NCBI GenBank assembly: GCA_041660605.1
Contig: JBAZWB010000001.1
Coordinates: forward strand, 393,295 to 457,294
DNA from: Patescibacteria group bacterium
GTDB lineage: Bacteria > Patescibacteriota > Patescibacteriia > UBA10025 > JAHIVO01
Direction of reading: 5' to 3'
DNA: 64,000 nt
Part shown: positions 1 through 64,000 of the stretch, piece by piece
Numbering within the stretch: position 1 is the first letter of the stretch
Layout of the letters: each line of letters begins with the position of its first letter
Position numbers and translations under genes: made by a program
Notes under the pieces: model-generated
Database searches by the model: none
The model's input: only the letters and a program-made list of their open reading frames with translations
Told to the model about the DNA's origin: nothing

Positions 1-3
1 GCT

Positions 4-189
4 TTGCTGGGGTTTATTGAAGGCGCGCTGGTGCTGGGCACAATATTATTCGTTATCAGCCATTTCCAGATTTCTCCGGAACTGAATAACGCCATTGATA
101 ATTCCGCCTTCGCCGGTCTTTTAATTACCCTGGCGAAAGTCGTTACGCCGCTGGTGCCGAATGTGCTGAAGGTGGATGTTGTAATCTAG
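4..189 (+). CDS. C-terminal fragment of a membrane protein; the gene starts upstream of the window
   Basis: ORF open to the window edge; hydrophobic TM-like sequence. Confidence 0.3.
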   Translation: MLGFIEGALVLGTILFVISHFQISPELNNAIDNSAFAGLLITLAKVVTPLVPNVLKVDVVI

Positions 190-286
190 TGACTAGTGGC
201 TAGTAACTAGTTCCTAGCAATAAAAAATTTAAAAAATTAGACATTTATTAGAAATTGGATATTAGTAATTAGAAATTAAAAAAAAT

Positions 287-1120
287 ATGTCCCTAAATTT
301 AATAGATACCCACGCGCATCTGGATTTTGAGGAATTTTCTGAAGACCGCGAAGAAGTAATAAAAAGAGCTTTTGCCGTGGGAGTGAATAAAATAATAAAT
401 ATCGGGTGCGATGAAATTCATTTCAAATCCACACTGGAAATCGCTTCCGGACAGGATAATATTTACGCGGTGATCGGCCTGCATCCCCATGAAGCCATGA
501 CTTTCAGCCGCGATCAAAAAGAGCAGAATGAAGAGCTGAAGCGCGTTATTAAGAGGCTGGACGATTTTACCGGTTATAAGAAACTGGTGGGCATCGGCGA
601 GATTGGCCTGGATTTTTTCCATATTGCCAGGGAAAAAGAGCGTGAACAATCCTCCATATATAATCTGCAAAAAAATCTTTTCGTGGCGCAGCTGGAGTTT
701 GCCCTGAAAGCCAATCTGCCCATTGTCATACATTGCCGTGAGGCTTATGATGAGGTACTGGAAATTTTGAAAAAATATTCTGCCAATAAGAATTTGCGGG
801 GGGTGATACATTCTTTTGAGGGCAGTTTTGATGTTGCCAGCGAGTTCATCAAACTGGGCTTTTTAGTTTCTTTCAACGGCATGTTAACCTATGAAAAATC
901 AGACGAGCAGCTATCAGCCGCCAGCCGGCTGCCAATTGATAAGATTTTACTGGAAACTGATTGCCCCTATCTGACGCCCGTACCGCTGCGCGGCCAGCGC
1001 AATGAGCCGTCTTATATTGAGTACACCGCCAAAAAGCTGGCAGAATTAAGGAATACGACTATCGAGGAAGTGGCTGAACAGACAACCGCTAATGCCGTTA
1101 ATTTTTTTAAATTATCATAA
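287..1120 (+). CDS. tatD: TatD-family metal-dependent hydrolase (DNase)
   Basis: N-terminal IDTHAHLD HxH motif and TIM-barrel TatD pattern over 277 aa. Confidence 0.85.
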   Translation: MSLNLIDTHAHLDFEEFSEDREEVIKRAFAVGVNKIINIGCDEIHFKSTLEIASGQDNIYAVIGLHPHEAMTFSRDQKEQNEELKRVIKRLDDFTGYKKLVGIGEIGLDFFHIAREKEREQSSIYNLQKNLFVAQLEFALKANLPIVIHCREAYDEVLEILKKYSANKNLRGVIHSFEGSFDVASEFIKLGFLVSFNGMLTYEKSDEQLSAASRLPIDKILLETDCPYLTPVPLRGQRNEPSYIEYTAKKLAELRNTTIEEVAEQTTANAVNFFKLS

Positions 1121-1123
1121 ATA

Positions 1124-1960
1124 ATGATAGATACGCACGCGCATTTGAATTTTTCATCATTCAAAGATGATCTTGATGAAGTCATGCAGGAAATAATGCG
1201 TCTGAAGATGCGCGTGATCAACGTCGGCTCGCAGTTTTCTACCAGCCAGCGGGCGGTGGAACTGGCGGATAAATATCCGGCCAATCTTTTCGCGGCCATC
1301 GGCTTGCACCCGATTCATTTATTTGAAATGGAGTTTGATGAACTGGAAATGCCGTTTAAAACCAGACGCGAAGAATTCCATGCTGAGAATTATGAAAAAC
1401 TTAGCCAGCACAAAAATGTCGTGGCTATCGGCGAGATCGGCATTGATTATTTCAAACAACCGAGTAATGTCACAATAAAAGAATTCAAGGACAAGCAGAA
1501 ATGGACTTTCCTGAAGCAGCTGCAGCTGGCCAAGAAATTAAATTTACCGTATATCCTCCATTGCCGGGGGAGCAAGGAGGCGTTTGAGGATGCCTATAAG
1601 GATGCTCTAGCGGTGATCAGAGATTTCAAATATTTCCATGGCGTGGTCCACTGTTTTGCGGCAAACTGGGAAATTGCCAGGAAATTCCTGGATTTGGGCT
1701 TATTGATTTCCTTTACCGGCATTATTACTTTTCCGAAAACTGAATTTCTGGGGCAGGTAGTAAAAAAAATCCCGCTGGATCGGGTGATGGCAGAAACCGA
1801 CGCGCCTTTTCTGGCACCGCAGCTGGTGCGCGGCAAAAGAAATGAACCGCGCTACGTCCGTTATATCATAGATAAAATCGCCGATCTTAAGAGGATTACC
1901 TACGAGGAAGCGGAGGAGGCGACGACAAAAAATGCCGAAAGTTTTTTTAATCTGCACTAA
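1124..1960 (+). CDS. Second TatD-family hydrolase, tandem paralog
   Basis: MIDTHAHLNF motif and TatD-like conserved His/Glu/Asp positions; sits 3 nt after the first tatD. Confidence 0.8.
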   Translation: MIDTHAHLNFSSFKDDLDEVMQEIMRLKMRVINVGSQFSTSQRAVELADKYPANLFAAIGLHPIHLFEMEFDELEMPFKTRREEFHAENYEKLSQHKNVVAIGEIGIDYFKQPSNVTIKEFKDKQKWTFLKQLQLAKKLNLPYILHCRGSKEAFEDAYKDALAVIRDFKYFHGVVHCFAANWEIARKFLDLGLLISFTGIITFPKTEFLGQVVKKIPLDRVMAETDAPFLAPQLVRGKRNEPRYVRYIIDKIADLKRITYEEAEEATTKNAESFFNLH

Positions 1961-2007
1961 CGCCTGTTGAATTGTTAATAATCATTTTTTGAGATACAAT
2001 TAACCAT

Positions 2008-3072
2008 ATGGAAATAGCTTTACTAATCATTGCCGGGCTGATTCTGCTGGGAATAATCGTCATGTTTTTCCGTTCGCCGCGGGGAGTCGGTTTGGAGCAA
2101 AAAGACGTCTCGGAAAAAATGGTCCGCCTGGAAGAGCGCATCGGCCAATTAAACGAAAAAAGCACGGAAATCACCCGCGTCTTGGACACCAAACTGGCGG
2201 AATCCACCAAAGCCCTGCAAGAGCAATTCGGCCAGTCGGCCAAGATCGTCCGCGACGTAACCGAGAAACTTACCAAGCTTGATGAGACCAACAAGCAGGT
2301 TTTGAATTTTTCCGACCAGCTAAAAAATCTGCAGGATATATTGAAGAATCCCAAACAGCGCGGAGTGCTGGGGGAGTATTTTCTGGATACGCTCTTGAAA
2401 AACGTCATGCCGCCGGGTTCGTATCAAATGCAGTACAAATTCAAGGACGGGGAAATCGTTGACGCCGTGATCAAGATTGGCGACCAGCTGATACCGGTTG
2501 ATTCCAAATTCAGCCTGGAGAATTACAACCGCATGGCGGAAACGCATAACGAAGAAGAGAGGAAGCGTTTAGAAAAAGTTTTCGTCAATGACCTGAAAAT
2601 GCGCATCCAGGAAACAGGCAAATACATCCGGCCGAATGAAAATACCATGGACTTCGCTTTCATGTTCATACCACATGAGGCCATTTATTATGACCTGCTG
2701 ATCAACAAAGTCGGCGCCATGACTAACGAGGATACCGAGAATCTGATCCAGCGCGCGGCCAGTAAATACCGCGTCATCATTGTTTCGCCCACTTCGTTCC
2801 TGGCTTACCTGCAGACGGTGCTTCAGGGGCTCCGCGCGCTGAAGATTGAGGAGTCAGCCAAGGAAGTCAGGAAAAACGTGGAGCAATTAGCCAAGCACCT
2901 GTCCAGCTACGAGACCTATATGCAGAAGCTGGGCAACCAGTTGGGCACGACGGTCAACACTTATAATTCCGCTTATAAGGAATTTAAAAAAGTTGATAAG
3001 GACATTTTAAAGATAGCGGAGGTTGGCGGCGAGGTGGAGCCGATAGAATTGGAGCGGCCGAAAGAGGAGTAA
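2008..3072 (+). CDS. rmuC: DNA recombination protein RmuC-like
   Basis: N-terminal TM, long coiled coil, C-terminal RmuC core (FAFMFIPHEAIYYDLL ... VIIVSPTSFLAYLQTV). Confidence 0.7.
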   Translation: MEIALLIIAGLILLGIIVMFFRSPRGVGLEQKDVSEKMVRLEERIGQLNEKSTEITRVLDTKLAESTKALQEQFGQSAKIVRDVTEKLTKLDETNKQVLNFSDQLKNLQDILKNPKQRGVLGEYFLDTLLKNVMPPGSYQMQYKFKDGEIVDAVIKIGDQLIPVDSKFSLENYNRMAETHNEEERKRLEKVFVNDLKMRIQETGKYIRPNENTMDFAFMFIPHEAIYYDLLINKVGAMTNEDTENLIQRAASKYRVIIVSPTSFLAYLQTVLQGLRALKIEESAKEVRKNVEQLAKHLSSYETYMQKLGNQLGTTVNTYNSAYKEFKKVDKDILKIAEVGGEVEPIELERPKEE

Positions 3073-3121
3073 AGTTAATTGATGAGTTGGTATAGTCCAG
3101 GGGGTATTGGTTAGGTAGTTA

Positions 3122-5503
3122 TTGATAAAATATTTTTATTATACTATGCCTAATCAAAAAAAGATTATGCCAAAGTTACTAGATACGAATACAAAAACAC
3201 AGGAGCAATTGAAAATAAAAATTTCCATCGCCGCCATGATGCTGGCAGCTGTTGGCTTGGGCTTTGCTTTTGGTATTATTCTTATTGACTTAGCATCAAA
3301 AAAAATACCCACGGTTAGCACCGGAAATTTTACCGTCAGTTTTGCCGCCAATGAATATAAGTTTTCAGAAATTGACAGCAAGGGAAATCAGACAGTGTCA
3401 ATGGTTGATTTTGAAAATCGCGGCCTACCCGGAGAACCAGATATGCCAATGAAAACATATTCCATACTCTTGCCTCCCGGAGCTCAATTTATTAAGGCGG
3501 ACATTATCTCAATGGAGAGCAGTCTAATAGATGGAAGTTATGTAATAAAAGAGGCGCCGACGCCTCAACCTATCATAGATTCGACAAGCGCGGATATACT
3601 ATACAAGGAGGCGGCAGAAATCCCGCCGAAGCAGGAAATTTATTCTTCAGACCAGCTTTACCCTGTGAATGTTATTGAAACAAAGCAAGCCGGGCAAATG
3701 CGAAAGTATAATATTCAAGAGATAACTTTTAATCCCTTTCAATATCAGCCGTTATCGAAAAAATTGACGTTTATTTCAAAAGTAAATCTTAGGATTACTT
3801 ATAATATTGGAGAGGCGCCAACCGCAAGCCGGCTTGCAGATACCGTTCTAGATGACTCGGTTAGAGAGTTAGCTTATAATTTTAATCAATTTGGAGATCA
3901 ATACGATACTAGCCTGGTCAATACGAAATCACCGGCAGAATTATACGATTATGTCATAATCGCTCCGCAAACAATGGCGTCATCTGCCGGGATGAATACG
4001 CTTGTACAGTATCGACAAAATCAGGGGCATAGTATTCATTTGGAAACAACTGAATATATAAGCTCAAATTATTCAGGTGCTGATCTTCCGGAAAAAATTC
4101 GAAATTATTTAATTTCACACTATCTTGATTGGGGAATAAAAAATGTGGCCCTTGTTGGTTCTAATCAGGTTATCCCTATGCGGGTTTGTGATGGGTACCT
4201 GCCTACCGATTATTACTACCAGGAGCTGACAAGTGTCTGGGATGGATCTCAAATGTATTGCGGATATCACGACTGGTATCCTGAAGTATTCGTCGGAAGA
4301 ATCCCTATTGATGATACCGCGCAATTTGCGCAATATATTGACCGTGTTATTACATATGAAAATACCACTGACCCTTACATCCGGAAAGCTTTACTCGCAG
4401 CAGGCATCTGGGAAACAAATAATGATGCCGCGCAAACAGCTGAAAATTTGCGGATCGGTTTGTTTCTCCCCGCTGGTTACCAAGCCGATAGATTATATGA
4501 AGAAACCGGAACGTGCCCGGCGACATTACTTCACGATGATGATGTTAGTCAGGTGAATGTTCTTGACAATTGGCAAAACGAACATTACGGCATAGTGTAT
4601 CTCGCTGCTCATGGCAATCCTGCTCGTTTATGTTCTAAACCCTGTCCGCAACCCGATCAGGGCTGCCAAACAACCTTTGTCAAAGATGATATATCGCAGT
4701 TAAATGGCGATTATCCCTCGGTAGTATTTAGCCTGGCGTGCAGTACCGCTGATGTGTCTGATCCTGGCAATCTCGCGTACAGTTTGGTAAGGCAAAAAGT
4801 TGCGTCATATGTGGGTGCTACAAAAGTGGCATTTTCTAGTGATCAAATCTATCAATTGTATTTTTCAAATTTACTGCAGCAGGAGCGACGAAATGCAGAA
4901 GCCCTGGCTTTAGCGAGGCTATCAGTGACGGAAAACTATAACGGACAATATCAAGCATTAAATTATAATTTATACTCCGAACCATTACTGAAAGTCAGAA
5001 CTTTTTGTGAGGACGGAACAGTCGGCGGCCAGTGCAGCGGGCAGCAGTATTGTGATAAAGGTCAGCTGGTCAGTGACTGCCGGCAGTGCGGTTTTACTTG
5101 TTCGGGTGGGCGGGTATGCGATATAGGAAGCGGTCAGTGCATTATGCCCCCTGCCTGTAATATTGATAGTGACTGCGCTGATAGCATTGCCTGCAACGTA
5201 GATCATTGTAATTTTTCAGGAACGATCTCGGCGAGTTGTTCGCACACCGGCGGAACCTGCTGCGCTAACGGTACGTTGCCCGGGCAATGCGACAGCGCGG
5301 GAGGGAGTTTCTGTACATCCAATCTTACCCTTGATGATAACAGATGCCCTATCTGCGGCTGTAAGCAGTTCTACAAGTGCAATCCCGGCAGCCCGAAAGG
5401 GACAGGGTCGTGCGTCCCGGATCCCACGACCTGCTGTCTGGAAGAAACTCCGACCTGCAAACTGCCCCTCTGCCCCTGGCGGCCCCTGAATACGGTAAAT
5501 TAA
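3122..5503 (+). CDS. Membrane-anchored clan-CD cysteine peptidase, gingipain (C25)-like, with a Cys-rich C-terminal domain of about 45 Cys
   Basis: N-terminal TM; propeptide-like region; caspase-like His-Gly (YLAAHGNP) and Ala-Cys (FSLACSTAD) dyad spacing; the last roughly 170 aa are extremely Cys-rich. Confidence 0.5.
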   Translation: MIKYFYYTMPNQKKIMPKLLDTNTKTQEQLKIKISIAAMMLAAVGLGFAFGIILIDLASKKIPTVSTGNFTVSFAANEYKFSEIDSKGNQTVSMVDFENRGLPGEPDMPMKTYSILLPPGAQFIKADIISMESSLIDGSYVIKEAPTPQPIIDSTSADILYKEAAEIPPKQEIYSSDQLYPVNVIETKQAGQMRKYNIQEITFNPFQYQPLSKKLTFISKVNLRITYNIGEAPTASRLADTVLDDSVRELAYNFNQFGDQYDTSLVNTKSPAELYDYVIIAPQTMASSAGMNTLVQYRQNQGHSIHLETTEYISSNYSGADLPEKIRNYLISHYLDWGIKNVALVGSNQVIPMRVCDGYLPTDYYYQELTSVWDGSQMYCGYHDWYPEVFVGRIPIDDTAQFAQYIDRVITYENTTDPYIRKALLAAGIWETNNDAAQTAENLRIGLFLPAGYQADRLYEETGTCPATLLHDDDVSQVNVLDNWQNEHYGIVYLAAHGNPARLCSKPCPQPDQGCQTTFVKDDISQLNGDYPSVVFSLACSTADVSDPGNLAYSLVRQKVASYVGATKVAFSSDQIYQLYFSNLLQQERRNAEALALARLSVTENYNGQYQALNYNLYSEPLLKVRTFCEDGTVGGQCSGQQYCDKGQLVSDCRQCGFTCSGGRVCDIGSGQCIMPPACNIDSDCADSIACNVDHCNFSGTISASCSHTGGTCCANGTLPGQCDSAGGSFCTSNLTLDDNRCPICGCKQFYKCNPGSPKGTGSCVPDPTTCCLEETPTCKLPLCPWRPLNTVN

Positions 5504-5586
5504 TACAGGGTATATCGTCGCAGTAATTAGCCTGGCGCGGAAACTCATTGATGTAGCCGGAGAAATTAAAATAAGAATCTATTTTT

Positions 5587-6369
5587 ATGTTTTCCTTGGG
5601 ATCTTTTATATTCATAAATTCCACAGACCGCCAAAAGGTGGCTGAACAGATTGAACTGATAAGAAGTTTGCCCGGTTTGGGGCACGTGGAGATCTGGTGG
5701 GAGCACGGCGGGTGGTCTGACGACGACGCAAAATGGCTACGTGCTGAATTAGAAGAGATTAACTGCCTGATGCACGCACCATACATTAATATGTCCTTCG
5801 TTTCCCGGCATGCGGAGCAGAATGAAGCCACCCTGGAGATTTTAAAACGGAAAGTCGATCAGGCGCGGATTTTGAACGTTAAAGTGATGACTATTCATCT
5901 GGGCGACCGGCCGTTTTTTACTGATGATGACGAAGCCCGGGGCATTTGCCAGCCATATTTGCGGCAGCTGGCTGATTATGCTGACGGAAAGATGAAGATT
6001 TCCCTGGAAAACGTGCCTGTCAGGCCGGGTTCCGCATTCGGCTATCCGAATAAAGGCGAAGAGGTTGCAAAAATACTCTCAGCGGTTGATAATATATATA
6101 CCACGGTGGATATCGGGCACAGCTGGAAAAATAATGATGATTACTTTGATTTTCTGAAAAACAACCGGGAGCGCGTGGCTGACATCCATTTTCACAATGT
6201 CAGCGCTGAGGGCAGGGAGCATTTTGGTTTTAATCATCCGGGTTGCCTTGACCCTGGAAAAGTCGTTGATTTATTACATCAGATTGATTATCAACAGTAC
6301 CTGACGCTGGAGATCCTGGAACCGGAAGACATCAGGAAATCATGGGAGATTGTAAAAAAATTTATTTAG
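5587..6369 (+). CDS. Sugar phosphate isomerase/epimerase, xylose-isomerase-like TIM barrel (AP endonuclease 2 fold)
   Basis: ISLENVP, DIGHSW and HFHNV metal-ligand-like motifs typical of this fold. Confidence 0.5.
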   Translation: MFSLGSFIFINSTDRQKVAEQIELIRSLPGLGHVEIWWEHGGWSDDDAKWLRAELEEINCLMHAPYINMSFVSRHAEQNEATLEILKRKVDQARILNVKVMTIHLGDRPFFTDDDEARGICQPYLRQLADYADGKMKISLENVPVRPGSAFGYPNKGEEVAKILSAVDNIYTTVDIGHSWKNNDDYFDFLKNNRERVADIHFHNVSAEGREHFGFNHPGCLDPGKVVDLLHQIDYQQYLTLEILEPEDIRKSWEIVKKFI

Positions 6370-6378
6370 TTATTTCAG

Positions 6379-6765
6379 ATGGAAATTTACCGCAGTAAAA
6401 CAAGCAAATCGTTTAGAGCAAAAAATCTGATTTTTCTTTTTATCATTGTCGGATTGATCGCCGCCGCAGGCATTTACCTTTTTTTTACCTTGGTCGTGTT
6501 CAAAGAAAAGTCGTGGAATAAGCCGATTGCCTGCGACGAGCTCTATTCAAAAAACCAGACCGAAAATATTCTGATGAATAACAAGGTGCTCCTCGGAGAA
6601 ATCGAAAAAGCCGGCGGCCATTATGTCTATGTCAATCTGCGCAATGACTGCGAGGATAAAGGCGAGATCATTATCATGTACAATTCCACTGATCAGGCGC
6701 AGCGGATCAGGGATTTGGTCGGCCAGACATTCCAGGGTTTGCCGTACAGATTGGTAAACGGCTAA
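6379..6765 (+). CDS. Hypothetical membrane-anchored protein
   Basis: Single N-terminal TM helix; compact ORF followed by a terminator hairpin. Confidence 0.4.
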   Translation: MEIYRSKTSKSFRAKNLIFLFIIVGLIAAAGIYLFFTLVVFKEKSWNKPIACDELYSKNQTENILMNNKVLLGEIEKAGGHYVYVNLRNDCEDKGEIIIMYNSTDQAQRIRDLVGQTFQGLPYRLVNG

Positions 6766-6783
6766 ATTTATTTAAAAAAAGAA

Positions 6784-6812
6784 AAAGGCGGTTACCAGGT
6801 AACCGTCCTTTT
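6784..6812 (+). terminator. Intrinsic terminator (cggttacc-a-ggtaaccg hairpin followed by a T-run)
   Basis: Near-palindrome followed by tccttttgttg. Confidence 0.5.
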
Positions 6813-7001
6813 GTTGCAGAAGATTCATTCTTCTGTGTCAGGGCCGCCATCAGGCGCATGACCCCATCCATCATAAGAATCTTCCGAATCTCCTCCGGGT
6901 GTTTTCGGTCCAATGTACATCAGTGCCTCCAAAAAGCATTGTTAGTTTTTCCAAAATCGCTATTACGCGACAGGGGGAGTGTTTTTATGAGTGAGAAACA
7001 G

Positions 7002-7307
7002 TCAGCTTAGCAGGACGCCGAAGTAATCAATTGCTATGAAGAATGCAGTGCCGGCCGCGGCCATGCAGACTATGCCAGCCAAATACATCCTGCGCCTAAG
7101 CTGTACTCCGTATTGGTCATCTAAAGTCCCGAGTTCCTCAGCTTTGTAGTAGAGTCTATCGTGATAATTAAGTGAGAAAAACCCAACCAAGAAAAAAATA
7201 ATGGCTGGAATAATTTTGGTTGTCAATGCGACCTCCTTGCATTTCCAATAAAGTTCTATTTTTATTGGGCAATCATACCCCCATTTACAGAGCAGGTCAA
7301 CAAGCAT
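7002..7307 (-). CDS. Hypothetical small membrane protein
   Basis: ORF with two hydrophobic segments, divergent from atpZ. Confidence 0.3.
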   Translation of the reverse strand: MLVDLLCKWGYDCPIKIELYWKCKEVALTTKIIPAIIFFLVGFFSLNYHDRLYYKAEELGTLDDQYGVQLRRRMYLAGIVCMAAAGTAFFIAIDYFGVLLS

Positions 7308-7445
7308 TTTTTCAATAATTGCTAAAATTAGCCAATAAAATATGATACCAGCTAAGGTAAAACTGGGGGGTATTGATTTATTAGTGGAAATGCATTAGAA
7401 TGTAGCCAAATTGTGGATAATATAGGAGCCTGAAGCCTTTATATT

Positions 7446-7784
7446 TTGGCCACTTTAACAACTGCCAGTAAGCACTTTTTTAATTGTTTTATGGATAATA
7501 AACCTCAAATACCATGGTGGCAGCCGGCAGTAACGATTTTTGCCGAGGTAACCGGCTGGATTGCCGTACCAATATTAATTGCGTTGTTTTTGGGTAAATA
7601 TCTGGATGAGAAGTACGGCACTGATCCCTGGTATTATCTGGGGCTGACGGCAGTTGCCTTTATTATTTCCAGCACCGGAATTGTCATTGTGGCAGGCAAA
7701 TACATCAGGCAGATAGAAAAGGAAAATAAGAATAAGAAAAATGAATCAGACAGCAAACAATATCATAACAATACAAAATTCTAG
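7446..7784 (+). CDS. atpZ: ATP synthase protein I (AtpZ/AtpI family), small membrane protein
   Basis: Sits immediately upstream of atpB; two TM helices; W/P-rich N-terminus typical of ATPase_gene1 family. Confidence 0.6.
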   Translation: MATLTTASKHFFNCFMDNKPQIPWWQPAVTIFAEVTGWIAVPILIALFLGKYLDEKYGTDPWYYLGLTAVAFIISSTGIVIVAGKYIRQIEKENKNKKNESDSKQYHNNTKF

Positions 7785-8652
7785 CGTTGGCGGGCACCAG
7801 TTGCTCGCGGTGGAAACAACCGGTGAGGAGAAGGCGGCAACCAACTCGGAAATTTCCCATGAACCGACGCTTTATGCGGAACCGGTTTTTTCCATAGGCA
7901 GCTTCCAGGTGACAAATTCTCTGCTAAATTCCTGGGTAGTGGTGGTGTTGCTGGTAATTTTTTCACTGGTCCTGAGAAAAAAAATAAAACGCATCCCGCG
8001 CGGCCTACAGAACGCGGTGGAAATAGTTATTGAAGGCGCGCTGAATATGGTTGATAGCGTGACTAGTGACCGAAAAAAATCTCAGAAAGTTTTCCCCTTT
8101 GTTTTCGCAATTTTTGTCTTTATCTTGTTGAATAACTGGCTGGGATTGATCCCGGGTATTGGTTCGATCGGTTTTCTAGAATCAGAAGCCGGGCACCAGG
8201 TTTTTATACCATTACTTCGTGGCGGTACGGCTGATTTAAACACTACGCTGGCGCTGGCGATATTCGCTGTTATTAGTTCAAATATCTTTGGCATTTTGAT
8301 GGTCGGTGTCTGGAAGCATTTCAATAAATTCGTGAATCTCAAAGCCCTGGTGCAGATCCCCCAGCGGATTACCAAAGAACCAGCAATAGTCATAGTCAAT
8401 CCCATTAAATTTTTCGTTGGGATAATTGAAATCATCGGGGAAATCGCCAAAGTCGCTTCACTGTCTTTCCGGTTGTTCGGCAACATCTTCGCCGGCGAGG
8501 TCTTGCTGGCCTCTATGGCAGCGCTCTTCGCCTTTGTCCTGCCTGTGCCTTTCATGTTTTTGGAGGTAATCGTCGGACTGATACAGGCGCTGATTTTCGC
8601 CATGCTGACGCTGGTTTATTATACGATCGCCTCAACGGCGGAGGAACATTAA
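7741..8652 (+). CDS. atpB: F0F1 ATP synthase subunit a
   Basis: NNWLGLIPG and FRLFGNIFAGEVLL signature motifs; true start uncertain because the ORF overlaps the atpZ end. Confidence 0.9.
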   Translation: MNQTANNIITIQNSSVGGHQLLAVETTGEEKAATNSEISHEPTLYAEPVFSIGSFQVTNSLLNSWVVVVLLVIFSLVLRKKIKRIPRGLQNAVEIVIEGALNMVDSVTSDRKKSQKVFPFVFAIFVFILLNNWLGLIPGIGSIGFLESEAGHQVFIPLLRGGTADLNTTLALAIFAVISSNIFGILMVGVWKHFNKFVNLKALVQIPQRITKEPAIVIVNPIKFFVGIIEIIGEIAKVASLSFRLFGNIFAGEVLLASMAALFAFVLPVPFMFLEVIVGLIQALIFAMLTLVYYTIASTAEEH

Positions 8653-8732
8653 AGGTTTGTAGGTTGTGGGTAGTAAGTTGTAGGTAGTAATCTTATTAAT
8701 AAATAATTAACGGTTCAAGATTGCCGACTTAA

Positions 8733-9002
<270 letters not shown>

Positions 9003-9014
9003 TCTATTTACGTT

Positions 9015-9043
9015 CAGAAGATTCTGCTTCGGCAGATCTTCTG
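9015..9043 (+). promoter_or_regulatory. Stable UUCG-tetraloop hairpin immediately after atpE (intra-operon attenuator or processing stem)
   Basis: cagaagattctg-cttcgg-cagatcttctg, 12-bp stem with a TTCG loop. Confidence 0.45.
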
Positions 9044-9240
9044 GGGCTGGTAGATTATTATGCGTATTGGAATGCACATTGTATAGATAAAATTCGAAAT
9101 TTTAAATCCGAAATCCGAAACAAATTCAAATGTTTTAAATTTAAAATAATAAAGCCTTCGGTTGAATTTAAACATTTATTTTTAGAAATTTAATATTGTT
9201 TCGAGTTTCGTGCTTCGGATTTAGAATTTATTAATAATTT

Positions 9241-9738
9241 ATGGATGAATTAGTAAAAACATTTCACATTGACTGGAAGCTTTTAGTCGCTCAATTAATT
9301 AATTTTGGCATTGTCATAGGCGTGCTCTGGTATTTTGCCCTGAAGCCGCTCTTGAAAACCATGAACAAAAGAAGCGGAGACATTGAAAAGAGCCTGAAAG
9401 ACGCAGAAGAGATTGAAAAGAAATTGCTGCAAGCGGATAAAAGCAAAGATCGGATTGTCATCGAAGCAAAAAAAGAAGCGCAGATTATCCTGGAAAAATC
9501 CTATAAAGAGGCAGAAAAACTTAAGGAGCAGAAACTGCATGAAACCCGCAGCGAGATGGAAAAGATCGCCAATAAAGCCAAGGCGGATTTGCTGATGGAA
9601 AAAGATAAAATGATTGAACAAGCCAGGCATGAGGTCGGCGGTTTGATTATTACAGCCAGCGAAAAAATAATCGGCAAAAGCGTGGATACGGAAATCAATA
9701 AAAAAATAATTGAAGAAACCCTTAATCAGGCTAAATAA
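9241..9738 (+). CDS. atpF: F0F1 ATP synthase subunit b
   Basis: N-terminal TM then a long charged coiled coil; position in the operon. Confidence 0.85.
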   Translation: MDELVKTFHIDWKLLVAQLINFGIVIGVLWYFALKPLLKTMNKRSGDIEKSLKDAEEIEKKLLQADKSKDRIVIEAKKEAQIILEKSYKEAEKLKEQKLHETRSEMEKIANKAKADLLMEKDKMIEQARHEVGGLIITASEKIIGKSVDTEINKKIIEETLNQAK

Positions 9739-9744
9739 ATAATA

Positions 9745-10143
9745 ATGAGCAAGATTTCTCCAAAAAAATACGCCGTCAGCTTATATGAGGCCATAAAGGC
9801 AGTCCCAAAAGAAAAAACGGGTGCTATGCTTGGAAATTTCATAAAACTCCTGGCGAAAAATAATGATTTATCCCAGGCGGATAAAATAATCAGGGCTTAT
9901 AATGAATACGCGAATTTAAGCGAAAATGTCCTGGAGCTTTCAATCATTTCCGTGGAGAAAATAGATGAGAATTTAAAAAATAATATCGTCAGTCATTTAG
10001 GCAAAACCTTCAATAAAAAAATTGAACTGCATGAAAAAATTGACAAATCTTTAATCGGCGGAGCAGTGCTGAAATACGGCGATACAGTGGTGGACGGCAG
10101 CATTAAGAAAAGACTGGCTACGCTGAAACAAACATTAAAATAA
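9745..10143 (+). CDS. atpH: F0F1 ATP synthase subunit delta (OSCP), short form
   Basis: Operon position between b and alpha; OSCP-like C-terminal pattern (GGAVLKYGDTVVDGSIK). Confidence 0.75.
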   Translation: MSKISPKKYAVSLYEAIKAVPKEKTGAMLGNFIKLLAKNNDLSQADKIIRAYNEYANLSENVLELSIISVEKIDENLKNNIVSHLGKTFNKKIELHEKIDKSLIGGAVLKYGDTVVDGSIKKRLATLKQTLK

Positions 10144-10168
10144 TTAACATAATTATCTATAAAAGAAT

Positions 10169-11701
10169 ATGTCCAATAAAGACTACATCATTGAACAGCT
10201 AAAAAAGCAGATTACCGATTTTAAAACAGCCACGGTCAAGGAGAAGGTGGGTACGGTTGAATCAATCGGTGACGGCATTGCCAGGATTTCCGGCTTGTCA
10301 GAAGCCATGGCCTCGGAAATGTTAGAATTTCCGGGAAATAAATTCGGCGTGGCTCTGAACCTGGACGAGGATTCCGTCGGCGCGATTATTCTGGGCAGCC
10401 AGGAAGGCATCAAAGAAGGGGATACGGTTAAAAGCACCGGCAGGATATTGGAAGTGCCGGTCGGCGAATCCCTGATCGGCCGGGTGGTAAATCCGCTGGG
10501 AGAGCCGATGGACGGCAAAGGCGAGATTAAAACCAAGACCTTCTATCCCGTAGAAAAAATCGCTCCGCGCGTCATTACCCGCGAATCCGTCGATACGCCT
10601 CTGCAGACCGGCATTAAAGCTATTGATTCCATGATCCCTATCGGCCGCGGACAGCGCGAATTGATCATCGGCGATCGCCAGACCGGGAAAACTGCTATTA
10701 CCATTGACGCCATCATAAATCAAAAAGGCAAAAATGTGACCTGTATTTACGTCGCGATCGGTCAGAAAGAATCAAAGATCGCCAAGATTGTCACCGAGCT
10801 GGAAAAATTCGGCGCTATGGACCACACGATTGTTGTCATTGCCGGCGCTTCTGATCCGGCTTCTCTGGCATTTATCGCACCATACGCCGGCTGCGCTATG
10901 GGAGAATATTTTGTGGACAAAGGCCAGGATGTGCTGGTAATTTATGACGATTTATCCAAACACGCCTGGGCATACCGGGAAATTTCCTTGTTACTGCGCC
11001 GACCGCCGGGCCGTGAAGCTTATCCTGGAGACGTTTTTTACCTGCACTCACGCTTGCTGGAACGGGCTGCCAAGCTGAATAAAAAATACGGCGGCGGGTC
11101 ATTAACTGCTTTGCCGATTATTGAAACCCAGGCCGGTGATATTTCCGCTTACATTCCCACCAACGTTATTTCCATTACTGACGGGCAGATTTACCTGGAG
11201 CCGGATTTATTTTACCAGGGGATCAGGCCAGCCTTGAATATCGGATTGTCAGTTTCCCGCGTGGGTTCAGATGCGCAGATAAAAGCCATGAAAAAAGTGG
11301 CCGGTAAATTGCGTCTAGATCTGGCTCAGTACCGCGAATTAGCCGCTTTTGCCCAGTTCGGCTCTGACCTGGATGAAGCGACACGCCAGCAGCTGGAACG
11401 TGGCAAGCGCCTGACGGAAATTCTGAAACAGGCGCAGTTTGAGCCGATGCCGGTGGAAAATCAGGTAGTAGTTCTATATGCCGCAGTCAACGGATTTTTG
11501 GATGACGTGCCGGTTGATAAAATCAAGAAATTTGAAACTGAATTGCATCAGCGCCTGAAAACATCGCATCAAGATTTACTTGACCTTATTCTGAAAGAGA
11601 AAGAAATAACTGAAGCCGTTGAAAAGAAATTAAAACAAGTCATTGAAGATTTTAAAAAAACTACGGATTATGTGGTGAAGGAAGAAGCAAGTAATAAGTA
11701 A
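10169..11701 (+). CDS. atpA: F0F1 ATP synthase subunit alpha
   Basis: GDRQTGKT Walker A; highly conserved alpha-subunit sequence. Confidence 0.95.
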
Positions 11702-11811
11702 TTGGTAATTAATGCTATTTAATATGCTCCGAGTGCACCTCTCTGTGGGTGCGCTCAAATCCAAAGAACGTGAGGATAATTAAGAATATATAATCCGATA
11801 AAAAACAAACG

Positions 11812-12735
11812 ATGCCCCTGGCAACCAGAGAAATTAAAAGAAGAATTAGTTCCGTCGTCAGCACCAAGAAAATAACCAAGGCGATGGAGCTGGTGGCGGC
11901 TGCGAAAATGCGCAAAGCCGTTAATGCTGTTATGGCGACCCGCGCTTACTCTGCTTCAGCCTGGGAAATCGTAAAAAATTTGTCTGCCAAGACCGATCCG
12001 GCACAGCATCCGCTCCTGCAGAAACGCGCGAAAATAAAGAATGTCGGGCTGATTTTAATAACTTCAAACAGAGGCTTGTGCGGCAGTTTTAACCGCGAAG
12101 TCGTCGATACGGTAGCAGAATACGTCAGGAACCACAAAAAACAGCAGGTTGACATAGAAGCGGAAGTTTTCCTGATGGGCCAGCGCGGACGCGATATCAT
12201 GTATAAGCATGGTCATGAGATTGTAGCTGAATTCACCAAGCTGGACGTGGCTACCAGGATTTCCGAAGTTTCCCCTTTGGCGAAAATGGTTATCGCGGAT
12301 TTTGTTTCCGGAAAATACGATAAAGTGTCCGTGGCCTACACCGATTACCGTTCTGCCATTTCCCAGACGCCGCGCGTCAGGAAACTGCTGCCCATCGATC
12401 GTGAAGACACGGAATTAGGCTATGTGACCGGTGAATTGGCCAAAGAAGCTAAGTCCCAAGTGCAAAATCAGATTGATTATGAATATTTGTTTGAGCCTTC
12501 AGCCGATGAAGTGCTGGAGCAGATGATGTATCGCTTGATTGAACTGCAGATCTACCAGGCCTTGCTGGAGTCAAACGCTTCGGAGCATTCCGCCCGTATG
12601 ATGGCCATGCGCAACGCTTCGGATTCGGCCAGCGATATGATAGACGATCTGACGCTGACATTTAACCGCGCACGGCAGCAGACTATCACCTCGGAATTAG
12701 CCGACATCAGCGCTGGTACGGCCGCTGTTACTTAG
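11812..12735 (+). CDS. atpG: F0F1 ATP synthase subunit gamma
   Basis: Conserved gamma N- and C-terminal helices (ITSELADISAGTAA). Confidence 0.9.
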   Translation: MPLATREIKRRISSVVSTKKITKAMELVAAAKMRKAVNAVMATRAYSASAWEIVKNLSAKTDPAQHPLLQKRAKIKNVGLILITSNRGLCGSFNREVVDTVAEYVRNHKKQQVDIEAEVFLMGQRGRDIMYKHGHEIVAEFTKLDVATRISEVSPLAKMVIADFVSGKYDKVSVAYTDYRSAISQTPRVRKLLPIDREDTELGYVTGELAKEAKSQVQNQIDYEYLFEPSADEVLEQMMYRLIELQIYQALLESNASEHSARMMAMRNASDSASDMIDDLTLTFNRARQQTITSELADISAGTAAVT

Positions 12736-12788
12736 TGCAAGCTAAAATTAATTAAAATCAACTTTTACAGAAAAATTATTCATTATAA

Positions 12789-14198
<1,410 letters not shown>

Positions 14199-14242
14199 AA
14201 GGTAGTAAGTTGTAAGTAGCTATTAGAAATAAAAAAGATAAA

Positions 14243-14689
14243 ATGGCCAATAAAATAAATTTCGAAATTACCACGCCGGAAAGGGTTGTTTTTTCCGACC
14301 AGGTTGACGAGGTGGTTCTGCCGACGATGCAGGGAGAGATCGGCATTCTGCCGAATCATATCCCCCTGGTTTCTTTGCTGTCCGCCGGCGAGATCAGGAT
14401 TAAGAAAGGCAAGGAAGAATTTTTTATGGCTGTTTCCGGCGGGTTCATAGAAGTGCGGCCCGATAAGGTGGTGGTCCTGGCGGATACAGCCGAGAGAGCC
14501 GAGGAAATTGACGAGAAGCGGGCCGAGGAAGCGCGGCAGCGCGCTCAGGCGCTGGCTCATGAGAAACGCACTGATGCCAGGGAATTCGCCGCCATCACCG
14601 CCAAGATGGAAAAAGAACTAGCCAGGCTCAAAGTGGCCACCCGGCGCCGGCGCCGGAAAGAACCGCCGCTCCGGCCGCAGTCAGAATAA
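14243..14689 (+). CDS. atpC: F0F1 ATP synthase subunit epsilon with an Arg-rich C-terminal tail
   Basis: Epsilon beta-sandwich plus helical hairpin; tail RRRRRKEPPLRPQSE. Confidence 0.85.
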   Translation: MANKINFEITTPERVVFSDQVDEVVLPTMQGEIGILPNHIPLVSLLSAGEIRIKKGKEEFFMAVSGGFIEVRPDKVVVLADTAERAEEIDEKRAEEARQRAQALAHEKRTDAREFAAITAKMEKELARLKVATRRRRRKEPPLRPQSE

Positions 14690-14701
14690 TTATCATTATA
14701 T

Positions 14702-15133
14702 ATGTCGCATCATTGCCAAGCTTTGGTATTGCACTGCATAGATTTCCGATTTCATACGGCCATCCGTGATTTTTTGGTTTCTTTAGGGTTAAAAAATAAT
14801 TACGACTTAGTCAGCCTGGCCGGAGCGGCCAAGGGATTGGCGGATAAAGACGCGGCCAGCACGCAGCTGATTTTAAAGCAGATCGAAATATCGGAAAAGC
14901 TTCACGGCATTTCCGAAGTTTACCTGATGCATCATCTGGATTGCGGTGCCTACGGCGGACATGCGGCGTTTCCTGATTTACAGGCGGAAAGAGCCAGGCA
15001 GATCCAGGATATGCGATCCGCCCGGAAAATTATCCTGGATAAATTCAGCAAATTAGAAGTAAAAAACGTTTTAGCCAGGATCCAGCCGGGTCCGCAAGGC
15101 GATCAGATCGATTTTGAAATGGTCGGCAATTAA
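14702..15133 (+). CDS. Small beta-carbonic-anhydrase-like metal-binding protein
   Basis: CxDxR (HCIDFR) and HxxCG (HHLDCGAYGG) motifs in the beta-CA order and spacing; short, 143 aa. Confidence 0.35.
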   Translation: MSHHCQALVLHCIDFRFHTAIRDFLVSLGLKNNYDLVSLAGAAKGLADKDAASTQLILKQIEISEKLHGISEVYLMHHLDCGAYGGHAAFPDLQAERARQIQDMRSARKIILDKFSKLEVKNVLARIQPGPQGDQIDFEMVGN

Positions 15134-15240
15134 TAAAAATTTATTTTCCTCCTTCGTCCCGCCAAGGCGGGACTACGGAGGATTCTCCTCATTTTGTATC
15201 CCCGCGATAATCGCGGGGTATATAGGCGGAGGAGAATCAA
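15134..15240 (+). ncRNA. Structured noncoding element (nested GC-rich hairpins) downstream of the atp operon
   Basis: cccgccaaggcggga hairpin; outer stem ggaggattctcctc/ggaggagaatc enclosing the ccccgcgat-aat-cgcgggg hairpin. Confidence 0.35.
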
Positions 15241-15242
15241 AA

Positions 15243-15270
15243 AGACCCGCTATAAAGCGGGCCTTTTTAA
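15243..15270. terminator. Bidirectional intrinsic terminator between the atp-operon side and the convergent RRM gene
   Basis: gacccgc-tataaa-gcgggcc hairpin flanked by A/T runs on both strands. Confidence 0.6.
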
Positions 15271-15287
15271 GTTTATGTAAAGATAAA

Positions 15288-15581
15288 CTAGAAGTTTCTT
15301 GAACCGCCGAAATTGCCGCGCGGTGGCCTTTCTTTCATTGGCCGAGCTTCATTGACGATGATTGAGCGGCCTTCGAAATCCTTGCCATTGAGAGTATCAA
15401 TAGCAGTTTTGGCCTCTTCATCCGTGCTCATTTCCACAAAGCCGAAACCTTTTGACCGTCCGGATACCCTGTCAATGATGACATTGGCGGATTCCACTGT
15501 GCCGGCCTGAGAAAAGAAATCTCTCAGCTGGTCGTCGGTAACACTATAGGATAGGCTTCCTACGAATAATTTCTTTGCCAT
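15288..15581 (-). CDS. RRM-type RNA-binding protein (RNP-1 and RNP-2 motifs) with a Gly/Arg-rich tail
   Basis: LFVGSL (RNP-2) and KGFGFVEM (RNP-1). Confidence 0.9.
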   Translation of the reverse strand: MAKKLFVGSLSYSVTDDQLRDFFSQAGTVESANVIIDRVSGRSKGFGFVEMSTDEEAKTAIDTLNGKDFEGRSIIVNEARPMKERPPRGNFGGSRNF

Positions 15582-16141
15582 TTTTTTTCGCTTGATTTTA
15601 ATGGTTAATTATCGCTATCGTTTTAGGAAGACCTTTTTCATCCCCCGACTTAACTTTTCGTAAGAGGCGGGAGCGTCCTCTAATGTTACCATTAGATAAG
15701 TCCTAAAAAGAATAACAGTTTGATACTATCAAAGGAGGCCTCTTTTGTCAATATAGGCCGTATTTATAGAATAAAAAAGCGCGGAACCCTTCAAACAAGC
15801 TCCGCGCCAATCAGTCACAATTGACCGATAATCACTCCTTTCGCTAAGGCAGAGAGCAAACAAGTGAATAGCGACGCCGGCTGCTGATATTTACCATTCT
15901 GTTTTCATTTACGGGTAACTGACTTCAGAGAAAGGAAGACCATAATGAATAGAGTCGTTACACTATGCTAACAGCCGACGAGTAAATTTTAGCACTATTG
16001 GGCGGACAGGTGAAGGGGAGTAATATTGGGAAATCGTTATGCACAGTTGACCGTTTTAGAGCTACAATCTATACTTAATATGTAAATAGAAGCCTTCCCC
16101 AAAGTATTTTTGGTGAAGGTGTTTTTAATGTAAATTCAATG

Positions 16142-16182
16142 TTTGACTACATCAGGTACTAGTATTAGGGTTAAAGTATAAG
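16142..16182 (+). repeat. Copy 1 of a ~40-bp shared upstream element (TTGACT...GGTACTAGTATTAGGGTTAAAGTAT)
   Basis: About 90 percent identical to the copy at 17191-17232; lies upstream of the 16346 gene. Confidence 0.6.
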
Positions 16183-16345
16183 ATTAATAAATTAAAAACA
16201 ACTATGGAAAACCAACCAAACCGGTAAATAAGACCAGGTGGATAGTGTTTGTAATGAAATAACTTATCCGCATATTCATCGATTAATAAAGTGTTTATTT
16301 GGTACAATGAAATTAACAAGTTATTGTTAAACAATCAACCCTGAT

Positions 16346-17056
16346 ATGGTGATTCATCCACAAAGTAATAGATCGCTAACAGCCCCATTTCTAGTGATAG
16401 TTTGTACTTTTAGTTTCACCGCAATTCTTGTTGTTTGTATCTTTATATACTTGATGTTTTATCAGGATTGCATCGACAACCCCCAAGAAAAATCGATACA
16501 GGTATTTACTGAGGTTCCTAAATACAGTATTGAAAATTTTAAATGGGCAACAATACAATATAATACCGGCAAGGATTATGCGATTGAATTAAAGGTTCCA
16601 AAACATTGGGACGCAGAAGTGTCGCAACAAGCTTTAAGTGAGCGCGACAATCTACTATTTGCTCAGGGTGCCGTAAGTCATCCAGATATTCACGCTTCCG
16701 TACAAGTTCGCTACTATCATAATTCTGAATCTTTTGAAAATTGGATATCAAAGCATAAGCTAGAGTACGAGTTACCACAGTGGGCAGGAACTCAATTTAT
16801 TGAGGAGGATATTGTGTATAATAATGTAAAATACAAAAAGTTTAGCCCTGAGGGGAGAAATTATGGATTTTTTTTCATTCCAAAGAATGACGGTGTGTAT
16901 CAGATTGAATTTGGCGTTGGAGGCTGGTCTGATTTTACGAATGTTGAAATAAGTCAAGAAGCATTCCCTTCTTCTTATGAGATCGTACCGAGGGTACTAG
17001 GTTCTTTACGCTTCGTTCCTGCTAGTGTGGGTAATAATGATGATTCAGAATGGTAG
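16346..17056 (+). CDS. Hypothetical protein with an N-terminal TM anchor
   Basis: 236-aa ORF with a signal-anchor TM then a globular domain; the TAG stop is followed by about 46 in-frame protein-like codons. Confidence 0.5.
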   Translation: MVIHPQSNRSLTAPFLVIVCTFSFTAILVVCIFIYLMFYQDCIDNPQEKSIQVFTEVPKYSIENFKWATIQYNTGKDYAIELKVPKHWDAEVSQQALSERDNLLFAQGAVSHPDIHASVQVRYYHNSESFENWISKHKLEYELPQWAGTQFIEEDIVYNNVKYKKFSPEGRNYGFFFIPKNDGVYQIEFGVGGWSDFTNVEISQEAFPSSYEIVPRVLGSLRFVPASVGNNDDSEW

Positions 17057-17190
17057 ACTTACCAATATTCAGAATCCGGATTGTTGTTAAGGTATCCAAA
17101 AGACTGGATAGTTGAGAATAAAAGAGCCTTTTTTATAATAAGCAGTCAGTTTCTCACAATAACAAAGGTATTTTTATATAAATTTTAAAT

Positions 17191-17232
17191 TTGACTGCAT
17201 TAGGGTACTAGTATTAGGGTTAAAATATCAAC
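17191..17232 (+). repeat. Copy 2 of the shared upstream element
   Basis: Same motif TTGACTGCAT..GGTACTAGTATTAGGGTTAAAATAT, upstream of the 17399 gene. Confidence 0.6.
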
Positions 17233-17398
17233 ACATTGAATACCAACTCATTAAAATCGATTAATATTTCACATATTTAATCACTAATCAATAAAAACAA
17301 AACTTATTACATTGGAGGGATGCACTTTGACAATTTAACTTCAGAATCAATCTTTACTCTAGTACTTCAAAACAAAATCCCTGAAAGGAGGGATTGCT

Positions 17399-19477
17399 AT
17401 GCTAAAGTTGTTAACTAACCTAGGTACTACGGTTCTCGTAGTAATTCTATTATCTGTAACGGCAATTGCAGGTGATACATGGCTGCTTACATTCCCGCTT
17501 GATGTACAACCGGATAGTTGGCCATGTAATTTCCAGTGTCATGACAATCGTCCCGGAGGAAATGACTACAGCTGTAATACAGGTACAAATGTATTAGCTG
17601 CAGAGGATGGATACGTTCATATTCACGACGATCCTGACGGTTATGGCACGTATCTCACGGAAGACATAGCCTATTATCAATTGTATTACGGGCATTTGTC
17701 GGAAGTATTAGTCAATGAGGGACAATTTGTTACCCAAGGAAGTGTGATTGCGAAAAGCGGGAGCACTGGTTGGTCCACGGGTCCACATCTTCATTTCGAA
17801 GTACGATCAAGCAATATGCCAATTGATCCGTATAATATTAATCACTGGCTCTGGGTTTCACCGCCACCATTCAATCCGGTAACTCTTTATTCACAGCTTG
17901 CATATTCTGGTACCTGCGTCGGTAAGTCCCACAGCAATACCCTAGTACTTCTACCGGGTTCTTCCGCAGAATGCTGGATTGATTTCAAGTGTAACCCGCC
18001 ATTCTATTGGTCAAGTAATGGGAATAGTTCGCATTATGTAGCACTGCATTCGGTAGCTAGTAACTGGACTGACATGGAAGACTCGCCGGTGATTACAGGC
18101 ACTACTAATTTGCTGGATGATGATGGTAGTACAGCGGATCCGAATGGTGTAGCTCGATTTAATTTCACCATAACTGCTCCACAGTCGCCCGGCACATATA
18201 CACTTCGTGCAAGAGTGTATCATCCACATTCAGGTACTTTTATCACAGGCACTGGTCCTGATGTTACATTTAATGTTCAGGTAGTCAGTCCACCGCAAGA
18301 AAACACCAGTTACTACCCTATTTCCGGTGACTTCAACGGTGACGGCCTGGCTGATGTGGGACTTTACGATCAGATAACCGGCAACTGGTACATAGCTTTG
18401 CACAGTTCGACTTCAAACCGCTTCATTCCACAAGCCGAACCCTGGCTCACTGGCTGGGGAACCGGCATCGGCAACTACTTGCCAACCAGTGGTGACGTTG
18501 ATGGTGATGGATTGTGGGATTTAATACTCTACCAGCCAGTCAATGGCCGGTGGGCAGTAGCCAAAAACTACGGCGGTTATTTCGCCCAGCTTAATGGAAC
18601 TTATATCCATGGCTGTTGGTATGAGAACTGGGGCACCGGCGAAGGAGTCTACTTTCCTGCAAGTGGTGATGTTGACGGTGACGGATTATGGGATGCCATA
18701 CTTTATCAGCCTGTTAACGGAAGATGGCCGGTAGCAAAGAACTACGGTGACCACTTCACCCAGATCAACGGGCCATATGCGCGCGGCTGTTGGTACGAGA
18801 ACTGGGGAACCGGCGTGGGTGTCTACCAGCCAGTCTCTGGAGATGTTGACGGTGACGGTTTATCTGACATTTTACTCTACCAGCCAGTCAATGGCCGGTG
18901 GGCAGTAGCCAAAAACTACGGCGGTTATTTCGCGCAATTGAACGGACCGTATGTTCGAGGATGTTGGCTGGCTAACTGGGGAACAGGCGTTGGAGTTTAC
19001 ATGCCCATCAGCGGTGACGTAGACAATGACGGCTTGACTGATATTCTGCTTTACGTTCCAAGTACCGGTAGATGGGCAGTTGCCAAGAACTATGGTGGCT
19101 ATTTTGCCCAGATCAATGGCCCTTATATTAATGGCTGCTGGCTGGTGAACTGGGGCATTCAGAACGAAGGTACCCCGAAAATCGCTACTCCAGAAACGGA
19201 GAATCCGCTTCCGGCAGACTTCACTCTTTCCCAAAACTATCCGAATCCATTCAATCCGGTCACGAATATCAGCTATTCATTACCGGTTGCTGCCGATGTC
19301 TGCCTGGAAATTTACAACGTCCTGGGGCAGAGAGTAGCCACGCTGGCAAATGAACGGCAGGTGGCTGGTGAGCACAGCATTCAGTGGGATGCTCATCAGT
19401 GTCCGTCCGGAATCTATTTCTACAGGTTAACAACAGATCAGGTTACTGAAACGAAAAAAATGATCATTCTGAAGTAA
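17399..19477 (+). CDS. Secreted M23 (LytM/lysostaphin-type) metallopeptidase with 5 FG-GAP-like repeats and a T9SS (Por) C-terminal sorting domain
   Basis: Signal peptide; HIHDDPD and GPHLHFEV M23 motifs; five SGDVDGDGLxD-type repeats; C-terminal QNYPNPFNPVTNISYSLP...LEIYNVLGQRVATL...SGIYFYRL sorting-tail signature; strong SD aaggaggg. Confidence 0.8.
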   Translation: MLKLLTNLGTTVLVVILLSVTAIAGDTWLLTFPLDVQPDSWPCNFQCHDNRPGGNDYSCNTGTNVLAAEDGYVHIHDDPDGYGTYLTEDIAYYQLYYGHLSEVLVNEGQFVTQGSVIAKSGSTGWSTGPHLHFEVRSSNMPIDPYNINHWLWVSPPPFNPVTLYSQLAYSGTCVGKSHSNTLVLLPGSSAECWIDFKCNPPFYWSSNGNSSHYVALHSVASNWTDMEDSPVITGTTNLLDDDGSTADPNGVARFNFTITAPQSPGTYTLRARVYHPHSGTFITGTGPDVTFNVQVVSPPQENTSYYPISGDFNGDGLADVGLYDQITGNWYIALHSSTSNRFIPQAEPWLTGWGTGIGNYLPTSGDVDGDGLWDLILYQPVNGRWAVAKNYGGYFAQLNGTYIHGCWYENWGTGEGVYFPASGDVDGDGLWDAILYQPVNGRWPVAKNYGDHFTQINGPYARGCWYENWGTGVGVYQPVSGDVDGDGLSDILLYQPVNGRWAVAKNYGGYFAQLNGPYVRGCWLANWGTGVGVYMPISGDVDNDGLTDILLYVPSTGRWAVAKNYGGYFAQINGPYINGCWLVNWGIQNEGTPKIATPETENPLPADFTLSQNYPNPFNPVTNISYSLPVAADVCLEIYNVLGQRVATLANERQVAGEHSIQWDAHQCPSGIYFYRLTTDQVTETKKMIILK
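18322..19190 (+). repeat. Intragenic tandem array of about 5 units of roughly 175 nt, with about 58-nt blocks identical between units
   Basis: ctctaccagccagtcaatggccggtgggcagtagccaaaaactacggcggttatttcgc occurs at about 18528 and again at about 18880. Confidence 0.7.
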
Positions 19478-19498
19478 CCTTCCCTAAATCACAATCAA

Positions 19499-19531
19499 CC
19501 CTTGCGGCAGAAATGCTGCAAGGTTTTTTTA
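19499..19531 (+). terminator. Intrinsic terminator of the M23/FG-GAP gene
   Basis: ccttgcggcag-aaat-gctgcaagg perfect hairpin followed by ttttttt. Confidence 0.8.
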
Positions 19532-19586
19532 TCTGTTCATTTTATATATTAAATACGGCAGTTATGTGGTAAAAATCAACCAAGTC

Positions 19587-19614
19587 TTGACAATATTAAT
19601 TTTTAGGTTATACT
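19587..19614 (+). promoter_or_regulatory. Sigma70-like promoter (TTGACA, 16-nt spacer, TATACT)
   Basis: Near-consensus hexamers upstream of the 19689 gene. Confidence 0.5.
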
Positions 19615-19688
19615 ATATAGTTCAATAGTCTTAGTTCGCACATTATATTATTGAGATAATAAACAAAGGATAATTTCCTAGGAGGGAT

Positions 19689-20042
19689 ATGGATCCTAAG
19701 GTTGCAGTTTTAATTGGTGTGATGGCGGTAGTAGCGGTTATTATTGCTCTGCGAAATAAGCCAGGGCAGAATAAGCCGGTTGTTGTCGAGGCTGAACGGA
19801 TTCCTCGAACACTGGTAATCAGTGTCAGATGCATTGTGTACGAAGGCAATAAAACCCTTGCCAAGTATCCTAATGAACGCATCATCGTTGGTCGAGGGAG
19901 ATATCTTTTAGAGAAGGTTCCCAGCCTAGACAACTTTGGTGGCTGTTGGTTGGTGCTAGAAGGTACAATGCGCGGCCGGCCTATTGATGAATGGCTGGCG
20001 GAGGCTCAGGATAAAACATCCGAGTACCGTCTCGAATATTGA
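19689..20042 (+). CDS. Hypothetical small protein with an N-terminal TM helix
   Basis: Strong SD aggaggg; own promoter and terminator. Confidence 0.5.
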   Translation: MDPKVAVLIGVMAVVAVIIALRNKPGQNKPVVVEAERIPRTLVISVRCIVYEGNKTLAKYPNERIIVGRGRYLLEKVPSLDNFGGCWLVLEGTMRGRPIDEWLAEAQDKTSEYRLEY

Positions 20043-20078
20043 GACGAACACGATTACAATTCACCTTCACCGGTGAAG

Positions 20079-20108
20079 CCCGTTGGCAGATGTCGACGGG
20101 TTTTTTTA
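20079..20108 (+). terminator. Intrinsic terminator
   Basis: cccgttggcagatgtcgacggg hairpin followed by ttttttt, preceded by a second hairpin cttcaccggtgaag. Confidence 0.75.
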
Positions 20109-20159
20109 TTGAAAAAGCCATTAATTGCTAATGAATTTGCATATTTTTATAAAATGGCA

Positions 20160-20188
20160 TTGACAAATTGAAAGAAATGGAGTACACT
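20160..20188 (+). promoter_or_regulatory. Sigma70-like promoter (TTGACA, 17-nt spacer, TACACT) with an A/T-rich UP region
   Basis: Hexamers upstream of the Zn-ribbon gene. Confidence 0.5.
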
Positions 20189-20218
20189 AGTGGATAAAAT
20201 ATGTTTTGGGGAGGAAGT

Positions 20219-20509
20219 ATGTCATTTCTCGGAACGATCGTTGCGCACCTTGCGACAAGACCAATAACCCAATATGTTGATTCGACATCAAGTACTGGCA
20301 ATACTGGACAGCCTAAAGAATTACCCAGATGCCGTAAATGTGGCCAAAAGCATAAGGACGGGGAATCGTGTCCTTGTCCGCTTTGTCCTAAATGCGGCAG
20401 TGTTATGGAAGCAGCTGATAATAGTGGAGTGCTTCAGTGCTACCATAATGCTTACCATTGTCTGGTATGCGGAAACACTTTAAGGGTTAACGGAAAACAC
20501 AGGCGGTGA
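20219..20509 (+). CDS. Small Cys-rich zinc-ribbon protein; an alternative start exists at 20201
   Basis: CRKCGQK...CPCPLCPKCG...CYHNAYHCLVCG Cys clusters; SD ggggagga precedes the ATG at 20219. Confidence 0.5.
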   Translation: MSFLGTIVAHLATRPITQYVDSTSSTGNTGQPKELPRCRKCGQKHKDGESCPCPLCPKCGSVMEAADNSGVLQCYHNAYHCLVCGNTLRVNGKHRR

Positions 20510-20543
20510 AAAAAACTTCAAAACTTTTCACCGCTATTTTTTT
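20504..20543 (+). terminator. Intrinsic terminator
   Basis: gcggtgaaaa...ttttcaccgc hairpin followed by a T-run. Confidence 0.7.
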
Positions 20544-20604
20544 AGATAATTTATTTGAGTTTCCTACTCTTGCTTTTCTTTAAGTTGACGGTTAAAATTA
20601 ATTC

Positions 20605-20955
20605 ATGAATGAGATAAGTGAGTTAGCAAAAAAGATATTAAAATTCCGCGACGACCGGGATTGGGCGCAATACCATAAGCCCAAGGAACTGGCGGTTTCC
20701 ATCAGCATTGAGTCAGCCGAACTGCTGGAAAAATTCCAGTGGGAGCGGAAAAACAAACCGGAATACATTGCCGCCCATCGCCGGGAAATCGGCGAAGAAC
20801 TGGCTGATGTGATGATTTATTCGCTGTTATTGGCAGAGACGCTGGGTTTGGACGTGAAAAAAATCGTGGAAGAAAAGTTAAAGCATAACGAAAAAAAATA
20901 TCCCATTGCTAAGGCAAAAGGCAATGATATTAAATATACCGAACTGCAATCTTAG
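20605..20955 (+). CDS. MazG-like nucleoside triphosphate pyrophosphohydrolase (all-alpha NTP-PPase)
   Basis: EXXE...EELADV pattern typical of the MazG/YpjD family. Confidence 0.65.
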   Translation: MNEISELAKKILKFRDDRDWAQYHKPKELAVSISIESAELLEKFQWERKNKPEYIAAHRREIGEELADVMIYSLLLAETLGLDVKKIVEEKLKHNEKKYPIAKAKGNDIKYTELQS

Positions 20956-21021
20956 TTGTCTGCGGTTTTAATGTGTCGGTATTTTTTATAATCCCGATTT
21001 TTTAAGGCTGATGTTTTACTT

Positions 21022-21039
21022 AAAATATGGTAAAATATT
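21022..21039 (+). promoter_or_regulatory. Extended -10 promoter motif AAATATGGTAAAAT
   Basis: TGgTAAAAT; the same 14-mer recurs at 24546 and 57967. Confidence 0.45.
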
Positions 21040-21042
21040 ATT

Positions 21043-24042
21043 ATGAATATCTCTGATAATTTAAATCTCGCGCAGAAAAAAGCCGTCCAGTTCGGGTCCG
21101 GCCCTCTTTTGATAGTAGCCGGCGCCGGTACCGGGAAAACCACCGTTATTACCCAGCGGCTGGCCTGGCTGATTCTGGAAAAGAAAATCGGCACGGATAA
21201 TATCCTGGCTCTGACTTTTACGGAAAAGGCGGCCTCGGAAATGGAGGAGCGGGTGGATGTGCTCATGCCCTATGGCTATGTGGATTTATGGGTTTCTACT
21301 TTTCATTCTTTTTGTGAAAGAATTCTAAAAGACAATGCCTTGGAGATAGGATTGCCGCCGGACTTCAAATTATTAAACGAAACAGACCAGGTTCTACTGG
21401 TACGGAGGAATTTTGACGCTTTTGATCTGGATTATTACCGGCCGCTGGGGAATCCCACTAAATTCGTCCAGGCCCTGGTCAAGCATTTTTCCCGGGCCAA
21501 GGACGAGAATGTGCAGCCAGAAGAATATTTAGAGTACGCTAAAGGCCTTCAGCTGGACCGGGATGACGATAAATTCGTAAAAAGCCGGGGCGAGGACGAC
21601 CAGGAGATTTCCGAGGAGCAGAGGATTATCGAGGTAGCCAACGCTTATCATGTTTACCAGCAGCTATTATTGGACAACAGCGCACTGGATTTTGGCGATT
21701 TGATTTTATATACCATAAAGCTTTTCAAAAGCCGGCCGAAGATACTGAGAAAATATCAGGACCAGTTTCAATATATTCTAGTTGATGAATTCCAGGATAC
21801 GAATTACGCCCAATATGAGCTGGTCAAAATGCTCTCTGCCCCGAAAAATAACCTGACGGTGGTGGGGGACGACGACCAGTCAATTTATAAATTCCGCGGC
21901 GCGGCTATTTCCAATATTTTGGAATTCAAAAAAGATTATCCTGATTCGCATGAAATCGTCCTGACCGACAACTACCGTTCGCGACAGAACATCCTGGATT
22001 TATCGTATAAATTTATTAAGCAGAACGATCCTAACCGTCTGGAGTATCAGCTTTCTAAGGGTCGTATTGACCCCAAGGGCGCGCCGTTGAAAAGTAAGAT
22101 TTCTAAAAAGTTGAAAGCGCATACAACCGAACCAGGAGCTATATTGCATCTGCATTTCAGGTCATATTTGGAGGAAGCATCGGGCGTCGTGAAAAAGATA
22201 GTTGAGCTTAAGAAAAAAGATAAAAAGTTATTATGGAGCGATTTTGCAATATTAGTCAGAGCTAACGCCAATGCTGCTGAGTTTATAACGGCTTTGGCGC
22301 GATATGACATACCATACCAGTTTTTGGCTTCAAAAGGGCTTTATTCACAGCCGGAAGTGATGGACGTGATTGCTTACCTGAAAATGCTGGATAATTACCA
22401 TGAGTCAGCGGCCATGTGGCGGGTTTTGAATTTAAATCACTGGAATCTGCCGCACCAAGATATAATGACTTTGTCTTATTACGCCCGGCGCAAAAACGTT
22501 TCCCTGCATGAAGCAGCGGAAAAAGCCAGATTAATCCCTGGTGTCAGGCCGGAAATGACCAAAGCGCTGGATAAAATACTTTCTATGATAAAAAACCACA
22601 CCCAGCTGACCAGAGGTAAAGGCGTTTTAGCAGTAGCTTTGCGGTTTATGGAAGATTCAGGGTATTTAAAAAATATTACCAATAAAGATAGCCAGGAGAA
22701 TCTGGAAAAGATAATTCACCTAAACCAATTTTTCCGCAAGATAGAACAGTTTGAGTCTTTGCATGAAGATAAATCAGTAAAAAATTTCATTTCCGAACTG
22801 GAACAGGCGCAGGAAGCAGGGGAGGAGGGTTCAATGCAGCAACCGATAGAAGAGGGACCGGAAGCCGTCAAATTAATGACAGTGCATGGCGCCAAAGGCT
22901 TGGAATTTCATTATGCGTTTTTAGTAAATTTAGTGGATAAGCGTTTCCCGACTATCGAACGCAAGGAGCAGATAGAACTGCCGGATAAATTAATCAAAGA
23001 AATCATTCCGGAAGGGGACATCCATCTGCAGGAAGAACGCCGGCTTTTTTACGTAGGCGTGACGCGGGCTAAAACCGGGGTGTTCTTCACTTCAGCCGAC
23101 GATTACGGCGGCAACCGCAAGAAAAAACCGTCACGCTTTTTAATAGAATTGGGTTTAGTCACCAAGCGGGGAGCAGAAGAGTTGGATCCGGCAGAGCGGT
23201 TGCGGCCGGCACCCGCCACCCAGCGAGAAATTAAAGAGCTGGAATACCTGCAAAAAGCCATTCCGGAGAAGGCCAGCTTTACCCAGATAAAAGCCTTCCA
23301 GACCTGCCCCAAGCAGTATAAGTTCGCACATATCCTGCGCGTACCGGTGGAAGGCAAGCATACTTTCAGTTTCGGCAAATCCATGCACAATACTTTGTAC
23401 CAGTTCTTTAAACAGATAAAAGAAGGCGGTTCAGCGGAGCAGGCGGATTTATTCGAGCAGAAAAAATCTAAGTCAAAAAAAATCAGCGTTAGCTTGGAGC
23501 AGCTTTTGGAAATTTATCAGCGTGAGTGGATCGATGAGTGGTACCTGTCCAAGGAGCATATGGATGAATATTTCCATAAAGGCAAGGAAACTCTGGGCAA
23601 TTTTTACCAATCGCACCAGGGCAAGTTTTCCAAGCCCTTGCATCTGGAAAAAGGCTTTAATATAAAATTAGGCAATTACTCGCTCAGAGGCGTGATCGAC
23701 AGGATTGATGAAATTAAAAAAGGCGAAGTGGAAATTATTGATTATAAGACCGGGCAGTTCCCTAAAAACGGTAAGCTTTCACCTGACGAAAAAGAGCAGC
23801 TGATGATTTATGATCTGGCGGTCAGGGAAGTCATGAAACTGAAACCGGTGGTTTTAAGTTATTATTATCTGGAAGCCAATAAAAAATTGTCATTTAGTTC
23901 CGGCGAAGGGGAGTTGGTGAAAATTAAAGATAAACTGATTGAATTAATCAAAGGCATCAGGGCCAGCGATTTCAGAGCCACACCGGGTTTTTGGTGCCAG
24001 TCGTGCGATTTCCGGGAGATCTGCGAGGATCGGTGGAGGTAA
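21043..24042 (+). CDS. UvrD/PcrA-type SF1 helicase fused to a C-terminal PD-(D/E)xK nuclease with an Fe-S-like Cys cluster (AddA-like)
   Basis: GAGTGKT Walker A; VDEFQDTN motif II; C-terminal IDRIDE...IDYKTG nuclease motifs; CQSCDFREIC. Confidence 0.85.
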   Translation: MNISDNLNLAQKKAVQFGSGPLLIVAGAGTGKTTVITQRLAWLILEKKIGTDNILALTFTEKAASEMEERVDVLMPYGYVDLWVSTFHSFCERILKDNALEIGLPPDFKLLNETDQVLLVRRNFDAFDLDYYRPLGNPTKFVQALVKHFSRAKDENVQPEEYLEYAKGLQLDRDDDKFVKSRGEDDQEISEEQRIIEVANAYHVYQQLLLDNSALDFGDLILYTIKLFKSRPKILRKYQDQFQYILVDEFQDTNYAQYELVKMLSAPKNNLTVVGDDDQSIYKFRGAAISNILEFKKDYPDSHEIVLTDNYRSRQNILDLSYKFIKQNDPNRLEYQLSKGRIDPKGAPLKSKISKKLKAHTTEPGAILHLHFRSYLEEASGVVKKIVELKKKDKKLLWSDFAILVRANANAAEFITALARYDIPYQFLASKGLYSQPEVMDVIAYLKMLDNYHESAAMWRVLNLNHWNLPHQDIMTLSYYARRKNVSLHEAAEKARLIPGVRPEMTKALDKILSMIKNHTQLTRGKGVLAVALRFMEDSGYLKNITNKDSQENLEKIIHLNQFFRKIEQFESLHEDKSVKNFISELEQAQEAGEEGSMQQPIEEGPEAVKLMTVHGAKGLEFHYAFLVNLVDKRFPTIERKEQIELPDKLIKEIIPEGDIHLQEERRLFYVGVTRAKTGVFFTSADDYGGNRKKKPSRFLIELGLVTKRGAEELDPAERLRPAPATQREIKELEYLQKAIPEKASFTQIKAFQTCPKQYKFAHILRVPVEGKHTFSFGKSMHNTLYQFFKQIKEGGSAEQADLFEQKKSKSKKISVSLEQLLEIYQREWIDEWYLSKEHMDEYFHKGKETLGNFYQSHQGKFSKPLHLEKGFNIKLGNYSLRGVIDRIDEIKKGEVEIIDYKTGQFPKNGKLSPDEKEQLMIYDLAVREVMKLKPVVLSYYYLEANKKLSFSSGEGELVKIKDKLIELIKGIRASDFRATPGFWCQSCDFREICEDRWR

Positions 24043-24195
24043 TTACTAAGGTCATAGGTTGTAAGTTTTAAGAAAAAAGTATAGATTTAAGTTTAAGGGC
24101 ATAAGTCACTTTTATTAAATCCTAAAACTTAAGACTTACTTCCTTGCGTTCTTCTTTAAACCTACAACTTGTAACTTTTCTCAATAACATTAAAA

Positions 24196-24489
24196 ATGGC
24201 TCAACAAATCGGTAATTTATTAGGCAATAGCATAAACCAGGCGGGGATTTCGGCTCAGGTCGGGGCGGCTATTGTATGCAACGATTTTGACCGGATTCTT
24301 TTGGAGACTTTGGGGCAAAAGATTAAGAAAAATGCCAAGGCTTTGTACGTAAAAAATCGGACTTTGACTATCGCGGTTTTGAGCTCAATTGTGGGTCAGG
24401 AGATCAAATTGCATGAGCAGGAAATACTGGAAAAATTGCATAAAAAACCATCAGGTAAAACCGTAGAAAGACTGCGTTTTTTAGTGTGA
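24196..24489 (+). CDS. DUF721-like small protein
   Basis: Size and C-terminal pattern (TLTIAVLSSIVGQEIKLHEQEILEKL) resemble DUF721. Confidence 0.35.
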   Translation: MAQQIGNLLGNSINQAGISAQVGAAIVCNDFDRILLETLGQKIKKNAKALYVKNRTLTIAVLSSIVGQEIKLHEQEILEKLHKKPSGKTVERLRFLV

Positions 24490-24545
24490 TTTTTTGTCTA
24501 ACCTTAGCCTAAAAATTAACTTATTATTTTCCTTGCAGTTAAATT

Positions 24546-24562
24546 AAAAATATGGTAAAATG
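24546..24562 (+). promoter_or_regulatory. Extended -10 promoter motif AAATATGGTAAAAT followed by a 5-prime-UTR hairpin
   Basis: Identical 14-mer; gtagg-ttttgaagc-ctac-tttttt hairpin immediately downstream. Confidence 0.4.
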
Positions 24563-24604
24563 AGGTAGGTTTTGAAGCCTACTTTTTTGTAAATATCAGA
24601 CTAA

Positions 24605-24988
24605 ATGTCCCTGAAAAAATACTTAATCTTAATGACCTCGGCCACTTTTTTATGCTGGCTGGCCTGGCTACTAGTGCTGTTTTATTTTAATCCTGATGAA
24701 GCAGGCTTTGTCGGTTTTTTTCTGTTTCATTTCAGTTTGTTATTGGCATTAATAGGCACTTTTTCATTAATCGGTTTTTTCTGCCGCGTCTGGTTCACCA
24801 AAGAACAGGTGATTTTTCGGCATTTAGGCATTTCCACCCGTCAGTCGCTCTGGTTTGCCTTATTGCTGGTTAGCGCGTTAATTCTAAAAGGAGCGGAATA
24901 TTTTCGCTGGTGGAGCATTTTATTGATTATTATCATGCTGGGCCTATTGGAGTTTTTCTTTTTATCCCGGAGAACATCCAGGCATTAA
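24605..24988 (+). CDS. Hypothetical polytopic membrane protein
   Basis: Four hydrophobic helices; 127 aa. Confidence 0.45.
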   Translation: MSLKKYLILMTSATFLCWLAWLLVLFYFNPDEAGFVGFFLFHFSLLLALIGTFSLIGFFCRVWFTKEQVIFRHLGISTRQSLWFALLLVSALILKGAEYFRWWSILLIIIMLGLLEFFFLSRRTSRH

Positions 24989-24992
24989 CATT

Positions 24993-26003
24993 ATGAAAGA
25001 CAAATTATTACAATTAAAGAATAAGGCCATCAGCCTGCTAGAAAAAATATCCAGCCAGGAAGAATTGAAGCAGTTTGAAATTAATTTCTTCGGCCGTAAG
25101 GGCGAGCTGGCCAATCTGATGAAAAACCTGAAAGATCTGCCGCAAAATGAACGTCCGGCAGCAGGGCAAATGGCTAATCGGGTTAAATCAGAAATACTGC
25201 AGGCTTTTCAGGAACGCAGTTCACGGTTCGCATCAGCGGAAAAGATAAATGTTTCTAAAATAGAAAAAACCTGGCCGGCTCCGAAGAAAAATATCGGCCA
25301 TCTGCATCCCTTAACCCAATTTATAAAAAAAGTAGAAGATATATTTATCTCCATGGGATTTGAGATTGTTGATGGCCCGGAAGCGGAGACGGTTAGAAAT
25401 AATTTTGATTTATTAAATATCCCAAAAAACCACCCGGCGCGCGACGCCTGGGACACTTACTATCTAGAAGGCGGCTGGCTGCTGCGGACCCACACTTCGC
25501 CGGTACAGCTGCACGCCATGGAAAAAAGAAAGCCACCAGTGCGATTGATAGCGCCCGGCCGCGCGTTTCGCCATGAAGCCACGGATGCTTCCCATGAAAC
25601 GACTTTTTACCAGTGCGAAGGGCTGGTCATTGACCAGTGCATTTCCGTGGCTAATTTAATAAATACGCTGGAGGAATTTCTAAAAGCCATTTTTGGTAAT
25701 AAAGTTAAAATACGCGTGCGGCCGGAATTTTATCCGTTTGTCGAGCCGGGTCTGGATGTGGATATGCAGTGCCTGATTTGCGGCGGCAAGGGTTGTTCGG
25801 TTTGCAAGCAGAGAGGGTGGTTGGAGATGCTGGGTTCGGGCATGGTACATCCGGTGGTTCTGGAAAATATGGGCGTTGATCCGGAAAAATATTCAGGCTA
25901 CGCTTTTGGCCTCGGCATTGATCGCCTGATGATGCTGTATCACGGCATTAATGATATTCGGCTGTCGTATTCGGGGGACTTGAGATTTATTGAGCAGTTT
26001 TAG
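24993..26003 (+). CDS. pheS: Phenylalanine--tRNA ligase alpha subunit, with a Cys4 insertion (CLICGGKGCSVCKQ)
   Basis: Class II aaRS motifs (FRHEATDASHETTFYQCEG, GLGIDRL). Confidence 0.9.
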   Translation: MKDKLLQLKNKAISLLEKISSQEELKQFEINFFGRKGELANLMKNLKDLPQNERPAAGQMANRVKSEILQAFQERSSRFASAEKINVSKIEKTWPAPKKNIGHLHPLTQFIKKVEDIFISMGFEIVDGPEAETVRNNFDLLNIPKNHPARDAWDTYYLEGGWLLRTHTSPVQLHAMEKRKPPVRLIAPGRAFRHEATDASHETTFYQCEGLVIDQCISVANLINTLEEFLKAIFGNKVKIRVRPEFYPFVEPGLDVDMQCLICGGKGCSVCKQRGWLEMLGSGMVHPVVLENMGVDPEKYSGYAFGLGIDRLMMLYHGINDIRLSYSGDLRFIEQF

Positions 26004-26055
26004 TTTAGTAGGTGGTGGGTAGTAAGTTGTGAGTAGTAGGTAGGAGGTGGCTAGT
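26004..26055 (+). repeat. GT-rich dispersed repeat (GGGTAGTAAGTTGTGAGTAGTAGGTAGG), forward copy
   Basis: Similar 20-nt motif at 8656, 14199 and 24048, and inverted at 26439. Confidence 0.55.
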
Positions 26056-26078
26056 TAAATAAAGATTAATAATTACAC

Positions 26079-26438
26079 ATGGCAAAAAGTTTTGAAAATT
26101 TAACGATTTGGAAGGATGGAATAAGCTTATCAGGTTTAATTTATTTAGAAACAAAAAAATTTCCAAAAGAAGAATTATATGGTTTAACTTCTCAGATTAG
26201 AAGGGCAATAATTTCAGTACCATCCAATATTGCCGAAGGAGCCGGCAGATCATCACAGAAAGAATTTATAAGATTCATAAATATATCTTTAGGTTCGTTA
26301 AATGAGGTGGAGAGTTTATTGCATGTTGCCTTGGAGCTTAAATATTTAGAAATTAATGATTTCAATATTATAAAAGAAAGGGTAATAAAGTTAGGTGCTT
26401 CAATAGGCGCTTTTAAAAAGCATTTAGCGCAAGTTTAA
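26079..26438 (+). CDS. Four-helix-bundle protein (23S rRNA intervening-sequence protein family), inserted between pheS and pheT
   Basis: Characteristic sequence (LTSQIRRAIISVPSNIAEG...SLGSLNEVESLL). Confidence 0.85.
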   Translation: MAKSFENLTIWKDGISLSGLIYLETKKFPKEELYGLTSQIRRAIISVPSNIAEGAGRSSQKEFIRFINISLGSLNEVESLLHVALELKYLEINDFNIIKERVIKLGASIGAFKKHLAQV

Positions 26439-26472
26439 CAAACTACTTACTACTAACTACCTACAACTTACC
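26439..26472 (-). repeat. GT-rich dispersed repeat, inverted copy (reverse complement ggtaagttgtaggtagttagtagtaagtag)
   Basis: With the 26004 copy it forms an inverted pair flanking the four-helix-bundle gene. Confidence 0.55.
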
Positions 26473-28812
26473 ATGTATCTTCCCCTTAACTGGCTAAAAG
26501 AATTCATAAAATTCAAGGAAACGCCTGAAAAAGTCGCGGAGATTTTTACGCTGGCCGGCTTTGAAGTGGAAAAAATAGAATATTGGGGACGCGATTTAGC
26601 CGGCGTCATCGTCGGTGAAATAAAAACCATTGTTTCGCACGCCGAGGCTGACAAGCTGGTGGTCTGCAAGGTTGAAGTGGGGCGCAAGCAGCTTTTGAAT
26701 ATTGTCTGCGGCGCCCGCAATATAAAACCAGGACACAAGGTTCCAGTCGCCCTGGTTGGCGTGAAACTGCCCAATGGCATGAAAATAGAACGGCGCCGCA
26801 TCCGAGGCGTGGATTCCGAAGGCATGCTCTGCGCTGAGGATGAGCTGGGCCTGGGCGAAGACCATTCAGGCATCATGATATTGGATAAACAGGCGAAAGT
26901 CGGGCAGAAGCTGAACAAGGTTTTAGGGCTGGACGATATTGTCCTGGATATCACAGTTCCGGCTAACCGTGTTGATTGCTTATCAGTAATTGGCCTGGCT
27001 AAGGAATTCGCCGCGCAGACCGGCGAGGCTTTAAATATTAAAAAAACCGTTTTAACCGAGAACAAAAAGTATAATATCAAAAAGATAATCAAAGTTAAAA
27101 TCACTGATACGGATTTATGCCCGAAATATACCGCGCGGGTCGTTAAAAACGTCAAAGTCCGTCCGTCGCCGGTCTGGCTGCAGTCGCGCTTGCGGGTTTG
27201 CGGCATTAAATCCATTAACAATATAGTTGACGCTACCAATTACGTGATGCTGGAGCGCGGGCAGCCATTGCATGCTTTTGATCTGGCCAATATCGCCGGC
27301 AAGCAGATAATCGTCAGAGCTGCCGGCAAAGATTCAAAGTTTGCCACACTGGACGGTGAAGAGCGTTTGCTGGGCAGCCAGATGCTGGTCATCGCTGATG
27401 CCAAACAGCCAATCGCTGTGGCCGGTGTGATGGGCGGTAGGAATTCAGAAATAACCAGGCAAACCAAGGAGATTGTCATTGAGTCAGCGCTTTTCAAACC
27501 ACTGTCAATCCGCCAGACCCGTCAGAAACTGGGGATTGTCACGGAGGCTTCCAATAGATTTGAAAAAGGCCTATGGTGGGATTTGCCGGAGTGGGCGGCT
27601 GATCAGGCGGCGCAGTTGATATCAGAGGTGGCCGGCGGGGAAATTGTCACTGGCATGATTAACGTTTCCAGGCAAAAAGAGAACAAGCCGACTGTTATAA
27701 AATTTAATTTAAAATATTTAAACCGTTTGATCGGCAGAAATTTCACTTTAGCTGAAGCAATCAAGTCTCTGGAAAAATTAAACTGCAAAATCGCTAAAGC
27801 CGGAATTGACGAAATTAAAGTTACCGTACCTTCCTGGCGGCAGGATCTGAATATACCCGCTGATTTGGTTGAGGAAGTCGGTAGATTATATGGATGGAAC
27901 AATTTAAAAACAACGCCGGTATTTGCCGGGTTAAAACCAATTCAGCTGCCTGACGCATTGAAATTCCAAGAAAAAATTCACAATATTCTGGCCGCTGCCG
28001 GTTTGAACGAAGTTTATAATTATTCTTTTTATAGTAAGAGGATGATAGAGCAATTTGGAATGCAGAAAGCCGGGCATTATTTAGTACAGAATCCGCTGAA
28101 TCCCGAGCAGGAGTATATGCGGACTGCGCTCCTGCCTTGGCTTCAGAGTAATGTTTTGAAAAACTATCAAACCCGTGAAGAAATAAAAATATTTGAGATA
28201 GGAACGGTTTTCCCAAAATCCGGCACTGGTTTGCCAAACGAAAAAACCATGCTGGGTGCAATAATATACAAGAAAGGCAAAGCTGAGGGCAAGAAAAGCG
28301 CGCATTGGGAGATGATGTCGGTTTTGAATTCCGTTTTGTCCGGCGTGGGATTTTCTGAGGAGGAAGCATGTTATCAGGATAAGGATAATGGCGCGGTGGA
28401 GATCAAAATAAAAGGCAGTAAAGTAGGGCAATATTCCTGGGTTTTACCAGAGAGCAACAAACTGGGCAGTCCGCCGGTTTATTTTGAGCTGGATTTGCAG
28501 GCATTGCTCGGGCTGTCAAAAAAATTAAGCACCTTCCGGCCGATTTCCGATTATCCGGCCGTTACCCGAGATTTAACATTTACCAACATCAGTCAGGCGG
28601 ATTTTGCCGAGCTCAGCGGGTTAATAAGAAAGGCGAGTCCATTAGTGAAAAAAGTTGAAGCCAAGGATTTGTACATTACCGGCGACAGCCTGACAGTGCG
28701 CGTAATTTATCAGTCTTCCGAACGCACCCTGACAGCCAAGGAGATTGACATTCTTGAGAATGAAATTATTAAAAATTTGTCAGCCGCATTTGATTTAAGA
28801 ATAAAAAAGTAA
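26473..28812 (+). CDS. pheT: Phenylalanine--tRNA ligase beta subunit
   Basis: N-terminal tRNA-binding (Myf) domain and the B3/4, B5 and anticodon-binding domain order over 779 aa. Confidence 0.9.
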   Translation: MYLPLNWLKEFIKFKETPEKVAEIFTLAGFEVEKIEYWGRDLAGVIVGEIKTIVSHAEADKLVVCKVEVGRKQLLNIVCGARNIKPGHKVPVALVGVKLPNGMKIERRRIRGVDSEGMLCAEDELGLGEDHSGIMILDKQAKVGQKLNKVLGLDDIVLDITVPANRVDCLSVIGLAKEFAAQTGEALNIKKTVLTENKKYNIKKIIKVKITDTDLCPKYTARVVKNVKVRPSPVWLQSRLRVCGIKSINNIVDATNYVMLERGQPLHAFDLANIAGKQIIVRAAGKDSKFATLDGEERLLGSQMLVIADAKQPIAVAGVMGGRNSEITRQTKEIVIESALFKPLSIRQTRQKLGIVTEASNRFEKGLWWDLPEWAADQAAQLISEVAGGEIVTGMINVSRQKENKPTVIKFNLKYLNRLIGRNFTLAEAIKSLEKLNCKIAKAGIDEIKVTVPSWRQDLNIPADLVEEVGRLYGWNNLKTTPVFAGLKPIQLPDALKFQEKIHNILAAAGLNEVYNYSFYSKRMIEQFGMQKAGHYLVQNPLNPEQEYMRTALLPWLQSNVLKNYQTREEIKIFEIGTVFPKSGTGLPNEKTMLGAIIYKKGKAEGKKSAHWEMMSVLNSVLSGVGFSEEEACYQDKDNGAVEIKIKGSKVGQYSWVLPESNKLGSPPVYFELDLQALLGLSKKLSTFRPISDYPAVTRDLTFTNISQADFAELSGLIRKASPLVKKVEAKDLYITGDSLTVRVIYQSSERTLTAKEIDILENEIIKNLSAAFDLRIKK

Positions 28813-28824
28813 AATTAATAATAA

Positions 28825-30897
<2,073 letters not shown>

Positions 30898-31087
30898 CAG
30901 GTAGCTTATTGCCTATGGCATATAGTGGGGAAGAGGTGATTTTTAAAGAAAGCTTGTCCGTAAATTTATAAAATCATTAACCATAAGCTATATACTATAA
31001 GCTATTTGCAAATACATTTGACAAAATTTAGGGACTGTAGTAGCATTTATTCAGTCCCCCAGAAGGGGATTTTAAAGACCAAAAAAT

Positions 31088-31273
31088 ATGGCAAACAGGA
31101 TAGTTGCGTATATAAAAGAATCAAGGGACGAGCTGAAAAAGGTTGTCTGGCCTTCACGCAAAGAAACTATTAAATATACCTTACTGGTTATCGGTATCAG
31201 CCTGGGTACGGCTTTGTTTTTGGGTGCGGTCGATTTTGGGCTGAATATTGTTTTAGAAAAGGTAATAAAGTAA
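31088..31273 (+). CDS. secE: Preprotein translocase subunit SecE
   Basis: 61 aa with a single C-terminal TM; conserved position before nusG. Confidence 0.8.
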   Translation: MANRIVAYIKESRDELKKVVWPSRKETIKYTLLVIGISLGTALFLGAVDFGLNIVLEKVIK

Positions 31274-31276
31274 TTT

Positions 31277-31822
31277 ATGCCTAAACAGACATTACAGCAG
31301 GGGCGCCGTTGGTATGTATTACATACCTATTCAGGCTATGAGGAAAATGTTTCCCGGAACCTGCGTCAGAGGATAGAATCAATGGATATGCAAGACAAGA
31401 TATTCAGTGTTTTGATACCCACCGAAAAGAAAATTAAAATCAGGAACGGCAAACGCCGGGTAGTGACAGAAAAAATATTTCCTGGATATGTACTGGTGGA
31501 GATGATCGTCACTGACGATTCCTGGTATGTGGTGCGCAACACTCCTAATGTGACTGGTTTCGTCGGCTCTGGTACGACTCCTACCCCTATTTCAGATGAG
31601 GAAGTCAAAGCCATCCAGAAGCGCATGGGCGTGGAAGAGCCGAAATATAAGATAGACGTCACTCCTGGTTCGCCGGTTAAAATAATCGATGGGCCTTTCA
31701 AGGAATTTGAAGGCAAGGTATCTGAAGTTGATGAAGCGCGCGGCAAGGTCAAAGTACTGGTTTCTGTCTTCGGCCGTGAAACGCCGGTGGAGTTAGACTT
31801 TCTGCAGATTAAGAAGATTTAA
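31277..31822 (+). CDS. nusG: Transcription termination/antitermination factor NusG
   Basis: NGN domain (WYVLHTYSGYE) and C-terminal KOW motif. Confidence 0.9.
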   Translation: MPKQTLQQGRRWYVLHTYSGYEENVSRNLRQRIESMDMQDKIFSVLIPTEKKIKIRNGKRRVVTEKIFPGYVLVEMIVTDDSWYVVRNTPNVTGFVGSGTTPTPISDEEVKAIQKRMGVEEPKYKIDVTPGSPVKIIDGPFKEFEGKVSEVDEARGKVKVLVSVFGRETPVELDFLQIKKI

Positions 31823-31905
31823 TCATCAATTCATAATTTAAAATGCATAATGTATAATTGTTAGAATTATACATTATAAATTATTCATTATATATTTTAA
31901 AAAAA

Positions 31906-32331
31906 ATGGCAGAGAAAAAAATTAAAACAATCGTAAAATTACAGTTACCCGGCGGAAAAGCCACCCCGGCTCCTCCAGTAGGCCCGGCTTTAGGCCAGCA
32001 CGGTCTGAATATCCAGGATTTTTGCATGAAATTCAACGCGGCGACTAAAGACAAAATGGGCGACATTATTCCCGCTGAAATAACGATTTTTGAGGATCGG
32101 ACCTATAAATTTATTTTGAAAACTCCGCCAGCCGCCGAATTGCTGAAAAAAGCAGCGGGCATCCCTAAAGGTTCCGGCCAGCCATTGAAAGAGAAAGTCG
32201 GCAAGGTCACCAAGCAGCAGATCAGGGAAATCGCGGAAAAGAAAATGCCGGATCTGAATGCCAAAGACATTGAAGGGGCGATGAGGATAATCGAAGGTAC
32301 AGCCAGAAATATGGGGATTACTGTTGAGTAA
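31906..32331 (+). CDS. rplK: 50S ribosomal protein L11
   Basis: [24 protein letters not shown]; start at MAEKK (the listed ORF extends 16 codons upstream). Confidence 0.9.
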
Positions 32332-32344
32332 TTAGCCGCTGTCT

Positions 32345-33328
32345 ATGGTTTCATTAATAATCCCATTATTCGTTTTAGCGATAATAGTATTTGTTATCGT
32401 AGCTATGATGGCAGGGAAATCAAATATGCAAAAAACAAGCGTTATCCGGAGTGTTTATTTTTATTTAGCCTCGCTGGTAACTTTGGGCATTACAATCGGC
32501 TCACTGATTTTTTTAGTCAATCTGGGCCTGAAAACTTGGGTTTTTACCCAGGCTGAATCTTTGGATTTCCGGCTGGGGCAGCCGCCAATTTTGTATCTTG
32601 ATACCACTGCGACCGATGCCAGCGCTACCACAAAGCCGTTGGCGCTCGGACCGACTGTTTTGGATTGTAAGGACGGCTGCACGCTTTCTGAAATTCAAAA
32701 AGCCAGCATTGAACAGTGGGTGGGAAATTATAAGTCCTGGCTTAAGATCAAAGACAATCCCAACAGCGTCCCTCTGCGCAAAGCTATCAATGGTTTTTCT
32801 TTTTTGATAGTGGCGCTCCCGATTTTTATAATCCATTTTCGCCTGGTGCAGAAAGAAGCCAAACGGGACAATCCAGCCGGGCATAATCCGGTCAGGCCGG
32901 CGTATTTTTATTTTGTCTCCCTGGCGGCACTGGTCATGACGGTTGTTTCAGCCGGCATTTTAATTAACGTAGCCCTGAAAACCTGGGTGTTCCCCAGCGC
33001 GGCCGATACAGCCAATAATTTATTTAACCCGATGGTTGAAGATCCTTACAGCAAAGCCTCTGTTCAGAGCGTGGTTGATTGCGGAGAATCCTGCAAATTA
33101 CCGGCCGAGACCATTACTTTAGCCAAACAATGGATTATTGATTATAGTAATTGGAGTAAGGCTATTTCCAAAGGCAATAATACCTCCCAGCAGCAAGTGG
33201 CGGTTACCATCCCCTTTATTTTATTTGGCGTTCCGTTATTCTGGTATCATTGGTCTGTTGCCAGGAAAGAATCTAAAGACAGGAAAGAAGAAGGCCAGTT
33301 ACTGGACGAAAAAGAGAAAAAAATGTAA
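32345..33328 (+). CDS. Polytopic membrane protein with an internal tandem duplication, inserted between rplK and rplA
   Basis: Two homologous halves (LKTWVF...DCxxxC...W...S/NWxK...RKE/SK) separated by TM helices. Confidence 0.55.
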   Translation: MVSLIIPLFVLAIIVFVIVAMMAGKSNMQKTSVIRSVYFYLASLVTLGITIGSLIFLVNLGLKTWVFTQAESLDFRLGQPPILYLDTTATDASATTKPLALGPTVLDCKDGCTLSEIQKASIEQWVGNYKSWLKIKDNPNSVPLRKAINGFSFLIVALPIFIIHFRLVQKEAKRDNPAGHNPVRPAYFYFVSLAALVMTVVSAGILINVALKTWVFPSAADTANNLFNPMVEDPYSKASVQSVVDCGESCKLPAETITLAKQWIIDYSNWSKAISKGNNTSQQQVAVTIPFILFGVPLFWYHWSVARKESKDRKEEGQLLDEKEKKM

Positions 33329-33403
33329 TATATATTAGCTAATTAATTTGTGGGAGTTCCGGCTTAGTCACCGGAACGCTAGCACCACGAAAGGAATAAA
33401 ATA

Positions 33404-34087
33404 ATGAGTAAACAATCGAAACGCTTCACGGAAGCAAAAAAAATGGTAGAGCCCAACAAGGTTTATACAGCCGCTGAGGCTGTCGTTTTAGCTAAAAAAA
33501 CCGCTAATGTTAAGTTCGATGCCGGGCTGGAGGTCCACCTGCGCCTGGGCATTGATCCGAAAAAGGCTGATCAGGTAGTGCGCGGTTCGGTCGTCCTGCC
33601 CCACGGTACCGGGAAAAAGAAAAAAATCGCCGTTTTTGCCGAGGGCAAAGATCAGGAGCTGGCCAAGAAAGCCGGCGCATTTTTAGTAGGCGGCGACGAA
33701 TTAATAGAGGAAATCAAGAAAACCAAGAAGTGCGATTTTGAAATTGCCCTGGCTACTCCGGCGATGATGAAGAAAATGGGGCAAATTGCCAAGATTTTAG
33801 GGCCTAAAGGCCTGATGCCTAATCCCCGCAGTGAAACGGTGGTAAAAGATGTGGCCAAAGGCGTAAAAGAGCTTGGAGAAGGCAAGGTGACCTTCCGCAG
33901 CGACGATTCTGGCAATCTGCACCAGCTGATCGGCAAGGCTTCTTATGAGGATAAAAAATTACAGGAAAATTTGCAAACTTACATTGAAGCAATCAGAAAA
34001 GCCAAGCCCTCCGGCGTTAAAGCCACTTATATAAAAAGCATCACAGTCTGCTCAACCATGGGGCCGGGAATCAAGGTAAATTTATAA
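33404..34087 (+). CDS. rplA: 50S ribosomal protein L1
   Basis: Conserved L1 sequence over the full length. Confidence 0.9.
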   Translation: MSKQSKRFTEAKKMVEPNKVYTAAEAVVLAKKTANVKFDAGLEVHLRLGIDPKKADQVVRGSVVLPHGTGKKKKIAVFAEGKDQELAKKAGAFLVGGDELIEEIKKTKKCDFEIALATPAMMKKMGQIAKILGPKGLMPNPRSETVVKDVAKGVKELGEGKVTFRSDDSGNLHQLIGKASYEDKKLQENLQTYIEAIRKAKPSGVKATYIKSITVCSTMGPGIKVNL

Positions 34088-34166
34088 TTCAAAATGTATA
34101 ATTTATAATTAAATATAGCCAGTAGTTGCTATCTCATTATATATTAATCATTATACATTAATTAAT

Positions 34167-34634
34167 ATGCCAAAAAGAACAGATTATATTTCCTGGGATG
34201 AATGTTTTATGCGCATGGCTCATGTCATTGCCGATCGTTCAAAAGACCCGAGTACGCAGGCAGGAGCAGTGGTTGTCAATGAAGAGAATATCATCATTGG
34301 CCTTGGCTATAACGGCTTTCCGCGCGGCATTGACGATGAGGATTTGCCGTGGGTGCGACAGGGCGATTTTCTAGACACCAAATACGCCTACGTAGTGCAC
34401 GCCGAGGAAAACGCCATTTACAACTCCAACGCCAAAACAAAAGGCTGTAAGATTTATACTTCACTTTTCCCCTGCAACGAATGCGCGAAAACCATCATCC
34501 AGAACGGCATCAAGGAGATCGTCTTTGAGAGCGACAAATACCATGACGAGGAAGTCTGGGTGGCTTCCCGGAAAATGCTGGATATGGCCGGCATTAAATA
34601 CCGCCAGTATAAGTCTAAGTGGGCCAAGGATTAA
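34167..34634 (+). CDS. dCMP deaminase (ComEB-like cytidine/deoxycytidylate deaminase)
   Basis: HAEENAI and PCNECAK zinc-binding motifs. Confidence 0.8.
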   Translation: MPKRTDYISWDECFMRMAHVIADRSKDPSTQAGAVVVNEENIIIGLGYNGFPRGIDDEDLPWVRQGDFLDTKYAYVVHAEENAIYNSNAKTKGCKIYTSLFPCNECAKTIIQNGIKEIVFESDKYHDEEVWVASRKMLDMAGIKYRQYKSKWAKD

Positions 34635-34637
34635 ATT

Positions 34638-35060
34638 ATGCAGGTAAAAATTAAATTGCTCCGGCCGGAAGCTAAGCTCCCCGTTTACAGCCGGGCCGGG
34701 GACGCTGGTTTGGATTTGTATTCATGCGAAGATTATATTTTGCAGGCAGGCGAACGTCACAAGTTCGGTTTGGGTTTTATTTTAGAATTACCGGCTGGAC
34801 ATGTCGCCCTTATTTGGGATCGCGGCGGTATGGCGGCTAATCACGGCATTCATACTCTAGCCGGGGTAGTGGACAGCAATTATCGTGGCGAGGTGAACGC
34901 CATTCTCCTGAATACCTCTGCTGAGCCTTATGTCATTAAAACAGGCGATCGCATTGCCCAGCTGCTTATTCAGGAGCATAACACAGTAGAATTTCAAGAA
35001 GTAGACAAGCTAACTGATACGGAACGCGGTGAAGGGGCATGGTTTTCCAGCGGGAGATGA
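34638..35060 (+). CDS. dut: dUTP diphosphatase
   Basis: RAGDAGLDL and VDSNYRGEV dUTPase motifs. Confidence 0.85.
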   Translation: MQVKIKLLRPEAKLPVYSRAGDAGLDLYSCEDYILQAGERHKFGLGFILELPAGHVALIWDRGGMAANHGIHTLAGVVDSNYRGEVNAILLNTSAEPYVIKTGDRIAQLLIQEHNTVEFQEVDKLTDTERGEGAWFSSGR

Positions 35061-35081
35061 TTTACTTTTCTTGGTATTTAA

Positions 35082-35230
35082 AAGGTGCGCCGCCCTCTCA
35101 CTGTCATTCTGAGGAGCCCCGAAAGAAGTGAGGGAGCGACGTGAGAATCTCCTTACTCTCGGCATAGAGATTGCCACGTCACTCGCTACGCTTGTTTCTC
35201 GCAATGACAAGATTGTAGGGCGGTGCATTC
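35082..35230 (+). ncRNA. Candidate structured RNA or cis-regulatory element in the 197-nt dut/NDT-like spacer
   Basis: Long-range closing helix gtgcgccgccc / gggcggtgc enclosing at least one 12/14-bp hairpin (gacgtgagaatctc / gagattgccacgtc). Confidence 0.3.
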
Positions 35231-35257
35231 CATGTGATTATTTAAGTTTTTAATATT

Positions 35258-35653
35258 ATGAAATTATTCTTAACTTCCACCCTGCATAATGATTGGAATT
35301 TGAAATTCAATCCGAAGCTGACGGCAGCCTTGGAATCACGCGGATTTACCGTGCACATGCCCCAGCGGGATACTGACCAGCGGGCTCCGGAAGCCGAGCG
35401 GGTCCGGCAGAACATGGAAGCGGTTAAAAAAGCCGATGCCTGCGTCATTGTTCTGGAGAATCAATCCATGAATTTAGCGGCAGAAACCGGGTATGCTTAT
35501 GGAACCGGCCGGCCGACGATCGCGCTGGTTAAAAAAGGGGAATTTATCCACTGGATGCTGAGAGGCATGTTAAATGTTATAATTGAGGTAGAAGATATTG
35601 CTGACATTGATGCCTATATTGGGCAGCTGGAAAAAGCCTTAAAAGAAAGCTAA
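35258..35653 (+). CDS. Nucleoside 2-deoxyribosyltransferase-like protein (NDT/DNPH1-Rcl fold)
   Basis: ADACVIVLEN...AAETGYAYGTGRPTIALV matches the NDT-family core, including a Glu nucleophile candidate. Confidence 0.5.
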   Translation: MKLFLTSTLHNDWNLKFNPKLTAALESRGFTVHMPQRDTDQRAPEAERVRQNMEAVKKADACVIVLENQSMNLAAETGYAYGTGRPTIALVKKGEFIHWMLRGMLNVIIEVEDIADIDAYIGQLEKALKES

Positions 35654-35654
35654 T

Positions 35655-36197
35655 ATGAAGAATGTTGAGTTAAAAGTTAAAGTTGATAATTTTAACAAGG
35701 TTAATAGCAGTTTGAAAAACATCAAGGCCAAGTTCCAGCAGACATTAAAGCAAATAGACACCTATTTTCACCCTGCGGGTGATCCCCCGAAGGGGGATAA
35801 TTTACCAGACGCCCGGTTTAAGCTGAGAGAAATTAATAACAGGACTTTTGAATTAATTTATTACCGCCGGCCTGATCATGAAAAATCAAAAGTTTCTGAT
35901 TTTTCCGTTTTACAATTAGACAGAAAAATAGCCAGACAAATGAAAAATTATTTTAAAGCTACGCTTGGCGTTAAGGTAATAGTTAAGAAAGTACGCAGGT
36001 TTTGGCTTTATAAGCATACGAGAATTTTATTGGATGAAGTAAGTAACCTCGGCAAATTTTTAGAATTAGAAACGGTTGTTAAGGGCATTAGTTTATCGGC
36101 AGCCAAAAAAGAGCAACTGTCGGTAATTCAAGAACTGGGGCTTAATAAGTATAAAAAAATCGCCAGATCATACAGCGATTTATTATTAAAAAAATGA
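35655..36197 (+). CDS. CYTH-domain protein (triphosphate tunnel metalloenzyme, class IV adenylyl-cyclase-like)
   Basis: N-terminal ExExK-type motif (VELKVKV) and C-terminal ELE motif (FLELETVV); 180 aa. Confidence 0.55.
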
Positions 36198-37006
36198 AAA
36201 ACTATTTAAATTTATTACAAGACATTCTAGACCACGGCACGGATAAGGCCGACCGGACCGGCACCGGCACCAGAAGCCTTTTTGGCCGGCAGATGCGGTT
36301 TAATCTGAGCCAGGGATTTCCCCTGGTGACGACCAAAAAAGTGCACCTGAAGTCCATTATGTACGAATTATTGTGGTTCCTGAAAGGGGACACAAATATT
36401 AAGTATCTGAATGACAATGGCGTGCATATCTGGGATGAATGGGCAGATGAGCACGGCGATCTCGGGCCGATTTACGGCAAGCAATGGACGTCCTGGGAAG
36501 GCAAGGATGGGAAAACTATTAACCAAATCGCCGAGGTGCAGGAGATGATCCGCACCAACCCTGATTCCAGGCGCATCATAGTTTCCGGTTGGAATGTGGC
36601 TGATCTGCAGAGTCTTATTGCCGGCAAAAAAACCGCTCCGCCGCCCTGCCATACAATGTTCCAGTTTTACATTGCCAATAATAAATTATCCTGCCAGCTT
36701 TACCAGCGCAGTGCCGATGTCTTCCTGGGTGTGCCGTTTAACATCGCTTCATATTCGCTTCTGACCATGATGATGGCGCAGGTAACAGGCAAGGAGTTGG
36801 GCGATTTTGTGCATACTTTCGGTGACGTGCATATTTATAATAACCATTTTGACCAGGTGAAATTGCAGCTCACCAGGGAACCTCGTCCTCTGCCAACAAT
36901 GAAGATTAATCTGAAAGTGAAAGACATTTTTAGTTTTAAATTTGAAGATTTTACTTTAGAAGATTATGATCCGCATCCGCGCATCAAAGCGCCGATAGCC
37001 ATTTAA
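36194..37006 (+). CDS. thyA: Thymidylate synthase (ThyA type)
   Basis: [15 protein letters not shown] active-site Cys, DVHIY motifs. Confidence 0.95.
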
Positions 37007-37011
37007 TTACC

Positions 37012-37506
37012 ATGAATAAGCCTATCATCAGTACAATTGTTGCAGTAGCTGAGAAAAATCGTGCCATCGGATTTAAAAATAAGTTGCTCTGGCATATTCC
37101 CGAGGATTTGCAGCGATTTAAAAAAATAACCCGCGGCCATCCGGTTATCATGGGGCAGACGACTTTTGAGTCCATCGGCAAACCGCTGCCGGAGAGAACT
37201 AATATCGTTATGACACTGGACAAGAATTTCAAGGCAGCAGGCGTGACAATCTGCTATTCTCTAGACGAGGCGATTGCTGAAGCTTCAAAACATGATCAAG
37301 GGGAGATATTTTTCTGCGGCGGAGCGACTATTTACAGGCTTGCTTTACCGTTGACTGACAGGCTTTATGTCACCGTAGTGAAAGGCGAGTATGAGGCAGA
37401 TACGTTTTTTCCGGATTATTCTGAATTTACCAAGATTATCAGCCGCCAGGAGAGCCGAGACGATAAGCATGAGTACACCTTTTTTATCTTAGAAAAAAGC
37501 ATATGA
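37012..37506 (+). CDS. folA: Dihydrofolate reductase
   Basis: IVAVAEKNRAIG...LLW and VIMGQTTFESIG DHFR motifs. Confidence 0.9.
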   Translation: MNKPIISTIVAVAEKNRAIGFKNKLLWHIPEDLQRFKKITRGHPVIMGQTTFESIGKPLPERTNIVMTLDKNFKAAGVTICYSLDEAIAEASKHDQGEIFFCGGATIYRLALPLTDRLYVTVVKGEYEADTFFPDYSEFTKIISRQESRDDKHEYTFFILEKSI

Positions 37507-38168
37507 AAAAGAAAATAGGAAAATTGATTGTTTTTGACGCCATTGATGGCGCGGGCAAGACCACGCAGGTAAAGTTATTATTAAACCATTTGCGCCGCGA
37601 AAAGATAAAATACTATCTCACTGATTTTCCGCAGTATGAAAAATCTTTTTTCGGCAAGATGGTCAGGCAGTATTTGCAGGGTGCTTTTGGCGAAGTGGGC
37701 AAGACAGATCCGCATTTAATTTCCCTGCTCTACGCGCTGGACCGTTTTGAAGCTAAGAAAAGGATGTGGAAAATCTTGAAATCAGGCAGGGTGATTGTTT
37801 CTGACCGTTATTCTCCGGCCAATAAAATTCATCAGGCTTCAAAAATAAAAAATATCCGCAGGAAAGATGAATTTTTGGATTGGCTGGATAAGGTGGAATT
37901 TGGTATTTTAGGGATCCCTCGGCCCGATCTAGTGCTGTTTCTGGACGTACCGCCGAAAATTACGATGGCTATGACAGCGCGTCGCGGCAAGCAGGATTTG
38001 CACGAATCAAGCCTACGGCATCAGCAGGCAGCTTATCAGGAAAGCCTGAGATTGGTAAATAAATATAGCGCCTGGAAAAAGATTGAATGCCTGAGTCACG
38101 GCAATTTGCTCTCACCTGAAAAAATTCATGAGCGCGTCTGGGCTGAGGTAAAAAAGGTAAGTAAATAA
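37503..38168 (+). CDS. tmk: Thymidylate kinase
   Basis: P-loop DAIDGAGKTTQ, DRY motif; overlaps folA by 4 nt. Confidence 0.9.
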   Translation: MKKKIGKLIVFDAIDGAGKTTQVKLLLNHLRREKIKYYLTDFPQYEKSFFGKMVRQYLQGAFGEVGKTDPHLISLLYALDRFEAKKRMWKILKSGRVIVSDRYSPANKIHQASKIKNIRRKDEFLDWLDKVEFGILGIPRPDLVLFLDVPPKITMAMTARRGKQDLHESSLRHQQAAYQESLRLVNKYSAWKKIECLSHGNLLSPEKIHERVWAEVKKVSK

Positions 38169-38261
38169 AAATTTATATATTAAAAAACTGGCAGGCGAAT
38201 TGCTCAGGTTATGGCGTTTTAAGCGCTTTTTTTATTGATTTGACTGTGATAAAATAAATAT

Positions 38262-39812
38262 ATGCAACAATATGAACCAGTCATAGGTTTAGAAATACAT
38301 GTCCAGCTCAAAACTAAGAGCAAGATGTTTTGCAGTTGCGATAACACCGGAGAAACAAAACCTCCCAACACCACGATCTGCCCGATTTGTCTGGGGCACC
38401 CGGGGGTTTTGCCGGTAGTTAATATGCAGGCGGTCCAGTGGGCTCTCCAGGCTGCCCAGGCTTTGTATTGCCAGATCAATCTCAAATCGCATTTTGACCG
38501 CAAGAGCTATTTTTATCCGGATCTGCCAAAAGGCTACCAGATTACCCAGCATAGCGCGCCTTTTGGGCACGACGGCCATTTAATAGTTAACGGGCGGACT
38601 GGCAAGCACCGTATACGCATTGAACGGGTGCATCTGGAAGAGGATACCGGCAAACTTCTGCACGAGGCGGATAAAAGAGCCAGCTACGTGGATTATAACC
38701 GGGCAGGTACGCCGCTTCTGGAAATAGTCACCCGGCCTGACGTGCCAGATCCTCAGACAGCCAGGATTTTTTTGCAGGAACTGCGATTGATTATGCGCTA
38801 TTTGGGAATTTCCGACGCGGATATGGAGAAAGGGCATTTACGCTGCGACGCCAATATTTCCCTGCGCCCGAATCCTGAATATTTTTTGGACAAAGCTGAT
38901 CAGGCCGGCATCGGCTTGGATCCTCATAAATTATATCCTAAAACAGAAATAAAAAACTTAAATTCCTTCCGTTCCGTGGAAAAAGCGCTGTCCTACGAAA
39001 TTACCAAGCAGACAGAACTTTGGGAAAAAGAAAAAGCGCCGCAGGAGCAATCCACCCACGGCTGGGATGAAAAACAAGGCCAGACTGTGCTGCAGAGGAC
39101 TAAGGAAGAAAAGCATGACTACCGTTATTTTCCTGAGCCTGATTTGCCGGGTTTTGATTTTTCAAAAAGTTTCATTGATGAAATCAGAAAAAAAACAGTA
39201 GAACAACCATATGAGAAACGCCAACGATTTCAGGAGGAGTTCGGCCTGGGCGCTTATGACGTGAATATCCTGGTGGCTGACAAAAAATTGTCGGAATTTT
39301 TTGAGCAGGTTATTTCAGAGCTGAAGGCCTGGTTACTGTCTTTGGAACAAGTCGAAGGGTCGGAGGAAGAAATTTGGAATAAGAATAAAAAAAAGCTGGT
39401 TAAGAAAGCGGCCAACTGGGTCATTACCAGATTATTGGCTTTAACTAACGAAAACGGTGTGAAAATTGCGGAGATTAAAATAACTCCGGAGAATTTTGCT
39501 GAATTAATCACCCTGATTTATCAGAACAAGCTTAATAATCAGACAGCGGTGATAGTGCTGGAGAAAATGTTTTTAACTGGCCAGGATCCCTCAGATATAA
39601 CGGAAGAGGGGGATTTAAACCAACTGACAGACGACAAAGGTTTGGAGCAAATCGCCGAAAAAGTCATAAAAGCGAATAAAAAAGTGGTTGAGCAATTCCA
39701 GGCTGGGAAAACCGCCTCCCTGCAGTATCTGATCGGCCAGGTGATGAAGCAATCAAAGGGCCGGGCAGACGCGAAGAAGGCGGCGGAGATTCTTACCTAC
39801 AAGCTGCAGTAG
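38262..39812 (+). CDS. gatB: Asp-tRNA(Asn)/Glu-tRNA(Gln) amidotransferase subunit B
   Basis: VIGLEIHVQL...CSC N-terminus and GatB/YqeY C-terminal domain. Confidence 0.9.
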   Translation: MQQYEPVIGLEIHVQLKTKSKMFCSCDNTGETKPPNTTICPICLGHPGVLPVVNMQAVQWALQAAQALYCQINLKSHFDRKSYFYPDLPKGYQITQHSAPFGHDGHLIVNGRTGKHRIRIERVHLEEDTGKLLHEADKRASYVDYNRAGTPLLEIVTRPDVPDPQTARIFLQELRLIMRYLGISDADMEKGHLRCDANISLRPNPEYFLDKADQAGIGLDPHKLYPKTEIKNLNSFRSVEKALSYEITKQTELWEKEKAPQEQSTHGWDEKQGQTVLQRTKEEKHDYRYFPEPDLPGFDFSKSFIDEIRKKTVEQPYEKRQRFQEEFGLGAYDVNILVADKKLSEFFEQVISELKAWLLSLEQVEGSEEEIWNKNKKKLVKKAANWVITRLLALTNENGVKIAEIKITPENFAELITLIYQNKLNNQTAVIVLEKMFLTGQDPSDITEEGDLNQLTDDKGLEQIAEKVIKANKKVVEQFQAGKTASLQYLIGQVMKQSKGRADAKKAAEILTYKLQ

Positions 39813-39969
39813 AAAATATTCAAGTTTTTATTTAGTATAATATTTATAACCGCGGTAGCGCCGCCAAATTTTTTTGAGATAAATTATTCATTGTGGATAA
39901 GTAAGTTTTTTATCTAATATTAGCCTATTTGACACTCACAATTTTTTAGAGTATCGTTAGTAGCAGAAT

Positions 39970-40092
39970 ATGAAAAATTTTTCAGTACAAGTCGTTCAAC
40001 CTGAAACGCTCGGCACTCACCAAGGCCCGGGAAATCCCGGGATTTTTTTTATCTCCAATTTTTTTAGCGGTATTACAATGGTGTATGAATAA
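39970..40092 (+). CDS. Candidate 40-aa leader peptide (MKNFSVQVVQPETLGTHQGPGNPGIFFISNFFSGITMVYE) spanning the attenuator and overlapping the carA start by 8 nt
   Basis: Small ORF read directly from the sequence; contains the terminator hairpin and U-tracts; ends 5 nt inside carA. Confidence 0.35.
   Translation: MKNFSVQVVQPETLGTHQGPGNPGIFFISNFFSGITMVYE
40024..40051 (+). terminator. Intrinsic terminator/attenuator immediately upstream of carA
   Basis: gcccggg-aaat-cccgggc-like hairpin followed by tttttttt. Confidence 0.65.
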
Positions 40093-41170
40093 TAGAAGAA
40101 CTACAAAAGCAACTCTATTACTTGAAGACGGATCACGGTACACTGGCCGGGTATTCGGCTGCAAAAAACAAAGCGTGGCAGGTGAAATTGTTTTTACTAC
40201 CGGCATGGTTGGCTATTCAGAATCATTGACTGACCCGTCATATCGCGGTCAAATTCTTGTTATGACTTATCCGCTAATCGGCAATTATGGGGTTGAATGT
40301 AGTCAGGCACAATCGCGTTCTTTGGACGAATCTTTTGAGTCAGAGAGAATCCAGGCCAGCGCGCTCATAGTATCATCGCAAATAACCAAACCCAGTCATT
40401 ATAAATCAGCGCGAAGTCTTGAGCAATGGCTGGCCAGCGAGAAAATAATTGGTCTAGAAGGGATTGACACTCGTTCATTAACGCAGCGGTTGCGTGAACA
40501 TGGCACTATGCTGGCAAAAATTATAATTGATGATAACGATATTCCCTGGTTTGATCCGAATAAACAAAATATAGTTGAGCAGGTAAGCAGTCCGCGGATA
40601 CGAAGATACGGTTCACGCGGGCCGCATGTTGTTGTTATTGATTGCGGAGCAAAGCGGGGAATCATCCGCGAGTTATGCCAGCGCTCCTGCCGCGTAACGA
40701 GAGTACCATGGAATTATCCAGTCAGTACCATGCGGGGGATTGACGGCGTAGTGGTCTCAAACGGACCTGGCAATCCGGTTTATGCTTCTGAAACGGTTGA
40801 TGAATTGAAGCGCCTTATCAAATTGCGGATTCCCCTCTGGGGAATCTGCCTGGGACACCAGCTGCTGGCAATGGCTTTGGGTGCGCGGACTTACAAACTC
40901 GCTTATGGACACCGCAGCCAAAACCAGCCAGTGATTGATATTAAATCAGGCCGTGCTTTCATCACCAGTCAAAATCATGGATTTGCGGTTAGGGAATCGA
41001 CTCTGCCCAGTTCAGCCAGGCCGTGGTTCAGAAACGGCAATGACGGAACAAATGAAGGATTTAAACACAGCACTCAGCCTATATGGGGCGTGCAATTTCA
41101 TCCTGAGGCTTCCCCCGGGCCGCGCGATACCGCGTTTTTGTTTGATGAATTTATTAATTTATTAAAATGA
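40085..41170 (+). CDS. carA: Carbamoyl-phosphate synthase small (glutamine amidotransferase) subunit
   Basis: GICLGHQ catalytic Cys and the GATase class-I triad region. Confidence 0.9.
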   Translation: MNNRRTTKATLLLEDGSRYTGRVFGCKKQSVAGEIVFTTGMVGYSESLTDPSYRGQILVMTYPLIGNYGVECSQAQSRSLDESFESERIQASALIVSSQITKPSHYKSARSLEQWLASEKIIGLEGIDTRSLTQRLREHGTMLAKIIIDDNDIPWFDPNKQNIVEQVSSPRIRRYGSRGPHVVVIDCGAKRGIIRELCQRSCRVTRVPWNYPVSTMRGIDGVVVSNGPGNPVYASETVDELKRLIKLRIPLWGICLGHQLLAMALGARTYKLAYGHRSQNQPVIDIKSGRAFITSQNHGFAVRESTLPSSARPWFRNGNDGTNEGFKHSTQPIWGVQFHPEASPGPRDTAFLFDEFINLLK

Positions 41171-44100
41171 GCAAACATCCCCTAACGATATTACTTTTAG
41201 GCTCTGGCGCCTTAAAAATCGGCCAGGCAGGGGAATTTGATTATTCTGGTTCGCAGGCCATTAAAGCAATTAAAGCATGCGGTTACCGGGTTGTTCTGAT
41301 AAATCCAAATGTCGCTACTATTCAGACGTCAGACAGCTTGGCTGATGAGGTTTATTTTCTGCCAGTTGACGCTTATTTTGCTGAAAAGGTGATTACCGCG
41401 GAACGGCCATACGGCATTATGCTTGGTTTTGGCGGCCAAACAGCTCTTAACTGCGGGCTTGAATTAGACCGACGGGGTGTTTTGAAAAAGTATAGTGTTA
41501 AAGTTCTTGGGACGCCAATTAAAAGTATCCGTTTAACCGAGGACAGGGAACTGTTCGCGAATTTTATGGTACGCAACGGTTTTTGCGTGCCGCGTAGCAA
41601 AGCGGTAACGTCTGTTAAAGCAGCCCAGAGTGCGGCCAAACGGATAGGGTATCCGGTAATGATCCGCAGCGGATTTTCATTGGGTGGACTCGGTTCAGGC
41701 ATAGTGCAAACGCCTAGTGAATTGATTGCCATCGCTACTGCAGCGCTGGCTCACGCTCCGCAAATTCTCATTGAAGAATGCCTGCGCGGTTGGAAGGAAG
41801 TTGAGTATGAGGTGGTCAGGGACAGCAGCGGAAATTGCTGTACAATTTGCAATATGGAAAATCTTGATCCGCTTGGTATACATACGGGAGACAGCATTGT
41901 CGTAGCGCCATCCCAGACTCTTAACAACCGTGAGTACCATAGTCTGCGATCTATATCCATTAATGTAATTAAAAAGCTGGGTATTATCGGCGAGTGCAAT
42001 ATCCAGTTTGCCCTTGATCCAATTTCGGATAAGTATCGGATTATCGAAGTTAATGCCCGCCTTTCCCGTTCTTCCGCGCTCGCCTCCAAGGCTACAGGAT
42101 ATCCGCTGGCCGCGGTGGCAGCTCAGCTGGCGCTGGGGAAGCAATTAACAGAGATACGGAACGCAGTGACGAAAAAAACCCCGGCTTTTTTCGAACCCGC
42201 GCTTGATTATATCGTTTTGAAATTCCCGCGTTGGGATTTCTCCAAATTTCTCCATGCTGACCTGAGTATCGGTAGTCAGATGAAAAGCGTCGGTGAGGTG
42301 ATGGCCATCGGCCGAAGCTTCCCGGAAGTCCTCCAAAAAGCCATTCGCATGCTGGATATCGGCCGTGACAGCATATTAGATAAAAATCCGGATCCTGTCG
42401 CACTGGCTGACGCCGCTAAGCCGACACCGCAAAGAATTTTTTACTTGGCTGCCGCTTTATATCATGGCATTTCACCAGCTGTACTATCTAAGCGCACAGG
42501 GATTGACCGCTGGTTTCTCAGTCAAATCCAAGATATTACAAAATTACAAAAGCAGCTGCAAAGCTCTTTATTCAATCAGTTTAATAAATCAACCCTTTTG
42601 GAAGCGAAGCAATTTGGTTTCAGCGACTGCCTGCTTGGTAAACTCTGCGGAATGAGTAGCGATCAGATTCGCGCCAAACGCAAGCAATTTGATGTTTTGC
42701 CATATGTGAAACGCATTGATACGGTCGCGGCTGAGTTTCCCGCTCAGACAAATTATCTCTATTGCACTTATCACGCCACCGCTTCTGACCGGCTTCCCGA
42801 TAAACGAAAGTCGGCCGTGGTTATCGGGTCAGGGGTATACCGGATCGGATCATCCGTGGAGTTTGACTGGTGCGCAGTAAATGCGGCTGCTGAACTGCAC
42901 CGGCAGGGATTCAGTTCAATAATGATCAACTGCAATCCTGAAACTGTTTCAACTGACTATGATGTCAGTGATGCACTATATTTTGAGGAGCTGACGCTGG
43001 AGCGGGTTTTGGATATTTGTGATCACGAAAATCCTGAAGGTGCGGTGGTTTCAGTCGGCGGCCAGGTAGCCAATAATCTTGCTTTGGGTCTGGCCAAGCG
43101 GAGAATTAATTTGCTGGGCACCTCGGCGAAAGCCATTGATAACGCGGAGGATAGACATAAATTTTCCAAGCTGTTGGATCGTTTGGGAATCAAGCAACCA
43201 GCCTGGACTGAAGCGACAACGGCCGTCGCGACCGAGTCTTTTGCTGAACGCGTTGGTTTCCCGGTAATAATCCGGCCGAGCTATGTCCTTAGCGGATCAG
43301 CGATGAATGTGGCGACTAACATGAACCAGCTTCGCCTGTTCCTGCGTGATGCCGCGCTTGTTTCACCAGAGCATCCAGTTGTAGTTTCAAAATTTGAAAT
43401 TGACGCACATGAAATTGACGTTGATGCAGTAGCGCAGAATGGGAGGATATTGACTGCTATTGTTTCCGAGCATGTTGAAAATGCCGGCGTGCATTCGGGA
43501 GACGCAACGCTGGTCCTGCCCCCGCAGAAAGTTTATATTGAAACATACCAGCAAATTAAGGAAGCAGTTAATAAAATAGCCGCAGAGTTGCAGATAACCG
43601 GTCCATGCAATTTTCAATTTCTTGCCCGGGACAACCAGATAAAAGTGATTGAATGCAATTTGCGTGCTTCACGGAGCTTTCCTTTTGCCTCAAAGGTAAC
43701 CAATATTAATCTTATTAAATTGTCAATCCAGGCAATGGTCCTGCGTCAGGTGGCCCCTCATCCTGTGCCGCGCTTGCCTTACGTAGCAGTGAAGGCGCCC
43801 CAATTTTCTTTTCATCGGTTGACCGGCACTGATCCGATACTGCGTGTTGAGATGGCTTCAACCGGCGAAGTGGCCTCGTTCGGTCGGGATGTATATGAGG
43901 CATTTCTTAAATCAGTTTTGGCAACCGGCTTCCGCCTTCCTCGCCGGAGCATTCTGCTAAGTCTAGGCGGGGAGCATAATAAAATGAAACTGCTTGATGA
44001 AATTCAGTCTCTGGCTAACAGGGGATTCTATCTTTTTGCCACGGAGAATACTCATGAATTCCTGACCGCACGGGGGATTGCCAGCAAATTATTGCATAAA

Positions 44101-44370
44101 ATTCACATTACGAAAGAACCGAACATCAGGTCTTACCTTCAGCAGCATAAAATTGAGCTGGTCATAAATCTGGCACACCAGTTTGAGGGTGAAGTAATAC
44201 GCGATGATTATGTTATGCGCCGGTTAGCAATTGATTTCAATGTTCCTCTAATAACCAATCTGCAATTGGCGCAGCTATTTCTCCGTGCAATTCAGTGTAA
44301 AAATCTTGATGACCTTCAGGCAAAACCCTGGTCAGCATACCGGCCCTTAGTTAATGCGAAAAAATTATAG
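41167..44370 (+). CDS. carB: Carbamoyl-phosphate synthase large subunit
   Basis: Two ATP-grasp halves, oligomerisation and MGS-like domains over 1067 aa. Confidence 0.95.
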   Translation: MSKHPLTILLLGSGALKIGQAGEFDYSGSQAIKAIKACGYRVVLINPNVATIQTSDSLADEVYFLPVDAYFAEKVITAERPYGIMLGFGGQTALNCGLELDRRGVLKKYSVKVLGTPIKSIRLTEDRELFANFMVRNGFCVPRSKAVTSVKAAQSAAKRIGYPVMIRSGFSLGGLGSGIVQTPSELIAIATAALAHAPQILIEECLRGWKEVEYEVVRDSSGNCCTICNMENLDPLGIHTGDSIVVAPSQTLNNREYHSLRSISINVIKKLGIIGECNIQFALDPISDKYRIIEVNARLSRSSALASKATGYPLAAVAAQLALGKQLTEIRNAVTKKTPAFFEPALDYIVLKFPRWDFSKFLHADLSIGSQMKSVGEVMAIGRSFPEVLQKAIRMLDIGRDSILDKNPDPVALADAAKPTPQRIFYLAAALYHGISPAVLSKRTGIDRWFLSQIQDITKLQKQLQSSLFNQFNKSTLLEAKQFGFSDCLLGKLCGMSSDQIRAKRKQFDVLPYVKRIDTVAAEFPAQTNYLYCTYHATASDRLPDKRKSAVVIGSGVYRIGSSVEFDWCAVNAAAELHRQGFSSIMINCNPETVSTDYDVSDALYFEELTLERVLDICDHENPEGAVVSVGGQVANNLALGLAKRRINLLGTSAKAIDNAEDRHKFSKLLDRLGIKQPAWTEATTAVATESFAERVGFPVIIRPSYVLSGSAMNVATNMNQLRLFLRDAALVSPEHPVVVSKFEIDAHEIDVDAVAQNGRILTAIVSEHVENAGVHSGDATLVLPPQKVYIETYQQIKEAVNKIAAELQITGPCNFQFLARDNQIKVIECNLRASRSFPFASKVTNINLIKLSIQAMVLRQVAPHPVPRLPYVAVKAPQFSFHRLTGTDPILRVEMASTGEVASFGRDVYEAFLKSVLATGFRLPRRSILLSLGGEHNKMKLLDEIQSLANRGFYLFATENTHEFLTARGIASKLLHKIHITKEPNIRSYLQQHKIELVINLAHQFEGEVIRDDYVMRRLAIDFNVPLITNLQLAQLFLRAIQCKNLDDLQAKPWSAYRPLVNAKKL

Positions 44371-44411
44371 ATTAACAAAATGCAAATTAAGAGGACTTTA
44401 TCCCTCTTTTT

Positions 44412-44753
44412 TTAATCAAGGTTTTTTATTGAGGGATTCCCTGGTTGTTCTGATTTGTGCTGAGATGACTTGAATTTTTTGATCTGCCTGATAAGCTTCG
44501 GCATACACAGGTCAATGGCCTCGCGCATATGTTCGGCTTTTTGTCCGGCTTTGATGTTTTCTCCCGGCATTTCCACGGAAATCTCCACGCGGTTTATCAA
44601 CCCTGTCTTCTGGTTATGATCAAAATCCAGTTCCACCTTTATTTTTGTCGGAACTCCAGGCAGGAGCTGGTCAATTTTTTCCACCTTTTTGGTGATGTAC
44701 ACTTTTAAAGCCTCATCCAGCTTAAAATCTTTCCCACTGATAGTAATTGACAT
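44412..44753 (-). CDS. hpf: Ribosome hibernation promoting factor (HPF/RaiA, S30EA family), short form
   Basis: MSITISGKDFKLDEALKVYITKKVEKIDQLL...IKVELDF conserved pattern. Confidence 0.85.
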   Translation of the reverse strand: MSITISGKDFKLDEALKVYITKKVEKIDQLLPGVPTKIKVELDFDHNQKTGLINRVEISVEMPGENIKAGQKAEHMREAIDLCMPKLIRQIKKFKSSQHKSEQPGNPSIKNLD

Positions 44754-44873
44754 ATTTTTTTATTAATTATTTATATTTTACCATGGATTGACAAATGCTT
44801 CCAGTCGTGGTACTCTGATCTGATTTAATCTGATACGCAACATTTGTAGAGAAGGAATTTAAGGAGGAGAGAG

Positions 44874-45524
44874 TTGAATAAAATTGTACTTTGGTTTCGG
44901 TATATGTTCAATTTCCAAGGGCTACCGGCAACAGGCGATCCGCGACAGGCTGACGTAGTCATCGTTCAGGCATTCGGTCGAAATGGATTCTCTGACCAGG
45001 AACTGAATATGCTTGGTAAACTAACTGAAGTTGAACAAATCAGTGATGTTGAGATGATGGATATCCTTCGTCAGTGGAATTTTGATCCAGGGCAATCAAA
45101 CAGGGAATTAGCCGAAGAGTGCCGCAGGATAATGGACAAATATAAATTGTCTGCTATCGTCCAATGGGAGATTGCTGTGGCATTTCCGACTGACTGGTAT
45201 GCCGCAAACAACCAACGTATTATCTGCCTTTGGCCATCAGCTGAATCATTACAGTATTTTTCTACCCGCAAGGTATTGGAAAATACTCTAGCTAAAATGA
45301 TAAAACGAAGGTGGTCATTGCCGATTGAATTGGCGCACCACGGCCAGATTCTCCGAGCCTATCTGATGGTCAGAAAAATTTTTGGAAACGCACCGGTTAT
45401 TCTATCGCCGTACCCAAAAAGCTTTGACCGCAAATCGGTTCAACCATGGACACGCAGTCGTTGGCGCTGGCTCTGCAGGGAAATCATTGTTCGTTGGCAT
45501 CATTTGCTAAAAAGATGGGTGTGA
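44874..45524 (+). CDS. Hypothetical protein (TTG start, strong SD); GC-richer than its neighbours
   Basis: 216-aa ORF preceded by aaggaggagagag; no confident family. Confidence 0.45.
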   Translation: MNKIVLWFRYMFNFQGLPATGDPRQADVVIVQAFGRNGFSDQELNMLGKLTEVEQISDVEMMDILRQWNFDPGQSNRELAEECRRIMDKYKLSAIVQWEIAVAFPTDWYAANNQRIICLWPSAESLQYFSTRKVLENTLAKMIKRRWSLPIELAHHGQILRAYLMVRKIFGNAPVILSPYPKSFDRKSVQPWTRSRWRWLCREIIVRWHHLLKRWV

Positions 45525-45568
45525 AAGATCAAAATCGGGGTGACTACTGGCGACAGTAGCACCCTTTT

Positions 45569-46462
45569 TTATTTATTGTAAAATTTTTTAATTATTTGTT
45601 CAGCTTTTGAAATTTTATTTATCCAGTGAATGCGCTGGTCGCGCTTAAACCAGGTCATCTGGCGCTTGGCGTATTTATGTATGGCATTTTCTAATTGGGC
45701 GACCATTTGCAGGCGAGTTAAAATCCCACGCAGGTAGAGACTGACATAGCGGTATTCCAGGCCGATATCGTAGAGCCTCTTCCAGCTGACTCCCTGTTGG
45801 TGAAGCTTTTTTACTTCGGTGATCATCCCCTGGCTAATTCTTTTTTTCAGCCGCTGGTCAATGAGTTTATTTAATTTTTTGCGTGGCAATGATATTCCTA
45901 TTATTAGGGGATCAAAAGGGGATTGTTTTTTTAGAGGTGCAATTAATTTACCAGTAGCCTTTATTATCTCAATCGCGCGTATCAGCCGATAAGGATTTTT
46001 TTTGTCTATCGATTTGGCACGACGGGGATCAAGTTTTTTTAATATATTATAAAGCTGGCTGGTGGTTTTTTTTGACAGCTGATGGCGCAATTTTTTATCC
46101 GGTTTTACTTTTGGCAGATCAAGGTCATCAACCACTGATTGTATCCAAAAACCGGTACCGCCGGTGAGAATGGGCAGCTTGTTTTTATTATAGATTTTTT
46201 TAATTACCAGTAAAGCCTGGCGCTTGAAATGCGAGACGTTGAATTCCCGCTGCGGGTCTGCTACGTCCAGGAGGTAATGTTTGGCCTGCCGCTGTTCTGT
46301 CTTTGAAGCTTTGCCGCTGCCGATATCCATACCCCGGAAAACCTGGCGGGAATCAGCGGAGATTATTTCGCCATTGTATTTCTTGGCCAGTTTGATGGCC
46401 AGGGATGTCTTGCCAGAGGCGGTAGGTCCGAGAATGACAATTAATTTTGGTTTGTTTCGCAT
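45569..46462 (-). CDS. miaA: tRNA dimethylallyltransferase
   Basis: P-loop GPTASGKT and the IPP-transferase fold sequence. Confidence 0.9.
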   Translation of the reverse strand: MRNKPKLIVILGPTASGKTSLAIKLAKKYNGEIISADSRQVFRGMDIGSGKASKTEQRQAKHYLLDVADPQREFNVSHFKRQALLVIKKIYNKNKLPILTGGTGFWIQSVVDDLDLPKVKPDKKLRHQLSKKTTSQLYNILKKLDPRRAKSIDKKNPYRLIRAIEIIKATGKLIAPLKKQSPFDPLIIGISLPRKKLNKLIDQRLKKRISQGMITEVKKLHQQGVSWKRLYDIGLEYRYVSLYLRGILTRLQMVAQLENAIHKYAKRQMTWFKRDQRIHWINKISKAEQIIKKFYNK

Positions 46463-46522
46463 GCATTTATTTTACACTATATCCATATTTTTAAAAACTT
46501 AATTGGTCGATATTATGTTGTC

Positions 46523-46551
46523 TTGACAATCAATATACTTCGTGCTAATAT
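46523..46551 (+). promoter_or_regulatory. Sigma70-like promoter (TTGACA, 17-nt spacer, TAATAT)
   Basis: Precedes the 46595 gene; the first of three similar promoter-gene-terminator units. Confidence 0.5.
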
Positions 46552-46594
46552 AGCAAGTCATTTGTACATTAAGCCCAAAGGAAGGAGGAACGTT

Positions 46595-46945
46595 ATGGTA
46601 TATTCTATTTGGGTAATCGGTCGCGACGAGCTGCCTATCAGTGTCGCTGATTTGCTTAGGGGGATATTTAAGCAGGCGACGATTGAGGTGGTACCTGTTG
46701 ATGATTTTCGGGATAAACCCGGAACTGCTGACCTTGCAGTGATCACCAACTATGACCTTGGCCAGGGTAAAAATGCCATTCAGTTAATGGCATCCCGACC
46801 GGATTTCAGTTATTTGTGGATGGTTAGTGGGGTAACCCGCCCTCTGGCTCAGCATGTGCCGAGCCACATTAGTCGACAAATAGTTGATAAACCGGCTAAC
46901 TCTCAGGAATTGGCCGAAGCAGTTACTCGCGCTCTGTGCATCTAA
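46595..46945 (+). CDS. Small receiver (CheY/REC)-like domain protein, degenerate
   Basis: IWVIGRDE...DLAVITNYDL...LWMVSG...DKP pattern resembles a REC fold; strong SD ggaggaacg. Confidence 0.35.
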   Translation: MVYSIWVIGRDELPISVADLLRGIFKQATIEVVPVDDFRDKPGTADLAVITNYDLGQGKNAIQLMASRPDFSYLWMVSGVTRPLAQHVPSHISRQIVDKPANSQELAEAVTRALCI

Positions 46946-46971
46946 GTGCACTAAATGAAATAGGAATTCCG

Positions 46972-47007
46972 CCGTTGTTACCACCCTGGTACAACGGCCT
47001 TTTTTTA
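46972..47007 (+). terminator. Intrinsic terminator
   Basis: ccgttgt-taccaccctggt-acaacgg hairpin followed by cctttttttattt. Confidence 0.75.
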
Positions 47008-47019
47008 TTTAGCCTAGGC

Positions 47020-47047
47020 TTGACAGGCGGGAAGGAAAGTGATAATA
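47020..47047 (+). promoter_or_regulatory. Sigma70-like promoter (TTGACA ... GATAAT)
   Basis: Hexamers upstream of the 47081 gene. Confidence 0.45.
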
Positions 47048-47080
47048 TTTTATGAAATATACGTTAGTTAGGAGGGTTGT

Positions 47081-47377
47081 ATGTCTGAAATTCTTATTGT
47101 CGGTGATTCTGTATCAGTCGCTACTGCCAGGCAACTATTGGAAAGTACGACATGGCACACTATTTCCGTTGCTATGAGTCCGGAAGAGGCAGCCGCTAAA
47201 GACAGGATCCGTATTGATGGAAACCTACAGGGCTTTGATCTGATTATGGCGTTTGGATTAGAAAGGAGAGCTTTCAATCAAATCTGTCATTGCCGGCCCG
47301 ATCAGTTAATCCTGACTTTTCCGACGGTTCCGGAAGATGTGTCGAAGAAGGTGGAAGAGGCACTATCGGTTCCTTAA
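47081..47377 (+). CDS. Small receiver-like domain protein, paralog of the 46595 product
   Basis: ILIVGD...DLIMAFG...LILTF...VEEAL is parallel to the upstream protein; SD aggaggg. Confidence 0.35.
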   Translation: MSEILIVGDSVSVATARQLLESTTWHTISVAMSPEEAAAKDRIRIDGNLQGFDLIMAFGLERRAFNQICHCRPDQLILTFPTVPEDVSKKVEEALSVP

Positions 47378-47393
47378 GATCTCTCTATGCTGC

Positions 47394-47426
47394 ACGGCTG
47401 CCCTTGCCAGGCGGCCTTTTTTTATT
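47394..47426 (+). terminator. Intrinsic terminator
   Basis: ggctgcc-cttgcca-ggcggcc hairpin followed by tttttttattt. Confidence 0.6.
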
Positions 47427-47435
47427 TGTCCGGGC

Positions 47436-47464
47436 TTGACTAAATACGTAAAAAGTAATATACT
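47436..47464 (+). promoter_or_regulatory. Sigma70-like promoter (TTGACT, 17-nt spacer, TATACT)
   Basis: Hexamers upstream of the 47519 gene. Confidence 0.5.
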
Positions 47465-47518
47465 TCGTTAATATTTGTTGGTTTTGTCCTTTGTCATTAA
47501 AAAAAAGTAGGAGGTCAG

Positions 47519-48034
47519 TTGCGAAACAGCTTTACTATGCCAAGTGAGCACCATCATGTACGTCTCGCGGCATCGTTTGCTGCCATCTTCTTTGCCATCG
47601 GATGGGTACCGGTTGAGTTAATAGTTCCGTTTTTAGTGAAATTGTTCCAGCTTCGCGGACTTGTTTTTATCGCCTTGTCATTGCATAAGGCGATTTATGT
47701 GGTTGGATTCATACTTTCGCTAAATACGCTTCTCAACCATGCCAGCGGCAGGCGTTATCTTGAAAAACGCAAGTTTGGTCGATTTCTTCTGAAACTCTTG
47801 GGGCACAAAAACTCCGGACGTTTACACGGCTGGCGGCTAGTGGTTTATGAGATTTGGTATCACGCGGGTTTAGCGGTCTTCGGATTTTTTCCAATTTTTG
47901 TAAAATTTGCTATTGCACGCTGCTCCCTGTATCCCCGGTTTTCCGCGATTTCATGCGTGGTGACAGCTACTACCCTCGGTTCTTATCTGATTGTCTATTA
48001 TGGCGTTGATGTACTCAATTGGTTCATCGGTTAA
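47519..48034 (+). CDS. Hypothetical polytopic membrane protein (TTG start, SD aggaggtca) with a His-rich N-terminus
   Basis: 171 aa with 4-5 TM helices; the MPSEHHHVRL N-terminus is reminiscent of membrane-bound metal-hydrolase families (weak). Confidence 0.4.
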   Translation: MRNSFTMPSEHHHVRLAASFAAIFFAIGWVPVELIVPFLVKLFQLRGLVFIALSLHKAIYVVGFILSLNTLLNHASGRRYLEKRKFGRFLLKLLGHKNSGRLHGWRLVVYEIWYHAGLAVFGFFPIFVKFAIARCSLYPRFSAISCVVTATTLGSYLIVYYGVDVLNWFIG

Positions 48035-48066
48035 ACCGCAGGCATTTTCTAAGTGCAGGCGGTTTT

Positions 48067-49446
48067 TTATTTATCCAGTTTTCCTGCTAAACCCCAGGCG
48101 CTGGCTTTTTCTATTTTTACGTTTATAAACTGGCCAATGAGGTCCTGCGTACTTATTACCTCAACGGTTTTAAAACCCTCGGTTTTGCCGTGAAAAACGT
48201 TCTTACCGCGGCCGCGCTTGTCAATCAGCACTTTCTGCGTGGTGCCGATTAATTTCTTGTTATTTTCCAGTGCAGTTTTCGCCAGAATGTCGTTTAATAT
48301 TTTTTCGCGCTCCATTTTGGTTTTTTTCGGCACATCGTCGGGAAAAAAGCGCGCGGCCGCGGTGCCCAGGCGGGGAGAGTATTGCGCCAGGTAGGCCATG
48401 TCGTATTTTACGGTTTTCATCAGCTCTGCCGTTTGCTGGAATTGCTCATTTGTTTCACCGGGAAAACCGACGATGACGTCAGTGGTGATAGCTACCCCTG
48501 GCCAGGCAGCGCGCAGGCGTTTTATCAGATCTAGATAATACCGGCGGTTATGGCGACGGTTCATACGCCGCAATATTTCATCATCACCCGATTGGATCGG
48601 CAAATGAAAAAACCGGGTCATTTTTTCGCACTGCGGCAAAGTCTTTAAAAGCTCCTCTGAAACATCCTGCGGATTGGAGGTCAGAAATCGTATCCAGAAA
48701 TTACCAGGCAGGCTGTTTATTTTAATTAATAATTCAGAAAAATCCTTGGGCACTTTAGTAGTGGCTGTGCGCCATTGGATTGCCTGGCCTTTCTTAAAAC
48801 GCCAGTAATCCCGCGAGCGAGATTCCAGAATATCCTTGTCGTGGTTTTTTTCCGGATCAATATAAGCATTGACGTTCTGGCCCAGCAAGGTAATTTCCTT
48901 GTACCCTTGGTTTATCAGGTTTTTTACTTCGTTAATAATATCCGAAGAGGGGCGTGAAGCCTCCTGTCCGCGGGTATATGGCACGGCGCAGTAGGTGCAA
49001 TAATTATTGCAGCCGGTCATGATAGGAATAAAAGCCTGAAAGGGGGAGCTATGCAGAGCATCCAAAGACAGGTAATCAGCATTAGTTATTGTTTCTTTGG
49101 TTTTGAGCTTTTTATCCAGCCCAAGTAGTTGGGGAAATCCGGCAATATCTTTAATCTCCAAAAAAATGTCAAAATCTTTCTGTAATTTAATTCTGTCTGC
49201 GGGTAGTACACAGCCGGTTAGAATCAATTTAAGAGGGCGTTCTTTTTTCCAAAGGCGCCATTTTTCTATGCTGCCAAAAATTCTGTCCATGGCTTTCTGC
49301 CTGACTGAGCAGGAAACGACGATTATCAGGTCTGCTTGATTTTCATTTTGAGTGGCCTCACAATCATGGGATTGCAAAATGCTGGCCAGACGTTCAGCAT
49401 CTGACCAGTTCATCTGGCAGCCAATGGTAAATAAGTAATATTTCAT
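48067..49446 (-). CDS. miaB: tRNA-2-methylthio-N6-dimethylallyladenosine synthase (radical-SAM methylthiotransferase with TRAM domain)
   Basis: N-terminal MTTase Cys motif (IGCQMN), radical-SAM CNNYCTYC, C-terminal TRAM; start placed at MKYYLFTIGCQMN. Confidence 0.85.
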   Translation of the reverse strand: MKYYLFTIGCQMNWSDAERLASILQSHDCEATQNENQADLIIVVSCSVRQKAMDRIFGSIEKWRLWKKERPLKLILTGCVLPADRIKLQKDFDIFLEIKDIAGFPQLLGLDKKLKTKETITNADYLSLDALHSSPFQAFIPIMTGCNNYCTYCAVPYTRGQEASRPSSDIINEVKNLINQGYKEITLLGQNVNAYIDPEKNHDKDILESRSRDYWRFKKGQAIQWRTATTKVPKDFSELLIKINSLPGNFWIRFLTSNPQDVSEELLKTLPQCEKMTRFFHLPIQSGDDEILRRMNRRHNRRYYLDLIKRLRAAWPGVAITTDVIVGFPGETNEQFQQTAELMKTVKYDMAYLAQYSPRLGTAAARFFPDDVPKKTKMEREKILNDILAKTALENNKKLIGTTQKVLIDKRGRGKNVFHGKTEGFKTVEVISTQDLIGQFINVKIEKASAWGLAGKLDK

Positions 49447-49529
49447 AATGTGTTTAATTCTAAGGCTAAAAAGGTTCCAAGGCAAGGGCAATTGTGTTAT
49501 ACTGGAAATATCATTAATTTCCGCGGAAA

Positions 49530-49679
49530 ATGACTGACGAATTTAAAAAACAGATAGAGAAAGAAGAGCTGATAGGCACCGATCAGAAATTAGGTACTGG
49601 CATGAAAGTAGCTCTGACTACCATCGTTGTCCTTTCGGTGGCGGCAGGCGTGGCCGTAGCTTTGTTCTTAGCTAAGTAG
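49530..49679 (+). CDS. Possible 49-aa tail-anchored membrane protein
   Basis: MTDEFKKQIEKEELIGTDQKLGTGMKVALTTIVVLSVAAGVAVALFLAK read from the sequence; below the ORF-track cutoff. Confidence 0.3.
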   Translation: MTDEFKKQIEKEELIGTDQKLGTGMKVALTTIVVLSVAAGVAVALFLAK

Positions 49680-50136
49680 ATAAGAACAAAGATAATTCGG
49701 ATTTGTTTGGTGATAGTTTGATTATTTTTTTGGTATACAGAATCCCAATTTAGCAAATTGGCTTTTTTTTGATTATGATTGTGTTATTAGATTGTCCACA
49801 TAAAGCATATTGACAATTTTTAGCACATACCCTAAGATAAATGAACTTATTTGTACATTCATGTTAATAATCGGGGAGGTTCCTAGGGTCGGAGGTGAGT
49901 TTGACCCGCAGGCTGTTTGTGCATTGCGCACCCAAACGTTTTTAAGTGGCCAGTTACCATTGGTTGTCTCGGCATCGTATCTGCAGGACTTCTTACCGTA
50001 GGCAGCCAAATGCGTTTTGTGGTGAATAAAAAAATAAAACTGGCAAAGCCCCTAGCTAGGCATTATCTCAGCGGAATTTTCTCAGTGGAAGCGTCCCAAT
50101 GGATTTTCTGCCAGTGATCGCAAACACCCAGCCTCC

Positions 50137-50178
50137 CCAACCATTATATATAGGGAATCGACATAAAGTCAGATTCCC
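50137..50178 (+). terminator. Intrinsic terminator closing a roughly 330-nt non-coding plus-strand unit
   Basis: agggaatc-gacataaagtca-gattccct hairpin followed by tattttttttgg. Confidence 0.55.
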
Positions 50179-51894
50179 TTATTTTTTTTGGTCAATTTCA
50201 AGCCGCACTCTCTTAATAAAGCTCAAAAGGGAGATTTTTTTCAATGCTTTTTGTCCGCGTATCCTGATATTCAATGATTTGCTTTTCATTTCTTTATCTC
50301 CAATCACCAGCATATAGGGTACTTTCTGTTTTTCCGCCAGACGTATTTTATAGCCGACTGTTTCATTAGCATCGTCCAGCTCAGAGCGGAAGCCCTCCTC
50401 GACAAACTGGTTATGAATTTTTTTTGAGAATGCGAGATGTGCTTTTCCTACGGTAATTACCGCTATTTGCACAGGTGAGAGCCAGATAGGAAAATTACCC
50501 GCGTAGTGCTCAGTAATAATACCGATGAACCGTTCGAACGTCCCCATGATCGCCCGATGGATGATGACCGGCGTCTGTTTGTCGCCATGTTCATCAGTAT
50601 AGGACAATTCGAAGCGCTGGGGGATCTGGAAATCGAGCTGGATAGTGGCCATCTGCCAGTCACGGCCGAGCGAATCCTTGATCCAGACGTCTATCTTCGG
50701 CCCGTAAAAAGCGCCATCACCGGCATTGACGCGGTAGGTGAACTTACTCTTTTTGAGCGCTTGTTCTAGGGCCTGTTCAGCAAAGCGCCAGGTTTTTTCC
50801 TCGCCGAGGTGGTCGGTGGGCATGGTGGAGAGCACCATTTGCGGATTGAACTTGAAGACAGCGTAGAATTTCTTTACGAGTTTAATGACCCTATTGATTT
50901 CCGACTCGATCTGGTTAGGGCGGCAGTAGATGTGTGCGTCGTCCATAGTCAGCTGCCTGACGCGGAACAGCCCACCGAGCGCGCCGGAGATTTCGTTACG
51001 GTGCAGCCGGCCGATTTCCCCAAGCCGCAGCGGCAAGTCCCGGTAGCTCCGTAGTTTGGAATTGTAGATGTAGGTTGATTCAGGACAATTCATCGGTTTC
51101 AGGGCGAAGTCCTGCTTTTCAACTGACAGTTTGAACATGTCTTTTGAGTAGTGCTGCCAGTGTCCGGATTTTTCCCACAGCTCTTTTTTTACCATAATCG
51201 GCGTGGAAATTTCCTGGTAACCGCTACTGTCATGGAGTTCGCGCCAGTAGCGCTCGAGAATTTTCACCATGACCATGCCTTTCGGATGCCAGAACGGAGC
51301 ACCGGGTGCCACGTCGTGGAAGCTGAAAAGATCGAGTTCGGTACCGATTTTACGGTGGTCGCGTTTTTTGAGCTCTTCCTGTAGGGCCAGGTAGTCTTCC
51401 AATTCTTTTTTAGAGGCAAAAGCCACGCCGTAAATGCGCTGCAGCATTTTATTCTTTTCATCCCCGCGCCAGTAAGCGCCGGCGATTTTCGTCAGTTTGA
51501 AAGCATCAGCCGGTATTTCTTTAGTTGAATTAACATGGGGACCAGCGCAGAGGTCAATGAAATTTCCGGATTGGTAAAATGTTATAGCCTGCTTGTCTTT
51601 TACCAACTCGTCAATCAGTTCAAGTTTAAAGGGCTGGCCTTTTGCCAATTCTTTAGCTTCCTCAGCGCTTTTCTCCAGTTTTGTAAATTTAATATTTTGG
51701 CTAATCAGCTTTTTCACTCGTTTTTCAATTTTCGGCAAGTCTTGCGGAGTCAGGGGACGAGGCAGGTCAAAATCATAATAAAAGCCATTTTCAATTACCG
51801 GACCGATGGCCAGCTTGGCCTCGGGAAAAAATTGTTTGACTGCTTCGGCCATCAGGTGTGACAGGGAATGGCGGGTTTTGGTGAGTTGGTTCAT
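50179..51894 (-). CDS. thrS: Threonine--tRNA ligase lacking the N-terminal TGS domain
   Basis: Begins in the SAD/editing region (HSLSHLMAEAV...GFYYDF); class II motifs; HRAIMGTFERFIGIITEHYAGNFPIWLSP. Confidence 0.9.
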   Translation of the reverse strand: MNQLTKTRHSLSHLMAEAVKQFFPEAKLAIGPVIENGFYYDFDLPRPLTPQDLPKIEKRVKKLISQNIKFTKLEKSAEEAKELAKGQPFKLELIDELVKDKQAITFYQSGNFIDLCAGPHVNSTKEIPADAFKLTKIAGAYWRGDEKNKMLQRIYGVAFASKKELEDYLALQEELKKRDHRKIGTELDLFSFHDVAPGAPFWHPKGMVMVKILERYWRELHDSSGYQEISTPIMVKKELWEKSGHWQHYSKDMFKLSVEKQDFALKPMNCPESTYIYNSKLRSYRDLPLRLGEIGRLHRNEISGALGGLFRVRQLTMDDAHIYCRPNQIESEINRVIKLVKKFYAVFKFNPQMVLSTMPTDHLGEEKTWRFAEQALEQALKKSKFTYRVNAGDGAFYGPKIDVWIKDSLGRDWQMATIQLDFQIPQRFELSYTDEHGDKQTPVIIHRAIMGTFERFIGIITEHYAGNFPIWLSPVQIAVITVGKAHLAFSKKIHNQFVEEGFRSELDDANETVGYKIRLAEKQKVPYMLVIGDKEMKSKSLNIRIRGQKALKKISLLSFIKRVRLEIDQKK

Positions 51895-52061
51895 AAATGT
51901 ATAATTAATGATTGATAATTCATAAGTTTTTGATATAGGAACGTTCGCGCGAACGAGCGAATGTAAATTTTTAAAGATTTTATTTCCTGGTGAACAACAT
52001 TTTCAAGATTTTGTTCACGTTCCATAGTTTTTTAGTTTATAATGTATAATATAATTACTTT

Positions 52062-52628
52062 CTATACCTTTACCCCATTTTCACGCAGGAATAAAATAAG
52101 TTTATTAACCGGCATTCCGGCTTTAAAATTATAATTTCCTTCTATATATTCGGCAAATCTTAAGAGACCATCGGCTTCAAAGGCACCGGCGCATTTAATA
52201 ACGGGATATTTAGATATATAATCGTTAATTTCAAAGTCGGAAAGATTTCTGAATCTTACTTTGCAGACTTCCGAAGTTGTCAGCATTTTTCTTGTTTGGC
52301 TGTTATATACGGTTAACCCCGCGACAATTTCAAATGTCTGTCCGGAGAATGATATTAGCATTTCTTTAGCCTGTTTTTCATTGCGGGGCTTGCCAATGAT
52401 TTTTTTATCATGAACAATAAACAAATCCGCCGCAATAATAATTGAATCGGGATTTTCATCGCCGATTTTTTGGGCCTTTGCTTTTGATAATAATTTGGCC
52501 AATTCATTCGGATCGTCGTGATTAATAGCAGATTCGTCAATATCGCTGGGAATGGTTTCGTATTCCAAGCCCAAAATATCCAAAGCGTGTTTTCTGTAAG
52601 GGGATTGAGAAGCGAGGATGATTTTCAT
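52062..52628 (-). CDS. maf: Maf-family nucleoside triphosphate pyrophosphatase (septum formation protein Maf)
   Basis: MKIILASQSPYRKHALDILGL N-terminus; start moved to MKIIL. Confidence 0.85.
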   Translation of the reverse strand: MKIILASQSPYRKHALDILGLEYETIPSDIDESAINHDDPNELAKLLSKAKAQKIGDENPDSIIIAADLFIVHDKKIIGKPRNEKQAKEMLISFSGQTFEIVAGLTVYNSQTRKMLTTSEVCKVRFRNLSDFEINDYISKYPVIKCAGAFEADGLLRFAEYIEGNYNFKAGMPVNKLILFLRENGVKV

Positions 52629-52920
52629 ATTTAAGCGTCGGAAATTATTTATTATTAGTATAAAAATAAATTCCCAAAACATATCAATGTCTTGGGGTTC
52701 TTCGGTCCCTCGGCAGGCTCGGGATCTACGAACGGTTCCACCCATGTTGGCGCATAGCCTATAGCGTATAGTGCTTTACACCCGCTTGTTTATTGAGTTG
52801 GCCATTTAATTTAGGCAGGAGCGTTGGTGTTCCCATAGGCGTTTGGTAGGCGCCTCAATCATTAAAAGGCATATTAAGCTTAATGTTTTTAAGTTTTTTT
52901 GTCAATTTGAAATGAAGCGA

Positions 52921-54066
52921 CTACCCACCAATTTTAATCTCTATATGGTCTTTCAGACCCGGAGCTTTGGTTACCCAGAACGGCGAAAATTTTATTTTAA
53001 CCTGACCAATTTCATTAAAATTAGAAAAATAAGCTTTGATTTCCTGTTCATCCCGGCCGGTCAGATTGTCGCGGTCAAATATTGGGCTGGATAAACGCGG
53101 AACGGCTTTTGCGGAATATTTCACGTTTAGCCTGGCAGTATTGCCGCTCTTATCGTATTCATTGATAGTATAATTCAGAGTATCTGAATTTTTATTGGCC
53201 AGTTCTTCGCCTTCAGCCAGCGATTTTACTAGTTCGGCGGTAGCGGCATTTTGCATTTCGCTTTCGTCAAAATAAACGGCCATGACATTTAATTTCATAT
53301 TGAGAGTAAAACTGGAGCCCGCTAGGCCCCCTTCCGGGACAGAAGTAGAACTTAGGATGACTGAGCCGACCGCGGCTTTTTTGTTCCTCAGCTGGTCGTT
53401 GTCTTGAATCATTTTTTGCACTGCTTCCTGTTCCAGTTTGGTTCTCAGCTCCTCGCCTTTGTTATTTATCATGGTTTGGGTGATAATTTTCGCTTCTACC
53501 ATCCCGCCGGTTGTCGGTTCGTTGCTCACAGCATAAATTTTTTCCTGCAACCCGGGCCAGAGGCCTGGGATGGTAAATTTTGCTGGCTCAATATTTCCTG
53601 ATTCACCCGGCTGGTCAGCGTATATTTCTACGCCGTCAATTTTCCCACCGGCCGGAACATCCACCCGGTTTTTAATCCGGAAGAGCGTCCCGTCAGGGGA
53701 GAGTAGGCGGGTAGTGGCGGCTAGTGCCTGGGTCTGCGACCAGTTGTTGTAGATGGTTACTTTTCCTGTAGCCTGGGCTTCCTGCATTTCTCCTTCATTG
53801 GTATTTTCAAAATTCTGATTGCCGCTGATTTCAGTTTCAGCTAGAGTGCCGGTAATATGTGCTTCACTGGGTGCGCCATCTCCTGTTTTATCAGTGGCCA
53901 GGATGGTGAAACTGATGTCTTTGTCCTGCGGTATCAGGGCGACGGTGATGACGGTTTTAGACAGGGAAAAATAGGCGATCAGACCAAAAAGTATCAATGC
54001 GCAAACAATGAATAAAGCAATTATTTTTTTATAAAGCTGGGTGGTTTGGATCTTGGCTATTTGCAT
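52921..54066 (-). CDS. Hypothetical exported protein with an N-terminal TM anchor
   Basis: 382 aa from MQIAKIQ, placed so it does not overlap dnaE; Thr/Asn-rich extracellular domain. Confidence 0.5.
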   Translation of the reverse strand: MQIAKIQTTQLYKKIIALFIVCALILFGLIAYFSLSKTVITVALIPQDKDISFTILATDKTGDGAPSEAHITGTLAETEISGNQNFENTNEGEMQEAQATGKVTIYNNWSQTQALAATTRLLSPDGTLFRIKNRVDVPAGGKIDGVEIYADQPGESGNIEPAKFTIPGLWPGLQEKIYAVSNEPTTGGMVEAKIITQTMINNKGEELRTKLEQEAVQKMIQDNDQLRNKKAAVGSVILSSTSVPEGGLAGSSFTLNMKLNVMAVYFDESEMQNAATAELVKSLAEGEELANKNSDTLNYTINEYDKSGNTARLNVKYSAKAVPRLSSPIFDRDNLTGRDEQEIKAYFSNFNEIGQVKIKFSPFWVTKAPGLKDHIEIKIGG

Positions 54067-54079
54067 AAAATAATTGTAG

Positions 54080-57000
54080 CTAATCGCTGGAAATTTGTAT
54101 ACAGTCTTCTCCCAGAAGGGAACGGATGGAGGCGAAACTTTCATCGCTGATCCGGTATTTGGTATTAATGACTTTATTTTTTTTGGAGGAATCGATCCGC
54201 AAGCTGACCTGGTATTCCCCGGGAAATTTAGTAAAAGTATCTTTAAGCTTTTCAAAAATATCCTGTTTGATTTTTGGCTGAATCTTCAGGAAGACTGTCT
54301 GTTTTTTCCCTGTCTGCGGTGAAGTGTTTTTCGACAAATTACTGACGTCAAATAACTTGGCATCATTGCAGAGTATTTTTATGGCGCCATCTTTGTCGGA
54401 AATTTTCCCTTTGATCAGGAGAATTTTCTCTTCCTGCCAGATATTCGGGTTGGCAGTCAGGACAGAGGGGAAAACCAGGACTTCCGTACGCCCGGTCATG
54501 TCTTCCATTTTTATGAAGAGCATCGCCTGGTTATTGCGGGTGATGACTTTCTGGATATTGGTAATAATGCCGCCAATAACGATATCCACGCTATTTATAT
54601 AATTATGGAGCATGCCGATGGGAGTGGCGATTTTTTTCAGATGCTCTTGATATTCATCCAGGGGATGTTCGCTGATATACAAGCCCAGGAGTTCTTTTTC
54701 CCAGGATAGTCTTTGGGTTTTGCTGGTCGGTTCTGATTCCGGCAGTCGGAGTTTTGGGGTATGCTGCACGGGTAATGAGCCGAATAAATTTGACTGGCCA
54801 TTCAGGGATTCTTTTTCTACTGATTTGTTAAAATTTAATAGTGATTCAATATTTGAGAGAAGCTGGTTGCGCTCGCCAAATTTGTCCAGAGCGCCGGATT
54901 TTATCAGGCTCTCCAGCGATTTTTTATTCAGATCCTTGGTCCGCACGCGCATCAGAAAATCTTCCAAGTTTTTGAAAATGCCGTTTTTTTTGCGCTCCTG
55001 GATGATGGTCTTGGCGATGTTGGTACCCACGTTCTTTATAGCCAGCAGGCCGAAGCGTATTTTCTTTTCCGGTAATTTTGTTTCCGGGTTGAAAACGGCG
55101 GTAAAGGTGGAATAACTTTCGTTAATATCCGGCGGGAGGACCTTGATGCCCATTTGCTCGGATTCTTCTACCTCAATGGCTATCCGGTCCATATCGCCAT
55201 AATCAGAGGTCAGCAGTGAGGCCATGAATTCATCGGGGTAGTTCGCCTTGAAATAAGCGGTTTGATAGGCAATCAGGGCGTAGCAGGCCGCATGAGCGCG
55301 TACAAAACCATAACGGGCGAACGGCTCGATCATTTTCCAGATTTTTTCCGCAACTGGCTTGGTGATATTATTTTTAATCATGCCTTTGACCATTTTCGCC
55401 CGCTGCTCATTGAGAAGCTTTTTTATTTTTTTGCCCACCGCCTTGCGCAGAATGTCCGCTTCCGAAAGTGAAAAGCCGGCTAAATCGCGAGCGATCTGCA
55501 TCAACTGCTCCTGATAAACGGCCACCCCGTAGGTTTTTTCCAGTATGGGCTTCAGCTTTGGGTGGAGATAGGTCGTTTGTTTCAGCCCATGCTTGCCATT
55601 GATATAGTCAGGGATGAATTCCATCGGGCCGGGGCGGTAAAGGGCGACCATGGCGATGATGTCTTCCAATTCAGTCGGTTTCAGCTGTTTTAAATATCGT
55701 TTCATGCCGGATGATTCAAGCTGGAAGACTCCGGTGGTTTTTCCGGCCTGGAGGAGGGCAAAAGTTTTTTTATCATCCAGCGGCAGGTCGTCAATATTCA
55801 GGGAAATATTCCTGGCTTTTTTGATAATATCAATCGTGTTTTCCAAAATGGTCAGGTTTTTCAAGCCAAGAAAATCCATTTTCAAAAGCCCCAGATCTTC
55901 GATAGGGTGGAGCGAATATTGCGAAATTATGACATTCTCATCCTGGGTGGAATATTGCAGGGGGACGTAATTCGTCAGAGGCTCTTTAGTAATCACCACG
56001 CCGCAGGCGTGAGTGGAAGCGTGGCGGGCGACGCCTTCCAGCTTCCTGGCTGAATCAATGAGCTTTTTTCCGTCAGCTTCATTTGAATAGAGTTCCTTAA
56101 GCTCAGGAATTATATTTAAGGCCTGCTCTATGGTAGTGAACATGGGAATTAGTTTGGCAATTTTATCGCAATAAGTATAAGACAATCCTAAAACCCGGCC
56201 GGCATCCCGGACCGCCGCGCGGGCGGCCATGGTACCGAAGGTAATAATCTGAGCCACGTGATCCTTGCCATATTTATTTTCAACATAGTTGATAACCTCG
56301 TCGCGCCTGGTATCGGCAAAATCAAGATCAATATCAGGCATGGAAATTCTCTCTGGATTCAGAAACCTTTCAAACAGAAGGCTATATTTCAGAGGATCAA
56401 TGTTTGTAATATTGGTTAAATACGAAACAATACTGCCGGCAGCAGAGCCGCGGCCGGGGCCGACGACTATTCCGTTGTTTTTTGCCCAGTTGACAAAATC
56501 CTGTACTATTAAAAAATACGAAGCAAACCCGGTCTTTTTTATCACTGAAAGTTCGTAATCGAGCCTTTTTCGCACTGCCGGATCGTTTTTATGATCAGGA
56601 TAACGCCTGTCCAGACCCAATTCGCAGAGTTCACTCAGATAGCCATCCGCGGTAGTATCCGGTGGCAGGTCGAAGTGAGGCAAGGTTATTTTTCCCAGCT
56701 CGAGTTCCAAATTGCACTTCTCCGCAATTTTTACCGTATTTGTGAGCACCTCGGGATGATCAGCGAACGCCCTCTGCATCGTTTCCGGACTTTTAAATGA
56801 AAAATCTTCTCCCATGTAGCTCATGCGGTTTGTCTCACTCTGCTTTTGTTTGGTCTGCAGGCAGATGAGTATGTCGTGATATATGTCGTCTTCTTTGCTA
56901 GGATAGTGAAGATCGTTGGTAGCAACTATGGGAATATCCAGTTTGCTGCCAATCTGAAATATGGCATTGTTGATTTCCGACTGGCGGGGGATATTCGGAT

Positions 57001-57532
57001 GATCCTGAACCTCCAGGCAAAAATTGCCCTTGCCGAAAATTTCCTGCAGCTCCAGAGCTGAGCGTTCAGCGAGTTTCAGATCCTCATTGAGAATCGCCCG
57101 CGGCACCTGCCCCTGCAGGCAGGCAGATAACCCGATTAGTCCCTGGGAATGCTTTTTTAAAAAATCCAGATCTATCCTCGGCTTATAATAAAATCCCTTC
57201 AGATGGGCGGCTGAAGTTATTTTAATCAAATTTTTATAACCTTCAAGATTGGCGGCTAAAAGCACGAGATGATAGGGCTTCTCATCTATTTTAGCCCTTT
57301 TATTTTCCATGCCGTTCCTGGCAATGTAGGCTTCCACCCCGACAATTGGTTTGATTCCTGCCTTTTTCGCTTTTTGGTAGAATTCAATAGCACCATACAT
57401 CACTCCATGGTCAGTCAGGGCCAGGGCCGGCATTTTATATTCTTGTGCTTTTTTTATCAATTCGTCTATTTTGGCCAATCCATCAAGGAGACTATAATGA
57501 CTATGGACATGAAGATGTACGAAGTCCGGCAT
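54080..57532 (-). CDS. dnaE: DNA polymerase III alpha subunit
   Basis: N-terminal PHP domain (HLHVHSHYSLLDG); polymerase core, OB-fold and tau-binding regions over 1150 aa. Confidence 0.95.
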   Translation of the reverse strand: MPDFVHLHVHSHYSLLDGLAKIDELIKKAQEYKMPALALTDHGVMYGAIEFYQKAKKAGIKPIVGVEAYIARNGMENKRAKIDEKPYHLVLLAANLEGYKNLIKITSAAHLKGFYYKPRIDLDFLKKHSQGLIGLSACLQGQVPRAILNEDLKLAERSALELQEIFGKGNFCLEVQDHPNIPRQSEINNAIFQIGSKLDIPIVATNDLHYPSKEDDIYHDILICLQTKQKQSETNRMSYMGEDFSFKSPETMQRAFADHPEVLTNTVKIAEKCNLELELGKITLPHFDLPPDTTADGYLSELCELGLDRRYPDHKNDPAVRKRLDYELSVIKKTGFASYFLIVQDFVNWAKNNGIVVGPGRGSAAGSIVSYLTNITNIDPLKYSLLFERFLNPERISMPDIDLDFADTRRDEVINYVENKYGKDHVAQIITFGTMAARAAVRDAGRVLGLSYTYCDKIAKLIPMFTTIEQALNIIPELKELYSNEADGKKLIDSARKLEGVARHASTHACGVVITKEPLTNYVPLQYSTQDENVIISQYSLHPIEDLGLLKMDFLGLKNLTILENTIDIIKKARNISLNIDDLPLDDKKTFALLQAGKTTGVFQLESSGMKRYLKQLKPTELEDIIAMVALYRPGPMEFIPDYINGKHGLKQTTYLHPKLKPILEKTYGVAVYQEQLMQIARDLAGFSLSEADILRKAVGKKIKKLLNEQRAKMVKGMIKNNITKPVAEKIWKMIEPFARYGFVRAHAACYALIAYQTAYFKANYPDEFMASLLTSDYGDMDRIAIEVEESEQMGIKVLPPDINESYSTFTAVFNPETKLPEKKIRFGLLAIKNVGTNIAKTIIQERKKNGIFKNLEDFLMRVRTKDLNKKSLESLIKSGALDKFGERNQLLSNIESLLNFNKSVEKESLNGQSNLFGSLPVQHTPKLRLPESEPTSKTQRLSWEKELLGLYISEHPLDEYQEHLKKIATPIGMLHNYINSVDIVIGGIITNIQKVITRNNQAMLFIKMEDMTGRTEVLVFPSVLTANPNIWQEEKILLIKGKISDKDGAIKILCNDAKLFDVSNLSKNTSPQTGKKQTVFLKIQPKIKQDIFEKLKDTFTKFPGEYQVSLRIDSSKKNKVINTKYRISDESFASIRSLLGEDCIQISSD

Positions 57533-57560
57533 AATTTAAAGACGATTATTTCCCGTCACT

Positions 57561-57881
57561 TTATTTATTTTTTTCTTTCTTCTCTTGCCTTTTTTCTTTT
57601 TTCTTTTTCAGATAATCCAGCAGTTCAGTTACGCCCTTCAGCACCAGAGGCAGATAAGAGGCGGTATGGGTTAATTTTTCTTCAATGGTGTTGAATAATT
57701 GCTCCAGTCTGTTAATTTTTTCTTTGACCGAAACGATTATTTCGCTGATGCCCATCACAGCATCGTGTCCTTTTTTCAGGATCATGATCAAATAGTACAG
57801 CCCCCAGCACAGGAAAAAGGTCAGGACGACTGCGCAAGTCGCCAGGCCTATAAAAAGTATATCTTTGCTGGTTTCAAACAT
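57561..57881 (-). CDS. Hypothetical small membrane protein with a coiled coil and a Lys/Glu-rich tail
   Basis: 106 aa, one TM, just upstream of dnaE on the same strand. Confidence 0.4.
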   Translation of the reverse strand: MFETSKDILFIGLATCAVVLTFFLCWGLYYLIMILKKGHDAVMGISEIIVSVKEKINRLEQLFNTIEEKLTHTASYLPLVLKGVTELLDYLKKKKEKRQEKKEKNK

Positions 57882-57966
57882 ATTTTTTCATTTAAATGCA
57901 CTTAATCAGCTAGTTTAGTGTATTATATCATACAATTTATAATAACATCAATAATTCTCAAAATTG

Positions 57967-57984
57967 AACAAATATGGTAAAATT
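57967..57984 (+). promoter_or_regulatory. Extended -10 promoter motif AAATATGGTAAAAT, third copy
   Basis: Identical 14-mer, 25 nt upstream of the 58009 start. Confidence 0.45.
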
Positions 57985-58008
57985 AAACCATCTTAAACAG
58001 CCATTATT

Positions 58009-58830
58009 ATGCTTGATGTTAGCAATATCTGGATTAAAGTAAATTACTTTTTAATTACCAATAAATTTTATTTTAAAAAATGGTGGGTTCTATTGATGAT
58101 CGCAGCCGATATTTTCATTTTGATTTTTGCCTTTACCAATCTCATTTTATATATTTTCAGCATTCCCAGGGAGAATTTATTGATGCAGGCGATGGCCAGC
58201 CAGCAAATCGATTACCCGGCCATCCGTACTCGCACCCATCCGGTTTCATTAACAATCGTTTCCTCTACCGCCATTCCTCTAGCTGAGAGTAGATACGACT
58301 TAGTAACAGAGGTAAAGAACACCAATGTCAATTGGGCGGTTAACTCCATAACTTATCATTATGAAATCGGCGAAACCAGCACTGAGGCACGCGATGATTT
58401 TATTTTACCTGATGGTACGAAATATTTAGCGCAGCTGGGAGTGCAGTCCCAGTCATCCGGTACCGCGCCTGAAATAAAGCTGATCATAGAAAATATTGAC
58501 TGGGTCAGGGTGAATGACGATAGCTTGCCCCCGATTACTTTTGATATCAGTAATATTGAATATACCAATACTTCGACTGGCGATATTTCCTCGCAGCGGG
58601 TGACGGCCCAGATAACCAATACCGGGCTGAACGGCTTTTGGCAGACGAGATTTGCCGTGGTGCTCTATAATGGCAATAAAATTGTGGGTATAAATTTTGT
58701 ATATTTATCGCCGTTTAAGGCTGGAGAGAAAAAAATGTTTGTTTCACAGTGGAATCAGGACATTCCCAATGTAACTGAAACCAGCATCACTCCGGATGTA
58801 AATATTTTGCAGTCCGACAACATTATTTGA
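58009..58830 (+). CDS. Hypothetical membrane-anchored protein
   Basis: N-terminal TM then a roughly 220-aa beta-rich domain. Confidence 0.45.
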   Translation: MLDVSNIWIKVNYFLITNKFYFKKWWVLLMIAADIFILIFAFTNLILYIFSIPRENLLMQAMASQQIDYPAIRTRTHPVSLTIVSSTAIPLAESRYDLVTEVKNTNVNWAVNSITYHYEIGETSTEARDDFILPDGTKYLAQLGVQSQSSGTAPEIKLIIENIDWVRVNDDSLPPITFDISNIEYTNTSTGDISSQRVTAQITNTGLNGFWQTRFAVVLYNGNKIVGINFVYLSPFKAGEKKMFVSQWNQDIPNVTETSITPDVNILQSDNII

Positions 58831-58860
58831 GTTTTCACCGTTTTGTGTTAAAGTGGAAAA

Positions 58861-59970
58861 ATGCTCAGAAGAATCTTATATTATATACGTAAATCTGATT
58901 GGGCGCTGTCACTGATGGCGATTTTTTTAGTTTTATTCGGATTAATGTCAATCTATAGCATAGAAACAGCTGTCAGCAATCCGGATTTTTTAAATTTTAA
59001 AAAACAACTGATTTTTTCCGCCATTGGCTTGATTTTCCTGATTTTTTTCAGCGTCTTTGACTATCGCTATTTAAAAAATTATGCCGTGGTATTATTTATC
59101 ATCGGCTTGCTGATTTTAGCCGGCGTTTTGATAGGCGGCAGCACGGTCCGCGGAACCAAGGGCTGGATACTGATTTTCGGTGCGCAGGGTTTTCAGCCCG
59201 TTGAAGTGATAAAAATAATTTTAATCGCCACGCTTGGTAAATATTTTTCAGATTGGCGCGCGGAAATAAAGAATCTTAAACAGTTGGGGATTACCTTGGG
59301 CATCGGCGGACTATTCATCGGACTGGTTGTTTTGCAGCCGGATTTCGGTTCGGCTATTATTCTGACAATTATTTTTTTGGGCATGCTGCTTATTGTCAAA
59401 ACCAAAAAACAATATTTAGCAGCAATATTCTTTTTGCTTTGCCTGGTAATGGTTGTCAGCTGGTTTTTTGTGCTGCACGATTTTCAGAAAGAAAGAATTT
59501 TGAATTTTATGGATCCCGCCAGAGACCCCTATGGCACCGGCTATAATATCAAGCAATCTATTATTGCTGTCGGTTCCGGCAATATTTTCGGGCGTGGATT
59601 AAGCCTGGGTTCTCAGAGCCGTCTGAATTTTTTGCCGGCACAGGAAACGGATTTTATTTTCGCGGTAATTGCCGAAGAATTGGGATTAGTCGGCATTACG
59701 CTTTTATTGGTTTTTTTCGTTATTATTTTTTACCGATTGATAAAGATCGTCAGGCTGGCACGCGACGATTTCGGACGTTTTTTAATAAGCGGGATTATTA
59801 TTTATTTTTTTGCTCAGACTGTTCTCAATATCGGGATGAACATCGGCATCCTGCCGATCGCCGGCGTGCCTTTACCGCTGGTCAGCTACGGCGGCAGTTC
59901 CCTGATCGCCACTTTGATGGCTATCGGCATAGCCCAGAGCGTACATATCCGGCATAAGTCAGCATTATGA
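58861..59970 (+). CDS. ftsW: SEDS-family peptidoglycan glycosyltransferase (FtsW/RodA)
   Basis: 10-TM SEDS pattern; C-terminal PLPLVSYGGSSL. Confidence 0.85.
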   Translation: MLRRILYYIRKSDWALSLMAIFLVLFGLMSIYSIETAVSNPDFLNFKKQLIFSAIGLIFLIFFSVFDYRYLKNYAVVLFIIGLLILAGVLIGGSTVRGTKGWILIFGAQGFQPVEVIKIILIATLGKYFSDWRAEIKNLKQLGITLGIGGLFIGLVVLQPDFGSAIILTIIFLGMLLIVKTKKQYLAAIFFLLCLVMVVSWFFVLHDFQKERILNFMDPARDPYGTGYNIKQSIIAVGSGNIFGRGLSLGSQSRLNFLPAQETDFIFAVIAEELGLVGITLLLVFFVIIFYRLIKIVRLARDDFGRFLISGIIIYFFAQTVLNIGMNIGILPIAGVPLPLVSYGGSSLIATLMAIGIAQSVHIRHKSAL

Positions 59971-59984
59971 TTTTTTATCTACCC

Positions 59985-60014
59985 TTGACTAGCAGGGGTA
60001 AAATGTGATATAAT
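59985..60014 (+). promoter_or_regulatory. Near-consensus sigma70 promoter (TTGACT, 18-nt spacer, TGaTATAAT extended -10)
   Basis: An ATG lies 6 nt downstream of the -10 hexamer, so the transcript could be leaderless. Confidence 0.5.
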
Positions 60015-60048
60015 ACACTATGTTGAGCCTTAATAAAGACAAAAATAC

Positions 60049-60393
60049 ATGCAAATCAAAAAGAAAAACCAAAACGAGCTTTATACCAATACTACGCAAC
60101 TGGTCTCATACTGCCCATTGTGCAACTGTTCATTTTCTCCGACCCGCGCGGCTATTGTCTGCGATGAAGGACATACGCAACTTTTATATGTTAATTGCAG
60201 CCAGTGTCGCAGTTCTATTGTTTTACTGCTGATAATGGGGGAAGTGGGCGTCAGCTCTATCGGGCTTATTACCGATCTAAGGGAGCCGGAAGTCAAAATA
60301 TTCAAGGATACCGCGCCGGTTTCACAAAATGATATAATTGATTTGCACCAGCTATTGACGGGTAAAGAAAATTTTATTACCCTATTATCATAG
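60049..60393 (+). CDS. Small Zn-ribbon-like hypothetical protein; an alternative overlapping leaderless ORF runs 60020-60232
   Basis: CPLCNC ... CDEGH ... CSQC Cys pairs; two competing reading frames. Confidence 0.3.
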   Translation: MQIKKKNQNELYTNTTQLVSYCPLCNCSFSPTRAAIVCDEGHTQLLYVNCSQCRSSIVLLLIMGEVGVSSIGLITDLREPEVKIFKDTAPVSQNDIIDLHQLLTGKENFITLLS

Positions 60394-60437
60394 GCATTCG
60401 GTAGTTTAATTTTTTTTTACTCAATAATAAAACAATA

Positions 60438-61172
60438 ATGGCAGAGAATAGCATGAAAAACCTGCTTAAGGCGGTTCTTCGCGAACCAGTCGGAAAACAG
60501 GTGGAAAAAATACGCAGGGACAGCAAAATACCGGCAGTTTTATACGGCCGGGCATTTAAAAATGTCAATTTGCTGGTGGATTACAAGGAATTCGAGAAAA
60601 TTTTTCGGCAGGCTGGTACGAGCAGTCTGGTTGACTTGGTCATTGGCGATCAGCCGCCGGTGAAGGTGCTGATACACGATATTCAGAAGCACCCGGTTAG
60701 CGATAAGCTGTTTCATATTGATTTCCTCAAGATAAAAATGGACGAAAAGATCATAACTGAAATTGAGCTGTCGTTCGTCGGAGAATCAAAGGCAGTCAAG
60801 GAGTCAGGTGGCATTTTGGTAAAAAATCTTACACATTTGAAAATCGAAAGCTTACCGCAGGATTTGGTTCATGAGATTCAGGTGGATATTTCGTCACTCA
60901 TGACTTTTGAAGATGCGATACGTCTGCGTGATATAAAATTGCCCAAAGGCATCTCTCTTAAGGAAAAAGAGGATATTGTTGTGGTCAAAGTGCAGCCGCC
61001 GCGCACTGAAGAGGAGTTGAAAGCGCTGGAAGAAAAGCCGGAAGAAACAGTTGAGGAAGTGGCTAAGGTCGGTGAGGATAAGAAAGAAGAGGGCGAAGCA
61101 GCGGAAGGCGAAGAGGGCGAAGCAGACAAAAAAGCGGAAAAGAAAGATGAAAAAAAGCCTGAGAAAAAGTAG
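60438..61172 (+). CDS. rplY: 50S ribosomal protein L25 / general stress protein Ctc with a Lys/Glu-rich C-terminal extension
   Basis: Conserved L25 N-terminal and beta-barrel domains; acidic/basic tail of about 60 aa. Confidence 0.85.
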   Translation: MAENSMKNLLKAVLREPVGKQVEKIRRDSKIPAVLYGRAFKNVNLLVDYKEFEKIFRQAGTSSLVDLVIGDQPPVKVLIHDIQKHPVSDKLFHIDFLKIKMDEKIITEIELSFVGESKAVKESGGILVKNLTHLKIESLPQDLVHEIQVDISSLMTFEDAIRLRDIKLPKGISLKEKEDIVVVKVQPPRTEEELKALEEKPEETVEEVAKVGEDKKEEGEAAEGEEGEADKKAEKKDEKKPEKK

Positions 61173-61196
61173 CTTACTTATTTTTACTTTAAATAT

Positions 61197-62273
61197 ATGG
61201 CAGGTGCAAAAGATAATAACAAAGACTATATCTGGGGGAAAAGAAAAAATACCAAGATGATCATTCTGATCGTTACCGGCGTGGTAGTAATCGCCGGTGC
61301 GCTCGGCTACGTGATTTTTGGCATGGACTGGCAGGACGATATTAACAATCTGGTTAATACCAACCGCCCGCCAAAAGAAAATTTGGTGCGGCGCGCCCTT
61401 GATGGCGTCTATGTCCCCGCTGATCAGTCGAATTATTATCCTCTGGCAGTCATGATTGAAAATTTTGTTTCTTCGCGGCCGCCATCCAGCCTTTCCAGGG
61501 CTGGCGTGGTATATGAAGCTCTGGCCGAGGGAGGCATTACGCGATTTATGGCGATTTATACCTGCCAATCTGCGTCATTGCCGGAAATCGGACCAGTTCG
61601 TTCAGCACGGCCTTATTATATAGATTGGCTGCTTGAATATAATGCATTATACGCTCATATGGGAGGCAGTCCGCAGGCTCTGACGGATATCAGCCAAAAT
61701 CATGTATTGGATGTCAATCAGGGGCAATATTACTGGCGCGACGAAACCCGTAATCTGCCGACTGAGCATACTCTCTATACTTCCGGAGAAAAGCTGGCTT
61801 TTGCCCTGCGGGATAAGAAAATCGAAGGGCAGGGGGATTACCGTTTATGGAAATTTAAGGATGACGCTGCTGTTTCAGACAGGCCAACGGAAGAAAAAAA
61901 TATCACCATAGAATTTTCTTCGTTTAATTATAATGTCGAATACAAGTATAATTCCAAGAATAATAATTACCTCCGCTACCAGGCCGGCGAAGTGCATAAA
62001 GACAGGGATGGCGCCGAGATTGCCGCCAAAGACGTGGTTGTTCAGAAGGTGAAAACCAGCCTGATAGATGCGCAGAGATTAAGCATGGTGACAGTCGGCG
62101 AAGGCGAGGCGATAATTTTCCGTGATGGACGGGCGGTAGTTGGCACCTGGAAAAAAGAATCAAAAACCGGAAGAACTGTTTTTTATGACGGCAGTAACAA
62201 TGAAATAGCATTTAATGCCGGACCGATCTGGATCGAAGTAGTACCGACAGACCGTAATGTGCAGTACAACTAA
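61197..62273 (+). CDS. DUF3048-like (YerB-like) membrane-anchored protein
   Basis: N-terminal TM; YPLAVMIEN...RPPSSLSRAGVVYEALAEGGITRFMAIY...PVRSARPYY pattern. Confidence 0.45.
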   Translation: MAGAKDNNKDYIWGKRKNTKMIILIVTGVVVIAGALGYVIFGMDWQDDINNLVNTNRPPKENLVRRALDGVYVPADQSNYYPLAVMIENFVSSRPPSSLSRAGVVYEALAEGGITRFMAIYTCQSASLPEIGPVRSARPYYIDWLLEYNALYAHMGGSPQALTDISQNHVLDVNQGQYYWRDETRNLPTEHTLYTSGEKLAFALRDKKIEGQGDYRLWKFKDDAAVSDRPTEEKNITIEFSSFNYNVEYKYNSKNNNYLRYQAGEVHKDRDGAEIAAKDVVVQKVKTSLIDAQRLSMVTVGEGEAIIFRDGRAVVGTWKKESKTGRTVFYDGSNNEIAFNAGPIWIEVVPTDRNVQYN

Positions 62274-62301
62274 AAAATTTCCGTTTTTTTCAAAAACAAA
62301 A

Positions 62302-63468
62302 ATGAAAAAGAAAAACGATAATTCAAGGCTTTTATATTCTCCAAGAACCGACAGACAGCAGGAATGGCTGTGGTTTTTAGGCATTTTTTTAGCAGCCGTG
62401 TTTTTTTCCTGGTGGTACGGAATTATGCTGGGCCAGAGCCAATGGAAGCTTTTTGATTTTTACCTAAATGGTACTGGGCGCAGTGCGGTAGTGGTAGGAC
62501 AGAGTACGGATACGACAGATAGTACGGCTGACAATACAGTCGTACAGCCTGTATCTAGCCCATACCGTTTGCTTGACGGGCTGAACGTCGGTGCCGATAA
62601 AGCGCATTTTTGGCCCTATGCCGTAATGATAGAAAATTTGCTGACTGTCAGACCGCAAAGCGGACTGTCACAGGCTTCAGTTGTTTATGAAGCATTGGCC
62701 GAGGGCGGATCAACCAGGTTTATGGCGGTTTTTGATCCTTCTGAAAAAATACCGGAATTAATGCCGGTCAGGTCAGCCAGGCCATACTATCTGGAGTGGG
62801 CTTCGGAATACGGAGTATTATACGCTCACGCGGGCGGCAGCCCGAAGGCCCTGACCGTTATCAGGGAAATCCCGGATTTTCATGATTTAGACGCTCTTTC
62901 CTCAAATTCAAAATATTTTTGGCGTGATACCAGTAAAGCCGCTCCGCATAATTTAGTAACGTCGTCTGATAAGATGAATTTCGCCCTGCGCGATAAGGGT
63001 CTGCTGGATAAGCTGGCCGATTTCAGCACCTGGATATTTAAAGACGAAGCGGCGCTGGCAGATCGGGGTGACGACGGCAAGAAAGTTACTTTTAATTTTT
63101 CTTCCGGCCTGACCTACAAAGTAGAGTTTGTTTATAATCAAGCGGAGAACGTTTATCTGCGATTTAACGCCGGTCAGCCGCATCTGGATAAAAATACCAA
63201 TCAGCAAATTAAGGTTAAAAATGTTATTGTCCAGTTGACTCCAGAACCGGAACTGGACGGCGGCAAAGGGCGGCTGGATATCTATGTTGGCGGAGAAGGC
63301 AAGGCCTGGGTGTTCCGTGACGGGCAGGCCATAGAAGCAGTCTGGAAAAAAGCCACGCGGACAGACCGCACCAGATTTTATGATCTGAATGGCCAGGAAA
63401 TACAGCTAGACCGCGGGAATACCTGGATCCACGTGATTTCCAAAACACAGGAAGTTACCTATCAATAA
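62302..63468 (+). CDS. DUF3048-like protein, tandem paralog
   Basis: The same conserved blocks (YAVMIEN...RPQSGLSQASVVYEALAEGGSTRFMAVF...PVRSARPYY); start moved to MKKKN. Confidence 0.45.
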   Translation: MKKKNDNSRLLYSPRTDRQQEWLWFLGIFLAAVFFSWWYGIMLGQSQWKLFDFYLNGTGRSAVVVGQSTDTTDSTADNTVVQPVSSPYRLLDGLNVGADKAHFWPYAVMIENLLTVRPQSGLSQASVVYEALAEGGSTRFMAVFDPSEKIPELMPVRSARPYYLEWASEYGVLYAHAGGSPKALTVIREIPDFHDLDALSSNSKYFWRDTSKAAPHNLVTSSDKMNFALRDKGLLDKLADFSTWIFKDEAALADRGDDGKKVTFNFSSGLTYKVEFVYNQAENVYLRFNAGQPHLDKNTNQQIKVKNVIVQLTPEPELDGGKGRLDIYVGGEGKAWVFRDGQAIEAVWKKATRTDRTRFYDLNGQEIQLDRGNTWIHVISKTQEVTYQ

Positions 63469-63609
63469 TTATTATAATAAAATAAGCCGGCGGTGTGAGA
63501 AGATCAGACCGACGAGTTTTGGATTTCAGGAATTAGTTTGAGGCAGGCTATTGATGAAAATGGATCTGGCTCCTGGTTGGATGCCTGAATTTGTATTTGA
63601 GCCAAAATA

Positions 63610-63645
63610 AAAATGTGGCTGTCTGTAATCTCTTCACAGACAGCC
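63610..63645 (-). terminator. Intrinsic terminator for the minus-strand gene ending at 63655
   Basis: gtggctgtctgt-gaagagattac-agacagccac hairpin; on the minus strand it is followed by atttttatttt. Confidence 0.7.
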
Positions 63646-63654
63646 ACCAGAAAG

Positions 63655-63936
63655 TCAGCAAGGTACTTTTTCGTCATTTGTGACGAGGTCTTCATCGGTC
63701 GAACTCCCCAATAACGGTGGACTATTAATCTCCTTTTTCACTAGTCGACCTCCTTCAATCACATAAACAGTGCCTTTGCGAGCCTCCTCGATGTAGAATG
63801 ACTTCAGGTTTGCCAAAGGCACTGATTCCTCTGTGCGTTCATCTCCGTAGAAAACCACGCTGAGAACAGCACCAGTCAGCGAGATGCTAGTTACCAAACC
63901 GCTTATCCATCCGGTTGGTAAGATCTGGCAGCGCAT
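63655..63936 (-). CDS. Hypothetical protein
   Basis: 93-aa ORF with a strong downstream terminator. Confidence 0.4.
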   Translation of the reverse strand: MRCQILPTGWISGLVTSISLTGAVLSVVFYGDERTEESVPLANLKSFYIEEARKGTVYVIEGGRLVKKEINSPPLLGSSTDEDLVTNDEKVPC

Positions 63937-64000
63937 GAGAAAAAGTCCATCTTCGTCTGATGCCTGAAAATCGGGAATTATGGAACCTCCATTGCCAAGC

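Follow-up and report, generated by a model that had tools for sequence, protein, structure and literature searches.

A three-gene islet separates miaB from miaA in a 64,000 nt stretch of Patescibacteria group bacterium DNA (hereafter the window), and in our judgement it is probably an old, lineage-specific arrangement that split an ancestral miaB-miaA pair in one Patescibacteria lineage. We view the islet as a modest curiosity of one lineage rather than a novel type of system. It consists of three plus-strand units, each with a promoter, a Shine-Dalgarno (SD) sequence, an ORF and a hairpin followed by a T-run. The features of the locus are as follows:

44874..45524, plus strand: ORF216, orphan gene preceded by an SD and convergent with miaA; 216 aa
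ATG 44904, plus strand: alternative start of ORF216 from gene callers, giving 206 aa
4 nt 5' of TTG 44874, plus strand: SD of ORF216, AAGGAGGAG
45537..45575, plus strand: ORF216 terminator, hairpin and T-run overlapping the miaA stop (folding: -20 kcal/mol, z -5.7)
45569..46462, minus strand: miaA, tRNA dimethylallyltransferase (Pfam IPPT, 1.5e-67)
46523..46551, plus strand: promoter P1, TTGACA-17-TAATAT, extended -10 (TG)
46580-46588, plus strand: SD of ORF116, GGAAGGAGG, its AGGAGG 6 nt 5' of ATG 46595
46595..46945, plus strand: ORF116, 116 aa, a putative divergent stand-alone receiver-like protein (pseudo-receiver) by profile-profile comparison
46951..47012, plus strand: terminator T1, A-rich arm, GC hairpin and T-run (folding: -23.4 kcal/mol, z -5.2)
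47020..47048, plus strand: promoter P2, TTGACA-17-TAATAT with TG
47070-47075, plus strand: SD of ORF98, AGGAGG, 5 nt 5' of the ATG
47081..47377, plus strand: ORF98, a small soluble protein of 98 aa starting at ATG 47081
47396..47423, plus strand: terminator T2, GC hairpin (47396-47416) then T7 (folding: -13.3 kcal/mol, z -1.3), weaker than T1 and T3
47436..47464, plus strand: promoter P3, TTGACT-17-TATACT
47509-47514, plus strand: SD of ORF171, AGGAGG, 4 nt 5' of TTG 47519
47519..48034, plus strand: ORF171, 171 aa from a TTG start (47519), a predicted membrane protein with about four TM segments (hydropathy) of an unannotated family
ATG 47537, plus strand: alternative start of ORF171 from gene callers, giving 165 aa (ORF165)
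48035..48069, both strands: terminator T3, hairpin (48035-48063) then T6, common to the convergent ORF171 and miaB (z -4.1 and -3.3)
48067..49446, minus strand: miaB, tRNA methylthiotransferase (Pfam UPF0004, Radical_SAM and TRAM)

All of the signals that the initial annotation had assigned to the three units were located, the T2 hairpin being the weaker one, and the SD-bearing orphan at 44874 is present with its own terminator. Few sites in the window fit the exact extended promoter pattern: 4 matches at up to 2 mismatches versus 0.76 expected. Judged by these signals, the cassette genes are transcribed independently, each having a sigma-70-type promoter, an SD and an intrinsic terminator, so that operon-level coupling would not be expected.

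Comparison of miaB|miaA junctions bore out the proposal that the cassette was inserted into an ancestral miaB-miaA pair. In 26/33 other Patescibacteria loci miaB adjoins miaA, with the end of miaB no more than 23 nt from the start of miaA, and because of this contiguity we conclude that the 1.6 kb cassette is a derived insertion. The flanking genes are each an intact orthologue, and their order and the nearby thrS are as in the usual tRNA-modification operon of Patescibacteria. Unlike in that operon, miaB and miaA are separated here, and in a locus from a sister lineage (L162), by 1.6 kb of opposite-strand genes, and miaA therefore needs its own promoter. Collection of miaA relatives yielded 160 sequences, and tblastn did not find the cassette genes in the 159 other miaA loci, so they are not part of a conserved core in related genomes. 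A search for closer relatives in genome and metagenome scans returned no miaA of more than 61% identity.

L162 is a 2.3 kb contig on which the cassette and its signals recur; the miaB of L162 is 63% identical to that in the window. The gene order of receiver, small gene, membrane protein and miaB is shared, and L162 also has matching promoters, SDs and terminators. The counterpart of P1 (L162 positions 44-72) keeps the spacing and the TGCTA motif, that of P3 (1039-1067) is TTGACA-17-TACACT, and the T1 15-mer AATGAAATAGGAATT is retained. Exhaustive phmmer searching found an ORF116 homologue in L162, P0004, that is 59% identical, with a dN/dS of 0.21 and identities of 0.67/0.74/0.53 at the three codon positions. 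The ORF171 homologue, at 1112-1714 in L162, is 28% identical (E 3e-10, Smith-Waterman z 16.6). These comparisons indicate purifying selection on, or clear homologues of, ORF116 and ORF171. Given this synteny, and since ORF116 (59%) and miaB (63%) have diverged to a similar degree, we conclude that the cassette was already in place before the two lineages separated.

The cassette is atypical for its genome in both composition and signals, as had been claimed. Its genes have codon LLR values of 0.02-0.16, versus 0.32+-0.11 for core genes, and K/(K+R) ratios of 0.33-0.39 versus approximately 0.62 for the genome core; ORF216 is also atypical in both (0.04 and 0.35). Strong SDs are found only before such atypical genes, core genes having AT-rich, SD-less leaders. 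These properties would suit a foreign cassette recently gained by horizontal transfer, the donor being GC-richer and SD-using, as would the fact that the only other members of the ORF116 family come from a 52% GC genome where promoter/SD/terminator units are the rule. However, synteny and a divergence as great as that of miaB in a second lineage speak against the recent foreign origin that had been suggested, and we consider it unlikely. Also against it, there were no integrase or transposase ORFs in 44.3-49.6 kb, no tRNA genes in the window, and no target-site duplications or inverted repeats bracketing 46463-48066; the only 15 nt exact repeat at the locus spans miaA and the cassette. The cassette does not qualify as a mobile element or genomic island, and a phage, plasmid or viral origin was rejected for lack of DNA or protein matches, viral contigs included.

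A profile of the ORF116 family (alignment A3) matched the receiver (REC) profile REC11 over 105 columns (Prob 90%, E 1.6e-6, z 12.1), a score reached by 0/100 column shuffles, over which all z values for REC comparisons were calculated. It also matched REC15 (Prob ~50%, z 6.4) and a set of 8 classic REC domains (Prob 21-37%, P 0.001, z 4.7), these profiles and REC11 including eight manually entered sequences, and against a profile made solely from 7 Patescibacteria REC domains it was in register but not significantly similar (P 0.19). The family aligned full-length, and the register was the same in 4/4 REC profile comparisons. The receiver protein 3c3m was the only PDB match of the family profile (E 0.3), bona fide REC proteins made up 2 of its top four non-family matches among 4,930 local ORFs, and weak NCBIfam matches landed on REC segments. 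PF00072 did not match ORF116, ORF98, P0004, P0011, P0012 or the L162 middle gene at E<=1, while 7/7 REC domains from related loci, used as a control, did match it, and phmmer searches of PDB with single sequences gave no REC match. Structures were predicted for both small proteins, and the single-sequence AF2 models, with a roughly beta-alpha repeat order, were too poor for use (pLDDT 54, low confidence, for ORF116 and 50 for ORF98). Foldseek comparison of these low-confidence models with PDB returned nothing significant (no E<0.05), the top TM-scores for ORF116 among the matches listed (0.38-0.48) being to REC domains. Thus, it is the profile-profile evidence, not structure, that upholds the description of ORF116 as a degenerate CheY-like receiver.

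When ORF116 was aligned with CheY using hhalign, D12/D13 corresponded to G9/R10, with loss of the acidic pair, and D57 to N52, an Asn that is invariant in 4/4 family members. T87 corresponded to S78, which is not conserved, and K109-P110 to the invariant K99-P100. ORF116 therefore lacks the active-site quintet (DD, D, T/S, K) of a phosphorylatable receiver. From its REC homology by profile-profile comparison and the missing quintet we infer that ORF116 is, given a correct REC alignment, a stand-alone pseudo-receiver that would not be phosphorylatable on Asp. Known pseudo-receivers or aspartate-less receivers (PsR/ALR) include RitR, with Asn at the Asp site, FrzS, the PsR domains of KaiA/CikA, and the plant PRRs, pseudo-receivers with Glu at that site (PMC4395418, PMC12632262). 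Like these, ORF116 aligns with REC over its full length, has Asn in place of the phospho-acceptor Asp, has lost the acidic pair and retains Lys-Pro, and the L162 middle gene has Glu at the Asp site. Unlike them, ORF116 is too divergent for PF00072 and for phmmer against PDB, and it stands alone, with an invariant Thr-Asn dipeptide and no output domain. Phosphorylation-independent action via protein contacts is the mode that PsR/ALR proteins lead us to expect for the ORF116 family, and by analogy ORF116 would most likely be a protein-protein adaptor or switch that operates without phosphorylation. In its size (~116-126 aa), single receiver-like domain and monocistronic gene, it also resembles the single-domain response regulators CheY, DivK, Spo0F and CpdR. 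These depend on a kinase or phosphotransferase to phosphorylate their Asp, whereas ORF116 has neither the Asp nor the metal-binding acidic pair. No canonical REC was found among the window ORFs with a REC HMM. Canonical single-domain REC genes lie next to miaA in the related Patescibacteria loci L035, L053 and L044.

The ORF116 family is very rare. Only two other family-bearing loci were present among the 1.84 billion representative sequences searched, making three loci in all, every one in Patescibacteria-like contigs. T51, N52, K99 and P100 are invariant in the four members compared. One of the loci, L163, contains tandem pairs of very divergent members. A word-indexed homologue search had returned self-matches only for ORF116, ORF98 and ORF165; for ORF116 this was a false negative, as the exhaustive phmmer search found the 59% identical homologue. 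Other phmmer matches, P0005-P0009, are SprB-repeat adhesins matched via a repeated Y-x-W motif, and were discarded as spurious, as was a PDB match to carcinoembryonic antigen with the same cause.

The 116 aa and 98 aa products had been described as mutually similar paralogues, which was not borne out. BLASTP gave no alignment at E<=100, the Smith-Waterman score (23) was below the shuffle mean (z -0.5), and no similarity of ORF98 to the ORF116-family profile was detectable. The likeness to CheY-like receivers proposed for both products was supported for ORF116 by profile-profile comparison; ORF98 shows a weak N-terminal likeness to REC over 37-51 columns (hhalign P 0.013-0.017, equalled by 3-9% of shuffles). 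ORF98 falls approximately 20 aa short of a full receiver, and no homologue was found in homologue searches that included L162. Its slot in L162 holds a REC-like gene (Prob 62%, E 8e-5) that contains an in-frame TAG and has no detectable similarity to ORF98. Truncation or degeneration of a receiver-like domain may account for ORF98, which could be a second receiver-like protein, evolving fast and probably truncated, in the slot of that REC-like gene.

The short length of ORF98, its lack of a homologue and the in-frame stop in its L162 counterpart would also be consistent with some or all of the ORFs not being functional genes, ORF98 in particular being a decaying remnant. Indeed, the codon scores of all three ORFs are indistinguishable from those of 82 spurious shadow ORFs. 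However, conserved homologues and the dN/dS of 0.21 exclude this for ORF116 and ORF171, and ORF98 keeps a consensus promoter, an optimally spaced SD, an intact 98-codon frame and a terminator, its reading frame having the best codon score of the six. We give non-functionality a low probability.

The prediction that the 171 aa product is a polytopic membrane protein agrees with its approximately four hydrophobic spans; of the His-rich N-terminus ascribed to it, an HHH at residues 11-13 is present, but is not kept in the L162 homologue. None of the four orphan proteins had a significant Pfam, PHROGs, PADLOC or NCBIfam match, and neither ORF171 nor ORF216 matched PDB. A YqaA/DedA (VTT)-like identity for ORF171 was rejected, as hhalign scores were no better than those of shuffles, and candidate relatives in other miaB|miaA insertions were not confirmed by the profile test. 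A motif-based impression that ORF216 is DUF218/YdcF-like gained no support from Pfam or PDB. The genes are small, adjacent and unannotated and include a membrane protein, which would suit a toxin-immunity or toxin-antitoxin-like module. With a separate promoter and terminator for each gene the cassette is monocistronic, not co-transcribed; this, the lack of database matches, PADLOC among them, and the alignment of ORF116 with receiver domains make such a module extremely improbable.

ORF171, with its 4 TM segments, may be a membrane partner of ORF116 and ORF98, to which conserved adjacency alone links it. Carried further, the trio would be a minimal signalling module independent of Asp phosphorylation and peculiar to one Patescibacteria lineage, in which a 4-TM sensor or anchor serves two stand-alone pseudo-receivers, and the invariant Thr-Asn might mark a Ser/Thr-kinase- or ligand-controlled switch replacing two-component chemistry in a reduced genome. 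This is speculative, and we consider it very unlikely. A possible explanation, though one we lean against, is that three functionally unrelated accessory genes occupy a permissive operon junction, ORF116 being a pseudo-receiver and ORF98 and ORF171 unconnected to it. Consistent with this, promoters and terminators are separate for all three genes, the middle-gene sequence is not conserved between the two syntenic loci, and the ORF116 family occurs in L163 in a neighbourhood different from miaB-miaA. The same junction in other Patescibacteria also harbours unrelated genes on the opposite strand, namely radical SAM and NUDIX, MFS, HD-domain and membrane protein genes. On the other hand, gene order has been kept between lineages that have diverged to 63% miaB identity, and L163 includes, 1.5 kb from the receiver pair, a protein weakly resembling the membrane protein (Smith-Waterman z 4.5), which was not accepted as a relative because the profile test was not significant.

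As the ORF116 family is known from three loci only, the immediate impact of an old, lineage-specific islet is limited. The islet cleanly illustrates the splitting of an ancestral miaB-miaA operon by self-contained transcription units, and the presence of SDs in the cassette of a genome whose core genes have none bears on translation initiation in Parcubacteria-like organisms. If the assignment of ORF116 is correct, the sparse set of signalling proteins in candidate-phyla bacteria would gain a stand-alone family of very divergent pseudo-receivers that Pfam does not detect, and the small conserved trio would offer an experimentally tractable means of learning how pseudo-receivers work without phosphorylation.

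The initial annotation described three plus-strand units between miaA and miaB, each with a promoter, Shine-Dalgarno (SD) sequence, ORF and terminator, and a further orphan gene, ORF216. This anatomy was confirmed. The source is a Patescibacteria (CPR) MAG with a longest contig of 960 kb, in which the small proteins are NCBI WCV50_01510-01520, and an independent Logan assembly (L001) has an arrangement identical to that of the window:

44874-45524, plus strand: ORF216, a fourth SD-led orphan, with its own terminator and convergent with miaA
45569-46462, minus strand: miaA, intact
46523-46551, plus strand: promoter P1, TTGACA-17-TAATAT with TG
46595, plus strand: ATG start of ORF116 (unit 1), 116 aa, SD GGAAGGAGG
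46951-47012, plus strand: unit 1 terminator, -23.4 kcal/mol, z -5.2
47020-47048, plus strand: promoter P2, TTGACA-17-TAATAT with TG
47081, plus strand: ATG start of ORF98 (unit 2), 98 aa, SD AGGAGG
47396-47416, plus strand: unit 2 terminator hairpin, then T7
47436-47464, plus strand: promoter P3, TTGACT-17-TATACT
47519, plus strand: TTG start of ORF171 (unit 3), 171 aa, SD AGGAGG
48035-48063, plus strand: unit 3 terminator hairpin, then a T-run, common to convergent miaB
48067-49446, minus strand: miaB, intact

When 160 miaA loci were collected from species-representative genomes and metagenomes, the top identity was 61%, hence no close relative was among them. In 33 of these loci miaA follows a full-length miaB of the same orientation, and in 26 of the 33 the genes overlap or are separated by no more than 23 nt, which argues that miaB-miaA adjacency is the ancestral state and the intervening 1.6 kb (46463-48066) a derived one. 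None of the 159 other miaA loci contained a tblastn match to any of the four orphan genes. The junction seems tolerant of insertions. In other Patescibacteria (L119, L105, L092, L120 and L072) it holds unrelated genes, mostly on the opposite strand: radical SAM and NUDIX genes, MFS and membrane protein genes, an HD-domain protein gene or a small membrane protein gene. In several related genomes, canonical single-domain response regulators (PF00072) lie directly downstream of miaA and convergent with it (L035 7059-7421, L053 5603-5989 and L044 7247-7651). The 730 nt miaB-thrS gap (49447-50178) contains only a plus-strand mini-ORF for a 49-aa TM protein (49530-49679) and, at 49810, a near-consensus promoter-like site that no convincing gene follows; in relatives, the thrS-miaB distance is approximately 1.6 kb.

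For every orphan ORF the annotated frame had the best codon score of the six, and the products are Arg-rich and Lys-poor. As the scores (0.04-0.16 bits/codon) are below those of core genes (0.32+-0.11) and inside the range of 82 spurious shadow ORFs, composition by itself is no proof of protein coding. A word-indexed homologue search with the small ORFs returned only self-matches. Exhaustive phmmer against 1.84 billion representative sequences returned two ORF116 homologues, P0004 (116 aa, 59% identical, E 3.5e-36) and P0011 (126 aa, 28% identical); the other matches were SprB-repeat adhesins and were discarded as spurious. The indexed search had thus missed a full-length, 59%-identical homologue, and 'ORFan' status based solely on such a search is unsafe.

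The source of P0004, a 2,259 nt sister-lineage contig (L162), carries the whole cassette again. Its first unit comprises TTGACA-17-TATGAT with TG, GGAGG, the ORF116 homologue and a terminator; a middle gene and terminator follow, then a third unit with TTGACA-17-TACACT, GGAGG, a gene for a 200-aa membrane protein and a terminator, and finally the 3' end of a convergent miaB. This miaB fragment is 63% identical to miaB of the window, while the species-representative genomes fetched here reach 46.5% at best. Comparison of ORF116 with P0004 gave identities of 0.67/0.74/0.53 by codon position and a dN/dS of 0.21. The conserved homologues and this ratio argue that ORF116 and ORF171 are real genes under selection, and that the cassette is older than the split of the two lineages. 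On that evidence recent acquisition of the cassette, which the initial annotation had taken to be of foreign origin, is ruled out.

Just past the ORF116 stop, a 15-nt block, AATGAAATAGGAATT, is identical in the window (46954-46968) and L162 (475-489) despite saturated synonymous sites. In the predicted fold it is an A-rich arm pairing with the terminator U-tract, pointing to a terminator that is extended or bidirectional.

No integrase, tRNA or bracketing repeats were found for the cassette, and searches for phage, plasmid and viral relatives found none. A 15-nt sequence, TTTTATTTATCCAGT, is repeated exactly and in direct orientation in the 3' part of miaA (45613-45627) and at the miaB stop codon (48065-48079); the copies enclose miaA and the cassette together rather than bracketing the insertion, and the repeat is probably due to chance. 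Strong SDs (duplex energy of -8 kcal/mol or lower, or AGGAGG ahead of a TTG start) are confined in the window to the cassette genes, ORF216 and a second islet (17112-20550), with starts at 17399, 19689, 44874, 46595, 47081 and 47519, all in compositionally atypical genes. Core-gene leaders are AT-rich and lack an SD (median anti-SD duplex -0.9 kcal/mol), also where the start is secure (miaA, miaB, thrS and hpf). According to PMC9297842, members of one Parcubacteria subgroup frequently lack a recognisable anti-SD motif. The cassette SDs are nonetheless kept between the window and L162, and the genome that contains P0011 (L163; 52% GC) has promoter/SD/terminator units throughout. An old transfer from a lineage of this kind is possible.

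The second islet has the same build, with units of promoter, SD, gene and hairpin/T-run. Its three genes, all with low codon scores, encode proteins of 692, 117 and 102 aa. By eye, the first looks like an M23 peptidase that carries FG-GAP-like repeats and ends in a T9SS-type tail; the second has a TM helix at its N-terminus, and the third is Cys-rich. Elsewhere in the window, carA-like (40085-41170) and carB-like (41167-44370) ORFs were named by eye from sequence; the composition of the former is atypical for the genome (K/(K+R) 0.33, codon LLR 0.10).

ORF116 was unrecognised by curated family libraries and by a single-sequence PDB search. An alignment of four family members (ORF116, P0004, P0011 and P0012, the tandem neighbour of P0011) has invariant G9, P14, L47, T51, N52, V77, T81, K99, P100, L106 and A113. 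Against eight classic CheY-like receiver (REC) domains, with sequences entered by hand, hhalign gave P 0.001. With three Pfam-verified Patescibacteria REC proteins added, the match was full length (105 columns, Prob 90%, E 1.6e-6), scoring 40.5 against a maximum of 17.7 among 100 column shuffles. A 15-sequence REC profile gave Prob ~50% and z 6.4, and seven Patescibacteria REC domains alone gave the same register without significance (P 0.19). The alignment's sole PDB match was the receiver protein 3c3m, in register (E 0.3), and among 4,930 local ORFs scanned with it, true REC proteins were two of the top four non-family matches. Weak NCBIfam matches of ORF116 and of ORF98 both fall on REC segments. 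It is quite likely, on good but not conclusive evidence, that the ORF116 family is a REC-like domain. CheY D12/D13 correspond to G9/R10 of ORF116, D57 to N52, T87 to S78 and K109-P110 to K99-P100. Under the definition in PMC12632262, ORF116 is a pseudo-receiver, also termed an aspartate-less receiver (PMC4395418), and from its sequence appears to be a new, very divergent member of this known class.

The 116- and 98-aa products had been described as mutually similar, receiver-like mini-proteins. The receiver relationship was supported for ORF116, which aligns with REC over its full length, but ORF98 has only a weak N-terminal resemblance: its first 37-51 residues are in register with REC beta1-beta3 (P 0.013-0.017, matched by 3-9% of shuffles). 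No similarity was found between ORF98 and ORF116, the ORF116-family profile or the L162 middle gene; ORF98 may be a copy that is truncated and in decay. AF2 models were of low confidence (pLDDT 54 for ORF116 and 50 for ORF98), and fold searches with them gave no significant match. In L162, the middle gene (598-948) has a REC-like frame of 117 codons with an in-frame TAG at 709-711; read through, it matches REC over 93 columns (Prob 62%, E 8e-5), with Glu at the Asp position. The TAG may mark a pseudogene, stem from misassembly or separate two short ORFs; the adjoining gene uses TAG as its stop.

The only other genome with the family is that of L163, where two strongly diverged copies lie in tandem (7463-8381; 124 and 126 aa). 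Each has its own promoter, SD and terminator, and the two are barely alike (BLASTP E 4e-4 over 39 residues). Their neighbours encode a 257-aa membrane protein, a DsbA-like protein, ClpB and a T4SS pilin. Together with the REC-like L162 middle gene, the tandem pair makes two adjacent receiver-like mini-proteins a plausible theme, with ORF98 itself only a candidate case.

ORF171 was predicted to be a membrane protein with a His-rich N-terminus. It has approximately four hydrophobic spans and a basic central loop; the HHH near its N-terminus is not conserved in the 200-aa L162 protein, which is 28% identical (Smith-Waterman z 16.6). Common motifs are G-x-VP-x-E-x-I-x-P (TM1), KF (TM3) and TT-x-x-SY-x-x-VY-x-G-x-D-x-L (C-terminus). 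Family-library and PDB searches returned no match to the ORF171 family, and assignment to YqaA/DedA was tried and failed.

Nothing was found in support of a toxin-immunity system. The cassette consists of three independent transcription units in conserved order, one encoding a receiver-like protein without the Asp acceptor. ORF116 would serve as an interaction module that does not depend on phosphorylation, possibly in concert with ORF98, the membrane protein ORF171 or both. We conclude that the cassette is a real, conserved, lineage-specific islet, of which ORF116 is the best-characterised product.
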